Sequence record: NC_010105.1
Source of the DNA: Escherichia phage JS98
DNA: 64,000 nucleotides
Direction: 5' to 3' (one strand)
A program made the position numbers and the translations under genes. The first letter of the stretch is position 1. Every line of letters starts with the position of its first letter. This document shows positions 1-64,000 of the stretch, in pieces. The notes beneath the pieces are model-generated. The model was not told where the DNA came from. It searched no databases and worked only from the letters and a program-made list of their open reading frames with translations.

Positions 1-1701
<1,701 letters not shown>

Positions 1702-1730
1702 ACAATAAAGCATAACCAAGAGGATTCAAA

Positions 1731-3713
1731 ATGGCTTTATTATCACCGGGCATTGAGCTCAAAGAAACGTCCGTACAGAGTACTGTCGTTCGTAACGCAA
1801 CGGGTCGTGCAGCGCTGGTTGGTAAATTCCAGTGGGGCCCTGCTTTCCAGGTAACTCAGATTACCAATGAAGTTGAACTGGTTGATTTGTTTGGAGGTCC
1901 TAATAACGAAGTAGCAGATTACTTTATGTCTGGTATGAACTTCCTCCAGTATGGTAACGACCTTCGTACAGTTCGTGTCGTTAGTCGCGAATTTGCTAAA
2001 AACGCATCTCCTATCGCTGGTAATATTGAAACCACTATTACTACGGCTGGTTCCAACTATGCTGTAGGCGATAAAATTAATATTAAATATAACCAAACTG
2101 TAGTCGAATCTGAAGGTCGTGTGACTTCTGTAGATACAGACGGTAAAATTCTTTCTGTGTTTATTCCGTCAGCAAAAATTATTGCTTACGCACGTTCTTT
2201 AAACCAGTATCCTACCCTAGGCCCGGCTTGGACTGCTGAAGTTACTTCCGCCTCTTCGGGTGTTTCTGGTACTATTACCGTAGGTAAAATTGTTACGGAT
2301 TCCGGTATTCTTTTGACTGAAGCCGAGAATAGTGAAGAAGCTATTACTTCTCTTGAATTCCAAGCGGCCCTTAAGAAATTTGCTATGCCAGGCGTAGTGG
2401 CCCTTTATCCTGGTGAAATTGGTTCTACTCTGGAAGTAGAAATCGTTTCTAAAGCAGCTTATGAAGCTGGTTCTTCTAAAATGTTGGATGTTTATCCTGG
2501 TGGCGGTACCCGTGCTTCTATTGCCAAGGCAGTATTTAATTACGGACCTCAAACAGATGACCAATACGCAATTATCGTTCGTCGTGATGGCGCTATCGTA
2601 GAATCCGTCGTACTTTCTACCAAAGAAGGTGAAAAAGACGTTTACGGTAATAACATTTATCTTGACGACTATTTCGCTAAAGGTACTTCTAATTACATCT
2701 ATGCGACCTCGTTAAACTGGCCGAAAGGATTTAGTGGTATCATTAATCTGTCTGGTGGTATTTCCGCCAACGATAAAGTTACTGCAGGCGATTTGATGCA
2801 GGGTTGGGATTTGTTTGCCGACCGTGAAGCACTCCATATTAACCTGCTTATTGCTGGTGCTGTTGCTGGTGAAGGCGATGAAGTGGCTTCTACTGTTCAG
2901 AAACACGTTGTGAGTATTGCTGATGAACGTCAGGATTGCTTAGCATTTATTTCTCCTCCTAAAGGTCTGTTGGTTAACGTTCCACTGACTCGTGCAGTAG
3001 ATAACCTTATCGACTGGCGTACCGGTGCCGGTACTTTCGATGCCAACAACATGAACATCAGTACCACTTATGCCGCTATTGATGGTAATTATAAATATCA
3101 ATACGACAAATATAACGACGTAAACCGTTGGGTACCACTGGCTGCCGATTTGGCTGGTTTGTGTGCACGTACTGATGATGTGTCTCAACCTTGGATGTCT
3201 CCTGCCGGTTATAACCGTGGTCAGATTCTTAACGTTCTGAAATTGGCAATTGAACCACGTCAAGCACAACGTGACCGCATGTACCAGGAAGCTATTAACC
3301 CGGTTGTTGGTTTTGCTGGTGGTGATGGTTTCGTATTGTTTGGTGATAAGACTGCAACTAAAGTTCCATCTCCGATGGACCACATTAACGTTCGCCGTCT
3401 GTTCAACATGCTTAAGAAAAATATCGGTGATGCCTCTAAATATAAACTGTTTGAATTGAACGATAACTTCACTCGTTCAAGCTTCCGTATGGAAGTTTCT
3501 CAGTACTTAGATGGTATTAAGGCACTTGGTGGGATTTATGAAGGACGTGTGGTTTGTGATACTACAGTGAACACCCCTGCGGTTATCGACCGTAATGAGT
3601 TTATTGCTAATATCTATGTTAAACCTGCTCGTTCTATTAACTACATCACGTTGAACTTCGTTGCAACGAGCACTGGTGCTGATTTTGATGAATTGATTGG
3701 ACCTTTAGTATAA
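1731..3713 (+). CDS. 18: Tail sheath protein gp18
   Basis: 660 aa ORF (T4 gp18 is ~659 aa), position after gene 17, sequence MALLSPGIELKETS... matches T4 tail sheath. Confidence 0.93.
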   Translation: MALLSPGIELKETSVQSTVVRNATGRAALVGKFQWGPAFQVTQITNEVELVDLFGGPNNEVADYFMSGMNFLQYGNDLRTVRVVSREFAKNASPIAGNIETTITTAGSNYAVGDKINIKYNQTVVESEGRVTSVDTDGKILSVFIPSAKIIAYARSLNQYPTLGPAWTAEVTSASSGVSGTITVGKIVTDSGILLTEAENSEEAITSLEFQAALKKFAMPGVVALYPGEIGSTLEVEIVSKAAYEAGSSKMLDVYPGGGTRASIAKAVFNYGPQTDDQYAIIVRRDGAIVESVVLSTKEGEKDVYGNNIYLDDYFAKGTSNYIYATSLNWPKGFSGIINLSGGISANDKVTAGDLMQGWDLFADREALHINLLIAGAVAGEGDEVASTVQKHVVSIADERQDCLAFISPPKGLLVNVPLTRAVDNLIDWRTGAGTFDANNMNISTTYAAIDGNYKYQYDKYNDVNRWVPLAADLAGLCARTDDVSQPWMSPAGYNRGQILNVLKLAIEPRQAQRDRMYQEAINPVVGFAGGDGFVLFGDKTATKVPSPMDHINVRRLFNMLKKNIGDASKYKLFELNDNFTRSSFRMEVSQYLDGIKALGGIYEGRVVCDTTVNTPAVIDRNEFIANIYVKPARSINYITLNFVATSTGADFDELIGPLV

Positions 3714-3838
3714 TCTATTATCCCAGGCTGTAATATAAAGAACCTAAAACCATTATACCATGTGTTTGGTTACAGCGTACATCACGTAGAATTGCGCCTG
3801 GGAGTGATTAACTATCAGGAATATGATTTATCAACTGT

Positions 3839-3846
3839 TATAAATA
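3839..3846 (+). promoter_or_regulatory. Late promoter TATAAATA upstream of gene 19
   Basis: Exact TATAAATA in the 18-19 intergenic region. Confidence 0.55.
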
Positions 3847-3859
3847 AATTAATCAGAAC

Positions 3860-3880
3860 GTTCCTGGTGTGGCCAGGAAC
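3860..3880 (+). other. Perfect 8-bp stem hairpin (GTTCCTGG-tgtgg-CCAGGAAC) in the gene 19 leader
   Basis: Inverted repeat read directly; no U-tract, so more likely an RNA structure/stability element than a terminator. Confidence 0.4.
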
Positions 3881-3898
3881 TGACTTATGAGGCATCCC

Positions 3899-4390
3899 AT
3901 GGAGTTGACAGATATCACTCGTGCGTTTGAGTCAGGTGACTTTGCACGCCCTAACCTTTTCGAAGTGGAAATTCCATTTCTTGGTAAAAACTTTAGCTTT
4001 AAATGTAAAGCAGCACCTATGCCGGCAGGCATTGTAGAAAAAGTACCGGTTGGCTACATGAACCGTAAAATTAACGTAGCTGGCGACCGTACGTTTGATG
4101 ATTGGACCATTACCATTTATAACGATGATGCCCATGACACCCGTCAGGCAATTGTTGATTGGCAAAACCTCTGCCATGGTATGACCAATGAAATTACAGG
4201 TGCAGCACCTGCAGAATATAAGAAACAAGCAGTTGTTCGTCAGTTCCATCGTGACGGTAAGACTGTGACTAAAGAAGTTACAATTTATGGCTTATGGCCT
4301 ACTAACGTTGGTGAAGTCCAGATGGATTGGGATTCAAACAACGAGGTAGAAACTTTCGAATCTACGTTCGCTATCGATTGGTGGGAATGA
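3899..4390 (+). CDS. 19: Tail tube protein gp19
   Basis: MELTDITRAFESGDFARPNLF... matches T4 gp19; start chosen at the internal Met with GAGG Shine-Dalgarno (ORF track begins 3887); 163 aa. Confidence 0.88.
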   Translation: MELTDITRAFESGDFARPNLFEVEIPFLGKNFSFKCKAAPMPAGIVEKVPVGYMNRKINVAGDRTFDDWTITIYNDDAHDTRQAIVDWQNLCHGMTNEITGAAPAEYKKQAVVRQFHRDGKTVTKEVTIYGLWPTNVGEVQMDWDSNNEVETFESTFAIDWWE

Positions 4391-4391
4391 G

Positions 4392-4399
4392 TATAAATA
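4392..4399 (+). promoter_or_regulatory. Late promoter TATAAATA upstream of gene 20
   Basis: Exact TATAAATA immediately after gene 19 stop. Confidence 0.55.
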
Positions 4400-4407
4400 G
4401 AATTATA

Positions 4408-4425
4408 AAGGAGCTTCGGCTCCTT
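4408..4425 (+). other. Stem-loop AAGGAGC-ttcg-GCTCCTT (UUCG tetraloop) in 19-20 intergenic region
   Basis: 7-bp stem with TTCG loop seen directly; sits between the late promoter and gene 20 start. Confidence 0.45.
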
Positions 4426-4447
4426 ATCCCATTCATCGGAGACTCTA

Positions 4448-6022
4448 ATGGCAAACTTTAATACAATATTAAGTTTTCTTAAGCCATGGGCTAATGAAGA
4501 CGAAAAAGAATATAAACAACAAATTAATAACAATTTAGAGTCTGTCACTGCACCTAAGCTTGATGATGGCGCTCGCGAAATTGAAACCCAAGAGCAAAAT
4601 ATTCCTTATAACGCTCTTATGCAACAAATGTTTGGTAGTAATGAGCCTGAAGTTAAAAACACCAGGGAACTCATTGATACCTACCGTAATTTGATGAACA
4701 ACTATGAAGTCGATAACGCAGTTCAAGAAATTGTGTCTGACGCTATTGTCTACGAGGATGATAAAGAAGTAGTTGCATTAAATTTAGACGGGACAGATTT
4801 CAGTCAATCAATTAAAGATAAAATTTTGGCTGAATTTAGTGAAGTTTTGAATCTTTTAAATTTCCAACGTAAAGGCACTGACCATTTCCAACGTTGGTAT
4901 GTAGACTCGAGAATATTCTTTCATAAAATTATAAACCCTAAAAAAATGAAAGATGGCGTACAAGAGCTTCGACGCTTAGACCCGCGCCAAGTCCAATATA
5001 TTCGTGAAATTGTTACACGTATGGAAGATGGTGTTAAAATTGTAGATGGGTACCGCGAGTTTTTCGTTTACGATACTGGTCATGAAAGTTATTGTGCTGA
5101 TGGACGCATTTATTCAGCCGGGACTAAAGTTAAAATTCCTCGTGCTGCTGTAGTTTATGCACATTCTGGATTATTAGATTGTTGTGGTAAAAACATCATT
5201 GGCTATTTGCAACGTGCTATTAAGCCTGCAAACCAGCTTAAATTGATGGAAGACGCAATGGTCATCTACCGTATTACACGTGCTCCTGACCGTCGTGTGT
5301 TTTATATCGATACAGGTAATATGCCTTCACGTAAGGCTGCAGCACAAATGCAACATATCATGAACACGATGAAAAACCGTGTGGTATATGATGCTTCGAC
5401 CGGTAAAATTAAAAACCAGCAACATAATATGTCAATGACTGAAGACTATTGGTTGCAACGTCGAGACGGTAAAGCGGTAACAGAAGTTGATACCATGCCT
5501 GGCGCCACAGGTATGAGTGATATGGATGACGTTCTTTATTTCCGCACAGCACTTTATCGTGCACTGCGTATTCCAGAGTCACGTATCCCTAGTGAATCTA
5601 ATTCAGGCGTTATGTTTGATGCCGGTACAGCAATCACTCGTGATGAGTTGAAATTTGCTAAATGGATTCGACAGCTCCAAAATAAATTTGAAGAAATTTT
5701 CTTAGACCCATTAAAAACAAACCTCATTCTTAAAAAGATTATTACAGAAGATGAGTGGGAAAGAGAAATAAATAATATTAAAGTTACGTTCAACCGTGAT
5801 AGCTATTTCAGTGAAATGAAAGATGCGGAAATCATGGAACGCAGAATCAATATGCTAACGATGGCTGAACCATTTATTGGTAAGTATATTTCACATCAAA
5901 CGGCTATGAAAGATTTCCTTCAGATGACTGACGAAGAAATTAATCAAGAAGCTAAGCAAATTGAAGAAGAGTCTAAAGAGGCTCGTTTCCAAAACCCAGA
6001 TGAAGAAGAAGAGGATTTCTAA
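4448..6022 (+). CDS. 20: Portal vertex protein gp20
   Basis: 524 aa, same length as T4 gp20; gene order 19-20-67. Confidence 0.92.
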
Positions 6023-6297
6023 TGGAAGATTTAATCGAAGCTATTAAATCAAACGACCTCGTAGCAGTTCGTAAAGCAGCAGGCCCGCTTATCGAATCTC
6101 GAGTAGCCGCTTTGATTGAAGCCCGTAAAGCAGAAATTGCTCGCTCCGTTATGATTGAAGGCGAAGAAGCCGATAAAGATGACGAAGACGAAGATAAAGA
6201 CGAAAAATCCGATAAAGCAGATAAGAAAGACAAAAAAGAATCTGACGATGCGGATGAAGGTGATGACGACGATGAAGACGACGAGGACGACGAATAA
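6022..6297 (+). CDS. 67: Prohead core protein gp67-like with extended poly-acidic C-terminal tail
   Basis: Position between 20 and 68; 91 aa; last ~40 aa almost entirely D/E/K. Confidence 0.7.
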
Positions 6298-6725
6298 TGT
6301 TCCTTATCCCTGATGATTACGAATTAACTCTAGAAAGCGTAGAGGCCAAAATTCCAGAAGCACAGGGACGTTTTGCTACTCTTTCTGAAGCCCTCGAGAA
6401 AAGCGATATAAATAATCTTGTAGAGAACATGATTGCTGATGGTGATATCGATACAGCTATCGCCATTGCCTCTTTAAATGAAAATATGGCTCTTAACGAA
6501 TTTATCGTTAAGCATGTCTCTTCTAAAGGTGAGCTTACTCGTACTAAAGATATTAAAACCCGTCAACGCAACGCTTATCAAACGACTGGGTTGTCTAAAG
6601 CAAAACGCCGTCAGATTGCTCGCAAAGCGTCTAAAACCAAACGTGCTAACCCGTCTACTCAAGTACGTGCTGAACGTAAGCGTAAGAAAGCTCGTTCTAA
6701 ACGTAAAGCCTTTGGACTTAACTAA
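6297..6725 (+). CDS. 68: Prohead core protein gp68
   Basis: 142 aa, basic C-terminus, position before gene 21 as in T4. Confidence 0.7.
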
Positions 6726-7360
6726 TGAAACCTGAATTGCTCATCGAACATTGGGGACAACCAGGTGAAATTATCGATGGGGTTCCGATGTTGGAATCTC
6801 ATGATGGAAAAGATTCTGGACTTGCCCCGGGCCTTTATATAGAAGGCATATTCATGCAAGCCGAAGTGGTTAACCGTAATAAACGCCTTTATCCAAAACC
6901 TATTTTGGAAAAAGCTGTTGCTGATTATATGGCAGAACAGGTTGCTACTAAACAAGCTTTAGGAGAATTAAATCATCCGCCTCGTGCTAACGTCGACCCT
7001 ATGCAAGCCGCTATTATTATTGAAGATATGTGGTGGAAAGGTAATGACGTTTATGGACGTGCTCGTATTATTGAAGGCGACCATGGTCCTGGTGATAAAC
7101 TAGCTGCTAATATTAGAGCCGGTTGGGTGCCTGGTGTTAGTTCTCGTGGTCTAGGTTCTTTAACCGAAACCAATAAAGGATATAAGCGTGTAAACGAAGG
7201 TTATAAATTAACCGTCGGTGTTGATGCAGTATGGGGTCCATCTGCTCCTGATGCTTATGTAACTCCTAAACAAATTACAGAATCACAAACGGTAGATACC
7301 GATACCAGTGCCGATGACGCCTTTATGGCTCTCGCAGAGGCCATGAAAAAAGCGTTATAA
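6725..7360 (+). CDS. 21: Prohead core protease gp21
   Basis: 211 aa; [30 protein letters not shown]... matches T4 gp21. Confidence 0.92.
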   Translation: MKPELLIEHWGQPGEIIDGVPMLESHDGKDSGLAPGLYIEGIFMQAEVVNRNKRLYPKPILEKAVADYMAEQVATKQALGELNHPPRANVDPMQAAIIIEDMWWKGNDVYGRARIIEGDHGPGDKLAANIRAGWVPGVSSRGLGSLTETNKGYKRVNEGYKLTVGVDAVWGPSAPDAYVTPKQITESQTVDTDTSADDAFMALAEAMKKAL

Positions 7361-7363
7361 ATA
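7356..7363 (+). promoter_or_regulatory. Late promoter TATAAATA upstream of gene 22
   Basis: Exact TATAAATA overlapping gene 21 stop codon. Confidence 0.55.
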
Positions 7364-7390
7364 TTATTATCTAAACAACAGGACTACAAA

Positions 7391-8206
7391 ATGCTTAAAG
7401 AACAACTGATCGCCGAAGCACAGAATATTGATGCTTCCGTTGCTCTTGACAGTATTTTCGAATCAGTTAATATTTCTCCGGAAGCAAAAGAAACTTTCGG
7501 CACTGTATTCGAAGCTACCGTCAAGCAACACGCCGTTAAACTGGCTGAATCTCACATCGCTAAAATCGCTGAAAAAGCGGAAGAAGAAGTTGAGAAAAAT
7601 AAAGAAGAAGCTGAAGAAAAAGCTGATAAGAAAATCCAAGAAGCTGCCGGTCGTTTCCTTGACCACGTCGCTAAAGAATGGATGGCTGAAAACCAGCTGG
7701 CTGTTGATAAAGGTATTAAAGCCGAACTGTTCGAATCCATGTTGATGGGTATGAAAGAACTGTTTGTTGAACACAATGTGGTTGTTCCAGAAGAAGCAGT
7801 GGATGTTGTTGCTGAAATGGAAGAAGAACTCCAAGAGCAGAAAGATGAAACCGCTCGTCTGTTCGAAGAAGTTGGTAAGCGTGATGCATATATTAATTAC
7901 GTACAGCGTGAAGTTGCGTTGACTGAAGCAACTAAAGACCTGACTGAATCTCAGAAAGAAAAAGTTAGTTCTCTGGTAGAAGGCATGGATTATTCCGATG
8001 CATTTGGTAAAAAAATTGGCGCTATCGTTGAAATGGTTAAAGGCCAGACTGACGTTGAAAAACCAATCACCGAAGCCGCTATAAATAAAACTGAAGACGA
8101 TGCTGCAGCACTGAATTATATTTCGGAAGCAGTTGAAGAAAAAGGCACTAAGCCTACCCTGTCCTTCGCGGACCTGTCTGCAATCGCAGCATCTCGAATT
8201 TCTTAA
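7391..8206 (+). CDS. 22: Prohead scaffolding core protein gp22
   Basis: 271 aa, highly acidic coiled-coil-like; position between 21 and 23. Confidence 0.88.
   Translation: MLKEQLIAEAQNIDASVALDSIFESVNISPEAKETFGTVFEATVKQHAVKLAESHIAKIAEKAEEEVEKNKEEAEEKADKKIQEAAGRFLDHVAKEWMAENQLAVDKGIKAELFESMLMGMKELFVEHNVVVPEEAVDVVAEMEEELQEQKDETARLFEEVGKRDAYINYVQREVALTEATKDLTESQKEKVSSLVEGMDYSDAFGKKIGAIVEMVKGQTDVEKPITEAAINKTEDDAAALNYISEAVEEKGTKPTLSFADLSAIAASRIS
8080..8087 (+). promoter_or_regulatory. Late promoter TATAAATA for gene 23, inside the 3' end of gene 22
   Basis: Exact TATAAATA ~140 nt upstream of gene 23 ATG; T4 gene 23 late promoter also lies within gene 22. Confidence 0.55.
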
Positions 8207-8227
8207 TTTAATAAGGTTATACAACAC

Positions 8228-9787
8228 ATGAAAAAGAATGCATTAGTTCAAAAATGGTCCGCTCTGCTGGAAAACGAAGCTCTTCCTGAAATCGTTGGTG
8301 CTTCTAAACAAGCTATCATCGCTAAAATTTTCGAAAACCAGGAACAAGACATCCTGACTGCTCCAGAATATCGTGACGAAAAAATCTCCGAAGCATTTGG
8401 TTCTTTCCTGACTGAAGCTGAAATCGGTGGTGACCACGGTTATGATGCTACCAATATCGCAGCTGGCCAGACTTCTGGTGCTGTAACTCAGATTGGGCCG
8501 GCAGTAATGGGTATGGTTCGTCGTGCTATTCCTCATCTGATTGCTTTTGATATTTGTGGTGTTCAGCCTCTGAATAACCCTACCGGTCAGGTATTTGCAC
8601 TGCGTGCAGTATATGGTAAAGACCCTATCGCTGCAGGCGCTAAAGAAGCTTTCCATCCGATGTATGCTCCGAACGCTATGTTCTCTGGTCAGGGTGCTGC
8701 TGAAACTTTCGAAGCACTGGCTGCAAGCAAAGTTCTGGAAGTTGGTAAAATTTATTCTCACTTCTTCGAAGCTACCGGTTCTGCACACTTCCAGGCTGTT
8801 GAAGCTGTAACCGTTGATGCAGGCGCTACTGATGCCGCTAAACTGGATGCTGCTGTTACCGCTCTGGTTGAAGCTGGTCAGCTGGCTGAAATCGCTGAAG
8901 GTATGGCTACTTCTATCGCAGAACTTCAGGAAGGTTTCAACGGTTCTACCGATAACCCGTGGAACGAAATGGGCTTCCGCATCGACAAACAAGTTATCGA
9001 AGCTAAATCTCGTCAGCTGAAAGCAAGCTACTCTATCGAACTGGCACAGGACCTTCGTGCAGTACACGGTATGGATGCAGATGCTGAACTGTCCGGTATC
9101 CTTGCTACCGAAATTATGCTCGAAATCAACCGTGAAGTTATCGATTGGATTAACTACTCTGCACAGGTTGGTAAATCTGGTATGACCAACACCGTTGGCG
9201 CTAAAGCTGGTGTGTTTGACTTCCAGGACCCGATTGATATCCGTGGTGCTCGTTGGGCCGGTGAGAGCTTTAAAGCCCTTCTGTTCCAGATTGATAAAGA
9301 AGCAGCCGAAATCGCTCGTCAGACCGGTCGTGGTGCTGGTAACTTCATCATCGCTTCCCGTAACGTAGTTAACGTACTGGCTGCAGTTGATACTTCTGTA
9401 AGTTATGCAGCTCAAGGTCTGGGTCAGGGTTTCAACGTTGACACAACCAAAGCAGTATTTGCCGGTGTTCTTGGTGGTAAATATCGTGTTTACATCGACC
9501 AGTATGCTCGTTCCGATTACTTCACCATCGGTTATAAAGGTTCCAACGAAATGGACGCAGGTATCTACTATGCTCCGTACGTTGCGCTGACTCCGCTGCG
9601 TGGTTCCGATCCGAAGAACTTCCAACCGGTAATGGGCTTCAAAACTCGTTACGGTATCGGTATTAACCCGTTCGCTGACCCAGCTGCTCAGGCGCCTACC
9701 AAACGTATTCAGAATGGTATGCCTGACATCGTTAACAGCCTCGGTCTGAATGGTTACTTCCGTCGCGTATATGTTAAAGGTATCTAA
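8228..9787 (+). CDS. 23: Major capsid protein gp23
   Basis: 519 aa (T4 gp23 521 aa); position and sequence match. Confidence 0.95.
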   Translation: MKKNALVQKWSALLENEALPEIVGASKQAIIAKIFENQEQDILTAPEYRDEKISEAFGSFLTEAEIGGDHGYDATNIAAGQTSGAVTQIGPAVMGMVRRAIPHLIAFDICGVQPLNNPTGQVFALRAVYGKDPIAAGAKEAFHPMYAPNAMFSGQGAAETFEALAASKVLEVGKIYSHFFEATGSAHFQAVEAVTVDAGATDAAKLDAAVTALVEAGQLAEIAEGMATSIAELQEGFNGSTDNPWNEMGFRIDKQVIEAKSRQLKASYSIELAQDLRAVHGMDADAELSGILATEIMLEINREVIDWINYSAQVGKSGMTNTVGAKAGVFDFQDPIDIRGARWAGESFKALLFQIDKEAAEIARQTGRGAGNFIIASRNVVNVLAAVDTSVSYAAQGLGQGFNVDTTKAVFAGVLGGKYRVYIDQYARSDYFTIGYKGSNEMDAGIYYAPYVALTPLRGSDPKNFQPVMGFKTRYGIGINPFADPAAQAPTKRIQNGMPDIVNSLGLNGYFRRVYVKGI

Positions 9788-9802
9788 TATACACCTTATT
9801 AT

Positions 9803-9830
9803 GGGAGACTTCGGTCTCCCATTCTTGTTT
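9803..9830. terminator. Bidirectional rho-independent terminator after gene 23 (GGGAGAC-ttcg-GTCTCCC then T-run)
   Basis: 7-bp GC-rich stem, UUCG loop, followed by ATTCTTGTTT; lies between convergent genes. Confidence 0.75.
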
Positions 9831-9835
9831 CTATA

Positions 9836-10117
9836 CTATGCAATCTTAACACGACGGTTGATGATATCACGGAAGTCAATACGATTTTCTTGGATTTTCA
9901 GCCAGTTACCAGATTTGTCTTTGGTATGGGTAGAGTATTCACCGTTCCACCAGAAGTCGGTAGCATAAGCCATGGCTTCGTATTTCTTAACTAGTGCATT
10001 CACTGCATTACCGTTAGGATTGGAACCATATTTTTCTACCAGGGCTTTGATGTCTTTATCAAGAGCGGAAAGAGTAGTACGAATAAAGTTTAACTTGTTC
10101 ATTTTTAATCTCCTCAT
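9836..10117 (-). CDS. Hypothetical small early protein (93 aa) inserted between genes 23 and 24
   Basis: ORF with its own upstream PeSL-like early promoter; no recognisable motif. Confidence 0.5.
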   Translation of the reverse strand: MRRLKMNKLNFIRTTLSALDKDIKALVEKYGSNPNGNAVNALVKKYEAMAYATDFWWNGEYSTHTKDKSGNWLKIQENRIDFRDIINRRVKIA

Positions 10118-10165
10118 GTTTTGATAGGTCTATAGTAACATGTGATAACCTTGCTGTAAACAACT
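10118..10165 (-). promoter_or_regulatory. PeSL-like early promoter cassette (GTTTAC-N17-TACTAT, then AGACCTATCAA) driving 9836..10117
   Basis: -35 at 10156..10161, -10 at 10133..10138 (minus-strand reading), 17-bp spacer. Confidence 0.5.
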
Positions 10166-10167
10166 TT

Positions 10168-10175
10168 TATAAATA
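10168..10175 (+). promoter_or_regulatory. Late promoter TATAAATA upstream of gene 24
   Basis: Exact TATAAATA ~28 nt upstream of ATG at 10204. Confidence 0.55.
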
Positions 10176-10203
10176 AACATATACCCTCAATAAGGAAAGC
10201 GCA

Positions 10204-11484
10204 ATGGCAAAGATTAACGAATTACTGCGCGAGTCAACAACTACTTCTAGCAACTCATTGGGTCGCCCTAATCTTGTTGCTTTGACCCGTGCTACAACCA
10301 AATTGATTTACCGTGATATTATTGCTGAACAACGTACTAGCCAGCCTATTGCTGCATTGTATGGTGTCAAATATCTTACTCCTGATAATGAATTTAGCTT
10401 CCAAACTGGTGCCGTTTATGGCGGTGAAGTTGGTTCTAAAGACCGTGAAACTATCCCAGAACTCACAGATAAGGCCCAGGCTATTGCCAAGGGTGAATAT
10501 TTCAAGTATCAGAACATAGTTTATAAGGCTCTTCAAGCAAGCCCACTCGCATCCACTAGCGCTACAGAATTGGCTGAGGCCCTTCAAGAAGGTTTGGTGT
10601 CATTAACATGTCGTCTGGTTCCTGATGCGGCTCACACAGAGAAATTCGAAGCAGGTGATGTTGAAATTAGTAATGCAGTATTCCAGGTTAATAAATGGAA
10701 CGCACCTGTTAAGTCTCGTAAACTTAAAACCGCTTTGACTGTAGAACTAGCCCAAGACATGGAATCCAATGGCTTTGACGCCCCTGCGTTCTTAGAAGAC
10801 CTTTTAGCCACTGTAATGGCTGATGAAATCAATAAAGACGTACTACAATCCTTGATTACCGTATCTAAACGTTACAAAGTAACTGGTGTATCTGATAATG
10901 GTATTATTGATTTGTCCTATAATTCCGCCCCAGAAAGTGCACGTAAATTATATGAAATGGTTTGTGAGATGAATTCTGAAATTCAGAAAACCACTTCTTA
11001 TTCAGGTACGTTTGTTGTCGCATCTAGTCGTGCTGCTGCTATGCTCGCTGGTTCAGGTTGGTTGAAACATAAACCAGAAGATGAAGCTTGGCTCCCAGAA
11101 ACTGCTTACGGTTATTTGATTAATGGATTGCCTGTATTCTGTGATGTTAATAGTCCTTTAGATTATGTTATCGTAGGCGTTAAAGAAGATTACGGCGGTA
11201 ATGAAGTAGTTGGTTCTATTTTCTATGCTCCATATACCGAAGGTCTGGATTTAGACGACCAAGAACATGTTGGTGCGTATAAAGTTATTGTAGACCCTGA
11301 TAGTTTACAACCGGCTATTTCTCTGATGGTTCGTTATGCACTTTCAGCAAACCCATATACCGTTGCTAAAGATGATAAAGAAGCTCGTGTTATAGACGCA
11401 ACTAATATGGATTTAATGGCAGGTCAGAGTAACATGTCTTATCTGCTTGGTGTTAAACTTCCTCCGATTATTTACGAGGCATAA
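10204..11484 (+). CDS. 24: Capsid vertex protein gp24 (copy 1, closest to T4 gp24)
   Basis: 426 aa; MAKINELLRESTTT...GRPNLVALTRATTKLIY matches T4 gp24. Confidence 0.9.
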   Translation: MAKINELLRESTTTSSNSLGRPNLVALTRATTKLIYRDIIAEQRTSQPIAALYGVKYLTPDNEFSFQTGAVYGGEVGSKDRETIPELTDKAQAIAKGEYFKYQNIVYKALQASPLASTSATELAEALQEGLVSLTCRLVPDAAHTEKFEAGDVEISNAVFQVNKWNAPVKSRKLKTALTVELAQDMESNGFDAPAFLEDLLATVMADEINKDVLQSLITVSKRYKVTGVSDNGIIDLSYNSAPESARKLYEMVCEMNSEIQKTTSYSGTFVVASSRAAAMLAGSGWLKHKPEDEAWLPETAYGYLINGLPVFCDVNSPLDYVIVGVKEDYGGNEVVGSIFYAPYTEGLDLDDQEHVGAYKVIVDPDSLQPAISLMVRYALSANPYTVAKDDKEARVIDATNMDLMAGQSNMSYLLGVKLPPIIYEA

Positions 11485-12768
11485 ATGAAAAAGATTAATG
11501 CATTAATACAAGAATCAACTTTGACGGCGGCCAACCAGGTCGCCCGTCCTAATCTTCTTTCATATACCCAGGCAACTAATAAAAGAATTTTTAAAGCCCT
11601 TGTTGCTGAACAAAAAACTACTCAACCTGTTGCAGCATTATATGGTGTCCGTGTTTTAAACCCAGACGATAAAATGACTTATCTCGGCGGAGCCACTTTT
11701 GCAGGCGAAATTGGTATGTTCGAACGTAAAAACATTCCTGAGTTCACCGATAAAGACGAAGCATATGCTGTTGGCGATATGTTCCAATTCGAAAGTGTGG
11801 TTTTCAAGGTATTAGAAGCTTCTCCGTTTGCAGGAACAACTGAAACCGATTTGAGTGAAGTTATTTCAGAAGCTATTGCCGCGGGCCATATTCGTATGAT
11901 GTCTGATGCAGCCTTTACCAATAAATTTGAAAAAGGTCATCCTGAGATTGCTGAAGCAGGGTTCCGTATTGATAAGTGGCAGACTGAAGTTAAATCGCGT
12001 AAACTTAAAACTTCTTTGACTGTGGAACTGGCCCAGGATTTAGAATCCAACGGGTTTAATGCACCGGACTTTATAGACAATATTTTGGCTATTCAAATGG
12101 CTGAAGAAATTAATAAAGACGTATTACAGTCCTTAATTACAGTAAGTTCTCGTTTTAAAGTCCAAGGAGTTTCTGAGAAAGGTGTCTTGAACTTAACAGA
12201 CCCACAATACGATAACGCCCAAGACCGAGCACGTACCTTGTATTACTATATGTGTGAAATGAATTCTGCTGTTCAACGCCAGACTTCGTTTGCAGGTACT
12301 TATGCAGTAGCTTCTTCTCGCTGCGCTGCTATTTTAGCTGCATCCGGTTGGGTTGAGAAAAAAGAAGACCAAGACGAATTAGCTTATGGCGTATTAAAGA
12401 ACGGTCTACCACTTTATGCTGATATGAACAGCCCGTGTGATTATGTTATTGTCGGTGTAAATGCTCAGATGGGTGAAGGGCAGACGGTCGCATCTTTGTA
12501 TTATGCGCCTTATACGGAAGGGCTCGAAGAGGTTGATGATGAAGGTGATACTTCAGTAGGTGAATTCAAGGTTATTGTAGACCCGGATTCATTGCAACCT
12601 ACCATATCTTTATTGGCTCGGTATGCATTGACTGCGAATCCTTATACCGTCGCTAAAGACGACAAAGAAGCTCGTATTATTGATGGTGCGGATATGGACA
12701 AAATGGCTAATCAAAGTCAATTGAGTTCTTATCTTGGTGTAAAACTTCCTCCATTGGATAAAAACTAA
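11485..12768 (+). CDS. Capsid vertex protein gp24 paralog (copy 2, divergent)
   Basis: 427 aa, immediately downstream; alignable to copy 1 along full length with conserved blocks (KSRKLKT..TVELAQD, INKDVLQSLITVS, VIVDPDSLQP, ANPYTVAKDDKEAR). Confidence 0.85.
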   Translation: MKKINALIQESTLTAANQVARPNLLSYTQATNKRIFKALVAEQKTTQPVAALYGVRVLNPDDKMTYLGGATFAGEIGMFERKNIPEFTDKDEAYAVGDMFQFESVVFKVLEASPFAGTTETDLSEVISEAIAAGHIRMMSDAAFTNKFEKGHPEIAEAGFRIDKWQTEVKSRKLKTSLTVELAQDLESNGFNAPDFIDNILAIQMAEEINKDVLQSLITVSSRFKVQGVSEKGVLNLTDPQYDNAQDRARTLYYYMCEMNSAVQRQTSFAGTYAVASSRCAAILAASGWVEKKEDQDELAYGVLKNGLPLYADMNSPCDYVIVGVNAQMGEGQTVASLYYAPYTEGLEEVDDEGDTSVGEFKVIVDPDSLQPTISLLARYALTANPYTVAKDDKEARIIDGADMDKMANQSQLSSYLGVKLPPLDKN

Positions 12769-12769
12769 A

Positions 12770-12790
12770 AAGGGACCTTACGGTCCCTTT
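12770..12790. terminator. Bidirectional terminator between gene 24 copy 2 and rnlB (AGGGACC-ttac-GGTCCCT)
   Basis: 7-bp stem flanked by A-run upstream and T-rich downstream; convergent genes. Confidence 0.65.
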
Positions 12791-12796
12791 GTCGTC

Positions 12797-13801
12797 TTAT
12801 GACACTAATTCAATCCATACGGCTCGTAAGGTATCTTTTACGCACTCAACGAGCTGCTTTTTAACTTCAACAGGATTTTCGGCATCAGTTAATTCTAATT
12901 CTTCACGGGCAGCTTCTTCAAGGATATCTTGAACTGTCAAGCCCATTACCTTTCCAAAATCCTTTTTAGATACTTCACCAATCTTACTGATGACATTATT
13001 AATGCGGTTAACAGTCACATAATCAGTGAATTGCCACATCAAATCCATATCATCTTGGGATAAAACCACTGCAGCTTTAATAGGCTTATCAGACTTTTTC
13101 TTCTCGCTGAATTTAGAGTTCTTACATTTAATCGCTACACGATTTCCATTAGGAAGCCAGGTAGGAATATCAGGTTTAAGTACAAAGCCTTCAGCCGTGA
13201 ATACTTTACCTTCTACCTTAGGAATAAAGTCTGTCGAGTTTGCAATAGTTAAGCCAGCGTTATCCACCGCAAAATTGTAATCTGGGATAACAGAATCAAA
13301 ATCATTAGGAAGTTTAATAAGGTCTTCAAAGCTACCAGTAGCCAAACATGGAGCTACCTTAAACTTATGGATAATACAGAAGGCTTCCATCAATGTATCG
13401 GTTAGAACAGATTCAGTGCCATCTTCCTTAGTAACTCGGATATCGAACACATAAAAGTCTTTATCACCGTAGTCCACATTCTTCTGGATACCTGGCCCAG
13501 CTAATTCGCCATAAATCTGGTATGACTGGTAATTAATCGATTCAATTAGATGTTGAACAGATTTAATAGAATCAGCGTAGTTCTTGAGTACAATTTCATA
13601 ACCATAGAAATCTTCAGCAGGGAGGATAGGGCCAGTGCGCTTGGCGCATGTGACTGCGTCACGTTCTATGATTAAACTAAAGTTGGTTCCATGAATCTTC
13701 TCACGTGCTACCCATTCACCACCAGTCAAACCGTTAGTACGGAGTTTTTCGATAAACTTACTGTTGTAGTGGTTTTCGAGACTGCTATATTTCTTGAACA
13801 T
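12797..13801 (-). CDS. rnlB: RNA ligase 2 (Rnl2)
   Basis: 334 aa; [20 protein letters not shown]...EKIHGTNFS matches T4 Rnl2, including the ligase KxHG motif. Confidence 0.92.
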
Positions 13802-13915
13802 AAATCACCATAATAAATATAATTAAATAGAAGAGCTAGTAGTCTTCTGTCACCAAGCCAAATGGTTTAACGGAAGGACCTAGACCCATTATAACACACC
13901 TAAATTTAAAGCATA

Positions 13916-14125
13916 TTAATTTGAACTAGAACGCGCTTTGCGCCGAACCTTGTTGTTCAATCTTTTACGATAAACAATCTTTTCTTTCGCTTTAAATTTG
14001 GCCTTGGCTTGTTCTACATCAACCCATGCTTTGGCCATGTCCTTAGCGGTCCCGCCCATTTTTTTAGCAATTTCTATAAAATTCAACCCAGATTCGTGTA
14101 AAAAATGTACTTTAACCTTATCCAT
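13916..14125 (-). CDS. Hypothetical small basic protein with possible helix-turn-helix (69 aa)
   Basis: ORF in the rnlB-hoc gap; IEIAKKMGGTAKDMAKAW resembles an HTH; lysine/arginine-rich tail. Confidence 0.4.
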   Translation of the reverse strand: MDKVKVHFLHESGLNFIEIAKKMGGTAKDMAKAWVDVEQAKAKFKAKEKIVYRKRLNNKVRRKARSSSN

Positions 14126-14199
14126 AACAATTCTCTCGTTGAGTCGGTAAAACTCATCTTAACATAGAATTTTTAACTTGTAAACAGGAATTTTGTACT

Positions 14200-14226
14200 T
14201 TAATGCAAAATGGGCCTTGCGGCCCT
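14200..14226 (-). terminator. Terminator after hoc (GGGCC-ttgc-GGCCC followed by U-run on minus strand)
   Basis: GC stem immediately after hoc stop; minus-strand continuation ATTTTGCATT. Confidence 0.55.
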
Positions 14227-14229
14227 TAA

Positions 14230-15078
14230 TTAATAAACGTAATCGTATATAATACCAGCTTCTAAAGCGGTGCGATGAATAATTCGTCCATTACGAGATT
14301 CTTGTACATCAACCTCCGGATAATCGGTAATCATTTTTTGAAGTGTATATCGGTGCAAATAATACGGGCTATCTGGGTCATCAGTTTTCCAGTCTTGTCC
14401 GGCAAGAGTCATTTTCTGAATTTCATCCATAACCCACCAACCACACCAGATATAAGCTGAATTACGTACTGGCAATGGATGAACGTAAGGTAATTCGCCA
14501 TCTGGAACAGGTGCGACTTTAGCTGTGACTGTTACATTACCAGTTTTTGTGACAGTTGCCTGGTTATAATCTGTAGCAGATACAACAACAGAAACTTCAA
14601 TTAACTGGGAACCTTCGGCGCTTGTGTCGATTGCTAAAGTATCCGTGGTGCCAACTACAGGAGAACCGTCTTTCTTCCAAGAATAGGCAAAAGTAGCACC
14701 AGCAGGCGCACCGGCTACAGTAGCTTTAAAAGAAGCCGGAGTTCCTTCAGGAACATTAATTGATTCTGGGGTTAATGTAACAGAAACACCTGACATTGTT
14801 TTATTCTGGATAGTTAAAGTTGTCTCAGCCTCAGCAGTTTCCGGTTCACCGTCTGCCGGAGTGGTAGTTGCAACAACTTTAATAGTCTTACTGCCTGCTG
14901 GACCAACAGCGACATAAGCCATTGCTGCAGTTACAGAAGATTGAGGAACGCCATCAACGGTCCAGACAAATGATTCGGTACCTTCAGCTGCAGCACCGGA
15001 ACCAGTCGCAGTGAAATTGGTTGTTGCTCCAATAACGGCCGTAGCCGCCAAAGGAGCAATATCTACGGTATAAGCCAT
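14230..15078 (-). CDS. hoc: Highly immunogenic outer capsid protein Hoc (short variant, 282 aa)
   Basis: C-terminus YVHPLPVRNSAYIWCGWWVMDEIQKM...ESRNGRIIHRTALEAG matches T4 Hoc capsid-binding domain; N-terminal Ig-like T/V/A-rich repeats. Confidence 0.85.
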   Translation of the reverse strand: MAYTVDIAPLAATAVIGATTNFTATGSGAAAEGTESFVWTVDGVPQSSVTAAMAYVAVGPAGSKTIKVVATTTPADGEPETAEAETTLTIQNKTMSGVSVTLTPESINVPEGTPASFKATVAGAPAGATFAYSWKKDGSPVVGTTDTLAIDTSAEGSQLIEVSVVVSATDYNQATVTKTGNVTVTAKVAPVPDGELPYVHPLPVRNSAYIWCGWWVMDEIQKMTLAGQDWKTDDPDSPYYLHRYTLQKMITDYPEVDVQESRNGRIIHRTALEAGIIYDYVY

Positions 15079-15087
15079 AATAAACCC

Positions 15088-15759
15088 TTATTTTAAAGTG
15101 ATAAAAGATGAGTTACGAGTTTCTCGTACTAGAACAGACCCATTACGATTGATGTAATAAATCAAGCTGAATAGCGTTTGGTGTGCGGTAGGATGTTGGA
15201 AACTGGTTGGACGTTCTTTCCAGTCCGGAGTCTCAGAAATCCACTGATAAATCCACCATGGAACAGTACAGAATCCAGGGTTCTTACCGATAAGCAAAAG
15301 ATTAGGACTGAAGTTTTCGGGTAAAGAGAACACAGGTTTTTCCGATTCAATAACCTTGGTTACAGCCTCTTTGAATTTCTCTTCGACAAACGGGACATCC
15401 TCTTCAATAATCTCTACCTTAGGAAGTTCGGCTACCTCTATTACTTCAACAACCGCCTCAGGAGCATCGAACAGCACGGTTGCTTCTTCTTTAGCTGGTT
15501 CTGCACCTTCGATAAAATCGTTATCACCGGTGAGTTCGTCAGCAGCATCAATCAAATCAGAAATAGACAAACCTTCGGTTTCTGGGAGTGGTTCGTCAGC
15601 CAAGGCTTTAAGCCCTTCAGAGATATCGATAATCAAATTATCAAACGAACGGGTTTTCTTAAGTTTTAAACCGAACTGTTCGCCGTATTCGATTAACTTA
15701 GCTTTAGCTTCTTTTTTATCTTCGAGTGCACGAAGCTCTTCAATATATTGAGTATCCAT
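15088..15759 (-). CDS. inh: Probable Inh (inhibitor of prohead protease)
   Basis: 223 aa, position between hoc and uvsW as T4 inh; acidic central region; own late promoter. Confidence 0.6.
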   Translation of the reverse strand: MDTQYIEELRALEDKKEAKAKLIEYGEQFGLKLKKTRSFDNLIIDISEGLKALADEPLPETEGLSISDLIDAADELTGDNDFIEGAEPAKEEATVLFDAPEAVVEVIEVAELPKVEIIEEDVPFVEEKFKEAVTKVIESEKPVFSLPENFSPNLLLIGKNPGFCTVPWWIYQWISETPDWKERPTSFQHPTAHQTLFSLIYYINRNGSVLVRETRNSSFITLK

Positions 15760-15777
15760 AATTAGTCTCTTGTTGGT

Positions 15778-15785
15778 GTATAAAT
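15778..15785 (+). promoter_or_regulatory. Late promoter TATAAATA upstream of uvsW
   Basis: Exact TATAAATA ~30 nt upstream of uvsW ATG. Confidence 0.55.
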
Positions 15786-15791
15786 ATAGTT

Positions 15792-15799
15792 ATATTTAT
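15792..15799 (-). promoter_or_regulatory. Late promoter (TATAAATA on minus strand) upstream of inh
   Basis: Plus-strand TATTTATA about 33 nt upstream of inh ATG, divergent from uvsW promoter. Confidence 0.5.
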
Positions 15800-15814
15800 A
15801 ACTGAGAATTACTT

Positions 15815-17311
15815 ATGCAAATTCAAGTACATTTTGATAATTTTAGTCATGTCCGTATCGAGTGTGATGAATCTACATTCTACGAACTCAGAGACTATTT
15901 TAGCTTTGAAGCTGATGGGTATAAATTCAACCCTAAATTTCGTTATGGGCAATGGGATGGACGTATTCGTCTTCTGGATTATAACCGTAAACTGCCTTAT
16001 GGACTTGTTCCTCAAATTAAAAAGTTCGCTGAACAATTTGAATATTCTCTGTGGATTGACCCACGTATTCTTGAACAGGAAGATATTTCTCGTGAAGATT
16101 TTGACTCATGGGTAGCTTCTCAAGAAATTTATTCAGGGTCTACCAAGATTGAGCCTCATTGGTATCAGAATGAAGCCGTATACAACGGCCTGACAAAACG
16201 TCGCGCAATTCTGAATTTACCTACATCCGCAGGTAAATCATTAATCCAGGCACTCCTGAGTCGATATTACGTTGAGAACTATGAAGGTAAAATCCTTATC
16301 TTAGTTCCTACTACTGCACTTGTCGACCAGATGATTAATGACTTCATTGATTATCGTTTGTTCCCTAAAGATGCTATGCTTGGTATTCGTTCAGGTACTG
16401 CTCGTGATTCCGATGCAATGATTTATGTTTCAACTTATCAAACGGCTATTAAACAACCTAAAGAATGGTTTGCTCAGTTTGGTATGTTTATGAACGACGA
16501 ATGCCATTTGGCAACAGGTAAATCAATTTCTACTATCATCGAAGGCCTAACCAATTGTATGTTTAAATTCGGTTTGTCTGGTTCTTTAAAAGATGGTAAA
16601 GCCAATTTAATGCAATATATGGGTTTATTTGGTGATGTGTTTAAGCCAGTATCCACTTCGCAGTTAATGGAAGAAGGACAGGTTACAGACCTTAAAATCA
16701 ACAGTATTTTCCTTCGGTACCCAGACGAATTCACTGTTAAGATGAAAGGTAAAGATTACCAATCAGAAATAAAGGTCATTACTAAGGCTACTCGTCGTAA
16801 TAAATGGGTTGCTAATTTAGCTGTTAAACTCGCTAAGAAAGAAGAGAACGTATTCCTGATGTTTAAAAACATCGAGCACGGTAAAACTCTTTTTGAAATG
16901 GTTAAAGAGCAACATAAAGAAGTTTATTACGTATCAGGTGAAGTTAATACCGAAACGCGTAATGCTCTGAAAGTAATGGCGGAAAATGGTAAGGGTATTA
17001 TTGTTGTGGCAAGTTATGGTGTGTTCTCTACTGGTATTTCCGTTAAGAACCTTCACCATGTTGTATTTGCTCATCCGGTAAAATCCAAAATCATTGTACT
17101 CCAGACAATCGGTCGTGTACTCCGTAAACATGCTTCTAAATCAACAGCACAAGTTTGGGACATTATAGACGACATGGGCGTTAAGCCTAAATCAGCAAAT
17201 GCTAAAAAGAAATATGTTCATTTGAATTATGCATTAAAACATGCCTTAGAACGTATTCAACGTTATGCTGACGAGAAATTTAATTACGTAATGAAACAGG
17301 TGGATTTATGA
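15815..17311 (+). CDS. uvsW: UvsW DNA/RNA helicase (SF2)
   Basis: 498 aa; helicase motifs PTSAGKS (Walker A) and DECH; position as in T4. Confidence 0.9.
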   Translation: MQIQVHFDNFSHVRIECDESTFYELRDYFSFEADGYKFNPKFRYGQWDGRIRLLDYNRKLPYGLVPQIKKFAEQFEYSLWIDPRILEQEDISREDFDSWVASQEIYSGSTKIEPHWYQNEAVYNGLTKRRAILNLPTSAGKSLIQALLSRYYVENYEGKILILVPTTALVDQMINDFIDYRLFPKDAMLGIRSGTARDSDAMIYVSTYQTAIKQPKEWFAQFGMFMNDECHLATGKSISTIIEGLTNCMFKFGLSGSLKDGKANLMQYMGLFGDVFKPVSTSQLMEEGQVTDLKINSIFLRYPDEFTVKMKGKDYQSEIKVITKATRRNKWVANLAVKLAKKEENVFLMFKNIEHGKTLFEMVKEQHKEVYYVSGEVNTETRNALKVMAENGKGIIVVASYGVFSTGISVKNLHHVVFAHPVKSKIIVLQTIGRVLRKHASKSTAQVWDIIDDMGVKPKSANAKKKYVHLNYALKHALERIQRYADEKFNYVMKQVDL

Positions 17312-17535
17312 AGTCCTTTAAAGAAGTTATCTATGAAGCCTCTATCGAGAGCTTCATGTCTAAAATTAGTTCCTGTCAGACCATGGAAGGTCTGGAGGAA
17401 TTAGAGAAGTATTACAAAACTCGTAGTAAGGAAGCCGAACTTCGTGATTCGGATGATATCAGCGTACGCGATGCATTGGCTGGTAAGAGAGCCGAATTGG
17501 AGTCGATGGACGACGAGGAAGAGGAAGATTTCTAA
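17308..17535 (+). CDS. uvsW.1: UvsW.1-like small acidic protein
   Basis: 75 aa ORF overlapping uvsW stop (ATGA); ends DDEEEEDF. Confidence 0.7.
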   Translation: MKSFKEVIYEASIESFMSKISSCQTMEGLEELEKYYKTRSKEAELRDSDDISVRDALAGKRAELESMDDEEEEDF

Positions 17536-17595
17536 ACAAAAAGGGCCCAACCTTTCGGAAGGGCCAATAACCATAAAATGGCTATACACACTAGA

Positions 17596-17763
17596 CTAAA
17601 GTAATAATTGTGTTTCGTTCAGCTGTTCTTCAGTGTTTTCCGTAACAGGCATGCTTTGAACGTAATTATAACATGAACCCGGATGAACCGGACCTTTTTC
17701 TGTTTCAACAACCAATGCAGCATCGATTGGAGTTTTACAGACAACGCAAATCTTATCTGACAT
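17596..17763 (-). CDS. Hypothetical small cysteine-containing protein (55 aa, below ORF-track cutoff)
   Basis: Hand-translated: MSDKICVVCKTPIDAALVVETEKGPVHPGSCYNYVQSMPVTENTEEQLNETQLLL; CxxC...C suggests zinc-ribbon. Confidence 0.35.
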   Translation of the reverse strand: MSDKICVVCKTPIDAALVVETEKGPVHPGSCYNYVQSMPVTENTEEQLNETQLLL

Positions 17764-17889
17764 GATTGTCTCCTTAGTTTAACTTACATATCTATTTATT
17801 ACTTGCTAAAGCGGCATTAATGAATTCTTGGAGAAGTTTCATCTTATTGGCATCTACTTTAATGGGTTTGGTATTTTTAGTACGTCTCA

Positions 17890-18324
17890 TTATTTGCCAG
17901 CCTCAAATTGTCTCATTTCATGCATGGTCTTAAGGTTAAAACCTCGCGCCTTAATAGCATCCAGTGCCGAACTACAAAAGTCCTGTAATAAAGCCCAATA
18001 CTGGATTGATGTATCTATTTTAATCACGCTAGAATCTGCGGCCATTACAGTCTTTAATTCTGACTTCTCGTATTGGTCCATACAAACCTCATCACCAGGC
18101 TCTCCACGTCCCGTGTAGAAATCTAATCGCTTCTTAAGAGAGGTCTTTTTCTGGATTTCTAATCGCATTATCTCTTTCTTACAATTCGTATACAGCCTTA
18201 GCCATTTGCTGTGCAGCAAAACGTTATTCTGTACTTCATACTGTAAACGAGTCCCATCAATCTTTAAATCTTCATCCAAAGCATCTTGGAATGATTCCAA
18301 TTTATATTCAATCTCTTTACTCAT
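17890..18324 (-). CDS. uvsY: UvsY recombination mediator
   Basis: Matches T4 UvsY (KWL..., EKSELKTVMAAD, TSIQYW..LQDFCS..LDAIK.RGF); start set at internal Met MSKEIEYK (ORF track extends to 18357). Confidence 0.85.
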   Translation of the reverse strand: MSKEIEYKLESFQDALDEDLKIDGTRLQYEVQNNVLLHSKWLRLYTNCKKEIMRLEIQKKTSLKKRLDFYTGRGEPGDEVCMDQYEKSELKTVMAADSSVIKIDTSIQYWALLQDFCSSALDAIKARGFNLKTMHEMRQFEAGK

Positions 18325-18349
18325 CGCATGTTTCCTGTGTAATAACCAT

Positions 18350-18390
18350 AGGACCATTATACACTATTCATTTGAACAGCAATTAACCAC
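18350..18390 (-). promoter_or_regulatory. Putative MotA-type middle promoter for uvsY (ATTGCTGT box plus TATAAT)
   Basis: Minus-strand TATAAT at 18356..18361 with TGCT-containing box ~14 nt upstream; overlaps gene 25 3' end. Confidence 0.3.
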
Positions 18391-18772
18391 TCTGTGAGAG
18401 CTGGATTCTAATTTGCTCTAATGTATCCGGGTCATCAACAATACTAAACTGGACGGTTACTATAATAGAGTTGTCATCATAAACAGGGGTAACGCCTACG
18501 GCAAGGGCAGAAATTCTAGGTTCGAAGTTCCGCACAGCGGAAACTATATTACGCTTAATGGTATCCGTAATTAATGGGGTGATATTCTCAAATAGTTGAT
18601 TACTGATATCACAACCAAATTCAGGCATAAAAGGGCGAGAACCTTTACGAGTAGTAATAATGCCTAACAAACTATTTTTTACTGCACGGGCCCCTGTAGC
18701 TTTAGCGACGTCTCTATTCCAAGACGTCCTCATTTCAGGGTCTAAATCTGAATACATTTTATCGATATTCAT
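18383..18772 (-). CDS. 25: Baseplate wedge protein gp25
   Basis: 129 aa; LLGIITTRKGSRPFMPEFGCD..QLFEN matches T4 gp25. Confidence 0.92.
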   Translation of the reverse strand: MNIDKMYSDLDPEMRTSWNRDVAKATGARAVKNSLLGIITTRKGSRPFMPEFGCDISNQLFENITPLITDTIKRNIVSAVRNFEPRISALAVGVTPVYDDNSIIVTVQFSIVDDPDTLEQIRIQLSQSG

Positions 18773-19395
18773 TACATCACCTTAAAGAACTCTTTAAGTC
18801 CCTCAATAACGTGGACGGTATGCTCACCACATTCACAAGAAATAGGTATGGCCAAAATAGGCTTAGGGGCGACTAGAGCATCATAAATTTCTTTTACATC
18901 TTTTTCTGTTATCACAGAATAAAGGTCGTCTAGTTCCGCATCACTTAAATCAGAAAGAAGAAGCTTTTCGCCTGCAGAAGTTAAAATATAATCGATACAT
19001 CCTGCAACCATCATAGCCCTATTTTTGTCTTCAAAGAGCTTAGGATATCTGAACACTATTTTAAAGTTGCCGAAGTCCTTAATAATATCAGGCTCTTTAC
19101 CTAATGTAGCGCGAGTTAACGTCATAGGGACAATCTGTGAGCGACCACAACTACAAACCCACTCACGTTCTATATTCACTTCAGCTAGTGAATGGGCCCA
19201 CAGGTTTATCACCAGGAGCTCAGATTCTTGCTTGTTTAAACCACGAGCATCTGTGCAATTCAAAATGAGTTCATTGATAAAGGGCTCTATTCTGTCTTCT
19301 AATTTAGCTTGGAGCAAGTCCTTATACTCTCTGAGGGTAAATGCTCTGCATTTTATGGTCTTGTTTTTAATTTTTACGTCAAAAGTATAATTCAT
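18772..19395 (-). CDS. 26: Baseplate hub protein gp26
   Basis: 207 aa (T4 gp26 208 aa); position between 25 and 51. Confidence 0.82.
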   Translation of the reverse strand: MNYTFDVKIKNKTIKCRAFTLREYKDLLQAKLEDRIEPFINELILNCTDARGLNKQESELLVINLWAHSLAEVNIEREWVCSCGRSQIVPMTLTRATLGKEPDIIKDFGNFKIVFRYPKLFEDKNRAMMVAGCIDYILTSAGEKLLLSDLSDAELDDLYSVITEKDVKEIYDALVAPKPILAIPISCECGEHTVHVIEGLKEFFKVM

Positions 19396-19413
19396 TGTCT
19401 TCTCCTTTAAGCT

Positions 19414-19425
19414 TATTTATAAATA
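19414..19425. promoter_or_regulatory. Overlapping divergent late promoters (palindrome TATTTATAAATA) for gene 26 (minus) and gene 51 (plus)
   Basis: TATAAATA readable on both strands, ~20 nt from each start codon. Confidence 0.55.
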
Positions 19426-19445
19426 CATCAATAAGAGGATACCCT

Positions 19446-20198
19446 ATGGCTAATATAGTACGTTGCGAAATGCCTGATGGAGTCCACCGATTTAAACCTT
19501 TTACAGTAGCTGATTATCGTGATTTTATTTTGATTCGAAATGATATGAATAATAAATCACCTGAAGAGCAAAAACAAATTTTAGATGAGTTACTGGAAGA
19601 ATACTTTGGTGAGTACCCTGTGTCATGGCGCCCATACATGTTTATTGAATTGTATACGTCATCTCTCGGCAAGACCAAAATTCCTATCCGATACACTTGC
19701 AGTAAGTGTGAAAAGGATAAACAAGTCTTATTCAATTTGAAGCAGGCCAAGTTAGATAACCCTACAATTGAAGTGGCTGGCTTGAAACTAACATTCAAAT
19801 TTCCGGAAATAGAATATCACGACAAATCTGAATTGATTTTGAACACCCTCCAAACAGTAGAAGATGAAAATGGGACCTATAATTGGACTGACCTTTCTGA
19901 AGAAGACCAGTTAGCCGTAATAGATGCTATAGACTTATCTACTTTAGAGGATATAGTCAAACAAACAAGCCCTATTCATTTCGAGCTCAAATACGGGTGC
20001 TGTAATCGTAGAACAATTACATACACTGACATTTTAGAAGTGTTTAAACTTATAGTCAATCCGGATGAGATATTTTTATTTTACCAAATAAACCATTTAC
20101 TGGTAAAGAACAATTATTCATTAGAAAGCATTATGCAGATGATTCCAATTGAACGCGGCATTGCTTTGTCTTTGGTTGAAAAGGACCTTAAGAAATGA
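19446..20198 (+). CDS. 51: Baseplate hub assembly protein gp51
   Basis: 250 aa from internal Met with AGAGGA SD (ORF track starts 19395); position as T4 gene 51. Confidence 0.8.
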
Positions 20199-21364
20199 GT
20201 TCAAAAACTATGCAGCGTGAAGGCTTTCCTAATATTAGTATACGCCTTTACGAAGATTATGACGCCTGGTTAGAGCATCGTTTTGTTGAACTAGGCGCGA
20301 CATTTACTACCCTAACAATGCGAGATGGTCTTTATGGTAATAATGAAGGATTGCTCCAGTTTTATGATGCAAAAAACCTTCATACTAAAATGGATGGTGA
20401 ACAAATTATCCAAGTTTCTGTTAAGAATGCCAACTCGGAACGTACCCAATCAAGAATTTACGGAAGTAAACACTTTGCAGTAGGGGTGGATTCTAAGGGC
20501 GACAATATCATAACAATACAACTCGCCCCTATCCACTTTTTAGAAAATCTTAAATTCGGACGTATGTTCTTCCCTAGTGTTCAAGAAACATTAACCGAAA
20601 TGATTGGGGTTATTTATCAAGACCGACCACTCCTTGCACCTCCATTGAACGGGATAAACGTTTATGTTCCTAATGTTCCTTGGTGTGATTCTATGGACAG
20701 ATATATGGAATTTGTGCGAGAAGTAGGTATGGCTGTTGAATCCGATAAATTTGTATTTGTCTGGGAAGATATAGATGGTATTTCTATCATGGACTACGAA
20801 TTTATGGTTAATCAAGAGCCTATCAATTTTGTGGTTGGCGAGCCTCGTTTAATAGGCCAATACGTTCAAGATATGGATACTCCTATTGCATTTGATTTTG
20901 AGTGGTTAACTAAAGCCAACCAACATACCCGAAAACCGTACGAAAATGCTACAGTATATGCCCATTCGTTCCTAGATAAAAACGCCACACGAATTACTTT
21001 TGGTGATGGGCAAAACAGTATATTGGTTTCTCGTTCAGGTGGATATTCTGATTATACCTACCGAAACGGGTTTGAAGAAGCTGATAGATTGGTTACTATG
21101 GCCCAGTATGATGGGTACGCTCATTGCAAGGTATATGGGAACTTTGAATTAACTCCGGGTGATAAGATTAATTTCTACGACCCTAAAAACCAGTTCCAAT
21201 ACGATTTTTATGTAGACGAAGTTATTCATGAAGTGAGTAACAATACATCAATTACAAACCTTTATATGTTTACTAATGGTAAGCCTATTAAGATTGAAGA
21301 GCCACCGAAGGTTAAAAATGAACTTAAAACTGATACTCCCGATCAAGAAAATAACGCTGGGTGA
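20195..21364 (+). CDS. 27: Baseplate hub protein gp27
   Basis: 389 aa (T4 gp27 391 aa); ATGA overlap with gene 51. Confidence 0.9.
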
Positions 21365-21839
21365 TAAAGAGATTTCCATTCCTAAATTGGGTCTTAAACA
21401 CCAAAAATTGGTTAAAGATGAAAAAGACCCTTATAAAGCTCTTCATATATTAATGAGTTCCATTTATAAGGGTTTAACTGCAGCCGAAACCGATTTCGCT
21501 GCTCTTCATCTTTTAGAATTCAACGGACGGCTAAAAGAAAAGGTAACTAAGGATGGGTTTACGTATAACCTAAATGACCTTTATATCTGCCAACGTCTTG
21601 AATTCCAATTCCAAGGTAAAACATTTAAATTTAAATCACATGAACCGTTCCAAACATTTGGTCCTGTTGATAGTGTATTACAATCCCTTTACCTTGGGGA
21701 CGATGTACCAGATTTTCTGGATATGCCTGCCTTTGTTGCTACATGGGCCGACGATATAACTTCTACTGTAGCTATCCCTGGTCCTAATGGTCCTATTAAA
21801 GGATTGCTTAAAATCATGGATATCTTAAATGAAGAATGA
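21318..21839 (+). CDS. 28: Baseplate hub distal subunit gp28
   Basis: Start set at [11 protein letters not shown] (ORF track 21276); ~173 aa. Confidence 0.75.
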
Positions 21840-23565
21840 ATCTAATCAGAATAGTTTTCGTCGCAATAAACTGATTGAAGAAATGGCTCCTCAGCGTCGT
21901 GCTGAGGCGCTAGCCCAAACCCAGAACGACGAATTAGGAAATATAACAGAAGCTTTATCAGAAACCCAGGCGGCGTCTGAATTGCTCTCTGAAGTTGTTG
22001 AAACAAAGTCTAATCAGATTATTAATTCTATAGACCGAGTAGATAAAAGTGTTCAAGATGTTGTCGCCGGAACAGAATTAACGGCTGAAGCTATATCAGA
22101 GCAAACCCAACAATCTAAAGCTCTTTCGGATGCATTAAACGAAAAGATTAATAAGCTTTCTAATATGTTGGAGGCTAAATTCTCTGGTATTTCTATTCCG
22201 CCGGAAGGGAGCTCGTTAAAGGTTATTGAAGACTCTATTCCTGAAGAACCTAAGGCTGAAACTCCTAAAGTTCCTGCTGTTATTGAAGATATTCTTCCGC
22301 CTGAAGATAATAAACCTGACGCTGAATTTGTACCAGAGCCTCCTAAAAATTCGGATGAAGGTAAAGAAGGTGATAAGTCTTCTCTTTCCGATAAAATCGA
22401 AGCCCTTACAAAAATAACCGAAAAAGGATTTAAAGCTTCTATAGGCGTCGCTGATAGAATTTCAGGTATGCTTTTTAAGTATACTATTACTGCCGCCGCT
22501 GAAGCTGCTAAACTCGCCGCAGGCCTAGCCCTTTTAATATTTGGTATAGATGCTATTCGTGTATACTTCCAATATTTCATGGACCAATTTAATGAAGGAT
22601 GGAAAAAATTTAACGATAAGTTTAAAGAGTGGGGACCCGTACTTGAAGGCTTAATGACCTGGGCCAAGAATGCTGAAGCTATGTTTAGCGAAAGAAATTG
22701 GCTAGGTCTGGCTGAAGCTATTATTCGCGGTATGGTTAATCTTACCAAAAATATGGCACAACTGTTAATGCTCGGTATTTCTAAATTGATTTCTGCTATT
22801 TTAAGTAAAATACCGGGTATGGGTGATTTGGCTGAAAACGTAGAGGCATCCGCTTTAATGTCGTATCAACAAAATACCGGAGCCACTTTAGATGACGAAG
22901 ACCAAACTAAAGTAGCCAAGTACCATGATAGACGTTCAGCTGAGGCTTTAGAAACAGCCGAGAAAATGAATAAGAAGTATAAGGGTAAACCTGAGCTTAT
23001 AAACCAGGCAGAGAAATACGGTAACCTTACTAAAGAACAAGCCGACCAATTACGCGCTGGTGGAATTGACACAAGCTTCCGTGACCTCCCTGAAGAAGAA
23101 CGTTTAGAGTATTTTAAGAAACGTGATAAAGCCCAGGCTGATATTATTCGTTTAACTCAAACCGCCGATAATATAATGAAGCCTGATTCTAAAGATATCG
23201 AAAATGCCAAGGCATTTAAAGCGGATATCGAGAAACAATTGGCTGACCCTATTATGGCTAAAGGTGGAGCACCTAAGGACCTTAATATCCAGCAATTACT
23301 TGATAAGATGAATAAATCTTTAGAGAAATTTAATGAAGCTGAAAAGCCTAAACCTGCTTCTGTAGCGGAATCTCCTGAAAATACTCAGGTTAAAAAGGTT
23401 GACGAGCAAATGAGAGCAAAGGAAAATGCTAAATATAGTCAGCAAGCTCCAACTCAAATAAATCAGCAAACGAATATCAAGAAAACGAGTAAGACTAGTT
23501 ATAATTTACCACCACAGTCTTCCACTCCTGCTCCTGGTATGCGTCAAGCTACTAAAGTTAATTAG
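21829..23565 (+). CDS. 29: Baseplate hub / tail-length determinator gp29
   Basis: 578 aa, coiled-coil/tape-measure-like, position after gene 28. Confidence 0.85.
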   Translation: MKNESNQNSFRRNKLIEEMAPQRRAEALAQTQNDELGNITEALSETQAASELLSEVVETKSNQIINSIDRVDKSVQDVVAGTELTAEAISEQTQQSKALSDALNEKINKLSNMLEAKFSGISIPPEGSSLKVIEDSIPEEPKAETPKVPAVIEDILPPEDNKPDAEFVPEPPKNSDEGKEGDKSSLSDKIEALTKITEKGFKASIGVADRISGMLFKYTITAAAEAAKLAAGLALLIFGIDAIRVYFQYFMDQFNEGWKKFNDKFKEWGPVLEGLMTWAKNAEAMFSERNWLGLAEAIIRGMVNLTKNMAQLLMLGISKLISAILSKIPGMGDLAENVEASALMSYQQNTGATLDDEDQTKVAKYHDRRSAEALETAEKMNKKYKGKPELINQAEKYGNLTKEQADQLRAGGIDTSFRDLPEEERLEYFKKRDKAQADIIRLTQTADNIMKPDSKDIENAKAFKADIEKQLADPIMAKGGAPKDLNIQQLLDKMNKSLEKFNEAEKPKPASVAESPENTQVKKVDEQMRAKENAKYSQQAPTQINQQTNIKKTSKTSYNLPPQSSTPAPGMRQATKVN

Positions 23566-23567
23566 GA

Positions 23568-24662
23568 ATGATAATGAAAGTAAAAGAAATTGACATTGAC
23601 GTAGCCTCCTTATTTAAAGGAGGTTCAAAAACCTCCGCGGGCCAATCTAAAGCTAAACCGGCCCAAACTACGGTAACTGCCCAGTATCCGGCCGAAAGGG
23701 CCTCCGGCAATGATACCTCTACAGATATGGTGTTAAACGATTTATATAAAAATGGATTACTTTTTACGGCATATAATTTTAGCTCTCGCGTATCACCTGA
23801 TTTACGTAACGACCGCTCAAGCCAAATGACCAAAAAGTTTTCAAAAGCTGCAGGTAAACTTACCAGTAATACTGGAGGGTTCAGTGCTGTTAAAAACCTG
23901 TTTAGTAACAACTCTAAAGGAGTTAAATTTGATAGCCAGGCTTTAGCCAATATTTTGCTCCCTCGTTCTAAATCTGATGTTGATTCGGTTACGCATAAAT
24001 TTAATGATGTAGGCGAATCATTAATTACTAAAGGTGGTGGTACTGCTACGGGTATTTTGAGTAACGTTGCCAGTACTGCTGTATTTGGTGCATTGGAATC
24101 TGTAACTAACGGTGTAATGGCCGATTCCGGTGAGCAAATATACACAACCGCACGTAGTATGTATGCAGGACCAGATAACCGTACTAAGGTATTCACTTGG
24201 GAAATGACCCCTAGAAACGCCCAAGACCTTATTCAGATTATTAAAATATACGAAATCTTTAATTACTATTCTTATGGTGAAACAGGCAACTCTGCCTTTG
24301 CCGGTGAATTAAAAGAGAAGATTGATACTTGGTACCGTTCCACATTTAAAAAAGAAGCTATTGATAACTTTGACGGCAAGCTATTAGGAGAAGGTATCAC
24401 AAGTTTCCTTTCTAATGTTATTGTGGTAAGTAACCCAACTATTTGGTATATTCGAAACTTTGGTAATACAAGTTCATATGACGGACGTGAAGATATTTTC
24501 GGACCGTGCCAAATCCAAAGTATACGATTTGATAAAACTCCCGACGGACATTTTAATGGTTTGGCTATTGCTCCTAACTTACCATCCACGTTTAGTTTAG
24601 AAGTTACTTTCCGTGAAATCATTACTTTGAACCGTGGCTCACTTTATACGGAAGGATTCTAA
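23568..24662 (+). CDS. 48: Baseplate tail tube cap gp48
   Basis: 364 aa, same as T4 gp48; gene order. Confidence 0.85.
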   Translation: MIMKVKEIDIDVASLFKGGSKTSAGQSKAKPAQTTVTAQYPAERASGNDTSTDMVLNDLYKNGLLFTAYNFSSRVSPDLRNDRSSQMTKKFSKAAGKLTSNTGGFSAVKNLFSNNSKGVKFDSQALANILLPRSKSDVDSVTHKFNDVGESLITKGGGTATGILSNVASTAVFGALESVTNGVMADSGEQIYTTARSMYAGPDNRTKVFTWEMTPRNAQDLIQIIKIYEIFNYYSYGETGNSAFAGELKEKIDTWYRSTFKKEAIDNFDGKLLGEGITSFLSNVIVVSNPTIWYIRNFGNTSSYDGREDIFGPCQIQSIRFDKTPDGHFNGLAIAPNLPSTFSLEVTFREIITLNRGSLYTEGF

Positions 24663-25615
24663 TGTATACTTTACAAGAATTTCAAAACCAGGCAATTAAT
24701 ATTGACCTACAAAGGAATAACCTGTTTAGTGTAGTATTTGCTACAGTTCCTTCTTCTAAATCCCAAGCGCTCCTCGACCAGTTCGGTGGAGCTTTATTTA
24801 ACAATATCCCGTTGAATACCGATTTGTTTGGAATTACCCAAGGAGATTTAACCCAAGGTGTTACGACATTAGTGACAGCGGGCACTCAGAAGTTGATTCG
24901 TAAGTCAGGCATAAGTAAATATCTGATTGGAGCTATGTCATCCAGGGTTGTGCAGAGCTTACTAGGTGAGTTTGAAGTCGGAACTTATCTTATGGATTTT
25001 TTCAATATGGCTTATCCTACGGCGGGTCTTTTAGTCCATGCCGTTAAAATTCCGGATAATACTTTGAACTATGAAATGGATTTGAACCACAACTCGCCTA
25101 ATATCAAAATTACCGGAAGAGAATATTCCCCATTGGTATTAAGCTTCCGTATGGATTCTGAAGCTGCTAACTACCGTGCTTTTAATGATTGGGTCAATAG
25201 TGTCCAAGACCCTATTACACAATTAAGAGCATTGCCTGAAGATGTTGAAGCTGACATCCAAGTCAACCTTCATTCTCGTAATGGATTGCCACATACGGTG
25301 GTAATGCTTAATGGATGTGTTCCTGTTAGTGTTTCATCGCCGGAATTATCCTATGATGGTGATAACCAAATTGCTTCGTTTGATGTTACATTTGCTTATA
25401 GAAGTGTGCAGACAGGTGCAGTTGGTAAACAAGCTGCTTATGAATGGCTGGAAGATAAAGTCCTTAAAGGCGTAGCAGGTATAAGTGAGAGTAACTCATT
25501 AAGTGCTTCTGTAGCTAAATTAAGCCGACTTTCAGGAGCTTCTAGTGGATTGACCGGATTGGTTAATACATTTGGTGGGCGTGCTATTAATAATGGAATA
25601 TCCAGGTTGCTATAA
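24662..25615 (+). CDS. 54: Baseplate tail tube initiator gp54
   Basis: 317 aa (T4 gp54 320 aa); gene order. Confidence 0.85.
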   Translation: MYTLQEFQNQAINIDLQRNNLFSVVFATVPSSKSQALLDQFGGALFNNIPLNTDLFGITQGDLTQGVTTLVTAGTQKLIRKSGISKYLIGAMSSRVVQSLLGEFEVGTYLMDFFNMAYPTAGLLVHAVKIPDNTLNYEMDLNHNSPNIKITGREYSPLVLSFRMDSEAANYRAFNDWVNSVQDPITQLRALPEDVEADIQVNLHSRNGLPHTVVMLNGCVPVSVSSPELSYDGDNQIASFDVTFAYRSVQTGAVGKQAAYEWLEDKVLKGVAGISESNSLSASVAKLSRLSGASSGLTGLVNTFGGRAINNGISRLL

Positions 25616-25620
25616 CAAAA

Positions 25621-25645
25621 AAGGAGAGCGTAAGCTCTCCTTTAG
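25621..25645. terminator. Bidirectional terminator after gene 54 (GGAGAGC-gtaa-GCTCTCC then TTT)
   Basis: 7-bp stem, GNRA-type loop, between convergent genes. Confidence 0.65.
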
Positions 25646-25649
25646 GGGT

Positions 25650-25940
25650 TTATTTACGGAACGAAATGAAACCTGCTGCTGTCATTAATGGCTGCTTTTT
25701 AACAAAGACCGTAATAGAAATAGGAGCTTCAGATTCAAGCTGGCCGGTTACTACACCATTAAAGATATTTTCAGTTTGTTCGGGTTGTGAAAAATTTTCA
25801 ATTGGACGTAAGTCGAACTGCTTGTCTTCGCCGAAAACTCGACGTAATTCATTACCGACTGCACTGTCGAACTCTTCAGAAGCAGGGATAACGTTTTCAA
25901 CTACCAGTTCTTGACCGTTAAAGCGGAATGCAGATTTCAT
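25650..25940 (-). CDS. Hypothetical protein (96 aa), alt-downstream small ORF
   Basis: ORF between alt and gene 54, where T4 carries alt.-1/-2/-3. Confidence 0.45.
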   Translation of the reverse strand: MKSAFRFNGQELVVENVIPASEEFDSAVGNELRRVFGEDKQFDLRPIENFSQPEQTENIFNGVVTGQLESEAPISITVFVKKQPLMTAAGFISFRK

Positions 25941-25997
25941 AATGTTCTCCTCATGTTTGTGTAAGGTAATAGTACCACATCCTTGTGGTGTTGTAAA

Positions 25998-28124
25998 CTA
26001 CATTTTGAATTTATTTGGTAAAGAAGAGATGTCCAAAGATGCAGCAAGGATTTCCATAGCCTCATTACTTTCTGAAACAGATTCTGAAACTAGGAATTCT
26101 TTAAACCCGTTCATCAATTTAACTTCACCGGTTTCCATCAGATGGTCACCATCGTAAACGGACTCACTGAGTTCTGAAGGAGATGTCACTGTAGCTTCCA
26201 TAAGGTATTTGTGAGATACTCTATCATTCATAGCAAAAGCCGCTACTTTATCAACCTTCAACAATAATCCTCGCGGAAGGATAATTTCTGCTTCTTCGGA
26301 ATATTCTGTAAGGTCACCAGGAGCGATAACTTTAACTGCTTCAGCACCTCGAATAACCATACCGATTTCAGCAATCCTGTCTGCAGGGCCTTCAGGTGCA
26401 ATTGGATTACCGAACTCGTCTTCTTCCCATTCTACCTCTTCATCATCAACTTCGCCTACATCAGATGAACTACCACTGGCTAATTTAAACAACTCATCAG
26501 CGGAGGATAAAGAACCTTCATCACCAACAAAAACTGCTTGGTTGTCGAGGGCCATATAATTTTTACCAAATTCGCCAAAGATATTAGGCTTTAATGAAGC
26601 AGACACAAAGTTCTTAAAGTAAAATGTTTTGTTATCAATATTATGGCGCAGAATTTTGTATGGTAAATCCTGACCACGATACAAAATAGTACCCTTAGGA
26701 AGTTTAATACCCTTGGTAAATGCTGAGTCTAAATCCTTAATCAATTTAATAGCTGTTGTATTGTTTTCGGATTCAGGTTTACCTAAAAGGAATAAGTTCA
26801 TAGGAGCATATTCAGCCGCACAATATTCAATAATGGCATTGCTTTCGTCTTTGGTCAAGCCCTTAGGTTTAATGAGCTCGCCTGAATAAGCATATGCATC
26901 GCTAATAGAATCGTTAATCAGTTTATAAACGGCTTCCATAGCGAAAGCAATTCGGGATGCTTTCTCTGAAGGAGACCCCTGAAAACGGGCACTCAGGTTA
27001 TTAACAATTCTCTTAATAATATCCAGACTATTGGTAGTATTGATTTGAGAAAGGCCACTTAAAAGTCTATCGACTTCCGTATTAAAAAATGCCATATTAT
27101 TAGAGTAAATTTCAAACCCTTGTTTATCTCTATTAGCATAATTTAGTTTAAATTTACTATCAGTCATTAAAGCGTGCGTGAGAGCAATGGTGTATCTAAA
27201 GTTGGCAAGGTCCTCACTCTTAGATTTAAACTGAGAGGCCTGACGCATTTTAGTAATAGCACCTTTTTTAAAGTTCTGACTAATCTGCTCAATACCTTCG
27301 TTCTCAGGGCCTTCGGCCGAGTGAACAGGGACAGAAGCTTCAAACTCGTTATAAACCTGCAATTCTTTAGGTGATAAAGTTTCAGGTTCGGCAGTAGAAT
27401 ACTGCGCTGCTGCAGCCATACGACGGGAAATCTTAGTACGAGAAATAACAGCCTTATCGGTACGTTTCTCTTCAACCTGTGCAATAGATGCTGCTACGGC
27501 TTCGACCTTACTTACAGCCTGGCCGGTTTTCTTAGAAACATAAACTTCACCGACTTTAGACTCAACCTTGGTATAAAGGTCCGCATCAATTTCAGGCATA
27601 CCCTTGATATCTTCGATATTAGTGCCACGACGTGCTAAAAGAACGTATGTATGTTTACCACTAAACTGGAACATATCATCGACAACTTTAAACTTACCAC
27701 CGGTACGGGCCATCGCCAAACGAGCTAATACACGCTGAACAGTAGGGCCTTTACCTTTCATTTTCTTGGTAGGGAAACGGAATAAAACCGCATCCATTTT
27801 AAGTTTATTTACTTGTTCGTATATCGTATCGAAAATAGTATTCAATGTACCAAGTGGGTCGGAACCAAGGCCACCTTTGAGTTCAGCCGGGGCACCCTTG
27901 CTCGACAAACTCATTAAAATAACATGGACATATTTGTCGCCTGGCTTAACCATTTTAATAGCGTCTCCTTGAGACGCATAAGATACCATACGAGCAACCA
28001 GGTTATCGTTACCCGGTGCATGGATAGAGAAAATCTGTGGAATACCGGAACCCGGTTTAAGATTTGTTACTGGATAGTTTTTAGCGGAATCACTATCAAA
28101 AACCTCGTTTAAATTTTCCATCAT
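25998..28124 (-). CDS. Alt-family ADP-ribosyltransferase, paralog 2 (708 aa)
   Basis: Shares N-terminal (M.E.LNEVF.S) and C-terminal blocks with the upstream alt: RGQ/RAQ, FYFKNFVSASL, EIILPRGLL.K.DK. Confidence 0.85.
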   Translation of the reverse strand: MMENLNEVFDSDSAKNYPVTNLKPGSGIPQIFSIHAPGNDNLVARMVSYASQGDAIKMVKPGDKYVHVILMSLSSKGAPAELKGGLGSDPLGTLNTIFDTIYEQVNKLKMDAVLFRFPTKKMKGKGPTVQRVLARLAMARTGGKFKVVDDMFQFSGKHTYVLLARRGTNIEDIKGMPEIDADLYTKVESKVGEVYVSKKTGQAVSKVEAVAASIAQVEEKRTDKAVISRTKISRRMAAAAQYSTAEPETLSPKELQVYNEFEASVPVHSAEGPENEGIEQISQNFKKGAITKMRQASQFKSKSEDLANFRYTIALTHALMTDSKFKLNYANRDKQGFEIYSNNMAFFNTEVDRLLSGLSQINTTNSLDIIKRIVNNLSARFQGSPSEKASRIAFAMEAVYKLINDSISDAYAYSGELIKPKGLTKDESNAIIEYCAAEYAPMNLFLLGKPESENNTTAIKLIKDLDSAFTKGIKLPKGTILYRGQDLPYKILRHNIDNKTFYFKNFVSASLKPNIFGEFGKNYMALDNQAVFVGDEGSLSSADELFKLASGSSSDVGEVDDEEVEWEEDEFGNPIAPEGPADRIAEIGMVIRGAEAVKVIAPGDLTEYSEEAEIILPRGLLLKVDKVAAFAMNDRVSHKYLMEATVTSPSELSESVYDGDHLMETGEVKLMNGFKEFLVSESVSESNEAMEILAASLDISSLPNKFKM

Positions 28125-30212
28125 TTACCCTTGGATGAATTTTTCTGGTATGCCATAGAGGTCTATGCATGAAGCCAAAAGAGGCAGTACGTCAAACCGT
28201 GTAGATTTAACAAATGAATCAAAAGATACAGGGCTTTCGGAAGTATCGAAGTCATCTTGGTATACGACCAACTCACCAGTTTCCATTAGTACGTCACCAT
28301 CATACACTACAGATTCTTGAAGCTCATCTGATGTCATAACTTCAGCTTGAATAAATTTATTGTTAGACACCGCCCCAGAACCAGTATTGGCTGATGCATC
28401 CACGATTTTATCTATTTTTACAAGTAGCCCGCGTGGTAAAATTATTTCCTTTTCGTTGGCATGCATGCTTAATTGGCCAGGATAAATCACGTTAACCTTA
28501 TGAGCGCCACTAATAGCCCAGCCAACATCAACACGGATTTGATCCGGTGCATACATATGTGTACGCACTTGACTAGCCGAGATGGTAACGCCTTCGTCAT
28601 TATTATCAATGTTTAATTCTTTTCGAACATCATCGGAAGCAAGACCAATAGCCGCATTCTCTTTAAAGCCACCAAAAATGATTGGAGCCAATGAGGTTGA
28701 AACATAGTTTCTAAAATAGAATACCTTATTTTTAACTAATGCTTCGTAGATAGGCGCGCGCAAAGATTGTGCTCTATAAACCATTATTCCTTCAGGTAAA
28801 CGGTCACCATTTTTAAAGGCAGAATCCATTCCATCAATAGCACGTTTAACTTCGCTTTCGTCCAAAACTTCATAAAAGCCCGGTTTATAACGGCCAAGAA
28901 GGACATTGTTAATATCAATATAAGCTGAAGAGGCGTATTCTCTGATAGCTCGTTTTTCTGCAAGTGTATATTGTTTAGGGTCTCGAGATGTTGTTATATT
29001 AAGAATTTCTCTAGTTGATTCTATAGCGTATGTATACATTATCTTAGACAAGAATGAAGACTTACGTTGTTTCCATACTCTTTCACTGTTTTCATTCAAT
29101 ATCTCTTTTTCCAAATGGAAATTGTCTTTTCTATAATCTTCAAACCAATCACTTTTAATAGATTCTGCGATTTCATTAGCAGCTTCAACAAAGGCGGCTA
29201 AAGCTTTAACTGACGTGGTTTTTTCATTTTTAATTTTTTTGACAAATTTTTCTAAAGAAGAGTTAATTTTATCACCGTAAGAAACTTCATCCGCAAATTT
29301 AAATGAATCATCCATAGTATTATAAATTTTAAAATCAATAGCCGTAGCCAGCTTATCCTTAGCTGTTTCGGATGATAATGATAATTCAACTTCGGCTGCT
29401 TGTGGAATTAATTCCGCCGTAGCAGGCGCACTGAACTCATTGGCAGTTTGTTCATATTTCTGAAATAATTCACCTTCATTACGGTCTGCTTCTAATGACT
29501 GGCTTGCCGCAATCGCACGACGAGAAATCTTAGTCTTGGTTATAACCATTTTATCAGTGCGACGTTCTTCAACTTTAGCAATACTGCCGGCAATAGCGGT
29601 TTCTTTAGTAACCTGAGCGCCTTCTTTTTTAGAAATATAAACTTCACCAACATCAGAATCTACCTTAGTATATAATTCGGCATTAATTCCAGGCATACCT
29701 TTGATATCTTCGATATCAGCTTGTTTACGAACTACTAGGATATAAGTATGTTTACCGGTAAATTGGTACATGGCTGGAACTACTTTAAAACGTCCACCGG
29801 TTTTCTGTGCTACCAAACGTTGGATAATCCGTTGGACAATAGGTCCTTGTCCTTTCATTTTCTTGGTTGGAAAACGGAACATCACAGCATCCATACGAAG
29901 CTTTTTAACTTGTTCGAATACTACGTCGAAAATGGTATTAATAGCATCAATAGGAGTAGGGCCTAATCCACCTTTAAGTTCGGCTGGAGTACCTTTAGCT
30001 GATAAACTCATCAAAATAACGTGGGCATATTTATCACCTAATTTAACCTGTTTAATAGCATCGCCTTCAGAGGCATAAGATACCATACGAGCAACTAATT
30101 GGGATTCGGCGTCGCCAATCTTCCAAATCTGGGGTACTTTAAGTTTTGGGTTTAAGTTTACAGTAGGCAGGGTGCCTTCGGACTCAAACACCTCATTCAA
30201 TTGTTCGGTCAT
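28125..30212 (-). CDS. alt: Alt ADP-ribosyltransferase (capsid-packaged, injected), paralog 1 (695 aa)
   Basis: Position upstream of gene 30 as in T4; R-S-E type ART motifs (YRAQ, FYFRNYVSTSL, EKEIILPRGLLVKIDK). Confidence 0.85.
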   Translation of the reverse strand: MTEQLNEVFESEGTLPTVNLNPKLKVPQIWKIGDAESQLVARMVSYASEGDAIKQVKLGDKYAHVILMSLSAKGTPAELKGGLGPTPIDAINTIFDVVFEQVKKLRMDAVMFRFPTKKMKGQGPIVQRIIQRLVAQKTGGRFKVVPAMYQFTGKHTYILVVRKQADIEDIKGMPGINAELYTKVDSDVGEVYISKKEGAQVTKETAIAGSIAKVEERRTDKMVITKTKISRRAIAASQSLEADRNEGELFQKYEQTANEFSAPATAELIPQAAEVELSLSSETAKDKLATAIDFKIYNTMDDSFKFADEVSYGDKINSSLEKFVKKIKNEKTTSVKALAAFVEAANEIAESIKSDWFEDYRKDNFHLEKEILNENSERVWKQRKSSFLSKIMYTYAIESTREILNITTSRDPKQYTLAEKRAIREYASSAYIDINNVLLGRYKPGFYEVLDESEVKRAIDGMDSAFKNGDRLPEGIMVYRAQSLRAPIYEALVKNKVFYFRNYVSTSLAPIIFGGFKENAAIGLASDDVRKELNIDNNDEGVTISASQVRTHMYAPDQIRVDVGWAISGAHKVNVIYPGQLSMHANEKEIILPRGLLVKIDKIVDASANTGSGAVSNNKFIQAEVMTSDELQESVVYDGDVLMETGELVVYQDDFDTSESPVSFDSFVKSTRFDVLPLLASCIDLYGIPEKFIQG

Positions 30213-30234
30213 AATAATTCCTCTTTAATAACCG

Positions 30235-30242
30235 TATTTATG
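30235..30242 (-). promoter_or_regulatory. Variant late promoter (CATAAATA on minus strand) upstream of alt
   Basis: One mismatch to TATAAATA, ~22 nt upstream of alt ATG, followed by GAGGA SD. Confidence 0.4.
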
Positions 30243-30248
30243 CCATAA

Positions 30249-30264
30249 AAGGCCCGAAGGCCTT
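30249..30264 (-). terminator. Hairpin AAGGCC-cgaa-GGCCTT plus U-run on minus strand, upstream of alt promoter
   Basis: 6-bp GC stem; minus-strand TTTT follows. Confidence 0.5.
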
Positions 30265-30433
30265 AAAGTGGTAGCAACGTACGATATACTTCGAATGTCG
30301 GGCCTTTTTCATAGCCGTCAAACACGTCTTTAAAATCGGCAAAAGCTATTTCATCCTCAAACTCTAGGATGATTTGAGAGGCCGCAGTGTTATTTGTGTT
30401 TGTTACAACAATTGTTTCTAAATAAGCTTTCAT
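30263..30433 (-). CDS. Hypothetical small protein (56 aa from internal Met)
   Basis: ORF immediately after ligase stop; start chosen to avoid overlap. Confidence 0.35.
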   Translation of the reverse strand: MKAYLETIVVTNTNNTAASQIILEFEDEIAFADFKDVFDGYEKGPTFEVYRTLLPL

Positions 30434-30434
30434 A

Positions 30435-31958
30435 TTATAGTCCAGTTTGAGACCAATCACCAAATACATCTTCAAATGTATCAGCTTCAGTTTTATCGAA
30501 ACGCCAACCTTTAATAATTGGAAGGAAAATACCTACAGTATCAGTACGTCCTTTAGAATGAACCCAACCATTACATTCACAGTCAGCAATACGTCCAATC
30601 AACTTACCTTCACGAGCTTGTTTCATAAGAAGTTCACGGTCTAAATCAGGGCGGTCTTCTAATGGAATCAACACCTTTTTACCTGATTTATCTTTCTTAT
30701 GGGTAGTATCTTTAAAGCCTGAGCCGCAGTCACTTGTAATTCGACGACAACGTGATACCAACTCGACACCGCCAAGTTTGTTAGGGTCCTTCGAGTGTTC
30801 ATAATAACCTACCACTTCTAAAGCGATATCGATTACTTCTTTGAACTTGATAAGATTCTTAGAACGGCGGTTTTCCCAGTAGGAGTCCATGTTCTTAAGG
30901 ATAATACCTTCCAGGCCTTGGTCGACATATTTCTTATAAACGACTTTAGCTTCGTCAAGATTATTGACCCATTGGTTTTCGATAGCTTCAACACGCGTTG
31001 TACCATGCAATACGACATTATGAGCAACCATAAGTTCTAAGGCAGTAAAGCGTACATCGTACTTATCGCCTTTAATTTTACCTTCGGAATATACGACATC
31101 CAATGGGACATAATCCCACGCCTGTAACACCATACCTGCTGCTTCGGTTGGGGTAATAGTTCCTTGAAGAGCCTTGTTAGCCAACCCGTTTGAAGTAGAA
31201 CGATCGGCTACGGTTTGGAATTCCTTGGCTTTACTTAATTCAGGAAGTTCCTCATCAAACATACTAAACAAATCATTAGATGCTTTAGGTTCTACTTTAG
31301 GAGTGTGGTAAACTAATTCGCCATCAATCATAACACCATTAGGATGGCGCTGTCGAGCTTCTTCGGTCATGGCCATTAATTCGGCCGCCAAAAGATTAAG
31401 CCCTTGGTATTCATTACCACCACGAGTAAGGAATGTTACGCCATCGTTACGAACTTCAGCAAAACAACGAGCACCGTCAGCTTTTAATTGGGCGAACGCG
31501 GGCCATTTAATATTTTTCTTAATCAAATCTTCATCATAAGAACTAGCCAACATTTGAGGTTGTTCAGGGATTAAACCTTTCCAAACCTTGTTAGCAATAG
31601 AAATCGATGCACCACATTCAAGGTCACGCATCATTACGCGACGTAATACCTCAGCGTCAGGACCCTTGGCATCAGCAATAATTTGGGCAAGCTCTTCAAT
31701 AGCAGCATTACCCGTAATCTTACGGGTGGCTAATGTGAACTCAGCGAAATCAAGAAGGTCTTCAAGTGTAATCATACCAAAGGATTGAGACGTAAATCCA
31801 GGTTCAGGCCACTTTTTAATACCGTAGTTCAGACGACGGGTATAAGCCATACGATATACACGTTTCAGAAGCTCGTTATCCTTTTCACGAGCAATAATAG
31901 CTTCTTTAGCTTTAGTAGAATCAATAGAAGCAATTTCGTTTAAAATATCTAAAATCAT
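30435..31958 (-). CDS. 30: DNA ligase gp30 (ATP-dependent)
   Basis: 507 aa; MILDILNEIASI...; adenylation motif KADGARCF; matches T4 ligase along length. Confidence 0.95.
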   Translation of the reverse strand: MILDILNEIASIDSTKAKEAIIAREKDNELLKRVYRMAYTRRLNYGIKKWPEPGFTSQSFGMITLEDLLDFAEFTLATRKITGNAAIEELAQIIADAKGPDAEVLRRVMMRDLECGASISIANKVWKGLIPEQPQMLASSYDEDLIKKNIKWPAFAQLKADGARCFAEVRNDGVTFLTRGGNEYQGLNLLAAELMAMTEEARQRHPNGVMIDGELVYHTPKVEPKASNDLFSMFDEELPELSKAKEFQTVADRSTSNGLANKALQGTITPTEAAGMVLQAWDYVPLDVVYSEGKIKGDKYDVRFTALELMVAHNVVLHGTTRVEAIENQWVNNLDEAKVVYKKYVDQGLEGIILKNMDSYWENRRSKNLIKFKEVIDIALEVVGYYEHSKDPNKLGGVELVSRCRRITSDCGSGFKDTTHKKDKSGKKVLIPLEDRPDLDRELLMKQAREGKLIGRIADCECNGWVHSKGRTDTVGIFLPIIKGWRFDKTEADTFEDVFGDWSQTGL

Positions 31959-32251
31959 TTTACCGTCCTTACAGTTTGTGTACTTCTATTATAAGCTACT
32001 TCATCTAAAAGCTCATTTAAAGTTTTGTGATACGATATAATACGCTTATCTTTAATATCATATTCAGTAACATACATAAATCCACGCCGAACACATTGGA
32101 TAAAGATATCTTCATCTTTGGCTTGGAAATATACAGGGTTCAATCGAAGGAATTGCCTAAAGTTTCCATAATCATGGGATTTAGGGATTCCATCAGTAAT
32201 AGTATGAACAACAAACATATTAACCTCGTGCAATCCATTCAACGGCTGCAT
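31955..32251 (-). CDS. Hypothetical protein (30.1-like position)
   Basis: 98 aa ORF directly upstream of ligase. Confidence 0.45.
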   Translation of the reverse strand: MQPLNGLHEVNMFVVHTITDGIPKSHDYGNFRQFLRLNPVYFQAKDEDIFIQCVRRGFMYVTEYDIKDKRIISYHKTLNELLDEVAYNRSTQTVRTVK

Positions 32252-32858
32252 TATTACGAAGGGATTCGATTGCTGCGATATCGTCCCATGAATTAACCTT
32301 TACGGCTAAATTAGGTTTAAAGTCGCGTTCACCACGGGCTAACCAATAAACTTGGATATCCATGAGAATATTAGATGCGGCGTCACAGTGGTGAGCCAAA
32401 TCGTCAACATAAAACTTAATGCGTTTACCGTATGTATTTTTAGCTCTTATGAACAGGTCTTCTTTTGATTCTGAATGACCACACATCAGAATCTCCTTGA
32501 ATGCGCCAGGGAACAAAGCATTCAAATTGAATTGTCTATTCAGCAGAGCATCAATTGAGTCGCCTAGCGCAGTCACGGCTACAAAATCGAAGTCTTTTTT
32601 GAGCTTGTTGATGTGTTTTAATGCGTCCATGTAAGGGGACAGATAACGAATAAAATCTGACTGGTTATATTTCTCGATTAAACGGGCGCCTAATTCGTCG
32701 TCACAATTAAACAGTTCGCCTGGAGATAAGAAACGTTCGTCCTGAATCATATTCAAAATATGTTCTAAAGGCAAATTATATTTCTGTGCGAAATAAGGCA
32801 AGCCGGACTGCCAACTTAAACATACTCCATCGATATCTGTTAAGATAACTGGTTTCAT
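32220..32858 (-). CDS. HAD-superfamily phosphatase/nucleotidase-like protein
   Basis: N-terminal motif I ILTDIDGV (DxDG) typical of HAD hydrolases; 212 aa. Confidence 0.6.
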   Translation of the reverse strand: MKPVILTDIDGVCLSWQSGLPYFAQKYNLPLEHILNMIQDERFLSPGELFNCDDELGARLIEKYNQSDFIRYLSPYMDALKHINKLKKDFDFVAVTALGDSIDALLNRQFNLNALFPGAFKEILMCGHSESKEDLFIRAKNTYGKRIKFYVDDLAHHCDAASNILMDIQVYWLARGERDFKPNLAVKVNSWDDIAAIESLRNNAAVEWIARG

Positions 32859-33322
32859 AATAAATCTCTCAATTTGTTTAGGATGTCGATAAACTCTTTT
32901 TCAGTTAGTATTGTATCACATTCTTTGAGGTGGCTTGCCATTGAATGCTTTAAAACCTTACCTTTAGTGGCTTGTAAAGCTTCTCGGAATCCTTTGTTCT
33001 GGAGCGCTGCTTCAAAATACGCACTTTCGTAAAGCTCTTTCCACGCTTCGGAATATCTTGAAAACGGGGTCCCAAGCCAGAACAACGTGCCACGGTCCTG
33101 AGCTCTAGCATAAGCTCGACCAGCTTTTTGCGCGTCTAACCCGGACATCCTAAATATACGTCTTTGTTGTTCAACATTTTTCACCTTACACCCTTGGAGG
33201 AATCCTTCGAGTCCACCAAATTGGATACCATCCATAACGAAAGGCCATTTAGCAAAGTTACTTAATGCACATGATGGCCACGGAAAGTTACTTCTAATTT
33301 CTAACTCAGACATCTTTGACAC
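32855..33322 (-). CDS. NADAR/YbiA-like (DUF1768-like) protein
   Basis: Motif LSNFAKWPF..DG...(13 aa)...EGFLQ..K resembles the NADAR core (SNF..P...DG...EhyFQ..K); 155 aa. Confidence 0.5.
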   Translation of the reverse strand: MSKMSELEIRSNFPWPSCALSNFAKWPFVMDGIQFGGLEGFLQGCKVKNVEQQRRIFRMSGLDAQKAGRAYARAQDRGTLFWLGTPFSRYSEAWKELYESAYFEAALQNKGFREALQATKGKVLKHSMASHLKECDTILTEKEFIDILNKLRDLL

Positions 33323-33521
33323 TTATAATTTCAACATCAGCCCAATAACCATAACCCGGCAGTCGGTCTTCAATGGATAAACCACCATCATGTTTAGGCA
33401 TTTTAATTGTCATGATATAAGGTTCTAAATGGTCCGCCGTATGAGGAGAAACATCAGTCACACGATAAGTCACTTCAACCATTTCCGTACCTAACAATTT
33501 CTGAATCAGTTTCTTGACCAT
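33306..33521 (-). CDS. Hypothetical protein (71 aa)
   Basis: ORF in compact minus-strand early array. Confidence 0.4.
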   Translation of the reverse strand: MVKKLIQKLLGTEMVEVTYRVTDVSPHTADHLEPYIMTIKMPKHDGGLSIEDRLPGYGYWADVEIISVKDV

Positions 33522-33522
33522 A

Positions 33523-33717
33523 TTATCCTCGCTTCAAACATTTGATTACAGACAATTCAGAACCCATGCGAACGTCTTCAGTGCCATCGACCCATAGGAC
33601 CGTGTAGGCTTCTTTAATAGTAGCATTACCCAATTTAAAAGCAGGTAAAACCTTTGAAATCATACCAGGAATACCTACACCTTTTAACTGAACGGTTTGT
33701 GATAAGAATAGTTGCAT
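33523..33717 (-). CDS. Hypothetical protein (64 aa)
   Basis: ORF in compact minus-strand early array. Confidence 0.4.
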   Translation of the reverse strand: MQLFLSQTVQLKGVGIPGMISKVLPAFKLGNATIKEAYTVLWVDGTEDVRMGSELSVIKCLKRG

Positions 33718-34004
33718 TAGAACCTCATCTGGAATCCATGTGATTTAACATTACCGCCGTAGATGTCAGAAGTATTGACTTCGCGGGCGACACTTGGGTC
33801 GATGTTAATATCGCGGTTGAGCTTAGTGATTGCTAGGGTGTCACGACCATTGACTGTACGGAATTCTACTGGACAAACCACATCAGCATAGGCCTTAATG
33901 GATTCACGAGTAGGCTGTTTGTCAGCAGGAACATCTTTACCTGCCTTAGAGAAAACAACTTCACAGAAATTTTTACGAGTATCGAAATAAGTGGTCATAA
34001 ACAT
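33717..34004 (-). CDS. Hypothetical protein (95 aa from Met with GAGGA SD)
   Basis: ORF track 33717..34037; internal Met preceded by SD chosen. Confidence 0.45.
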   Translation of the reverse strand: MFMTTYFDTRKNFCEVVFSKAGKDVPADKQPTRESIKAYADVVCPVEFRTVNGRDTLAITKLNRDINIDPSVAREVNTSDIYGGNVKSHGFQMRF

Positions 34005-34018
34005 AATATTTTCCTCAA

Positions 34019-34036
34019 AGGAGGCCGAAGCCTCCA
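34019..34036 (-). other. Hairpin GGAGGC-cgaa-GCCTCC between ORFs
   Basis: 6-bp GC stem with CGAA loop directly after stop of 34046..34411. Confidence 0.4.
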
Positions 34037-34045
34037 TTTTTAAGA

Positions 34046-34411
34046 TTAGATATCAAATTCATTCAGAACTACATCAAAGATTGCTTCCAGGTGTTCAGGT
34101 TTAGCACGGTTGCTCAGGATGTGACGAATCCAGGTTTTAACCAGAAGCTTACGATTATCACCGTTCCAGCAAGGATGGGTACCTAAATCACGTTGACGGA
34201 AATCATCATCCAAAGCGATTTTAAAAGTAGAACCTTCCATAGTGATTGAAACCGTGATACCATTTTCAAAGCGCATATAAACGTAGTTAGGAGTCATGCA
34301 CTGTTCGATTTCGCACACTGTGCCGTTGTTGTGTTTCCACAGACAAATAACTTCAGAAGAACCAGCGATACCGTTAGAAACATATTTACGTTCGAAGTTG
34401 ATGTAGTTCAT
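34046..34411 (-). CDS. Hypothetical protein (121 aa), PeSL-flanked cassette ORF
   Basis: Preceded by early promoter/stem-loop and a leader identical to that of the next ORF. Confidence 0.5.
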   Translation of the reverse strand: MNYINFERKYVSNGIAGSSEVICLWKHNNGTVCEIEQCMTPNYVYMRFENGITVSITMEGSTFKIALDDDFRQRDLGTHPCWNGDNRKLLVKTWIRHILSNRAKPEHLEAIFDVVLNEFDI

Positions 34412-34447
34412 TTTATTCTCCAGTTTGTTTTCGTATTATTTGGTACA
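34409..34447. repeat. 39-bp direct repeat, copy 1 (identical leader/RBS/start of two adjacent ORFs)
   Basis: CATTTTATTCTCCAGTTTGTTTTCGTATTATTTGGTACA identical to 34815..34853. Confidence 0.85.
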
Positions 34448-34484
34448 GGTCTATAATAACACAACCTGTACCAAAGTAAAACAT
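34412..34484 (-). promoter_or_regulatory. PeSL-like early promoter with 12-bp perfect inverted repeat (TTTGGTACAGGT...ACCTGTACCAAA)
   Basis: IR arms 34439..34450 and 34464..34475 flank a -10-like TATTAT; TTTTAC -35-like 17 nt upstream. Confidence 0.45.
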
Positions 34485-34817
34485 TTATTTCACAACATTC
34501 CAATTTTTCATATCAAGTTTACCAACTTTTTTCATCTGAGCAATCAGACGTTCAGCACGTGTACGGGCATTAACGTAATAGAATTCACCAATTTTGTTTT
34601 CTTCAATACGGCCAGTAATTACAGTTTTCAGTTCATAAATCCAACCTGTAAAGAAGTTGTGAAGCTCGATGGTAAATGTGAAATCAGTACCCATACCTTC
34701 AGTTGTTTCAACTTCGATGATATCACCTTCAACTGCAGTCAGGACCCACATGGTTTCTTGATATTCACCGTTGAAACATTTAGCTTTAACAGATGCGTTC
34801 AGGTTTACAGTTTTCAT
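34485..34817 (-). CDS. Hypothetical protein (110 aa), PeSL-flanked cassette ORF
   Basis: ORF with same leader as 34046..34411. Confidence 0.5.
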   Translation of the reverse strand: MKTVNLNASVKAKCFNGEYQETMWVLTAVEGDIIEVETTEGMGTDFTFTIELHNFFTGWIYELKTVITGRIEENKIGEFYYVNARTRAERLIAQMKKVGKLDMKNWNVVK

Positions 34818-34853
34818 TTTATTCTCCAGTTTGTTTTCGTATTATTTGGTACA
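34815..34853. repeat. 39-bp direct repeat, copy 2
   Basis: Exact copy of 34409..34447. Confidence 0.85.
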
Positions 34854-34887
34854 TGTCTATAGTATCATGCCTACCGGAGATGTATAC
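34818..34887 (-). promoter_or_regulatory. PeSL-like early promoter (GTATAC-N17-TACTAT) driving 34485..34817
   Basis: -10 TACTAT at 34859..34864 with conserved GCATGATACTATAGAC core. Confidence 0.4.
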
Positions 34888-34904
34888 CCTTTTTTTAAAG
34901 ATTT

Positions 34905-34931
34905 AGAAACAAAAATGGGACTCCGAAGAGT
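34905..34931 (-). terminator. Rho-independent terminator after 53-aa ORF (GGGACTC-ttcg-GAGTCCC + U-run)
   Basis: 7-bp stem, UUCG loop, ATTTTTGTTT on minus strand. Confidence 0.7.
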
Positions 34932-34939
34932 CCCATAAC

Positions 34940-35101
34940 TTATGCCTGAGGCTTACCAAAGCAAGCAGCATCTGCACGCAATACTGCACGAGCACGAGCT
35001 TGAAGCTTATCAACTACCTGATTGATACGCTTGTTGGACGCACGCTTGTAACCAGCGCGTTTAGAGGTACCGTCAACTACTTTAACTTCTTTCTTAGCCA
35101 T
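34940..35101 (-). CDS. Hypothetical small basic protein (53 aa, below ORF-track cutoff)
   Basis: Hand-translated MAKKEVKVVDGTSKRAGYKRASNKRINQVVDKLQARARAVLRADAACFGKPQA; followed by strong terminator. Confidence 0.4.
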   Translation of the reverse strand: MAKKEVKVVDGTSKRAGYKRASNKRINQVVDKLQARARAVLRADAACFGKPQA

Positions 35102-35453
35102 TTTTAAATCTCTTAAATTAGGATGCAGGACTTATTGACATTGCCTGCGCAAGCCCTCAAGGGGAACATAGGTTTTAGATATTTAACGACAGGATAACCA
35201 TAAACCTCGTCATCATAGCTCTTATCTGTTGCACACCGTTAGCTTAAAGGTTCCGGGTTCGATTTCTCGAGGATAAGATATATACTGATGGATATATAGG
35301 CCTTGAGGCGTACTCCCGATTGGCCATCACCTCGGGGTAGCATGCACTTGCCGCTATAAAATACATTCAAGAGGTACACCGTAAAACTGCTGGGGTCTTA
35401 AAACTATAATGATTCGCAAATCATTAATCAGACAGTTCGACGGCTCCTCGATT

Positions 35454-35702
35454 TTACTTCAGGGTAATAATAAAATGACGTACTGCTTTACGAGCTGCTG
35501 AAGCCAAAGGCTTAGCATATTTCAGTTCATCTTTTGCTTCCAGTTCAGCAGCCAGAGTAGCCTGAGCAGGATTAAGATGTTTGAAATAACGCAGGATTTC
35601 CAGTGCTTCGGCTTCAACATCAATAGATGCGCCGTAGTTTTCGTGACCGTTGTTCCAAGCGTTGCGTTGCAGTTCAAGAGCGTGATTCAGATGTTTGTTC
35701 AT
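35454..35702 (-). CDS. rIII: rIII lysis-inhibition accessory protein
   Basis: MNKHLNHALELQRNAWNNGHENYGASIDVEAEALEILRYFKHLNPAQ... matches T4 RIII; start at internal Met (ORF track to 35756); 82 aa. Confidence 0.82.
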   Translation of the reverse strand: MNKHLNHALELQRNAWNNGHENYGASIDVEAEALEILRYFKHLNPAQATLAAELEAKDELKYAKPLASAARKAVRHFIITLK

Positions 35703-35853
35703 TTTAAATTCTCGATTCGAGATAAAGATTGGTGGACACGTTCTTCTGAATTTCACTTCCTTTCGGCAAGTCTCTCAGTTGTAGTCCACCGCTTAGGATT
35801 AGCTAACCCCATACACCAGCAAAGCTCTGTATGACATTAGCCAATCCATATTA

Positions 35854-35861
35854 TTATTTAT
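35854..35861 (-). promoter_or_regulatory. Late promoter (TATAAATA on minus strand) between gene 31 and rIII
   Basis: Plus-strand TATTTATA directly after gene 31 stop. Confidence 0.4.
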
Positions 35862-35862
35862 A

Positions 35863-36186
35863 TCACTTATAAAGACACGGAATAGCTTTATAGTGACAGG
35901 TAACGAATTTCTGTTTAATTTCTTTAGGCTGTTTAATACCCAATGCAACTAAAGGATGTGGCACGTTAGCAATCTTACCAACAGGAAGTGGAGTCAAATC
36001 GCCTACTTCACAAAACCCTTCAGGGACATCAGGTCCTACAGAATAAATTTCACAAAGTTCAGGGATTTCACCTTGATGAAGTTTGCCAATAACGATACCA
36101 GATGCAGTAGTTTCTTCATCGCCAGCTTGTTTTGGTTCGGAAACGAGAATAACATATTCTCCGACCGCTTTAATAGGAAGTTCCAT
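35863..36186 (-). CDS. 31: Co-chaperonin gp31 (GroES analogue)
   Basis: 107 aa; [22 protein letters not shown]...[33 protein letters not shown] matches T4 gp31. Confidence 0.92.
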
Positions 36187-36244
36187 ATTTAATCCATGTT
36201 GTTTTGTTGATAGATTAATAATAACACGCTATTCTTAAAGCATA
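36187..36244 (-). promoter_or_regulatory. Putative MotA-type middle promoter for gene 31 (ATGCTTTA box, TATTAT -10)
   Basis: Minus-strand ATGCTTTA then TATTAT ~12 nt downstream. Confidence 0.35.
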
Positions 36245-36544
36245 TTACAGGACAAGCAGAGTTTCAGTCTGAAGCCCATTAATAGAAATCAGTTTATCGA
36301 AACGGAACGAGCGCCAGTCATTAACCTTGGTATCAAATACACGAATATAATTAACCGGTTCTTTATTAGCTTCTGGGCCCGGGGCTTGAATTTCTTTATA
36401 CGGGAGGAGGTCCAGGTCGCGAGTACAAGTCATACGACGAACACTACCATCCGCCTTTTCAAACAGAACTTCGTGAGTACCTACAGACAGAATAGTCTTG
36501 GCTTTTTCACGGAGCCGAATAGTTTCTTGTTCAGTTAAAATCAT
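36245..36544 (-). CDS. Hypothetical protein (31.1-like position)
   Basis: 99 aa ORF. Confidence 0.5.
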   Translation of the reverse strand: MILTEQETIRLREKAKTILSVGTHEVLFEKADGSVRRMTCTRDLDLLPYKEIQAPGPEANKEPVNYIRVFDTKVNDWRSFRFDKLISINGLQTETLLVL

Positions 36545-36546
36545 AA

Positions 36547-36780
36547 TTATTCCAGAATAGTTTTAATAGTGGTTGCATTACGCTCTTTTAGAGCTCTTAG
36601 TAGGCTATGGCAATTATCAAGAATAGGCACCGTTTTGTATTTCATGTTGGCATAGACCCACTCAGATTTATAGTACGATTTCCATCGAGAGAAAAAGTAC
36701 TTTTTGTATTCTACCGAATAGGCTACTAAGCTTTCACCTTTTGAATTCAGACCTGAAAACTTCACTAATCGAAATTTCAT
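36547..36780 (-). CDS. Hypothetical protein (31.2-like position)
   Basis: 77 aa ORF. Confidence 0.45.
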   Translation of the reverse strand: MKFRLVKFSGLNSKGESLVAYSVEYKKYFFSRWKSYYKSEWVYANMKYKTVPILDNCHSLLRALKERNATTIKTILE

Positions 36781-37325
36781 TATTCACCACAATAGTTTTG
36801 AATTGATTCCCAGTTCAGAGAACGGAGACCAGTACGGTTATACTGGATAACTTCGATGCCTGATTCACGGAGGATATCATCCCATCCTTCAGGATTTCGG
36901 TCATAGAGTTCAGCATAAACCAGCGTTTTAATTCCGGACTGCGCAATAGACTTAGCACAATCTGCACATGGGGACAGTGTCACATACATCGTAGCACCGT
37001 CAATAGAACTTCCTGTACGAGCTGCAAACAGGATAGCATTCAGTTCAGCATGGATTTCATTTTTGGATGACCACGCGGCATGAGCCATACGATGTTCTTT
37101 AAGAAGAATCGATTTATGGGACATTCGTGCCGTGTCATACACAACACGAGTCCAGTCCTGTTCCACTGCATGGTCGCAACAGTTAACACCACCAGACGGA
37201 GAACCATTATACCCTGTAGAAATAATACGGCCATTCTTTTCAATAACCGCGCCCACTTTCCATGAACAACATTTTGATTCCTGAGAAATCAGATATGCAA
37301 TCTGAAGATATGTACTTGCTTTCAT
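36780..37325 (-). CDS. cd: dCMP deaminase
   Basis: 181 aa; zinc-binding CDA motifs HAE...PCADC; matches T4 Cd N-terminus. Confidence 0.9.
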   Translation of the reverse strand: MKASTYLQIAYLISQESKCCSWKVGAVIEKNGRIISTGYNGSPSGGVNCCDHAVEQDWTRVVYDTARMSHKSILLKEHRMAHAAWSSKNEIHAELNAILFAARTGSSIDGATMYVTLSPCADCAKSIAQSGIKTLVYAELYDRNPEGWDDILRESGIEVIQYNRTGLRSLNWESIQNYCGE

Positions 37326-37555
37326 TCTACGAACACTCGCTGCGCTTCGACCAGACCATCAGAACCAAGTTTTAACTGGGTAATCTGGCTGACATTTTTA
37401 GGATTAACGATAACCAATACCGCACGTGGTGATTCCTGGATTACTCGCAGAGTTGCATCAGGAAAACGTACAGAAACCTTATTAATCAGGGCCTGAGCAA
37501 ATTCTTTAACTTTAACTTGAAACTGCTCTACAGTAATAGGTTGTTCGCTCAGCAT
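37322..37555 (-). CDS. Hypothetical protein (cd.1-like position)
   Basis: 77 aa ORF overlapping cd start. Confidence 0.45.
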   Translation of the reverse strand: MLSEQPITVEQFQVKVKEFAQALINKVSVRFPDATLRVIQESPRAVLVIVNPKNVSQITQLKLGSDGLVEAQRVFVE

Positions 37556-38109
37556 TAGATGGTCTCCAACTTAAGTTGTTTGGTAGTGGTAGCTTGGGTA
37601 ACGTCGCCTTTAACAATATAACACACTTGTTGGAACGAATTAGTCAAAAGCTCTTCGGCTTGACGGTCGGCTTGTTCCTTTGTGTTATGGCTAGAATGAA
37701 CTTCAATCTTACCATTTTTAACGATAAGCACTTTCCAATCCGCAGTGGCTTTTACTGGTTTAGGTCCACCATTTTCAGGAATACTCACCGAGGCCAGTGG
37801 ACGTACTACTTCAATAAAGTAATCGAATTCATGGCCAAAAAAGCCTGAGGAATTAAAAAGAACAGCATTTGCATCATCAGGATTACCTGTGATTTTGCTC
37901 GGGTCGACAAACATCATCTCGTCATATACACGAATTCGGCTTACACGTTCACGCCCATTATGGTAATCAATTTCAACTTCAAACGGATTCATACCTACAT
38001 ACTTGGCAAAAGCTGTATTGAGGCCATAAGCGCCGTTATTAGTGAATTTGTTTTTAGTGTATTCACTACCGAACTTATAAAACTTACGCTCTTCAAAGAA
38101 CTTGCTCAT
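37555..38109 (-). CDS. Hypothetical protein (184 aa from Met with GAGGA SD)
   Basis: ORF track to 38220; internal Met MSKFFEERKFYKF preferred. Confidence 0.45.
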   Translation of the reverse strand: MSKFFEERKFYKFGSEYTKNKFTNNGAYGLNTAFAKYVGMNPFEVEIDYHNGRERVSRIRVYDEMMFVDPSKITGNPDDANAVLFNSSGFFGHEFDYFIEVVRPLASVSIPENGGPKPVKATADWKVLIVKNGKIEVHSSHNTKEQADRQAEELLTNSFQQVCYIVKGDVTQATTTKQLKLETI

Positions 38110-38171
38110 TTCGATTTCCTCATTTGTTTCGGTAGGACTACTATACCACAGTCCTACCGTGATGTAAACAC

Positions 38172-38450
38172 TTAAATTGCTTCGACAACTACCGTTTGTT
38201 TCTGGAAGTCCATTTTGCATGAAATAGCTAAAATGTGGTTATCAATTTTAAACGGAACAATTGCAAATGCTGTACCAGGCGTGAGTTGGACAGTGATTGC
38301 ATCAACTGCATCTGGGAACATGATTTCCAGAATAGCAGACAAACGTCCGTGCACTTTTAATTCAGTCGACGTGTCGACAGGTTCGTATAGGTAATCAGAT
38401 ACAATCTGACTAAAAACCACTTTAACAATTTCAGAATAAGTAGGGAACAT
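38172..38450 (-). CDS. Hypothetical protein (92 aa)
   Basis: ORF. Confidence 0.4.
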   Translation of the reverse strand: MFPTYSEIVKVVFSQIVSDYLYEPVDTSTELKVHGRLSAILEIMFPDAVDAITVQLTPGTAFAIVPFKIDNHILAISCKMDFQKQTVVVEAI

Positions 38451-38457
38451 AATTACC

Positions 38458-38673
38458 TCAGTGTACTGTATGGACCTTCACGTTAACAATAAACCGGTCA
38501 ACGACTTCAGTCAGAGGAACGAACTCAACATAGTACTCACCTTTGTAACGTTCATTCAAATCGTTACGGAGAGCTGCTAGTGAATTAATGAGGGTAGGAG
38601 ACATATTAAGCCCTACCAGTTTCTGAAGCTCTTTATAAGCTTCTTCTTCAACTTCATGGTGTTTGTTATACAT
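38458..38673 (-). CDS. Hypothetical protein (start uncertain; ORF track to 38778)
   Basis: ORF; internal Met chosen to limit overlap. Confidence 0.35.
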   Translation of the reverse strand: MYNKHHEVEEEAYKELQKLVGLNMSPTLINSLAALRNDLNERYKGEYYVEFVPLTEVVDRFIVNVKVHTVH

Positions 38674-38862
38674 AATGTTTTTCCAAGAAGGCAAGGAGTT
38701 CTGGCGCTGATTTAAAAATACCACCATCGACCCTGTCTTCATCTCTATAGTCCATAACATCCAGGCCAATACGTCCATCAGTTAAAGGCCATACGCCGAA
38801 GAAAAAGCATTTACGTTTTTCAATTTCTTCGATTGTGCGAAAAATCTTTTCGATATTATTCA

Positions 38863-38863
<1 letters not shown>
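38666..38863 (-). CDS. Hypothetical protein (start uncertain; ORF track to 38893)
   Basis: ORF; start set at MNNIEKIF overlapping pseT stop. Confidence 0.35.
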
Positions 38864-40084
<1,221 letters not shown>

Positions 40085-40088
<4 letters not shown>

Positions 40089-40546
40089 ACACCAAGCTCC
40101 TTATAAAGCTCTTCACGGCAGGTTTTAAGGATTTTACCAGTTTCATAAGCAACACTTTCAGGAACATCGCCGAGGGTTACTGCGGATTGCATTTGACCAT
40201 GGCGCTTAGCTGCGTATTCAAAACTTTTTACTAGCTCACGAATACGTTCTTTTTCTTCATAAAGCGATTGGTTTTCTTTATAGCACGCCGTAACATCTAA
40301 GATTGAATTCCACACATCAGAAGGAATAGGTTTGGACAATTTCAACACTCGGCTCGGGAAATCATTCCATGGGGCATAGTATTCAACTTCTGTAATAACT
40401 CCACCTTTACATTCTGTAATAAAAAATCGAGCTTTACCTTCCAAAGGTGTTTTACGGCAAGAACCAATTCGGGCCAGATTTTGGAAGAATTCGTCTTTAC
40501 ACTTCATGATATTATTAGCGTTCTCAACATACCATAATATTTTCAT
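40085..40546 (-). CDS. Hypothetical protein (153 aa from Met with GAGGA SD)
   Basis: ORF track to 40582. Confidence 0.45.
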
Positions 40547-40713
40547 ATCCAATTCCTCAATTTTTATAATCCGTAGGAGCATTATACTCTGCTCCCAAGA
40601 GTTTGTAAACTACTTTCCAAAAATACCATTCATACACAGGCTGAACACGATACCAAAGCAAAAACATGCAGCACCGAATTTAAAAACATCCCACCCATCG
40701 ATACAGGCTTCAA

Positions 40714-41004
40714 TCATTTGCACTTCTCCTCTTTTAGTCCGGAACGATAATAACATAACATAGATTTCTGGTCTTGTACATATCTTTTTACGTCGTTCAA
40801 CCAAATACGATGTTCTTGGGAATCTTCAAACGGCATACCAACCCAAGCCTTACCGTCGATTACCTTAACCTGCCATTTAACATTATGTTCGGCAATAGGT
40901 TGTGGCCATGAAGGGTGGAGTTGTTGCTTAGGCGCTACAGGGATGTCCTGGGCACATCCAACTAACAAGCCAATAGATAACATTACAGCAGCCAATTTAA
41001 TCAT
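40714..41004 (-). CDS. Outer-membrane spanin (o-spanin, lipoprotein; PseT.2-like)
   Basis: Signal peptide with lipobox LLVGC; 96 aa; overlaps i-spanin 3' end. Confidence 0.7.
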   Translation of the reverse strand: MIKLAAVMLSIGLLVGCAQDIPVAPKQQLHPSWPQPIAEHNVKWQVKVIDGKAWVGMPFEDSQEHRIWLNDVKRYVQDQKSMLCYYRSGLKEEKCK

Positions 41005-41354
41005 TCTGTGATGCTCCTGAAGTCTTCTGTAAAGGAATCGAAGGACTTGTTGATTTGTTTTTCGACCAATCCTGGCTTACTTGCCACCACGTGCGCCTTC
41101 TTCGAATCTTTACGGAGCTTTTCATTTTCTGCCTTAATTTTATCCATTCGGGCATTCATTTCAGTAGTACGGAATTCAATATCCGAGTATTGACCACGAA
41201 GGTCCTCTACAGCTTCGGCGTTCTGTTTAGCTGTTTGCTGGGTTGTTTTCAGTTCTTCAGTTAATGTATCAATACGGCTTGATTGATACGAAATAAAACC
41301 GTAAGCACCTACTGCAATGGCTCCAGCTAAAAGGTAAATACTTAATTTAGACAT
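41001..41354 (-). CDS. Inner-membrane spanin (i-spanin; PseT.3-like)
   Basis: N-terminal TM helix (IYLLAGAIAVGAYGFI) then coiled-coil; 117 aa. Confidence 0.7.
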   Translation of the reverse strand: MSKLSIYLLAGAIAVGAYGFISYQSSRIDTLTEELKTTQQTAKQNAEAVEDLRGQYSDIEFRTTEMNARMDKIKAENEKLRKDSKKAHVVASKPGLVEKQINKSFDSFTEDFRSITE

Positions 41355-41842
41355 TTGGTAATAATCTCGATGATGTCATCACGTGACAGGGAGTTGATAA
41401 GAACCGTTTTAGGATTTTCACACTGAACTTTGTACGTTTCGAACATAAAACACAATTCTTCAGCGGTATGGTAAGGACTTGAAATGCCAAGGCGATTAAA
41501 CTTGTCGCTTAATGGGTCACAAATCAAATAAAAAGTGATTCCTGCGATTTTGACATTAGGTTGACTGATATTAATGAATACCTCAGCATCATACTTAGAA
41601 AGGTTGTTTTGGAGAAACTCCACCATAGAGTTAACAGCTTCAGGCATGGCTTCACGCTTTTCTTCTGCATAACGAGTAGAGTATTCTTTTTGCTTAATTT
41701 TCTTTTTAGCATTTTTAGCTAAAGTAACACGAAGATCGGTTAGGTAGCCTACTGCACGAGAACCTTTAAAAACTTGGATACCGTCAGTAGAGTCACCAAA
41801 AGCTTTAACAACCATTTCGTTGGTAATCATTTGCATATTCAT
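41342..41842 (-). CDS. alc: Alc-like protein (inferred from position only)
   Basis: 166 aa ORF directly downstream of rnlA, where T4 has alc (167 aa); own early promoter. Confidence 0.5.
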   Translation of the reverse strand: MNMQMITNEMVVKAFGDSTDGIQVFKGSRAVGYLTDLRVTLAKNAKKKIKQKEYSTRYAEEKREAMPEAVNSMVEFLQNNLSKYDAEVFINISQPNVKIAGITFYLICDPLSDKFNRLGISSPYHTAEELCFMFETYKVQCENPKTVLINSLSRDDIIEIITKCLN

Positions 41843-41901
41843 TTTGTTTTCTCCTCATTAGTTGGTAAGTCTATACTAACACATCATGAGGAGATGTAAA
41901 C
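41843..41901 (-). promoter_or_regulatory. PeSL-like early promoter (GTTTAC-N17-TAGTAT, AGACTTACCAACT)
   Basis: -35 at 41896..41901, -10 at 41873..41878, then GAGGAG SD. Confidence 0.5.
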
Positions 41902-43049
41902 TACTCTACCACAATTTCTTTCAAATATTTTTCAGGGATTTGGGCCTTATGATTTTTCAAGAACACAGAGTTAATCTGGTCCATGACCGTATCATAATTA
42001 ATACCGTCTACGTACGCCTGCATAAGAATAGAGAACAGCCCTGGGAAGTCTTTGAGGATTAACTGACCGGTGACAGCATAGTCTTTACGGTCACGGCCTT
42101 TGAGCTGAGAATATGCCGCTTCTAACAAAGCCAAGGACTGTTCTAAGTAGTCTAAATGGATACGTTCAAATGCATTGATTTTCTCGATAGCAAATGAATC
42201 AGTGCTGAACAAACCTCGGAGGTCATCGGTTCCGCCAGCCACTACAACTTCAAACAAACGTTCGTTATTGTTAATGGAATCTTTGGTATGATGCAGTGCG
42301 CTATACCAAGCGGTTTTGAGTTTAAAGAACGTGCCATCTTTAAGTACAAAGATAAAGCCTTCAATACCCTCTTGTTTACGGATATTGTCAACAAAATCGC
42401 CTTCAGAGAGTTCATAGCTTTTAACCAAATGCTTACGCAGAGCGCCATCTTTAAACAGTTCAGCGTAAGGGATATATTCACCCGTTTCGTTATTACGAAC
42501 GTTCAGTAAGATAAGGTTTGTTTCTTGGTAAGCCAGCACAATACGGTTAGTAGGCGAAACATACTCGAGGTTACATGTATAGCCTGCTTTAGTAATTTCT
42601 TCTAAACGAGCAGCGAAGGCCTCGTTTTCAGGGAGTCGAAGGAAACGTAAAGAATCATGTACCATCGACGAGTGGATAGAGCCTTTAGATTTAACAGAAA
42701 GATATTGTCTGTCCATGAAGGTAGAAATCAAGGAACCATCTTCCTTAGCCATTACGAGGTCGATATTTTCTTGTGATAAATCCAAACCAATAGTCAATGG
42801 ATTTTCATCGAGATTAAAGAACTTTTGCATAGGGCGAGCAGCGATACGTACAGGACCGTTCTCGTCCATTTCAAACATAATGCCTCGGCACTCTAGTGCG
42901 CCGTCTTCCAACCAATCACTGTACGATGCATAGTTATAACTAAAGATGCGATAGTTGACTCCTAGCGCACTCTGGAAGTCTTTAAAGAAGAACTTAGATT
43001 TAGTCGAGTTTTTAACCAAAGTCATCAAGTTATCATATAATTCAATCAT
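41901..43049 (-). CDS. rnlA: RNA ligase 1 (Rnl1)
   Basis: 382 aa; YRIFSYNYASYSDWL..ALECRGIMFEM matches T4 Rnl1. Confidence 0.92.
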   Translation of the reverse strand: MIELYDNLMTLVKNSTKSKFFFKDFQSALGVNYRIFSYNYASYSDWLEDGALECRGIMFEMDENGPVRIAARPMQKFFNLDENPLTIGLDLSQENIDLVMAKEDGSLISTFMDRQYLSVKSKGSIHSSMVHDSLRFLRLPENEAFAARLEEITKAGYTCNLEYVSPTNRIVLAYQETNLILLNVRNNETGEYIPYAELFKDGALRKHLVKSYELSEGDFVDNIRKQEGIEGFIFVLKDGTFFKLKTAWYSALHHTKDSINNNERLFEVVVAGGTDDLRGLFSTDSFAIEKINAFERIHLDYLEQSLALLEAAYSQLKGRDRKDYAVTGQLILKDFPGLFSILMQAYVDGINYDTVMDQINSVFLKNHKAQIPEKYLKEIVVE

Positions 43050-43483
43050 TGCTTTATCCTATGTTGGGTATTCCAAGGTGGATTAAATTTCTTTATGAAC
43101 ATTGGCTCTTCAAGAGACATGGTCTCAACTGACATAGTTCCAAGTTCGTTAGTCATCGACAGATTAAAGCACTGTCTAGCATAGAACTCTACCTTTTTAC
43201 CGGCCATTAATGCTTCATGAATCAGAATGGACTTGGTCGAATCCGACGTTTGGTCCTTACGATTAATGGCGGTTCGGTAGTAGTTGATGCGCTTACGAAG
43301 ATTTTTAGTCTTCCCGATGTAGACTAGTATATCATCAACCGCTATAGCATATATGACATTTTGTTTATTTGGAACCGTGATAGGGGCTATAGTAGCATCT
43401 GTTTGGAGCTCCAGTGTAACGTACTTGATAAAGCTAAATTCATCTGCGATTTCTTTCATAGCAATAAGGGGCCGAAGCCCCAT
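43046..43483 (-). CDS. denA: Endonuclease II (GIY-YIG family)
   Basis: 145 aa; NVIYAIAVDDILVYIGKTKNLRKRINYYRTAINRKD matches T4 EndoII. Confidence 0.88.
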   Translation of the reverse strand: MGLRPLIAMKEIADEFSFIKYVTLELQTDATIAPITVPNKQNVIYAIAVDDILVYIGKTKNLRKRINYYRTAINRKDQTSDSTKSILIHEALMAGKKVEFYARQCFNLSMTNELGTMSVETMSLEEPMFIKKFNPPWNTQHRIKQ

Positions 43484-43486
43484 TCC

Positions 43487-44656
43487 TTAAAAATATTTCT
43501 TGTATGACGCCATTACTTTTTCATCGACATCATTATCAATTTGTGCTACAAGGTAAGAACTGATTTCCACTTCCTGAGGAGCAGCCTGTACAGCATCAGA
43601 GTTCAGGTATTCGCGAATCCAAGGATAAGGATGGCGAGTAGGGGCATCAGTAATAGGACATGGTAAGCCACATTGCTTCATACGAGAAACTGTCAGGTAA
43701 TCGACAAAAGCACCCATGTTCTGAGTATTTAATCCAGGGCAAGTACCATCTTTGAACAGGTGAGCGGCCCACTCTTTTTCTTGTCGGTTAACTTCCATGA
43801 AAATATCAACTGCTTCTTGTTCGCACTCTTGAGCAATTTTAACCCATTCATCACCATCCGTACCAAGCTGGAGTTGACGAATAATGTATTGGGTGCCTTT
43901 AAGGTGAAGCTGTTCATCACGTGCAATGAACTTCATAATCTTAGCATTACCTTCCATGATTTCCATATTCTTATGGAAGTTAAAGGTACATGCGAAAGAT
44001 ACGTAAAAACGAATAGCTTCCAATGCGTTGATTACATGGAGACAGAGGTAAAGAGAACGCATTAGTTCGTATTTGGCCTGTTTTACGCCTTCGCCAAACT
44101 CGTGATATTCTTCTAAAGCATTCTGGTAAAGTCGGGTTTTCTCAATAACATCATCATAATAACGACCAATAGATTCAGCACGTTTCATGATAGCTTCATC
44201 TAACAGAATTTCATCAAATACCTTAGATGGGTCTGTATAGAGGTTACGCATGATATGGGTATACGAACGAGAGTGAATGGTTTCACTAAAGGTCCATGTG
44301 GCCACCCACGTATCAAGGCTAGGGTCTGAAATCAATGCTTGGAGTGCAGCAGAAGGAGCACGTCCCTGGATACTATCCAGAAGTGATTGATACTTCAGGT
44401 TATTGGTAAAAATATTTTGCTGGAATTGTGGAAGCTTATTAAACTGGGCAGCATCCATCATCAAGTTAACTTCCTCTGGACGCCAGAAGAAACTCAACTG
44501 CTTTTCACAAAGCTCTTCGAATACTTTATGACGTTGGATATCGTAACGAGCAATACCCAATCCTGAACCAAAGAACATCGGTTCGACTAAAACATCAACT
44601 GGGGTAGTATTAAAAACTGTAGACATGTTATTCTCATTTGTTAGTGACTCATCCAT
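43487..44656 (-). CDS. nrdB: Ribonucleotide reductase small subunit (intronless)
   Basis: 389 aa, single uninterrupted ORF. Confidence 0.93.
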   Translation of the reverse strand: MDESLTNENNMSTVFNTTPVDVLVEPMFFGSGLGIARYDIQRHKVFEELCEKQLSFFWRPEEVNLMMDAAQFNKLPQFQQNIFTNNLKYQSLLDSIQGRAPSAALQALISDPSLDTWVATWTFSETIHSRSYTHIMRNLYTDPSKVFDEILLDEAIMKRAESIGRYYDDVIEKTRLYQNALEEYHEFGEGVKQAKYELMRSLYLCLHVINALEAIRFYVSFACTFNFHKNMEIMEGNAKIMKFIARDEQLHLKGTQYIIRQLQLGTDGDEWVKIAQECEQEAVDIFMEVNRQEKEWAAHLFKDGTCPGLNTQNMGAFVDYLTVSRMKQCGLPCPITDAPTRHPYPWIREYLNSDAVQAAPQEVEISSYLVAQIDNDVDEKVMASYKKYF

Positions 44657-44678
44657 GAGTCAATTATAATCAGATTTA

Positions 44679-46934
44679 TTAAAGCTTACAAGCTGCGCAA
44701 TCATCGGCTTTAGGAGTTTCGATTTCATAATCGTCAGTACCAGAGCCATCACGGGTGTTATGATAGTAAAGGTTCTTACCACCAAAGTACCAGAAATATA
44801 ACAGGTCATCAAGCATTACCGACATAGGAACTTTTCCTTTCTCATAATTCTGAGGGTCATAATACGTATTCGCTGATGCTGATTGGCAAACCCATTTCAA
44901 CATAATTGCCACTTGGGTAAGATAAGGTTTATTACCTTTCTTAGCGAGGCTCCAAGCGTAATCATAAAGGCCTTGGTTATGTTCTACATTAGGAACTACC
45001 TGTCGGAAGTTACCTTCTTTAGATTCTTTAATACTTACCGGGCCACGCGGAGGTTCGATACCGTTGGTAGAGTTGGAAACTTGGCTGCTTGACTCGCATG
45101 GCATAAGTGCTGATAATGTGCTATTACGGATGCCATGTTTAGCCAAGTCTTCCCGCAACGCCGACCAGTCACAAACATAGTTTGGGGCTGCGATTTGGTC
45201 AATCTTTTTATTGTACCAGTCGATAGGAAGCTCGCCTCGAGACCATTTAGTGTCTGAATAATACTCGCAAGGTCCTTTTTCTTCGGCCAACTTGATTGAT
45301 GCTCGGATAAGTCCATACTGTAATCTCTCAAACAGTTCATGAGTTAAATCGTTTGCGTCTTCATAAGAAGCAAAGTTGCTTGCCAGCCATGCTGCGTAGT
45401 TAGTAACACCGACACCCAAGTTACGACGTTTCTTAGCCTTCAGAGCTTCAGGAACAGGATAATCTTGGTAGTCTAACAAGTTATCAAGTGCACGTACCTG
45501 TACTTCAGCAAGTTCGTTGATTTTGTCTTGGTCTTGCCAATCAAAGTTATCCAATACGAATGCAGACAGAGTACACAATCCGATTTCAGCATCAGGACTA
45601 TTCACATCGGTAGTCGGGATAGCAATTTCACAACACAGGTTACTCTGGCGAATAGGAGCCTTTTCACGAATAAATGGTGTGAAGTTGTTAGTGTTATCAA
45701 CGAACTGAGGATAAATTCGTGCAGTGCCTGAACGTTCGGTCATAAACAATTCGAAGAGGTCGCGTGCTTTAATACGTTTCTTACGAATACTAGAGTCTTT
45801 TTCAGCAGCTTCATACAATTCACGGAAACGTTCTTGGTCTTCAAAATAAGAATAATAAAGCTCGCCGCCCATTTCATGAGGACTAAACAGGGTAATGTAA
45901 TCATTTTTACCGAAACGTTCCATCATCAGGTCGTTTAACTGGATTCCGTAGTCCATATGACGAATACGGTTCTCATCGACACCTTTGTTGTTTTTCAAAA
46001 CGAGCAGATTTTCAACTTCCAAATGCCAAATAGGATAATAAGCAGTAGCAGCGCCGCCACGGATTCCACCTTGTGAACATGATTTAACAGCAGTCTGGAA
46101 ATGTTTCCAGAATGGAATAACACCGGTATGTTTGACTTCACCCATGCCAATACGAGAACCTTCAGCACGAATCATACCAACGTTGATACCAATACCTGCA
46201 CGTTTAGAAATGTATTCAATTATTGAGTTGGCAGTTTTGTTAATAGATTTCAGCGAGTCGCCTGCTTCAATAACCACACAAGAACTAAATTGACGAGTTG
46301 GAGTACGTGCACCAGCCATAATAGGAGTAGGCAACGAAACCTGACGAGTACTTACAGCGTCATAAAAACGAATAATATGTGCTAAACGGTTACCTGGCTC
46401 GTCTTGGTGTAAGGCCATACCAATACACATGATAGCGAACTGAGGAGTTTCATAGATTTTACCAGTTGTTTTATCTTTAACCAGATATTTCTCTTTCAGC
46501 TGCATCGCACCAGCATATGTCAATTCGAAATCGCGTTCATGCTTGATATGAGATTCTAAGAAAGTAATTTCTTCTGCAGAATATCGAGACAGCAATTCTG
46601 GGTCATATTTACCTTCGTTAACACAATAGGAAATATGGTCAATAAAACTACGTGGTTCAAACTGACCGTAAACTTCTTTACGCAGTGCAAACATCAATTG
46701 CTTTGCGGCAACATACTGATAGTCAGGCTCTTCAACCGAGATAAGGTTGGCTGCTACCTTAACAGTCAGATTTTGGATATCTTTGGTAGTCATACCATCA
46801 CGAAGGTGGGTTTTGATTTCTTCGTATAATTCATAGGGGTCGATTTGGGTTCCTTCACAGCCCCAAGTCAGAACTTTAATAATTTTTTGTGCGTCAAAAT
46901 CTTGGGATACACCACTACTCTTTTGTACTTGCAT
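44679..46934 (-). CDS. nrdA: Ribonucleotide reductase large subunit
   Basis: 751 aa class Ia RNR alpha; position. Confidence 0.95.
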   Translation of the reverse strand: MQVQKSSGVSQDFDAQKIIKVLTWGCEGTQIDPYELYEEIKTHLRDGMTTKDIQNLTVKVAANLISVEEPDYQYVAAKQLMFALRKEVYGQFEPRSFIDHISYCVNEGKYDPELLSRYSAEEITFLESHIKHERDFELTYAGAMQLKEKYLVKDKTTGKIYETPQFAIMCIGMALHQDEPGNRLAHIIRFYDAVSTRQVSLPTPIMAGARTPTRQFSSCVVIEAGDSLKSINKTANSIIEYISKRAGIGINVGMIRAEGSRIGMGEVKHTGVIPFWKHFQTAVKSCSQGGIRGGAATAYYPIWHLEVENLLVLKNNKGVDENRIRHMDYGIQLNDLMMERFGKNDYITLFSPHEMGGELYYSYFEDQERFRELYEAAEKDSSIRKKRIKARDLFELFMTERSGTARIYPQFVDNTNNFTPFIREKAPIRQSNLCCEIAIPTTDVNSPDAEIGLCTLSAFVLDNFDWQDQDKINELAEVQVRALDNLLDYQDYPVPEALKAKKRRNLGVGVTNYAAWLASNFASYEDANDLTHELFERLQYGLIRASIKLAEEKGPCEYYSDTKWSRGELPIDWYNKKIDQIAAPNYVCDWSALREDLAKHGIRNSTLSALMPCESSSQVSNSTNGIEPPRGPVSIKESKEGNFRQVVPNVEHNQGLYDYAWSLAKKGNKPYLTQVAIMLKWVCQSASANTYYDPQNYEKGKVPMSVMLDDLLYFWYFGGKNLYYHNTRDGSGTDDYEIETPKADDCAACKL

Positions 46935-47000
46935 AATTTCCTCAATATGTTAGGTTCTACAATTATTCTATCATAGAACCTGTTAAGCATGGACTGATAT

Positions 47001-47294
47001 TTATAGGTCTTCTAATGAGAACGTATCTTTGAAAAGTTTGTTAACAACCAGGGCTATCACATCCCCATGACAGTCCTTAGGTTTACAGGTACACGCTATT
47101 CGCATACCTCTAAGGGTTTCAAGGTGTTCTCTTTTAATTTCACCTGATTTTATTTTAGCAATAAAGTATTCTTTAAAGTTCTTGATGTTTTCCTCGCGGG
47201 TACCGTCTTTAAATGGATTACCCCACATGGTTCCACGCTGGATATTGACATCAAAATCTTCTTTATACTTGTTAACAACTCTACAGACTCTCAT
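47001..47294 (-). CDS. Hypothetical protein (start uncertain; ORF track to 47411)
   Basis: ORF between td and nrdA; Cys/His-containing C-terminus (CTCKPKDCH). Confidence 0.4.
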   Translation of the reverse strand: MRVCRVVNKYKEDFDVNIQRGTMWGNPFKDGTREENIKNFKEYFIAKIKSGEIKREHLETLRGMRIACTCKPKDCHGDVIALVVNKLFKDTFSLEDL

Positions 47295-47355
47295 TATAGC
47301 ACCAAATTCAGCCCAATCATAATAACCAAAAATAAGGTACCAGCGATTTGAATTT

Positions 47356-48212
47356 TCATACAGCCATCTTAGCCTTAATAGTAGGGTGCGATTCATAACC
47401 TTTAAGAACAAAATCAGACGGCTTCATTGAATCAACCCAAGACAGTTGTGTCTTAGTGTCCCAAAGAATAAACTCTTCCGGTAAATTAATTTCTAATTCA
47501 CAAAGCTCTTTAGGCTCACGACGAAGAACTTCTTGGCATTGTTCAACGTGATTAGAATAGATATGCGTATTGCCGCCTGAGAACACTAAATCGCCCGGAA
47601 TAAGATTACACATCTTAGCTACAATATGCACAAGAGCGGCGTAAGAGGCGATATTAAATGGCAATCCTAAGAACACGTCAACAGAACGTTGGTACCACTG
47701 GAGGTCAAGATGGCCATTACGAACGTTGAACTGATAAAAACAATGACATGGTGGAAGAGCCATCTGGTCGATTTCAGCCGGGTTCCATGCGGATACGATT
47801 TGACGTCGGTCATTAGGCATCTTTTTAATACGGTCGATAATTTCTACAACCTGGTCGACCCCACCAAAATCTCGCCATTGTTTCCCGTATACCGGGCCTA
47901 GTTCACCACTATGATACCCTAGGTCTTTGGCCTGATTTTCATAGTTCTCGTCCCAAATAGTTTTACCGTCAATTAATGAACCGTGAGTACGGAAACGAAG
48001 GTCGTTAACGTTTGTTGAACCCGAAAGGAACCAAAGGAGCTCAGCAATACAGGCTTTCCATGCTAATTTTTTAGTTGTTACCGCAGGAAAGCCTTTAGTT
48101 AAATCAAAACGTAATTTAGTACCGAACAGTGCAATTGTACCGGTTCCAGTGCGGTCGTCGGTTTCGTAGCCATTTTCCAGGATATCTTTAATTAAAAATT
48201 GATATTGTTTCA

Positions 48213-48225
<13 letters not shown>
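47356..48225 (-). CDS. td: Thymidylate synthase (intronless)
   Basis: 289 aa; active-site PPCHCFYQF; uninterrupted ORF. Confidence 0.95.
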
Positions 48226-49337
<1,112 letters not shown>

Positions 49338-49338
<1 letters not shown>

Positions 49339-49583
49339 TATAGCACCTCAACATGTGTGATATCGTTTGGCCAAATAATGTCATGATGGTTATAATAGGA
49401 AATATCACCCTTAACAAAACGATAATTATTACCACGGCCTTGCTCCCAGGCCAAAGATACCTTATGGAGGTTTTCATAACGGTCCCTGACCCAAAAGGAT
49501 TCGTCATATGCAGTATTATTATAAAGTCTATCCAATTCTGCTTCGGTACCAGTAAACTCTTTTAAATTGATAGTAATTTGCAT
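49338..49583 (-). CDS. Hypothetical protein (81 aa from Met with GAGGA SD)
   Basis: ORF track to 49724. Confidence 0.45.
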
Positions 49584-49593
49584 TATATTTTCC

Positions 49594-49833
49594 TCACGCT
49601 TTCTTAGCGATTTTCCAGTCAGCTTTAAATTGGTCAACATCAGAATGGTGAATCCAGAAACCAGATGAGCTACCATCTTCATAAAGAGGACAACCATCAC
49701 ACTCATCTTTCCAGCCCATTTCACACAAAGCTTGTTCGGCTTTTTCCAGAGCTTCCGGATTGCTACCTTGGATTGTGAAGTACCATTTGCCTTTAACTTC
49801 AGAATCTTTAATTGATTCGCGTTGTAATTTCAT
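49594..49833 (-). CDS. Hypothetical protein (79 aa), PeSL-flanked
   Basis: ORF with own early promoter; Cys pairs (CEMGWKDECDGC). Confidence 0.5.
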   Translation of the reverse strand: MKLQRESIKDSEVKGKWYFTIQGSNPEALEKAEQALCEMGWKDECDGCPLYEDGSSSGFWIHHSDVDQFKADWKIAKKA

Positions 49834-49891
49834 TTTATTCTCCTCAAGTTGATAAGGCTATAGTATCACTACCATAGCCTTAGGTAAACAC
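49834..49891 (-). promoter_or_regulatory. PeSL-like early promoter (GTTTAC-N18-TACTAT, AGCCTTATCAACT)
   Basis: -35 at 49884..49889, -10 at 49860..49865; 8-bp IR AAGGCTAT/ATAGCCTT. Confidence 0.5.
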
Positions 49892-50119
49892 TTATTTTTG
49901 AATTAAGCCCATATAAAATTCAGCGTCTTCAGCATGCATACCATCGCAATATTCATCAGCCATAAAGCGGGTAAGGTCTTCAAGAGGACCTTGAACTTCA
50001 ATTTGCATACTACAGAATTGTGTGTCTTTGATATAAGTCATAGTCAAAGAAGGATAACGATTACGGATAACTTCGTAAGTGTATTCAAAATCAACGATAT
50101 CAATATTAACCTTAGCCAT
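49892..50119 (-). CDS. Hypothetical protein (75 aa), PeSL-flanked
   Basis: ORF with own early promoter. Confidence 0.5.
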
Positions 50120-50182
50120 TTTATTTTCCTCACTCGTTAGTTGATAGGTCTATAGTATCATGCCTATAGACCTTGTAAACAT
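50120..50182 (-). promoter_or_regulatory. PeSL-like early promoter (GTTTAC-N17-TACTAT, AGACCTATCAACT)
   Basis: -35 at 50175..50180, -10 at 50152..50157; 9-bp IR GGTCTATAG/CTATAGACC. Confidence 0.55.
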
Positions 50183-50443
50183 TTATTTTTGAATTTTATC
50201 AAGCCATTTACCAAGCTTAATCATTTCTTTGGTAGCTTTTTCCATACTTCTGAATTTAACCAGTAAGGGTTGAGCATCAACACCCATAACTAAGGTGGTT
50301 ACAAGACTATGTTCGCCTACAAGCCATAACGAATACGTTTGGATATCGAGGCCGTAATTTCGGTCTTTATGAACTCGTACACCCATCACTTCAAATTTCT
50401 CACTGGCTTTTTCTACTGCATCCAGGAAATCATCTTTAGTCAT
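50183..50443 (-). CDS. Hypothetical protein (86 aa from internal Met)
   Basis: ORF track to 50506; start chosen abutting upstream stop. Confidence 0.4.
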   Translation of the reverse strand: MTKDDFLDAVEKASEKFEVMGVRVHKDRNYGLDIQTYSLWLVGEHSLVTTLVMGVDAQPLLVKFRSMEKATKEMIKLGKWLDKIQK

Positions 50444-50444
50444 G

Positions 50445-50828
50445 TTAGGCCTTAAAAGTTTTTTGCAAAAGTTCAATAATTTGGTCGACGTTCTGTTCAG
50501 TGACAATGCAATGGATTTGGGTCACGCCGGTCTTAGTAACAGGTTTGTCAACTTCATCTTGTCCATCATATTCACGGAAGCAATAGAACTCATCTTCATG
50601 CAATTCAAAATATTCCTCTAGTGTTCCGTCTGCACTAAAAATCTTGCCATTAGCACATTTTATTTTAGTTACAAATTTATCCCCATCTGTGGTCGTTGTA
50701 TCCTTTACTTCAAACCACCCACCGTTTTCTTGGATAATATCGACCATATCATTATTATTGATAGGGGTGATATTGATAAAAGCTTTGATACACTCAGGGC
50801 GAAGTTCGTATTTTTTACCAATTTTCAT
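50445..50828 (-). CDS. Hypothetical protein, tandem paralog B (127 aa)
   Basis: Shares conserved positions with 50832..51203 (GKKYEL/GKFYVL, EEYFELHEDEF/DEYFELGEWEF, QIIELLQKTF/EVVALIKATF). Confidence 0.5.
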   Translation of the reverse strand: MKIGKKYELRPECIKAFINITPINNNDMVDIIQENGGWFEVKDTTTTDGDKFVTKIKCANGKIFSADGTLEEYFELHEDEFYCFREYDGQDEVDKPVTKTGVTQIHCIVTEQNVDQIIELLQKTFKA

Positions 50829-50831
50829 TTT

Positions 50832-51203
50832 TTAAATTCCAAAGGTAGCTTTAATCAAGGCAACAACTTCTGCCGCATTTTTGTGATTTACCTGCACATG
50901 AATGGTTTGGGTATCAACAGCAGGAGCATCGCCATCAACTTCCAGGAAGTGACAGAATTCCCATTCACCGAGTTCAAAGTACTCATCAGAATCACCCATA
51001 CTATTCAGGATGGTGCCATCTTTCATTTCAACTTTTTCAACAAAATAAACACCTTCAATACAACGCATATCCAGGACTTTGAAGGAATTGCCATGTTGTT
51101 CCAACAACCTGACTATGCACGAATTATAATTATCATCAGGACTACCAGCGGTGAATTGTTTTTTGGCAGCAGGGTCTAATACGTAAAATTTACCAGTTTC
51201 CAT
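50832..51203 (-). CDS. Hypothetical protein, tandem paralog A (123 aa)
   Basis: Paralog of adjacent ORF; own early promoter. Confidence 0.5.
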   Translation of the reverse strand: METGKFYVLDPAAKKQFTAGSPDDNYNSCIVRLLEQHGNSFKVLDMRCIEGVYFVEKVEMKDGTILNSMGDSDEYFELGEWEFCHFLEVDGDAPAVDTQTIHVQVNHKNAAEVVALIKATFGI

Positions 51204-51270
51204 TTTTATTTCCTCATGTAGTTGATAGGTCTATAGTATCATGTTTAAAGGCATTGTAAACCATTAAATG
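51204..51270 (-). promoter_or_regulatory. PeSL-like early promoter (GTTTAC-N17-TACTAT, AGACCTATCAACT)
   Basis: -35 at 51256..51261, -10 at 51233..51238, GAGGA SD. Confidence 0.55.
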
Positions 51271-51313
51271 CCAAAAAGGGAAGACCGAAGTCTTCCCATT
51301 ATAAATCAATAAC

Positions 51314-52219
51314 TTATAGACCAGCTAACAGGTCGTCCAGACCATCGTCATCAGAAGGACTTACTGATGGCTCAGGAGTAGTGGAACGGGTCGGTGTAGA
51401 CGGTTTAGAATCATATGCATCAAGGTCTGCACTGAATGCGTCCAGGTCATCACCAATCTTATCAGCAGCTGCAGAAGCTTTAGCGGCAGCACCACCAAGA
51501 GCAGCAGTACCAACAACTTTCTTAAACTTGGCTTCGTTAGTTTCAAAAGATTTGAACTCGAGCAGTTTAGAAAGGTCGTGCATTTCTTCCATCAATTTAG
51601 CTTGGTAAGCTTCATCATTGATGTTAGGAATTTCAGACTGACCCATGAATTTGGAATCGTCGTAGTTTTTGAAGTCACCAACTTTCTTAGATTTCAGTAC
51701 GAAGTTAGCACCATCAAACGGACATGTTACGTCAACCGGCACTTCACCAATATCAGTATCAACTTCAACCATCTGGTTGATTTTATCCATAATTTTCTGA
51801 CCGAAACGGAATTTAAACACTTTACCTTCGTTAGCAGGCACTGCACTATCCTTAATAACAAGGATGTTAGCCCAGAAGGAAGTTTTACGTTTCATCAGTT
51901 TGTATTCGGCGTTATTAGTATTATACGTATCGTTCTGGTTCATGTATTTACATACAGGACAAGAATCGAAATCACCGTGAGTAGACGTACAGTTTTCAAT
52001 GTACCATTGACCATTTTTCTTAAAGCCGTGGTTAACGAGCTTAACGAATGGAGATGGATTTTCTTCGTTTTTCGAAGGTAGGAAACGAATTACCGCAGTA
52101 CCAACACCATTGTCATCTTTCAATTTCCATTCAGCTTTATCATCGGAAGAGAAAGAAGAACCACCTTTCATTGCAGACAGTTGAGCAGCCAGTTGGGAAG
52201 GGTCTTTACGTTTGAACAT
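51314..52219 (-). CDS. 32: Single-stranded DNA-binding protein gp32
   Basis: 301 aa, same as T4 gp32; [19 protein letters not shown]..., zinc site (C..H..C..C), acidic C-terminus. Confidence 0.95.
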
Positions 52220-52309
52220 ATTATTTACCTTAGCAGATTTTAGCAGTTGTATTTTATTAACAGTTTTTAACAGATTGAGTTAGTATATTAACACATTTAA
52301 TATGAAGCA
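52220..52309 (-). promoter_or_regulatory. Gene 32 leader; candidate translational autoregulatory operator
   Basis: AU-rich unstructured leader with repeated CTGTTAA/CTGCTAA before SD; T4 gp32 represses its own translation through such a leader. Confidence 0.4.
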
Positions 52310-52963
52310 TTAAAACTTACAAGATTTGATAGTTTCAATGAACAATTTACGAGCTTCTAAATTATCGATTATAAGAATTTTCTTATAAGCATTTAATTTA
52401 GTCGAATACTTAGACCACACTAAATCGTTGGTCTGTTCATCATGTTTATTTATTATATCCATAAATGAATCAAGCAAAATAAACGTTTCGAATGAAATAA
52501 CATTCGATTGGAGGAGCTTAAAAATATAGCTCGAGTTAACTTTTTTATTATACTCAAAAATTTCAGAAAGCGCTTGAACTTCCACTTTCTTACTGAAATA
52601 ATAGATGTTTTTGATATCATCCTCAAAAACTTGTTTTATTCTTTTAAGTCTACCGATATATTCTCGGTAAAAGACTAAGGCGTCAGCATCACTGATGTCG
52701 CCAATCCATGCGTCTTGGTTAGCCACCAAGTTACTCATGAAGATAAGAGCAAGCTCTTTCAAAGTGTATTTATCACTCAATTTCTCGAAGAAATATTTGT
52801 CACGACGTTTTTGGTAAGCCGTATCAGAGATTCGCATGACCCAGTTATATTTTATAACGTCGTATTTGGCATTGAAGTGATGTTTGAGCATTAAGTATAG
52901 TGAATATACGCTCTTACCATTCACCATACGGTTATTGTTTGGTGGCATGCGAATCTTAATCAT
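52310..52963 (-). CDS. 59: Helicase loader gp59
   Basis: 217 aa; matches T4 gp59 (KYDVIKYNW, ANQDAWIGDISDADALVFYREYIGRLK). Confidence 0.9.
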   Translation of the reverse strand: MIKIRMPPNNNRMVNGKSVYSLYLMLKHHFNAKYDVIKYNWVMRISDTAYQKRRDKYFFEKLSDKYTLKELALIFMSNLVANQDAWIGDISDADALVFYREYIGRLKRIKQVFEDDIKNIYYFSKKVEVQALSEIFEYNKKVNSSYIFKLLQSNVISFETFILLDSFMDIINKHDEQTNDLVWSKYSTKLNAYKKILIIDNLEARKLFIETIKSCKF

Positions 52964-53262
52964 AACAAGAAATCCAGGGTATTAGTTTTTTGCGTTCGTG
53001 CCATTGAAGGACGAAGCAAGTTATCATCAATGGCCTCGTTCATAATTTTATCAATAATTCCTGCAGGCAAATAACGAGCAAAGTTACCTTCAGGGATACT
53101 GTTCTCTTCCAACCATGCGGTAGCCGCTTCGAGATAGCTACATCCTTCAGCCTCAACAAAGGCCTCAATATCAAGGCCATTCTGTTGTTTATTTACCAAT
53201 ACATGGACAGGTTCAGAAGCGGTATTAACCGCTCCATCAAAATCATTCAAAGATTGTGTCAT
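52960..53262 (-). CDS. 33: Late transcription co-activator gp33
   Basis: 100 aa acidic protein, position between 59 and dsbA. Confidence 0.75.
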   Translation of the reverse strand: MTQSLNDFDGAVNTASEPVHVLVNKQQNGLDIEAFVEAEGCSYLEAATAWLEENSIPEGNFARYLPAGIIDKIMNEAIDDNLLRPSMARTQKTNTLDFLL

Positions 53263-53497
53263 ACAGTTCTACCACTTCAGTTTTTTCGTCTTCGAAACGT
53301 TCACGAGTGCCTTTATGATACAGGGAGAACAGCTGGTTAAACATTTTACCGTCTACACCAAGTTCAGTCTTAGCACGGTCTTTGATATCTTTAATTTCGT
53401 CACCATATGCTTCCATTTTTAATTTAGTATCGGAAGCAGTTTTAATCAACTGGGCTAGGGTATTACCATGTTCTTCTTGGTTGAATTCAACTTTCAC
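53243..53497 (-). CDS. dsbA: dsDNA-binding protein DsbA
   Basis: 84 aa, position between 33 and rnh. Confidence 0.65.
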   Translation of the reverse strand: MKVEFNQEEHGNTLAQLIKTASDTKLKMEAYGDEIKDIKDRAKTELGVDGKMFNQLFSLYHKGTRERFEDEKTEVVELYDTIFE

Positions 53498-53523
53498 TTT
53501 TTCTTTTAGCCATTATATTCACC

Positions 53524-54471
53524 TTAATAAAAATCAGCTACTGTAGCAGTTAGTTTAGACAAACCTGATTTAACGAAATAAGGATAAACTTTAGATTTCG
53601 AAGGTTTGTTATACGTATTATATCTTTCAGTAATTAAAGCAACAATATCATCTGGAATAAAGTCCATATCAATTAAGATTTGGTTTTCACAGAAACGTTC
53701 ATATTGTTCCTCAGTAAGAAGTGTTTTAATTATATCACGGTCATAATAATTCAGAGCAATTGCTTCAAGTTCCTTAGCACGAGTGCTAGGAGTACGTTCA
53801 CCTTCAACCATTGTCAACCAATAATCACCACGAACTTTAATACTTGCAACGTTATCCTTGCGGTCACCTTTAATAACCTTAGTCACACAATCAAGCAGAG
53901 CATCACCAGATTTTGTTTTGACGAATTTTTTCTGCATTGGAGACCATTGTTTTACACCAGGGAATTTATGAAGTTGGGTAAAGTCACCATCAGAAGAACC
54001 AATCATAACCGGATGGCCTTTAGCCGTAAGGATACGAGTCAACACAGCAATATGGTCATCGGCCTCGATTGTATCGATATTCATAACAATATAAGGCATA
54101 TTTTGTTCCAGTTCATCCACAATAATATGCATTGCAGTGAATAAGCCTTCCCAATCAAATGGTGATTCGTCACGTGCCTTAGCACGGTTTTTCTTATAAT
54201 AAGAAGAATAACGACGACGCCAATAACCTGATTTAGAGTTATCAACACAAATGATTAGTTGGTTGTAACCTTGTTTTTTAAAGTCTTTAATGTTTTTCTT
54301 GATTGAATTCAAGACGAGATGTCGAAGCATTGCTGTTGTTACTTTAGGAAATCCAGCGTTTTCACCAAATTCTTGGAAGGCTGCCGCCATAATGATTTGG
54401 CTGAAATCCAGGAGTAAAAATCCATCTTTTTGTTGGTCTTCTTCAGGAAGTAAAAAATCTAAATCGTTCAT
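53524..54471 (-). CDS. rnh: RNase H (5'-3' exonuclease, FEN family)
   Basis: 315 aa, position before gene 34 as in T4. Confidence 0.88.
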   Translation of the reverse strand: MNDLDFLLPEEDQQKDGFLLLDFSQIIMAAAFQEFGENAGFPKVTTAMLRHLVLNSIKKNIKDFKKQGYNQLIICVDNSKSGYWRRRYSSYYKKNRAKARDESPFDWEGLFTAMHIIVDELEQNMPYIVMNIDTIEADDHIAVLTRILTAKGHPVMIGSSDGDFTQLHKFPGVKQWSPMQKKFVKTKSGDALLDCVTKVIKGDRKDNVASIKVRGDYWLTMVEGERTPSTRAKELEAIALNYYDRDIIKTLLTEEQYERFCENQILIDMDFIPDDIVALITERYNTYNKPSKSKVYPYFVKSGLSKLTATVADFY

Positions 54472-54538
54472 ATGAACCTCTGTCCAATTAGTGTAGAAGG
54501 TTATTATATCATGGCCCTGGAAGAAGTAAACACTTTGC

Positions 54539-54546
54539 TATAAATA
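54539..54546 (+). promoter_or_regulatory. Late promoter TATAAATA upstream of gene 34
   Basis: Exact TATAAATA ~33 nt upstream of ATG. Confidence 0.55.
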
Positions 54547-54578
54547 GTTCTATACCCTGAAAACGAAAAGGAAATAAA

Positions 54579-57500
54579 ATGGCTGATATTTTAAAACCTG
54601 CATTCCGTGCTACATCCGGACTCGATGCTGCGGGCGAGAAAGTTATCAATGTTGCCAAAGCCGATTACAATGTACTAGATGATGGCGTCAACGTTGAATT
54701 CTTTATAGATGAGAACACCATCCAGGCGTACGACGAGACGCGCGGATATAAGAAAGGGTTTGCAGTAATCCATGACCAACGTATTTGGGTTGCTCAACGT
54801 GATATCGCTGCACCAGCTGGAACTTTTGTACCTGGTTATTGGACCGCTACCCGTACTGACCCTAAATGGATTACAGTAGCATCTCCTACGCGCCAGTTGG
54901 CTTCCGGTGAATATATTGCGGTGGACTCAGCTGCTAGCTTTACTACATTTACTCTGCCTCCTAACCCTACTGATGGCGATACCGTCGTAATCAAGGATAT
55001 CGGTGGCCGTGTAGGTTATAATGAAATCAAGGTTCAATCTAGTTCTGCTCCAGGCGGCGGTAATCAGAAAATTGTTCGATTTGGTAACCAGTTCTCTGAA
55101 ACTCTGATAACCAAACCTTTTTCTTATAACATGCTTATCTTTGCTAACCGTCTTTGGCATTTCTGGGAAGCAGGTAACGAAGAACGTGGTATTCGCGTAG
55201 AGCCTAATACTGCACAGTTCCAAGCTCAAGCGGGTGATAACGTTTTACGTCGTTATACTTCAGGTGCAGTAATTAAGTTTACTCTTCCTAAGTATGCGAA
55301 CCAAGGTGACATGGTTAAAACCGTAGATATCGATGGTCTTGGAAGTAAGTTCCACTTAATAGTTGAAACCTTTGATGCATCGTCTTCATTAGGTAAGCCT
55401 GGCCAGCATAGCATGGAATTCCGTACCTCTGGTGATGGATTCTTTGTTTATAACTCTGTTGAAAAAATGTGGTATGTTTGGGACGGTGACCGTCAAACTC
55501 GTCTGCGTGTTATTCGTGATGACGTAGAACTTTTGGCTAACGAAAGTATTATTGTTTTTGGTCCTAATAACACAACTCCACAAACTATTAACATCACTTT
55601 ACCTACTAGCGTAGCGCAAGGCGATACTATTAAAATCGCATTGAACTATCTTCGTAAAGCACAGACAGTAAATATTAAGGCTGCTGTAGGTGATAAAATT
55701 GCTTCTTCGGTTCAATTGCTCCAATTCCCTAAACGTTCAGAATATCCACCAGATACTGAATGGGTGTTGAATGACGTATTGACCTTTAATGGTAATATAA
55801 GTTATACCCCGGTTATTGAACTGAGTTATATCGAAGACACCATTACAGGCGGTAAATATTGGGTTGTTGCCCAGAACGTTCCTACGGTAGAACGTGTAGA
55901 TTCTAAGGATGATTTAACTCGTGCTCGTCTAGGTGTTATTGCCCTTGCGTCTCAGACCCAGGCAAACGTCGACCATGAAAATAATCCTGAAAAAGAACTT
56001 GCAATTACTCCTCAGACTTTAGCTAATCGTGTTGCCACTGAAACTCGTCGTGGTATTGCTCGTATTGCTACGACTGCTCAGGTGAACCAAGACACAACTT
56101 TCGCTTTCCAGGATGATTTGATTATTTCTCCTAAGAAATTAAACGAACGTACTGCAACCGAAACTCGTCGTGGTGTAGCCGAAATTGCTACGCAACAGGA
56201 AACTGATGCTGGTGTTGACGATACCACCATTATTACTCCTAAGAAGCTACAGACGCGCCAGGGCACTGAAAGTCTTTCAGGTATTGTAAAATATACCTCT
56301 ACGGTGGACACCATTCCTGCGACTGCTAGGGACACTGTAGGTACTAACGTTTACAATAAGAACGTAGGCAATTTGGTTATTTCTCCTAAAGCACTTGACC
56401 AGTATAAAGCTACTCAAGCCCAACAAGGTACGGTATATCTTTCTACCCAGTCAGAAGTTAATACTGGACAGTCTGCTAGCGGATTTGCTAACAGTGCAGT
56501 TTCTCCTGAAACGTTGCATGCCCGTGTGGCTCTTGATACTCGTACAGGGTTAATTGAAATTGCTACGCAAGTAGAGACCGATACTGGAACAGATTATACT
56601 CGTGCGGTAACGCCTAAAACGTTAAATGATAGGAAAGCTACGGAAGGATTGACTGGTATTGCTAGAATTGCAACCCAAGCAGAATTTGATGCAGGCACGT
56701 TAGATAATGTTATTTCAACTCCGTTGAAAATTAAAACAAGACTTAATGATACTGCTAGAACTTCTGTCTCAGCAGCCAGTGGTTTGATTGAATCAGGAAC
56801 CTTATGGAACCATTATACACTAGATATTAGAGAAGCAAATGAGACCCAACGTGGTACGGCTCGTCTGGCTACCCAGACCGAAGTCAATGTTGGCACTGAT
56901 GACAAAACCATCATCACTCCTTTGAAATTACACTCTAAAAAATCTACTGAAAGTTCTGAAGGTATTATTCGCGTTGCAACGAATACCGAAACCACTGCAG
57001 GAACTTCTAAAGTTCTGGCTGTAAGCCCTTCTGGTTTAAAATATGTAGTACAGTCCGAAACCACTTGGGAAGCTACTGCACTTCGTCGTGGATTTGTTAA
57101 ATTGACCGAAGGTGCTTTGACTTACTCAGGAAATAAAGTTACCGGTTCTGGTGTTAAATTTAACTCAGGTACAGGCCTTTATGAGAATGACGATACTGTT
57201 CTGAATGCAGCCAACTATCCTAAAACAGGTTATGCGGTTTCATCTTACGAGATGAATAAAACTTTACAGAACTTTTTACCTATAAATGCTACGGCTGTGA
57301 ACTCCGAGAAATTGGATGGTCTGGATTCACTTCAGTTCATTCGTAGAGACGTCGACCAAACAGTTAATGGTTCTTTAACCCTGACCAAACAATTGAACCT
57401 GGCGGCTCCTCTGGTGTCTTCTAGTACTGCTAATATTACCGGCAACACTATTTTAGGTTCTCTGGAAGTAACCGGGAATTCTACTTTTAAAAATGATGTA

Positions 57501-58628
57501 TCTGTTAGCTCAGGTAAATCTATTAAATTTGTAGGACCACAGTCAGGTGCCGGTACTTGGAACTCTCAAGGCGATACTTTAGCTCCGATTTTTGCCGAGA
57601 TAAATTCGACCCCGGATGCCAAGTTCCATCCTATTGTTAAACAACGTTTAGGGCAAGGTACATTCTCTTTAGGCACTGTAAACGATGGAACTCGTGATTT
57701 TAAAATACATTATCTTCCATCGCCGGGTTCTTTAGAATCTTCCTACTGGACCTTTAATACGACTGGTGACTTTGCTGTTAATAGTGGTTCCATTAGTATT
57801 TCTAAGAATGCTAATATCACAGGTATAACCACTTCTAACGGTGTTTCTACAACCACACTAAATGCTTCTGCTCTGTCTTCATTGCAAAACGTAACTACTT
57901 CAGGTACTATCGTTTCTACAGGGCAAGTATCGGCAAACAATGGTTTGGTTGCTCAAAAATACGTCCGCTCTGTTGGTGTTAAACCTACATTAGCATCCCA
58001 GGCCCCTACTGCAGAAACAGTTGGCTTCTGGTCTGTCGATATCAATGATTCGGCTACATTTAACCTGTTCCCAGGTTATTGGACGATGAAAACTAAACGT
58101 CAGGTTAATATCGATACGGTCCAAACTAAACCTGCAGGTGTTTCTGATGAGATATGGAATGCTTCTGGTTGGTTGACAGAAACGGGTGCATTTAGTTCCC
58201 CGGCTATTCGTTATCGTAACGAAGACGGTAGTTTTGGTGACGAAGTTCTCGGTACATCAGGTCAGAAATTACGTGGTACTTGGTTTGATTATTCTGTTCG
58301 TGATAAGGAAGTTAAATATCCTGGTACGTTAACACAGTTTGGTAATACATTGGATTCATGTTATCAGGATTGGGTGTGCTATCCTACAGGATTGAATGGT
58401 GGTACTATTCGTTATACTCGCACCTGGCAGAAAAATAAAAACGCATGGACTACGTTCTCTATGGTCTATACCGCAGATAACCCTCCTTCTGCGGAAGAGG
58501 TTGGTGCATTGCCTGCTGATAACGCTACAATGGGTAACATTACAATCCTTGATTGGTTACGTATTGGTAACGTTCGCATTATTCCTGACCCAGTAACCAA
58601 ATCCGTTAAGTTTGAGTGGATTGAATAA
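54579..58628 (+). CDS. 34: Long tail fibre proximal subunit gp34
   Basis: 1349 aa; internal ~40-aa repeats; position. Confidence 0.93.
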   Translation: MADILKPAFRATSGLDAAGEKVINVAKADYNVLDDGVNVEFFIDENTIQAYDETRGYKKGFAVIHDQRIWVAQRDIAAPAGTFVPGYWTATRTDPKWITVASPTRQLASGEYIAVDSAASFTTFTLPPNPTDGDTVVIKDIGGRVGYNEIKVQSSSAPGGGNQKIVRFGNQFSETLITKPFSYNMLIFANRLWHFWEAGNEERGIRVEPNTAQFQAQAGDNVLRRYTSGAVIKFTLPKYANQGDMVKTVDIDGLGSKFHLIVETFDASSSLGKPGQHSMEFRTSGDGFFVYNSVEKMWYVWDGDRQTRLRVIRDDVELLANESIIVFGPNNTTPQTINITLPTSVAQGDTIKIALNYLRKAQTVNIKAAVGDKIASSVQLLQFPKRSEYPPDTEWVLNDVLTFNGNISYTPVIELSYIEDTITGGKYWVVAQNVPTVERVDSKDDLTRARLGVIALASQTQANVDHENNPEKELAITPQTLANRVATETRRGIARIATTAQVNQDTTFAFQDDLIISPKKLNERTATETRRGVAEIATQQETDAGVDDTTIITPKKLQTRQGTESLSGIVKYTSTVDTIPATARDTVGTNVYNKNVGNLVISPKALDQYKATQAQQGTVYLSTQSEVNTGQSASGFANSAVSPETLHARVALDTRTGLIEIATQVETDTGTDYTRAVTPKTLNDRKATEGLTGIARIATQAEFDAGTLDNVISTPLKIKTRLNDTARTSVSAASGLIESGTLWNHYTLDIREANETQRGTARLATQTEVNVGTDDKTIITPLKLHSKKSTESSEGIIRVATNTETTAGTSKVLAVSPSGLKYVVQSETTWEATALRRGFVKLTEGALTYSGNKVTGSGVKFNSGTGLYENDDTVLNAANYPKTGYAVSSYEMNKTLQNFLPINATAVNSEKLDGLDSLQFIRRDVDQTVNGSLTLTKQLNLAAPLVSSSTANITGNTILGSLEVTGNSTFKNDVSVSSGKSIKFVGPQSGAGTWNSQGDTLAPIFAEINSTPDAKFHPIVKQRLGQGTFSLGTVNDGTRDFKIHYLPSPGSLESSYWTFNTTGDFAVNSGSISISKNANITGITTSNGVSTTTLNASALSSLQNVTTSGTIVSTGQVSANNGLVAQKYVRSVGVKPTLASQAPTAETVGFWSVDINDSATFNLFPGYWTMKTKRQVNIDTVQTKPAGVSDEIWNASGWLTETGAFSSPAIRYRNEDGSFGDEVLGTSGQKLRGTWFDYSVRDKEVKYPGTLTQFGNTLDSCYQDWVCYPTGLNGGTIRYTRTWQKNKNAWTTFSMVYTADNPPSAEEVGALPADNATMGNITILDWLRIGNVRIIPDPVTKSVKFEWIE
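55990..57050 (+). repeat. Tandem ~120-nt (40-aa) tail-fibre repeats within gene 34
   Basis: Recurring ATETRRG(I/V)A.IAT / TESLSGIV / TEGLTGIARIAT / TQRGTARLAT / SEGIIRVAT units. Confidence 0.7.
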
Positions 58629-58636
58629 GAGGTATT

Positions 58637-59758
58637 ATGGAAAGATTTATGGCAGAATTTGGACAAGGATATGTCCAGGTTCCTACATTATCTGAAAACA
58701 ATGCTGTAAGGTATAAACTTAGTATAGCTGGTAGTTGTACTAAGTCTACTAAAAAAGCGTATGTTAAATTTCAAGATGGGGACTTCGGTCCCCAGAATTT
58801 TCAAAATGGACTAAACCTTATAGAAATTGATGTTAGTGCCGAACCTAAAGTGGTGGCTAACAAAACTTATAGCTTTACAAAAGATTTTGATGTTATCTCT
58901 GAAGCTTTTATTACTTACATAAGTTCAATACCGGCCAATAGAATAGTTTGTTTAGTATCTTCCGGTAGATTAAATGCTTCACAAAATCTTATTGATTGGT
59001 TCCGTGCAGCAGGAAGTACTGCATTTCCATCTAAGTGGCTAATAGACCGCTTCGAGCCGTCTTATTCAGCTTTTTACGTGTCCGGTAGAAATACTATAGT
59101 GATGGAACACGTCCTTTATAATGATGGGGTGCTTGTTGAAGATGTTTCTACACCATTAGAAGTCGTTTTTGACGATATCAGTGATGTAGGCGGGACCGGG
59201 TATCCTATAAGAATAGTAGAAGATGAAAACACTTATCTAAGTAATGGTGGAGAAGAAATAAAACGTTTCCCTACCGAATCTCCTACTACTCCTTGCGCCG
59301 ATTATAACATGAAGCCTGGGGAATTCTTTTATCTTAAATTCCAAATGATGTGTGACCAGGAATTAAAAGATTTAGGGACCTCTCAGATGTCTGTTAGATT
59401 TTTTAATGCCTCAGGTGCTTTAACAGGGTCGGTTAATATGGAAGTTCCACCTAATGTCCCTGCTGGGTCTTGGATGACTTTTGAGCGGGTAATTGAAGTT
59501 CCTGCTAATACTGAAACATTTACATTGTATGCAAGAAAAACAGTGGCCGATGGAGTTGGCGGTGTACGTAATGTGATGTTCGGGGAAGTATCAGAGCCAG
59601 AATCTCAACCTAAATCGGCCGAATTTGGTGTAAATGGTATTCGTATGAATTTCGGTACCGAAACTAAGAATATGGGTACTACCATAGCCCAGTTATACGA
59701 TAAAACAGGTACTAAACCAGGACAGGTTTGGGTGTCTGAATTTAGAGAAAAATATTAA
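58637..59758 (+). CDS. 35: Tail fibre hinge protein gp35
   Basis: 373 aa, position between 34 and 36. Confidence 0.85.
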   Translation: MERFMAEFGQGYVQVPTLSENNAVRYKLSIAGSCTKSTKKAYVKFQDGDFGPQNFQNGLNLIEIDVSAEPKVVANKTYSFTKDFDVISEAFITYISSIPANRIVCLVSSGRLNASQNLIDWFRAAGSTAFPSKWLIDRFEPSYSAFYVSGRNTIVMEHVLYNDGVLVEDVSTPLEVVFDDISDVGGTGYPIRIVEDENTYLSNGGEEIKRFPTESPTTPCADYNMKPGEFFYLKFQMMCDQELKDLGTSQMSVRFFNASGALTGSVNMEVPPNVPAGSWMTFERVIEVPANTETFTLYARKTVADGVGGVRNVMFGEVSEPESQPKSAEFGVNGIRMNFGTETKNMGTTIAQLYDKTGTKPGQVWVSEFREKY

Positions 59759-59786
59759 GGAACCTTCGGGTTCCTTTTTCGTTTTC
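59759..59786 (+). terminator. Rho-independent terminator after gene 35 (GGAACC-ttcg-GGTTCC + TTTTTCGTTTTC)
   Basis: 6-bp stem, UUCG loop, T-run. Confidence 0.7.
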
Positions 59787-59794
59787 TACAGCCA

Positions 59795-59810
59795 TAAATA
59801 TATAAAAGGC
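59795..59810 (+). promoter_or_regulatory. Possible variant late promoter (CATAAATATATAAA) for gene 36
   Basis: Near-match to TATAAATA ~30 nt upstream of gene 36 ATG. Confidence 0.35.
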
Positions 59811-59833
59811 TATAACTCCCAAAGGAAACTCAA

Positions 59834-60481
59834 ATGGCAGATTTAAAATTAGGTTCTACAGCAGGAGGTTCGGTATTATGGCACCAAGGTAATTTCCCCT
59901 TAACGCCTGTATCAAATGACCTTCTTTACAAAACGTATAAAGTTTACACCGAGTATAATAAACCTCAAGCAGTTGATAACGATTTCGTTTCAAAAGCTAA
60001 TGGTGGTAATTATAAGAACAACGTGTATTTTGAAAAAGGTTTGACCTTTAATGATACTAATGGATATGGTATTAAATTAGGAGCAAGAACCGGCGGAGCC
60101 CCTTTCACAGCTTCTTTCCGTATTAAAGGTGCTTTTGGATATGAAACGGAAGATGGTACTCCGTTTATGATATTTGACCCAAATACAACAGTTGGTGCTA
60201 AACGTCTTACTGTAATGGGTGATTCGTTATTCCGTCAAGTTTATGATGAATCAGGCCGCGTATTCAGCCCAGGCAACACCCCTACTAAAGCTCAAGTTGG
60301 ATTGTCATTAGTAGATAACGCAAAACAGGTCCAAATAAATAATACTAATATGCAAACAATGACTGGGGTACTTGCGGCTCCTAACTTCATTTCATTAAAT
60401 CCGGCCTCTGACGCAGGACATGTTCCGCGTTTCGACCAGATTGTTATTAAAGATTCTATCCAAGATTTTGGTTATTATTAA
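59834..60481 (+). CDS. 36: Tail fibre protein gp36
   Basis: 215 aa, position. Confidence 0.85.
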   Translation: MADLKLGSTAGGSVLWHQGNFPLTPVSNDLLYKTYKVYTEYNKPQAVDNDFVSKANGGNYKNNVYFEKGLTFNDTNGYGIKLGARTGGAPFTASFRIKGAFGYETEDGTPFMIFDPNTTVGAKRLTVMGDSLFRQVYDESGRVFSPGNTPTKAQVGLSLVDNAKQVQINNTNMQTMTGVLAAPNFISLNPASDAGHVPRFDQIVIKDSIQDFGYY

Positions 60482-60489
60482 GAGGCATT

Positions 60490-63400
60490 ATGGCTACTTT
60501 AAAACAGATACAATTTAAAAGAAGTAAAGTAGCTGGTGTACGTCCTACGCCAGCGCAGTTGGCTGAAGGCGAGCTGGCTATTAACTTAAAAGACCGTTTG
60601 TTATTTACCAAAGATGACACTGGAGCGATTATCGACCTTGGCTTTGCTAAAGGTGGTAATATTGATGGTAATGTTATTCATAACGGTAATTACAATCAAA
60701 CTGGTGATTATACTCTTAACGGTGTATTTACTCAAATTGGTGATTTCAATCTCAATGGCATTGCTCGTGTAACTCGTGACATCATTGCAGCCGGGCAGAT
60801 AATGACCCACGGTGGAGAACTTATTTCTAAGAGTGCCTCAACTTCTCACCTTCGTTTCTTTGATGGCAATGACCGTGAACGTGGTATTATCTTTTCTCCT
60901 AATAACGCAGGAGCAACCAACCAAGTAGTTAATATTCGCGTACAAGATTATTCTACCGCAAGCGAAAGCACTTATGCATTTTCAGGCAATGGTTTGTTCA
61001 CTTCACCTGAAGTATCAGCATGGAAATCTATTTCGTCTCCACAAGTTCTGACCGATAAAGTTATTACAAATGGGAAGAAGACGGGCGATTATGATATCTA
61101 TTCATTAGCAAATAACACTCCATTTGAAGAAGGCGAAACGGCTATTAACCACCTCCGTGTTATGCGAAATGCTGTAGGAGCAGGTATTTTCCACGAAGTT
61201 AATGTTAATGACGGAATAACCTGGTATTCCGGAGATGGCTTAGACACTTATCTTTGGTCGTTTAACTGGGCCGGTGGATTGAAAGCCGGTCATTCTATTT
61301 CTGTAGGTCTTCCAGGCGGTTCTAAAGGATATTCTGAATTAGGAACAGCTTCAATTGCCCTCGGTGATAATGATACCGGATTTAAATGGCATCAAGATGG
61401 GTATTTCTTTAGCGTTAATAACGGCACAAAAACTTTCCTTTCTGGCCCGGCGGAAACCACCAGTCTTAGAAAAATGGTTATGGGTTATTCTGTAAACGGT
61501 GCCGATTTAACCACTCCTCCGGTGGAAAACTATGCTTTGGCTACTGTTGTCACTTATCATGATAATAACGCATATGGTGATGGTCAAACTCTTTTAGGAT
61601 ATTATCAAGGTGGAAATTATCACCACTATTTCCGTGGTAAAGGTACTACAAACGTTAATACCGCTGGCGGTTTGTTAGTTACTCCTGGTAATATTGATGT
61701 TGTTGGTGGTTCAGTTAATATTGATGGTCGCAACAACGCTTCGACTCTTTTGTTCAGAGGAAATACAACAGGAAATAGTTCAGTTGATAATATGACTATC
61801 AGCGTTTGGGGTAACACTTTTACTAATGTTGCCGGCGACCGTAAAAACGTAATGGAAATATCTGATGACGTCGGTTGGATGCATTATATTCAGCGCAAAA
61901 CCGATGGCAAAGTTGAAGCCCATTTAAACGGTACCTTAGGTGTAAATGAAAGTATAAATGTCGGTAAGGAAGTTAATGTCTCCGGTACTATTGCAGGTAA
62001 TGCTGTAAACGCTCTTAGAATTTGGAACGACGATTATGGTGCTATTTTCCGCCGTTCAGAAACAAGTCTTCATATTATTCCAACAGAATTTGGTCAAGGT
62101 AAAACAGGCGATATTGGTTACCTTCGTCCTTTAAGTATAGATTTGAGCAACGGTAAGGTTGTTATTCCTGACCTAGATTTGAGCTATGCTTCTTTTGCAG
62201 CTAACGGTTATATTAAATTTGGTGGTCATGGTGCGGGCGCAGGCGGTTACGATATACAGTATTCACAAGCAGCTCCTATTTTCCAAGAAATTGACGATGA
62301 CGCAGTAAGTAAATATTATCCTATTGTTAAGCAGAAATTCTTACAAGGAAAAGCTGTTTGGTCTTTAGGTACTGAAATTAATTCCGGGACTTTTGTTTTG
62401 CATCATATAAAAGAAGACGGGACCCAGGCTCATACCTCAAGATTTAATGCTGATGGTACAGTTAACTTCCCCGATAACGTGCAGGTTGGTGGTGGTGAAG
62501 CTACTATTGCTCGAAACGGTAATATCTGGTCCGATATTTGGAAAACGTTTACTTCAGCAGGCGATGTAACTAATATTCGCGATGCTATTGCCTCCCGTGT
62601 GGCCAAAGAAGGTGATACGATGACCGGCCGCTTAACTCTTAATGCAAACTCGGATGCTATTGTTATTAACAGTGCTGCAACCGAATCTGGTTATGTGAAA
62701 GGACAAAAAGCTGGTGTTGATAACTGGTATGTAGGCAATGGCGGCGCTGATAACGCCCTATCGTTTTATAGTTTCCGAACTAATTCAGGCGTTAATATTC
62801 ATAATAGTGGGGAAATTGCTTTAGCTCCTCAAGGGTCGGATACTTTTTATTTTAATAGGGACCGTCTTTATATAAAGGGTTCACAATGGGCTGCACACCA
62901 GGCTGGCGATTGGGGAAACCAATGGAAGCAAGAAGCCCCTGTGTTTGTAGATTTTGGTAATGTTGGTAATGATAGTTATTATCCGATTATCAAAGGAAAA
63001 TCTGGTATTACTAACGAAGGATTCGTATCCGGTGTAGATTTTGGTATGCGCCGCATCACTAATACATGGGCGCAAGGTATTATTCGTGTAGGTAACCAGG
63101 AAAACGGTTCCGACCCGCAAGCTATCTATGAATTCCACTCTAATGGTACTTTTTATGCTCCAAGCTTACTTAAGAGCAACAGAGTATCGGCTGGCGGTGG
63201 AGACCCTGTATGGGGTGGACCGTGTATTGTTATCGGCGATAATGACACAGGTCTAGTTTGGGAAGCAGATGGTATTTTCAACGCATATGCAAACGGCCAA
63301 GGCGTATTCAGTTTTAGAGCTGGTCTCGCACAAACGTTCTTTAACGTAGCGTTACACTGTAACGCCGGGATGTATGTTCGTGATAACATCGATGTTAACG

Positions 63401-63732
63401 ACGTTTATATTCGTTCTGATATTCGTTGTAAGTCGGAAATTAAGCTTATAGAGAATGCCCAAGAGAAATCTAAACTCTTAGGTGGTTATACTTATCTGCT
63501 TAAAAACTCTGTCACAGATGAAGTTAAACCATCTGCAGGTTTAATTGCTCAGGAAGTTCAAGAAGTATTGCCTGAACTTGTGACTGAAGATAAAGAGACC
63601 GGCTTACTTCGTTTAAACTATAACGGTATTATCGGTTTAAATACTGCTACTATCAACGAGCATACTGATGAAATCAAGGAATTGAAATCTGAAATTGCTG
63701 AGTTGAAAGCATTAATTAAATCATTATTATAA
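60490..63732 (+). CDS. 37: Long tail fibre distal subunit gp37 with C-terminal intramolecular chaperone domain (T2-type)
   Basis: 1080 aa; C-terminus SDIRCKSEI...[15 protein letters not shown]...LNYNGIIGL matches self-cleaving chaperone (peptidase S74-like) consensus. Confidence 0.9.
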
Positions 63733-63736
63733 GAAA

Positions 63737-63750
63737 GGGCCCTCGGGCCC
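63737..63750 (+). other. GC hairpin (GGGCC-ctcg-GGCCC) between genes 37 and 38
   Basis: Palindrome directly after gene 37 stop, followed by GGAGG SD and T-run. Confidence 0.4.
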
Positions 63751-63761
63751 TGGAGGTTTTT

Positions 63762-64000
63762 ATGGCAGTAGTAGGAATTCCCGGTTGGATTGGAACATCA
63801 GCAGTGGCTGAAACAGGTCAACGTTGGATGACAGCAGCTTCTAGAGAATTGCGTCTTGGTAACCCATCTTGGATGTCGCAATTTGCTGGTCGGTCCCGTG
63901 AGATTATTCACACCCTTGGCGCAGACCACAACTTTAACGGGCAATGGTTTAGAGACCGTTGTTTTGAAGCCGGTGCCGCACCTATTGTGTTTAATATCAC
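63762..64000 (+). CDS. 38: Tail fibre adhesin gp38 (T2-type), 3'-truncated at window edge
   Basis: [23 protein letters not shown]...[33 protein letters not shown] matches T2/T6-type gp38 N-terminus. Confidence 0.85.

Follow-up and report, generated by a model that had tools for sequence, protein, structure and literature searches.

Organization of the frd-32 interval

Several of the small genes between frd and gene 32 in the phage genome considered here share an upstream element, and some copies of it can fold into a hairpin over the promoter. What is this element, and what could the hairpin be for? We addressed this in a window of 64,000 nucleotides from Escherichia phage JS98 (NC_010105.1), which belongs to Dhakavirus and is 96.7% identical to phage JS10. 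In this JS10-like Dhakavirus, a T4-type coliphage, the frd-32 interval is a hyperplastic array of accessory genes. Within 49338-51270 and the flank down to frd, it comprises seven ORFs served by three copies of a cassette.

All features of the array lie on the minus strand. Its upstream boundary is gene 32 (51314-52219), a 301-aa ORF annotated in JS10 as gp32, the ssDNA-binding protein, with an intrinsic terminator at 51273-51297 (GGGAAGAC-UUCG-GUCUUCCC, then T5), the only minus-strand terminator-like site that the terminator scan returned within the array. The genes that follow are frd.2a (123 aa, 50832-51203) and frd.2b (127 aa, 50445-50828), which are 35% identical; orf86 (86 aa, 50183-50443; PHROG 4423, annotated as unknown function); frd.3 (75 aa, 49892-50119); frd.1 (79 aa, 49594-49833); orf81 (81 aa, 49338-49583; PHROG 4308), which has TATAATG direct repeats on both sides; and orf113 (113 aa, 48997-49338; PHROG 8592). 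The dihydrofolate reductase gene frd (48416-49000) is the downstream boundary.

These genes probably form three transcription modules, P-frd.2a-frd.2b-orf86, P-frd.3 and P-frd.1-orf81-orf113-frd, each of which starts with a copy of a cassette of about 75 nt that occurs genome-wide and is of the promoter-early stem-loop (PeSL) type. An earlier, sequence-only reading of this DNA had counted at least four such units between 49338 and 51270 and had described every ORF as flanked by one. Only three cassettes were found there, and the 127-, 86-, 81- and 113-aa ORFs, the last two of which that reading did not list, lie directly behind the upstream gene with nothing but a Shine-Dalgarno (SD) sequence. 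A cassette was looked for upstream of frd.2b and none was found; neither frd.2b nor orf86 has a promoter of its own. The MotA-box middle-promoter pattern does not occur inside the array, and an Rfam scan of 48000-53000 at E values up to 1 gave zero matches.

The promoter cassettes

The cassette opens with an A-rich tract that resembles an UP element. GTTTAC and TACTAT follow, 17/18 nt apart and with TGn before the latter, and then AGACCTATCAAC, an SD sequence and ATG. Judged by this order it is a T4-type early sigma-70 promoter, in which the conserved box AGACCTATCAAC 3' of the -10 takes in the discriminator and the initial transcribed sequence. The element proposed earlier as repeated is real. 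GTTTAC-N15-20-TACTAT was found five times in the window (0.16 expected; fewer than five in each of 100 shuffles), and TACTATAGNCNTATCAACT with up to three mismatches has six sites (0.25 expected). A repeat search returned one family of three 48-nt copies (49846-49893, 50138-50185 and 51219-51266) as well as the inverted repeat I5 (49853-49865/49870-49882). The seven copies listed in the sequence-only reading (10118, 34412, 34818, 41843, 49834, 50120 and 51204) all have the layout of -35, -10, AGAC box, SD and ATG.

Cassette 1, P(frd.2a), spans 51201-51266, with the -35 GTTTAC at 51256-51261, a TGn, the -10 TACTAT at 51233-51238, AGACCTATCAAC at 51221-51232, the SD GAGGAA at 51210-51215 and the ATG at 51201-51203. 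The gene 32 terminator ends 11 nt upstream of its -35, and the T-run of this terminator fills the position of the A-rich tract. Cassette 2, P(frd.3), spans 50117-50195 (-35 at 50175-50180, -10 at 50152-50157, SD at 50126-50131, ATG at 50117-50119), and its A-rich AATTCAAAAATAA overlaps the last codons and the stop of the 86-aa ORF (repeat families D1-D3). Cassette 3, P(frd.1), spans 49831-49904 (-35 at 49884-49889, 18-nt spacer, -10 at 49860-49865, SD GAGGAG, ATG at 49831-49833); here AATTCAAAAATAA overlaps the end of frd.3. In all three, the SD is GAGGA(A/G), 6-7 nt 5' of the ATG.

Among 60 ortholog groups the consensus of the family reads AaAaAat-GTTTAC and TAcTAT-aGaCCTATCAA, with TGn in 49; its mean A+T content is 71%, that of the window 60%. 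The 64 kb hold 11 promoter-like candidates, three of them inside the 1.4 kb of the array, and four further candidates for early-type promoters (-35 at 14185, 25998, 40610 and 54531) lack the AGACCTATCAAC box. In one Dhakavirus genome the -10/discriminator box is present in at least ten copies.

Hairpins within the promoters

Two of the three array cassettes contain a hairpin, for which the promoter spacer supplies the 5' arm and the stretch from the -10 to about +1 the 3' arm. In cassette 2 (50146-50173), AGGTCTATAG at 50164-50173 pairs across an 8-nt loop with CTATAGACCT at 50146-50155, which consists of the last 4 nt of the -10 and the next 6 nt. The stem has 10 bp and -15.6 kcal/mol (z -3.68; P 0.0005 with shuffled spacers). 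In cassette 3 (49853-49882), TAAGGCTATGGTA at 49870-49882 and TACTATAGCCTTA at 49853-49865, the latter made up of the entire -10 and 7 nt more, enclose the loop GUGA in a stem of 13 bp including one G.U (z -3.45; P 0.0005 with shuffled spacers). Cassette 1 (-35 at 51261) has no internal hairpin (fold z -0.40). The suggestion that complementary arms of differing sequence accompany the copies thus held for cassettes 2 and 3 and failed for cassette 1. Elsewhere in the window the outcome was similarly mixed: the copy at 34412 has a 12-bp stem, those at 10118 and 34818 show only weak, interrupted stems, and at 41843 the spacer pairs with the SD rather than with the -10 region. Window-wide, three copies have fold scores of z -3.68, -3.45 and -5.25.

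The pairing with the SD defines a second cassette class, which was seen at 41901 and in many Dhakavirus cassettes. At 41901 the 3' arm covers the SD (TCTCCTCAT/ATGAGGAGA), which is the geometry of an RBS-sequestering hairpin. For cassettes 2 and 3 such a function was rejected, as their 3' arms (to 50146 and 49853) stop at least 14 nt upstream of the SD. Their identity as intrinsic terminators was rejected as well. They share with Rho-independent terminators a stable stem-loop directly behind the upstream gene; however, in the terminator scan they are followed by AUCAACU and not by a U-tract, and in the array region the gene 32 terminator alone fits the definition.

Complementarity of the spacer to its own partner

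If the stems are selected, a spacer should fit its own partner better than that of another cassette. The comparative set consisted of 121 cassettes from related phages, and tests were done on 60-63 ortholog groups or on 108 cassettes. In a partner-swap test with 63 ortholog groups, spacers paired at -10.33 kcal/mol with their own partner and at -7.65 kcal/mol with swapped ones (z -8.9, 0 of 20000 permutations), although the cassettes were partly collected by their -10/discriminator motif and the groups are mutually related, so that the z-scores overstate independence. Taken separately, the -10 partner (z about -8) and the SD partner (z about -3.3) were each significant, and reversed spacers as the control gave z -0.97. 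With 108 cassettes in a fixed register, the pairing count was higher than in any of 500 shuffles or of the slid controls, and the single structure, with 43.5% of cells paired, fits part of the family. Because the stems occur in several registers, we relied on the register-free partner-swap test. At the level of sequence, then, spacers complement their own partners in a highly non-random way, and the selection on a hairpin that had been proposed from the differing arms is supported.

Individual changes are consistent with this. At P(frd.3), the pair that includes position 3 of the -10 changed from G-C to A-U between two relatives (L011 versus L010), and at P(frd.1) the arms AGGGTA/TACCCT of T4 correspond to AAGGCT/AGCCTT in the window. 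T4 P(frd.1) and P(frd.3) are orthologues of the window promoters. Mismatches within stems were G.T in 14 cases, of which about six are independent events, and A.C in none; this asymmetry, in which the 3' arm is also constrained by the promoter itself, points to the transcribed strand.

The hairpins could instead be functionless by-products of templated (quasi-palindrome) mutation or of cassette recombination, with the promoter alone under selection. Inverted repeats would then arise around CTATAG in the partly palindromic -10 region; this hexamer is identical to its reverse complement and turns up repeatedly in spacers. T4 classically mutates by quasi-palindrome correction, which counts for this explanation, as do the alleles without hairpin that close relatives carry at the same promoter. 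Yet the partner-swap test, controlled for shared motifs, remains strongly significant, arms of unrelated sequence exist (e. g. GGGAAC, AGGGCTAT, TTTGGTACAGGT and GGAGCA), the mismatches are G.T and never A.C, and the hairpin is missing where a terminator precedes the promoter. We therefore regard a by-product as rather unlikely. An origin of the hairpins by chance was considered and rejected.

The variation of the arms bears on another idea, namely that a dimeric DNA-binding protein of phage or host uses the palindromes as operators to shut off early promoters. They do overlap the -10, and the shut-off of T4 early promoters is not fully explained mechanistically (PMC2988021). But it is complementarity alone that is kept while arm sequences vary between cassettes, and many early promoters have no palindrome, which makes operators highly improbable.

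Role of the hairpins

Canonical terminators and -10 hairpins tend to exclude each other. None of the 10 cassette groups behind a canonical hairpin-plus-T-run terminator had a -10 hairpin, as against 18 of the 50 others (Fisher p 0.025, Mann-Whitney p 0.010). The window holds an example, since the copy without hairpin at 51261 adjoins the gene 32 terminator.

The interpretation that we consider probable is that PeSL-type cassettes head the three modules, that their hairpin acts on read-through RNA and that the cassettes, being repeats, promote recombination. From the spacing that is usual for sigma-70 promoters, transcription would start some 7 nt downstream of the -10. The 5' arm of the hairpin would then lie upstream of the start site, and for this reason the hairpin would form only in read-through RNA from the upstream module and not in the cassette's own transcript. 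On read-through RNA it would probably serve for attenuation, for processing or for stabilising the 3' end, and it would insulate every module in place of a canonical terminator.

Alternatively, the inverted repeats might act at the level of DNA. Extruded as hairpins or cruciforms, they could stall replication or be cut by a structure-specific nuclease, and the modules would be shuffled at the resulting recombination hot spots, with effects on RNA only incidental. The cassettes do coincide with module boundaries and with allele conversions, and the relevant passages on PeSLs report that their stem-loops block DNA sequencing reactions and that PeSLs recombine into mini-circles (PMC2839356). However, the G.T versus A.C asymmetry favours a single strand, the plain homology of the repeats of about 75 nt already explains recombination, the crossovers reported for RB49 in the same source fall 3' of the -10 and 5' of the SD, not in the stems, and mutual exclusion with terminators is not predicted. 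An action in DNA is accordingly unlikely.

An extension of the read-through interpretation, which we put forward tentatively and hold to be rather doubtful as yet, is that the spacers of early promoters in Dhakavirus and T4-type phages constitute an 'insulation code', each being an antisense arm for its own -10/+1 region or SD. In the -10/+1 class, read-through RNA would be attenuated or processed, in the SD class it would be silenced translationally, and in both the cassette's own transcript would be free. Such autonomy could permit modules to be shuffled with their expression unchanged. If true, insulation would explain how small accessory genes move between positions and phages at a fixed expression level, and the cassettes would be compact natural promoter-insulator parts.

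Shuffling of modules among relatives

The view of the locus as a hyperplastic accessory array was borne out by comparison: among 12 relatives the gene order takes at least eight forms, in which promoter-bounded modules have changed place. For example, the module with P-frd.2a, with or without orf86, precedes frd.3 in one relative (L011) and follows it in two others (L003 and L014). Promoters were exchanged in part as well; in QL01 and ABTNLS3 the spacer of P(frd.3) is replaced by the exact spacer of P(frd.2a). These two phages, IME08 and VR5 carry a hairpin-less allele of P(frd.3), so that the hairpin is dispensable at that promoter, which counts against the read-through interpretation. Single genes also come and go: orf81 is missing in IME281 and dhabil, and orf113 in IME08, ABTNLS3 and QL01.

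About half of the indels at the locus end at SD/ATG junctions and not at promoter cassettes, and SD/ATG microhomologies mark the ends of several, namely those affecting orf81, orf113 and frd.2a/2b. The cassette repeats together with the short SD/ATG repeats probably supply the homology for recombination, a proposal that the comparison partly supports. Recombination of this kind would move, convert, duplicate and delete modules among related phages.

Relation to known systems

The likeness to PeSLs noted earlier proved apt, and by their anatomy the array cassettes are a new example of these described cassettes rather than a new kind of element. In the passages that define them, PeSLs combine an A/T-rich tract, a sigma-70 early promoter, an SD and a start codon (Arbiol 2010, PMC2839356; Comeau 2014, PMC4122927) with a stem-loop between -35 and -10 or over the -10 (PMC2839356). 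They occur in many copies per genome, cluster in hyperplastic regions ahead of small genes to which no function is assigned, and are tied to indels, replacements and the displacement of ORFs when close relatives are compared (PMC2839356; PMC4122927). In the array, GTTTAC and TACTAT are 17/18 nt apart in all three copies, where PeSLs have 17 +/- 1 nt, and this -35/-10 consensus resembles that of the PST/T4 pair, TTTACW-N17-TAYWAT; AATTCAAAAATAA provides the A/T-rich tract before two of the three; two internal stems and the gene 32 terminator provide the stable stem-loop in or adjoining the promoter; and the 3' SD and start codon, the many copies in hyperplastic regions and the association with indels and displacement are all present. 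The differences from PeSLs as characterized in these passages are that the stems here are A/U-rich and copy-specific, whereas those of PeSLs are G(n)-loop-C(n), and that Dhakavirus cassettes have the extra conserved box AGACCTATCAAC 3' of the -10.

The same literature ascribes promoter and terminator activity to PeSLs and mini-circles to them in RB49/phi1 (Arbiol 2010, PMC2839356); its relevant passages name Dhakavirus only for 'PeSL-like sequences' near gene 43 of JS98 (PMC2839356; PMC4122927). The PeSL text covered, which for PMC2839356 was one section and a term search, contained no mention of a class with spacer-SD pairing or of mutual exclusion with terminators. The present data extend PeSL cassettes to Dhakavirus with quantitative support absent from the original descriptions, namely covariation measured against swapped partners as the null, asymmetry between strands and terminator exclusion, and reveal the same architecture at an orthologous T4 promoter.

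T4 early promoters have the A-rich tract, GTTTAC, 17-18 nt, TGn, a strong -10 and further consensus positions in common with the cassettes, so that the description 'UP/-35/TGn/-10' fits both (Hinton 2010, PMC2988021). Unlike them, the window promoters have TACTAT instead of TATAAT as the -10 and a far more conserved discriminator and initial transcribed sequence. The RBS-sequestering hairpins of T4 e, soc, 49 and I-TevI have their 5' arm upstream of an internal promoter, and therefore read-through RNA alone forms the structure (Uzan and Miller 2010, PMC3014915). They match the spacer-SD class (41901 and many Dhakavirus cassettes), but belong to late promoters and single genes, and the cassettes of the array leave the SD unsequestered. 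In the relevant part of a study on sigma-54 promoters, a pyrimidine-rich anti-SD motif of the promoter lowers downstream expression from read-through (bioRxiv 10.1101/086108); these promoters are bacterial, and the likeness, one of sequence, concerns the spacer-SD class only.

The encoded proteins

The ORFs had been held to have no recognisable function and, as genes of early cassettes, to be candidates for anti-defence. Four of them belong to Pfam families: frd.2a and frd.2b to FRD2 (PF03197; E 2.3e-33 and 9.3e-39; 115 and 132 bits, gathering cut-off 29), frd.3 to Phage_FRD3 (PF05798; E 9.9e-39; 132 bits, cut-off 28.1) and frd.1 to DUF5417 (PF17438; E 5e-35; 120 bits, cut-off 23.9). These families are common to T4 frd.2, frd.3 and frd.1, respectively; Frd.1, Frd.2 and Frd.3 are conserved Tevenvirinae accessory families. 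In CRISPRi-ART, T4 frd.2 came out as a fitness gene (PMC11879866). PADLOC and NCBIfam searches with the seven ORFs and a PDB sequence search with five gave no matches. The Frd families are without functional assignment, and therefore nothing here indicates a specific anti-defence role; that suggestion found no support. Single-sequence AF2 models of Frd.3 (pLDDT 83.6) and Frd.1 (pLDDT 74.5) are small alpha/beta sandwiches, for which Foldseek gave no significant match in the PDB (best E at least 0.04, TM at most 0.56). For Frd.2, a predicted LSm-like fold has been published (PMC12152347).

Gene content of the frd-32 array

Along its whole length, the region 48400-52300 has 96.7% identity to Escherichia phage JS10 (Straboviridae, Tevenvirinae, Dhakavirus); 577 phage records matched it, with decreasing coverage. 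Seven ORFs lie between gene 32 (51314-52219) and frd (48416-49000), and array and flanking genes are all on the minus strand. These ORFs are frd.2a (123 aa) and frd.2b (127 aa), both Pfam FRD2, orf86 (86 aa), frd.3 (75 aa, Pfam Phage_FRD3), frd.1 (79 aa, Pfam DUF5417), orf81 (81 aa, 49338-49583) and orf113 (113 aa, 48997-49338). The sequence-only reading placed at least four promoter cassettes in 49338-51270, flanking each ORF. We count three: P(frd.2a) (cassette 1, -35 at 51261), P(frd.3) (cassette 2, 50117-50195) and P(frd.1) (cassette 3, 49831-49904). Each heads one module, frd.2a-frd.2b-orf86, frd.3 and frd.1-orf81-orf113-frd, respectively; the remaining ORFs directly follow the upstream gene with no cassette between.

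Nor are the ORFs without recognisable family, as had been stated: four belong to the above Pfam families, which carry no functional assignment, and orf86, orf81 and orf113 match only PHROGs of unknown function. They are conserved Tevenvirinae accessory genes and not ORFans. The suggested anti-defence role found no link, as PADLOC and NCBIfam searches with the seven ORFs and PDB sequence searches with five of them gave no matches. Single-sequence models of Frd.3 (pLDDT 83.6) and Frd.1 (pLDDT 74.5) were of sufficient confidence but had no significant structural neighbours. T4 Frd.2 has a predicted LSm-like N-terminal fold in common with GoF and MotB.1, and a T4 frd.2 amber mutant is viable (PMC12152347). 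Of the T4 genes of unknown function, frd.2 alone was scored as a fitness gene in a CRISPRi-ART screen (PMC11879866).

Around the array, a 68-aa ORF between td and frd (48213-48419, minus strand) occurs in some relatives and is missing from IME08, VR5, QL01 and ABTNLS3. The td gene (47356-48225, minus strand) is an uninterrupted ORF here, whereas in T4 it is in two joined pieces. A segG-like homing endonuclease beside gene 32 in VR5 is missing from this phage.

Anatomy of the repeated cassette

The repeat is genuine and occurs far more often than chance predicts: GTTTAC-N15-20-TACTAT was found 5 times in the window (0.16 expected) and TACTATAGNCNTATCAACT with up to three mismatches 6 times (0.25 expected). 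All seven copies listed by the sequence-only reading have the promoter/SD/ATG layout. A repeat search returned one family with three 48-nt copies (49846-49893, 50138-50185, 51219-51266), a repeated SD-ATG segment and an inverted repeat (hairpin) at 49853-49865/49870-49882. A 21-nt repeat (49884-49904 and 50175-50195, minus strand) takes in the -35 and the A-rich tract together with the last codons of the upstream ORF (IQK, stop); the shared ending of frd.3 and orf86, AATTCAAAAATAA (Ile-Gln-Lys-stop), also serves as the A-rich tract preceding the -35. The AGACCTATCAAC box is missing from four further candidate early-type promoters of the window.

Scanning IMG/VR for the exact pattern of the -10/discriminator box yielded 82 loci; one Dhakavirus genome alone holds at least 10 copies of the box. 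With the relatives' frd-32 loci and the window added, the set extracted came to 121 distinct cassettes, which fall into 60-63 ortholog groups. Their consensus (A-rich tract, GTTTAC, TGn (49/60), TAcTAT, aGaCCTATCAA) has the early-promoter architecture that Hinton described for T4 (PMC2988021), with a conserved discriminator/initial transcribed box in addition. This AGACCTATCAAC box after the -10 (e.g. 50140-50151) comprises the discriminator and the first transcribed bases with a putative +1 A; in a comparison of 60 ortholog groups, each of its positions is conserved to 60-78%. We know of no promoter element that accounts for this conservation. According to a preprint, T4 frd.3 mRNA ranks with the most abundant NAD-capped RNAs of T4, which may or may not have a bearing on this box. 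The cassettes at 34425-34495 and 34830-34900 (minus strand), about 400 nt apart, have a near-identical leader of about 40 nt (...GTACCAAATAATACGAAAACAAACTGGAGAATAAAATG) with different genes behind.

Promoter hairpins and probable selection on complementarity

Complementary arms, proposed earlier for the copies in general, are present in cassettes 2 and 3 and not in cassette 1. Cassette 2 forms AGGTCTATAG/CTATAGACCT (10 bp, -15.6 kcal/mol, z -3.68) and cassette 3 TAAGGCUAUGGUA-GUGA-UACUAUAGCCUUA (13 bp including one G.U, z -3.45), each with P 0.0005 when the spacer is shuffled and the partner fixed; cassette 1 has no comparable stem (fold z -0.40). The strongest stem in the window is that of the copy at 34481 (cassette 34425-34495, TTTGGTACAGGT/ACCTGTACCAAA, 12 bp, z -5.25). 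The cassette at 34830-34900 has a weak stem only and sits behind a canonical terminator.

The earlier proposal of selection on a hairpin is supported by a partner-swap test, in which each spacer was paired with its own downstream region and with those of other groups and the duplex energies were compared. Own pairs averaged -10.33 kcal/mol and swapped pairs -7.65 (z -8.9, 0/20000 permutations). The effect was larger for -10 to +10 (z about -8) than for the SD leader (z about -3.3), and a reversed-spacer control gave z -0.97. In a fixed-register count over all 108 aligned 40-mers, percent paired and covariation were both higher than in any of 500 shuffles, and of seven slid registers this one ranked first; no more than 43.5% of cells are paired in it because stems occupy several registers. 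Compensatory changes occur at P(frd.3), where two relatives' loci (L011 and L010) differ by a G-C/A-U swap involving -10 position 3, and at P(frd.1), with arms AGGGTA/TACCCT in T4 and AAGGCT/AGCCTT here. Mismatches within stems were G.T in 14 cases and A.C in none, which suggests structure on the transcribed strand, with only about six events independent and the 3' arm constrained by the promoter.

Possible role of the stem

In each focal hairpin the spacer between -35 and -10 supplies the 5' arm, and the 3' arm covers the -10 plus the next 6-7 nt. With this position of the 3' arm they are rejected as RBS-sequestering hairpins. Sigma-70 start sites usually lie about 7 nt after the -10. If this distance applies to the focal cassettes, their own transcripts would lack the 5' arm, and therefore the stem could form only in read-through RNA from the upstream gene. 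Canonical intrinsic termination by these stems is ruled out: no U-tract follows either hairpin, and a terminator scan of the array found only the gene 32 terminator (GGGAAGAC-UUCG-GUCUUCCC-U5, 51278-51297, minus strand) and did not report the promoter hairpins. The missing U-tract implies a mechanism other than classical intrinsic termination; on read-through RNA the stem might act in attenuation, processing or 3'-end stabilisation.

Cassettes behind a canonical hairpin-plus-T-run terminator hardly ever had the -10 hairpin (mean energy -2.9 kcal/mol, compared with -8.3 for the others). Counted by ortholog group, none of 10 behind such a terminator had it, compared with 18 of 50 others (Fisher p 0.025, Mann-Whitney p 0.010). 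The window is consistent with such an exclusion, cassette 1 being the one behind the gene 32 terminator. In T4 likewise, the promoter behind the gene 32 terminator has no stem and P(frd.1) has one. This supports the view put forward in the PeSL (promoter-early stem-loop) text of PMC2839356 that the stem handles transcription arriving from upstream.

A second class pairs the spacer with the SD. In the copy at 41901 (cassette 41845-41915, minus strand) the spacer TCTCCTCAT is perfectly complementary, over 9 nt, to the cassette's own SD region ATGAGGAGA (z -2.14). Many cassettes elsewhere in Dhakavirus genomes show such pairing with compensatory arm changes, e.g. ATCTCCTGTAG/CTACAGGAGAT and, for the same orthologous gene, ATCTCCGTTTG/CAAACGGAGAT, as well as TCTCCATTA/TAATGGAGA and CTCCAGTAG/CTACTGGAG. 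The SD would thereby be hidden on read-through RNA only, a logic shared with the T4 e, soc, 49 and I-TevI hairpins (PMC3014915) and with promoter-encoded insulation at sigma-54 promoters (bioRxiv 10.1101/086108). A term search of Arbiol 2010 (PMC2839356) returned no mention of sequestration or translation.

The resemblance to PeSL cassettes noted earlier extends to every sequence-level defining feature, and by these features the array elements are further PeSL cassettes. The quantitative covariation evidence, the conserved AGACCTATCAAC box, the spacer-SD class and the exclusion with canonical terminators go beyond the PeSL passages of Arbiol 2010 and Comeau 2014 considered here; they are leads and establish no new category.

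Plasticity of the array

The description of the array as hyperplastic holds: the 32-to-frd interval, mapped in 12 phages, has at least 8 arrangements. Some phages lack frd.2a and others frd.2b (35% protein identity), and the ends fall where the two paralogs resemble each other at their 5' ends. These 5' ends (51189-51207 and 50814-50832, minus strand) are similar over about 19 nt around the ATG, exactly where phages with a single frd.2 are joined. orf81, present or absent, is bracketed by TATAATG direct repeats (49336-49342 and 49581-49587, minus strand), consisting of SD-proximal sequence plus ATG. In relatives without it (IME281, dhabil) the junction lies exactly at these repeats, which suggests deletion or insertion by microhomology and not by promoter cassettes. 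orf113 and a 75-aa ORF are each present or absent among the mapped phages.

A module of P-frd.2a(-orf86) with its own hairpin promoter (GGGAACAT/ATGTTCCC) stands before frd.3 in L011 and after it in IME341 and the relative's locus L014. In QL01 and ABTNLS3 the hairpin spacer of P(frd.3) is replaced by the exact P(frd.2a) spacer, and in IME08 and VR5 by spacers nearly identical to it; the hairpin is thus dispensable at P(frd.3), and the replacement looks like conversion between cassettes. Modules bounded by cassettes are thus shuffled, in agreement with the PeSL model. Roughly half of the rearrangement events make use of SD/ATG junction microhomology instead of cassettes.

In T4 the gene order differs again (32, frd.3, frd.2, frd.1, frd). 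Between early promoter and frd.1, T4 (L097, NC_000866) has at 1216-1284 (minus strand) a hydrophobic ORF of 22 codons (MFAPYIMAAVMLVCLYLLIKAC) with a good SD (GGAG), missing from the record's annotation and without counterpart at the Dhakavirus locus. The T4 frd.3/frd.2 gap (about 1755-1785, minus strand) holds a bare stem-loop, AGGGGCT-AUCA-AGCCCCU, with neither promoter nor U-tract, which by its sequence looks like the relic of a cassette reduced to its stem-loop.
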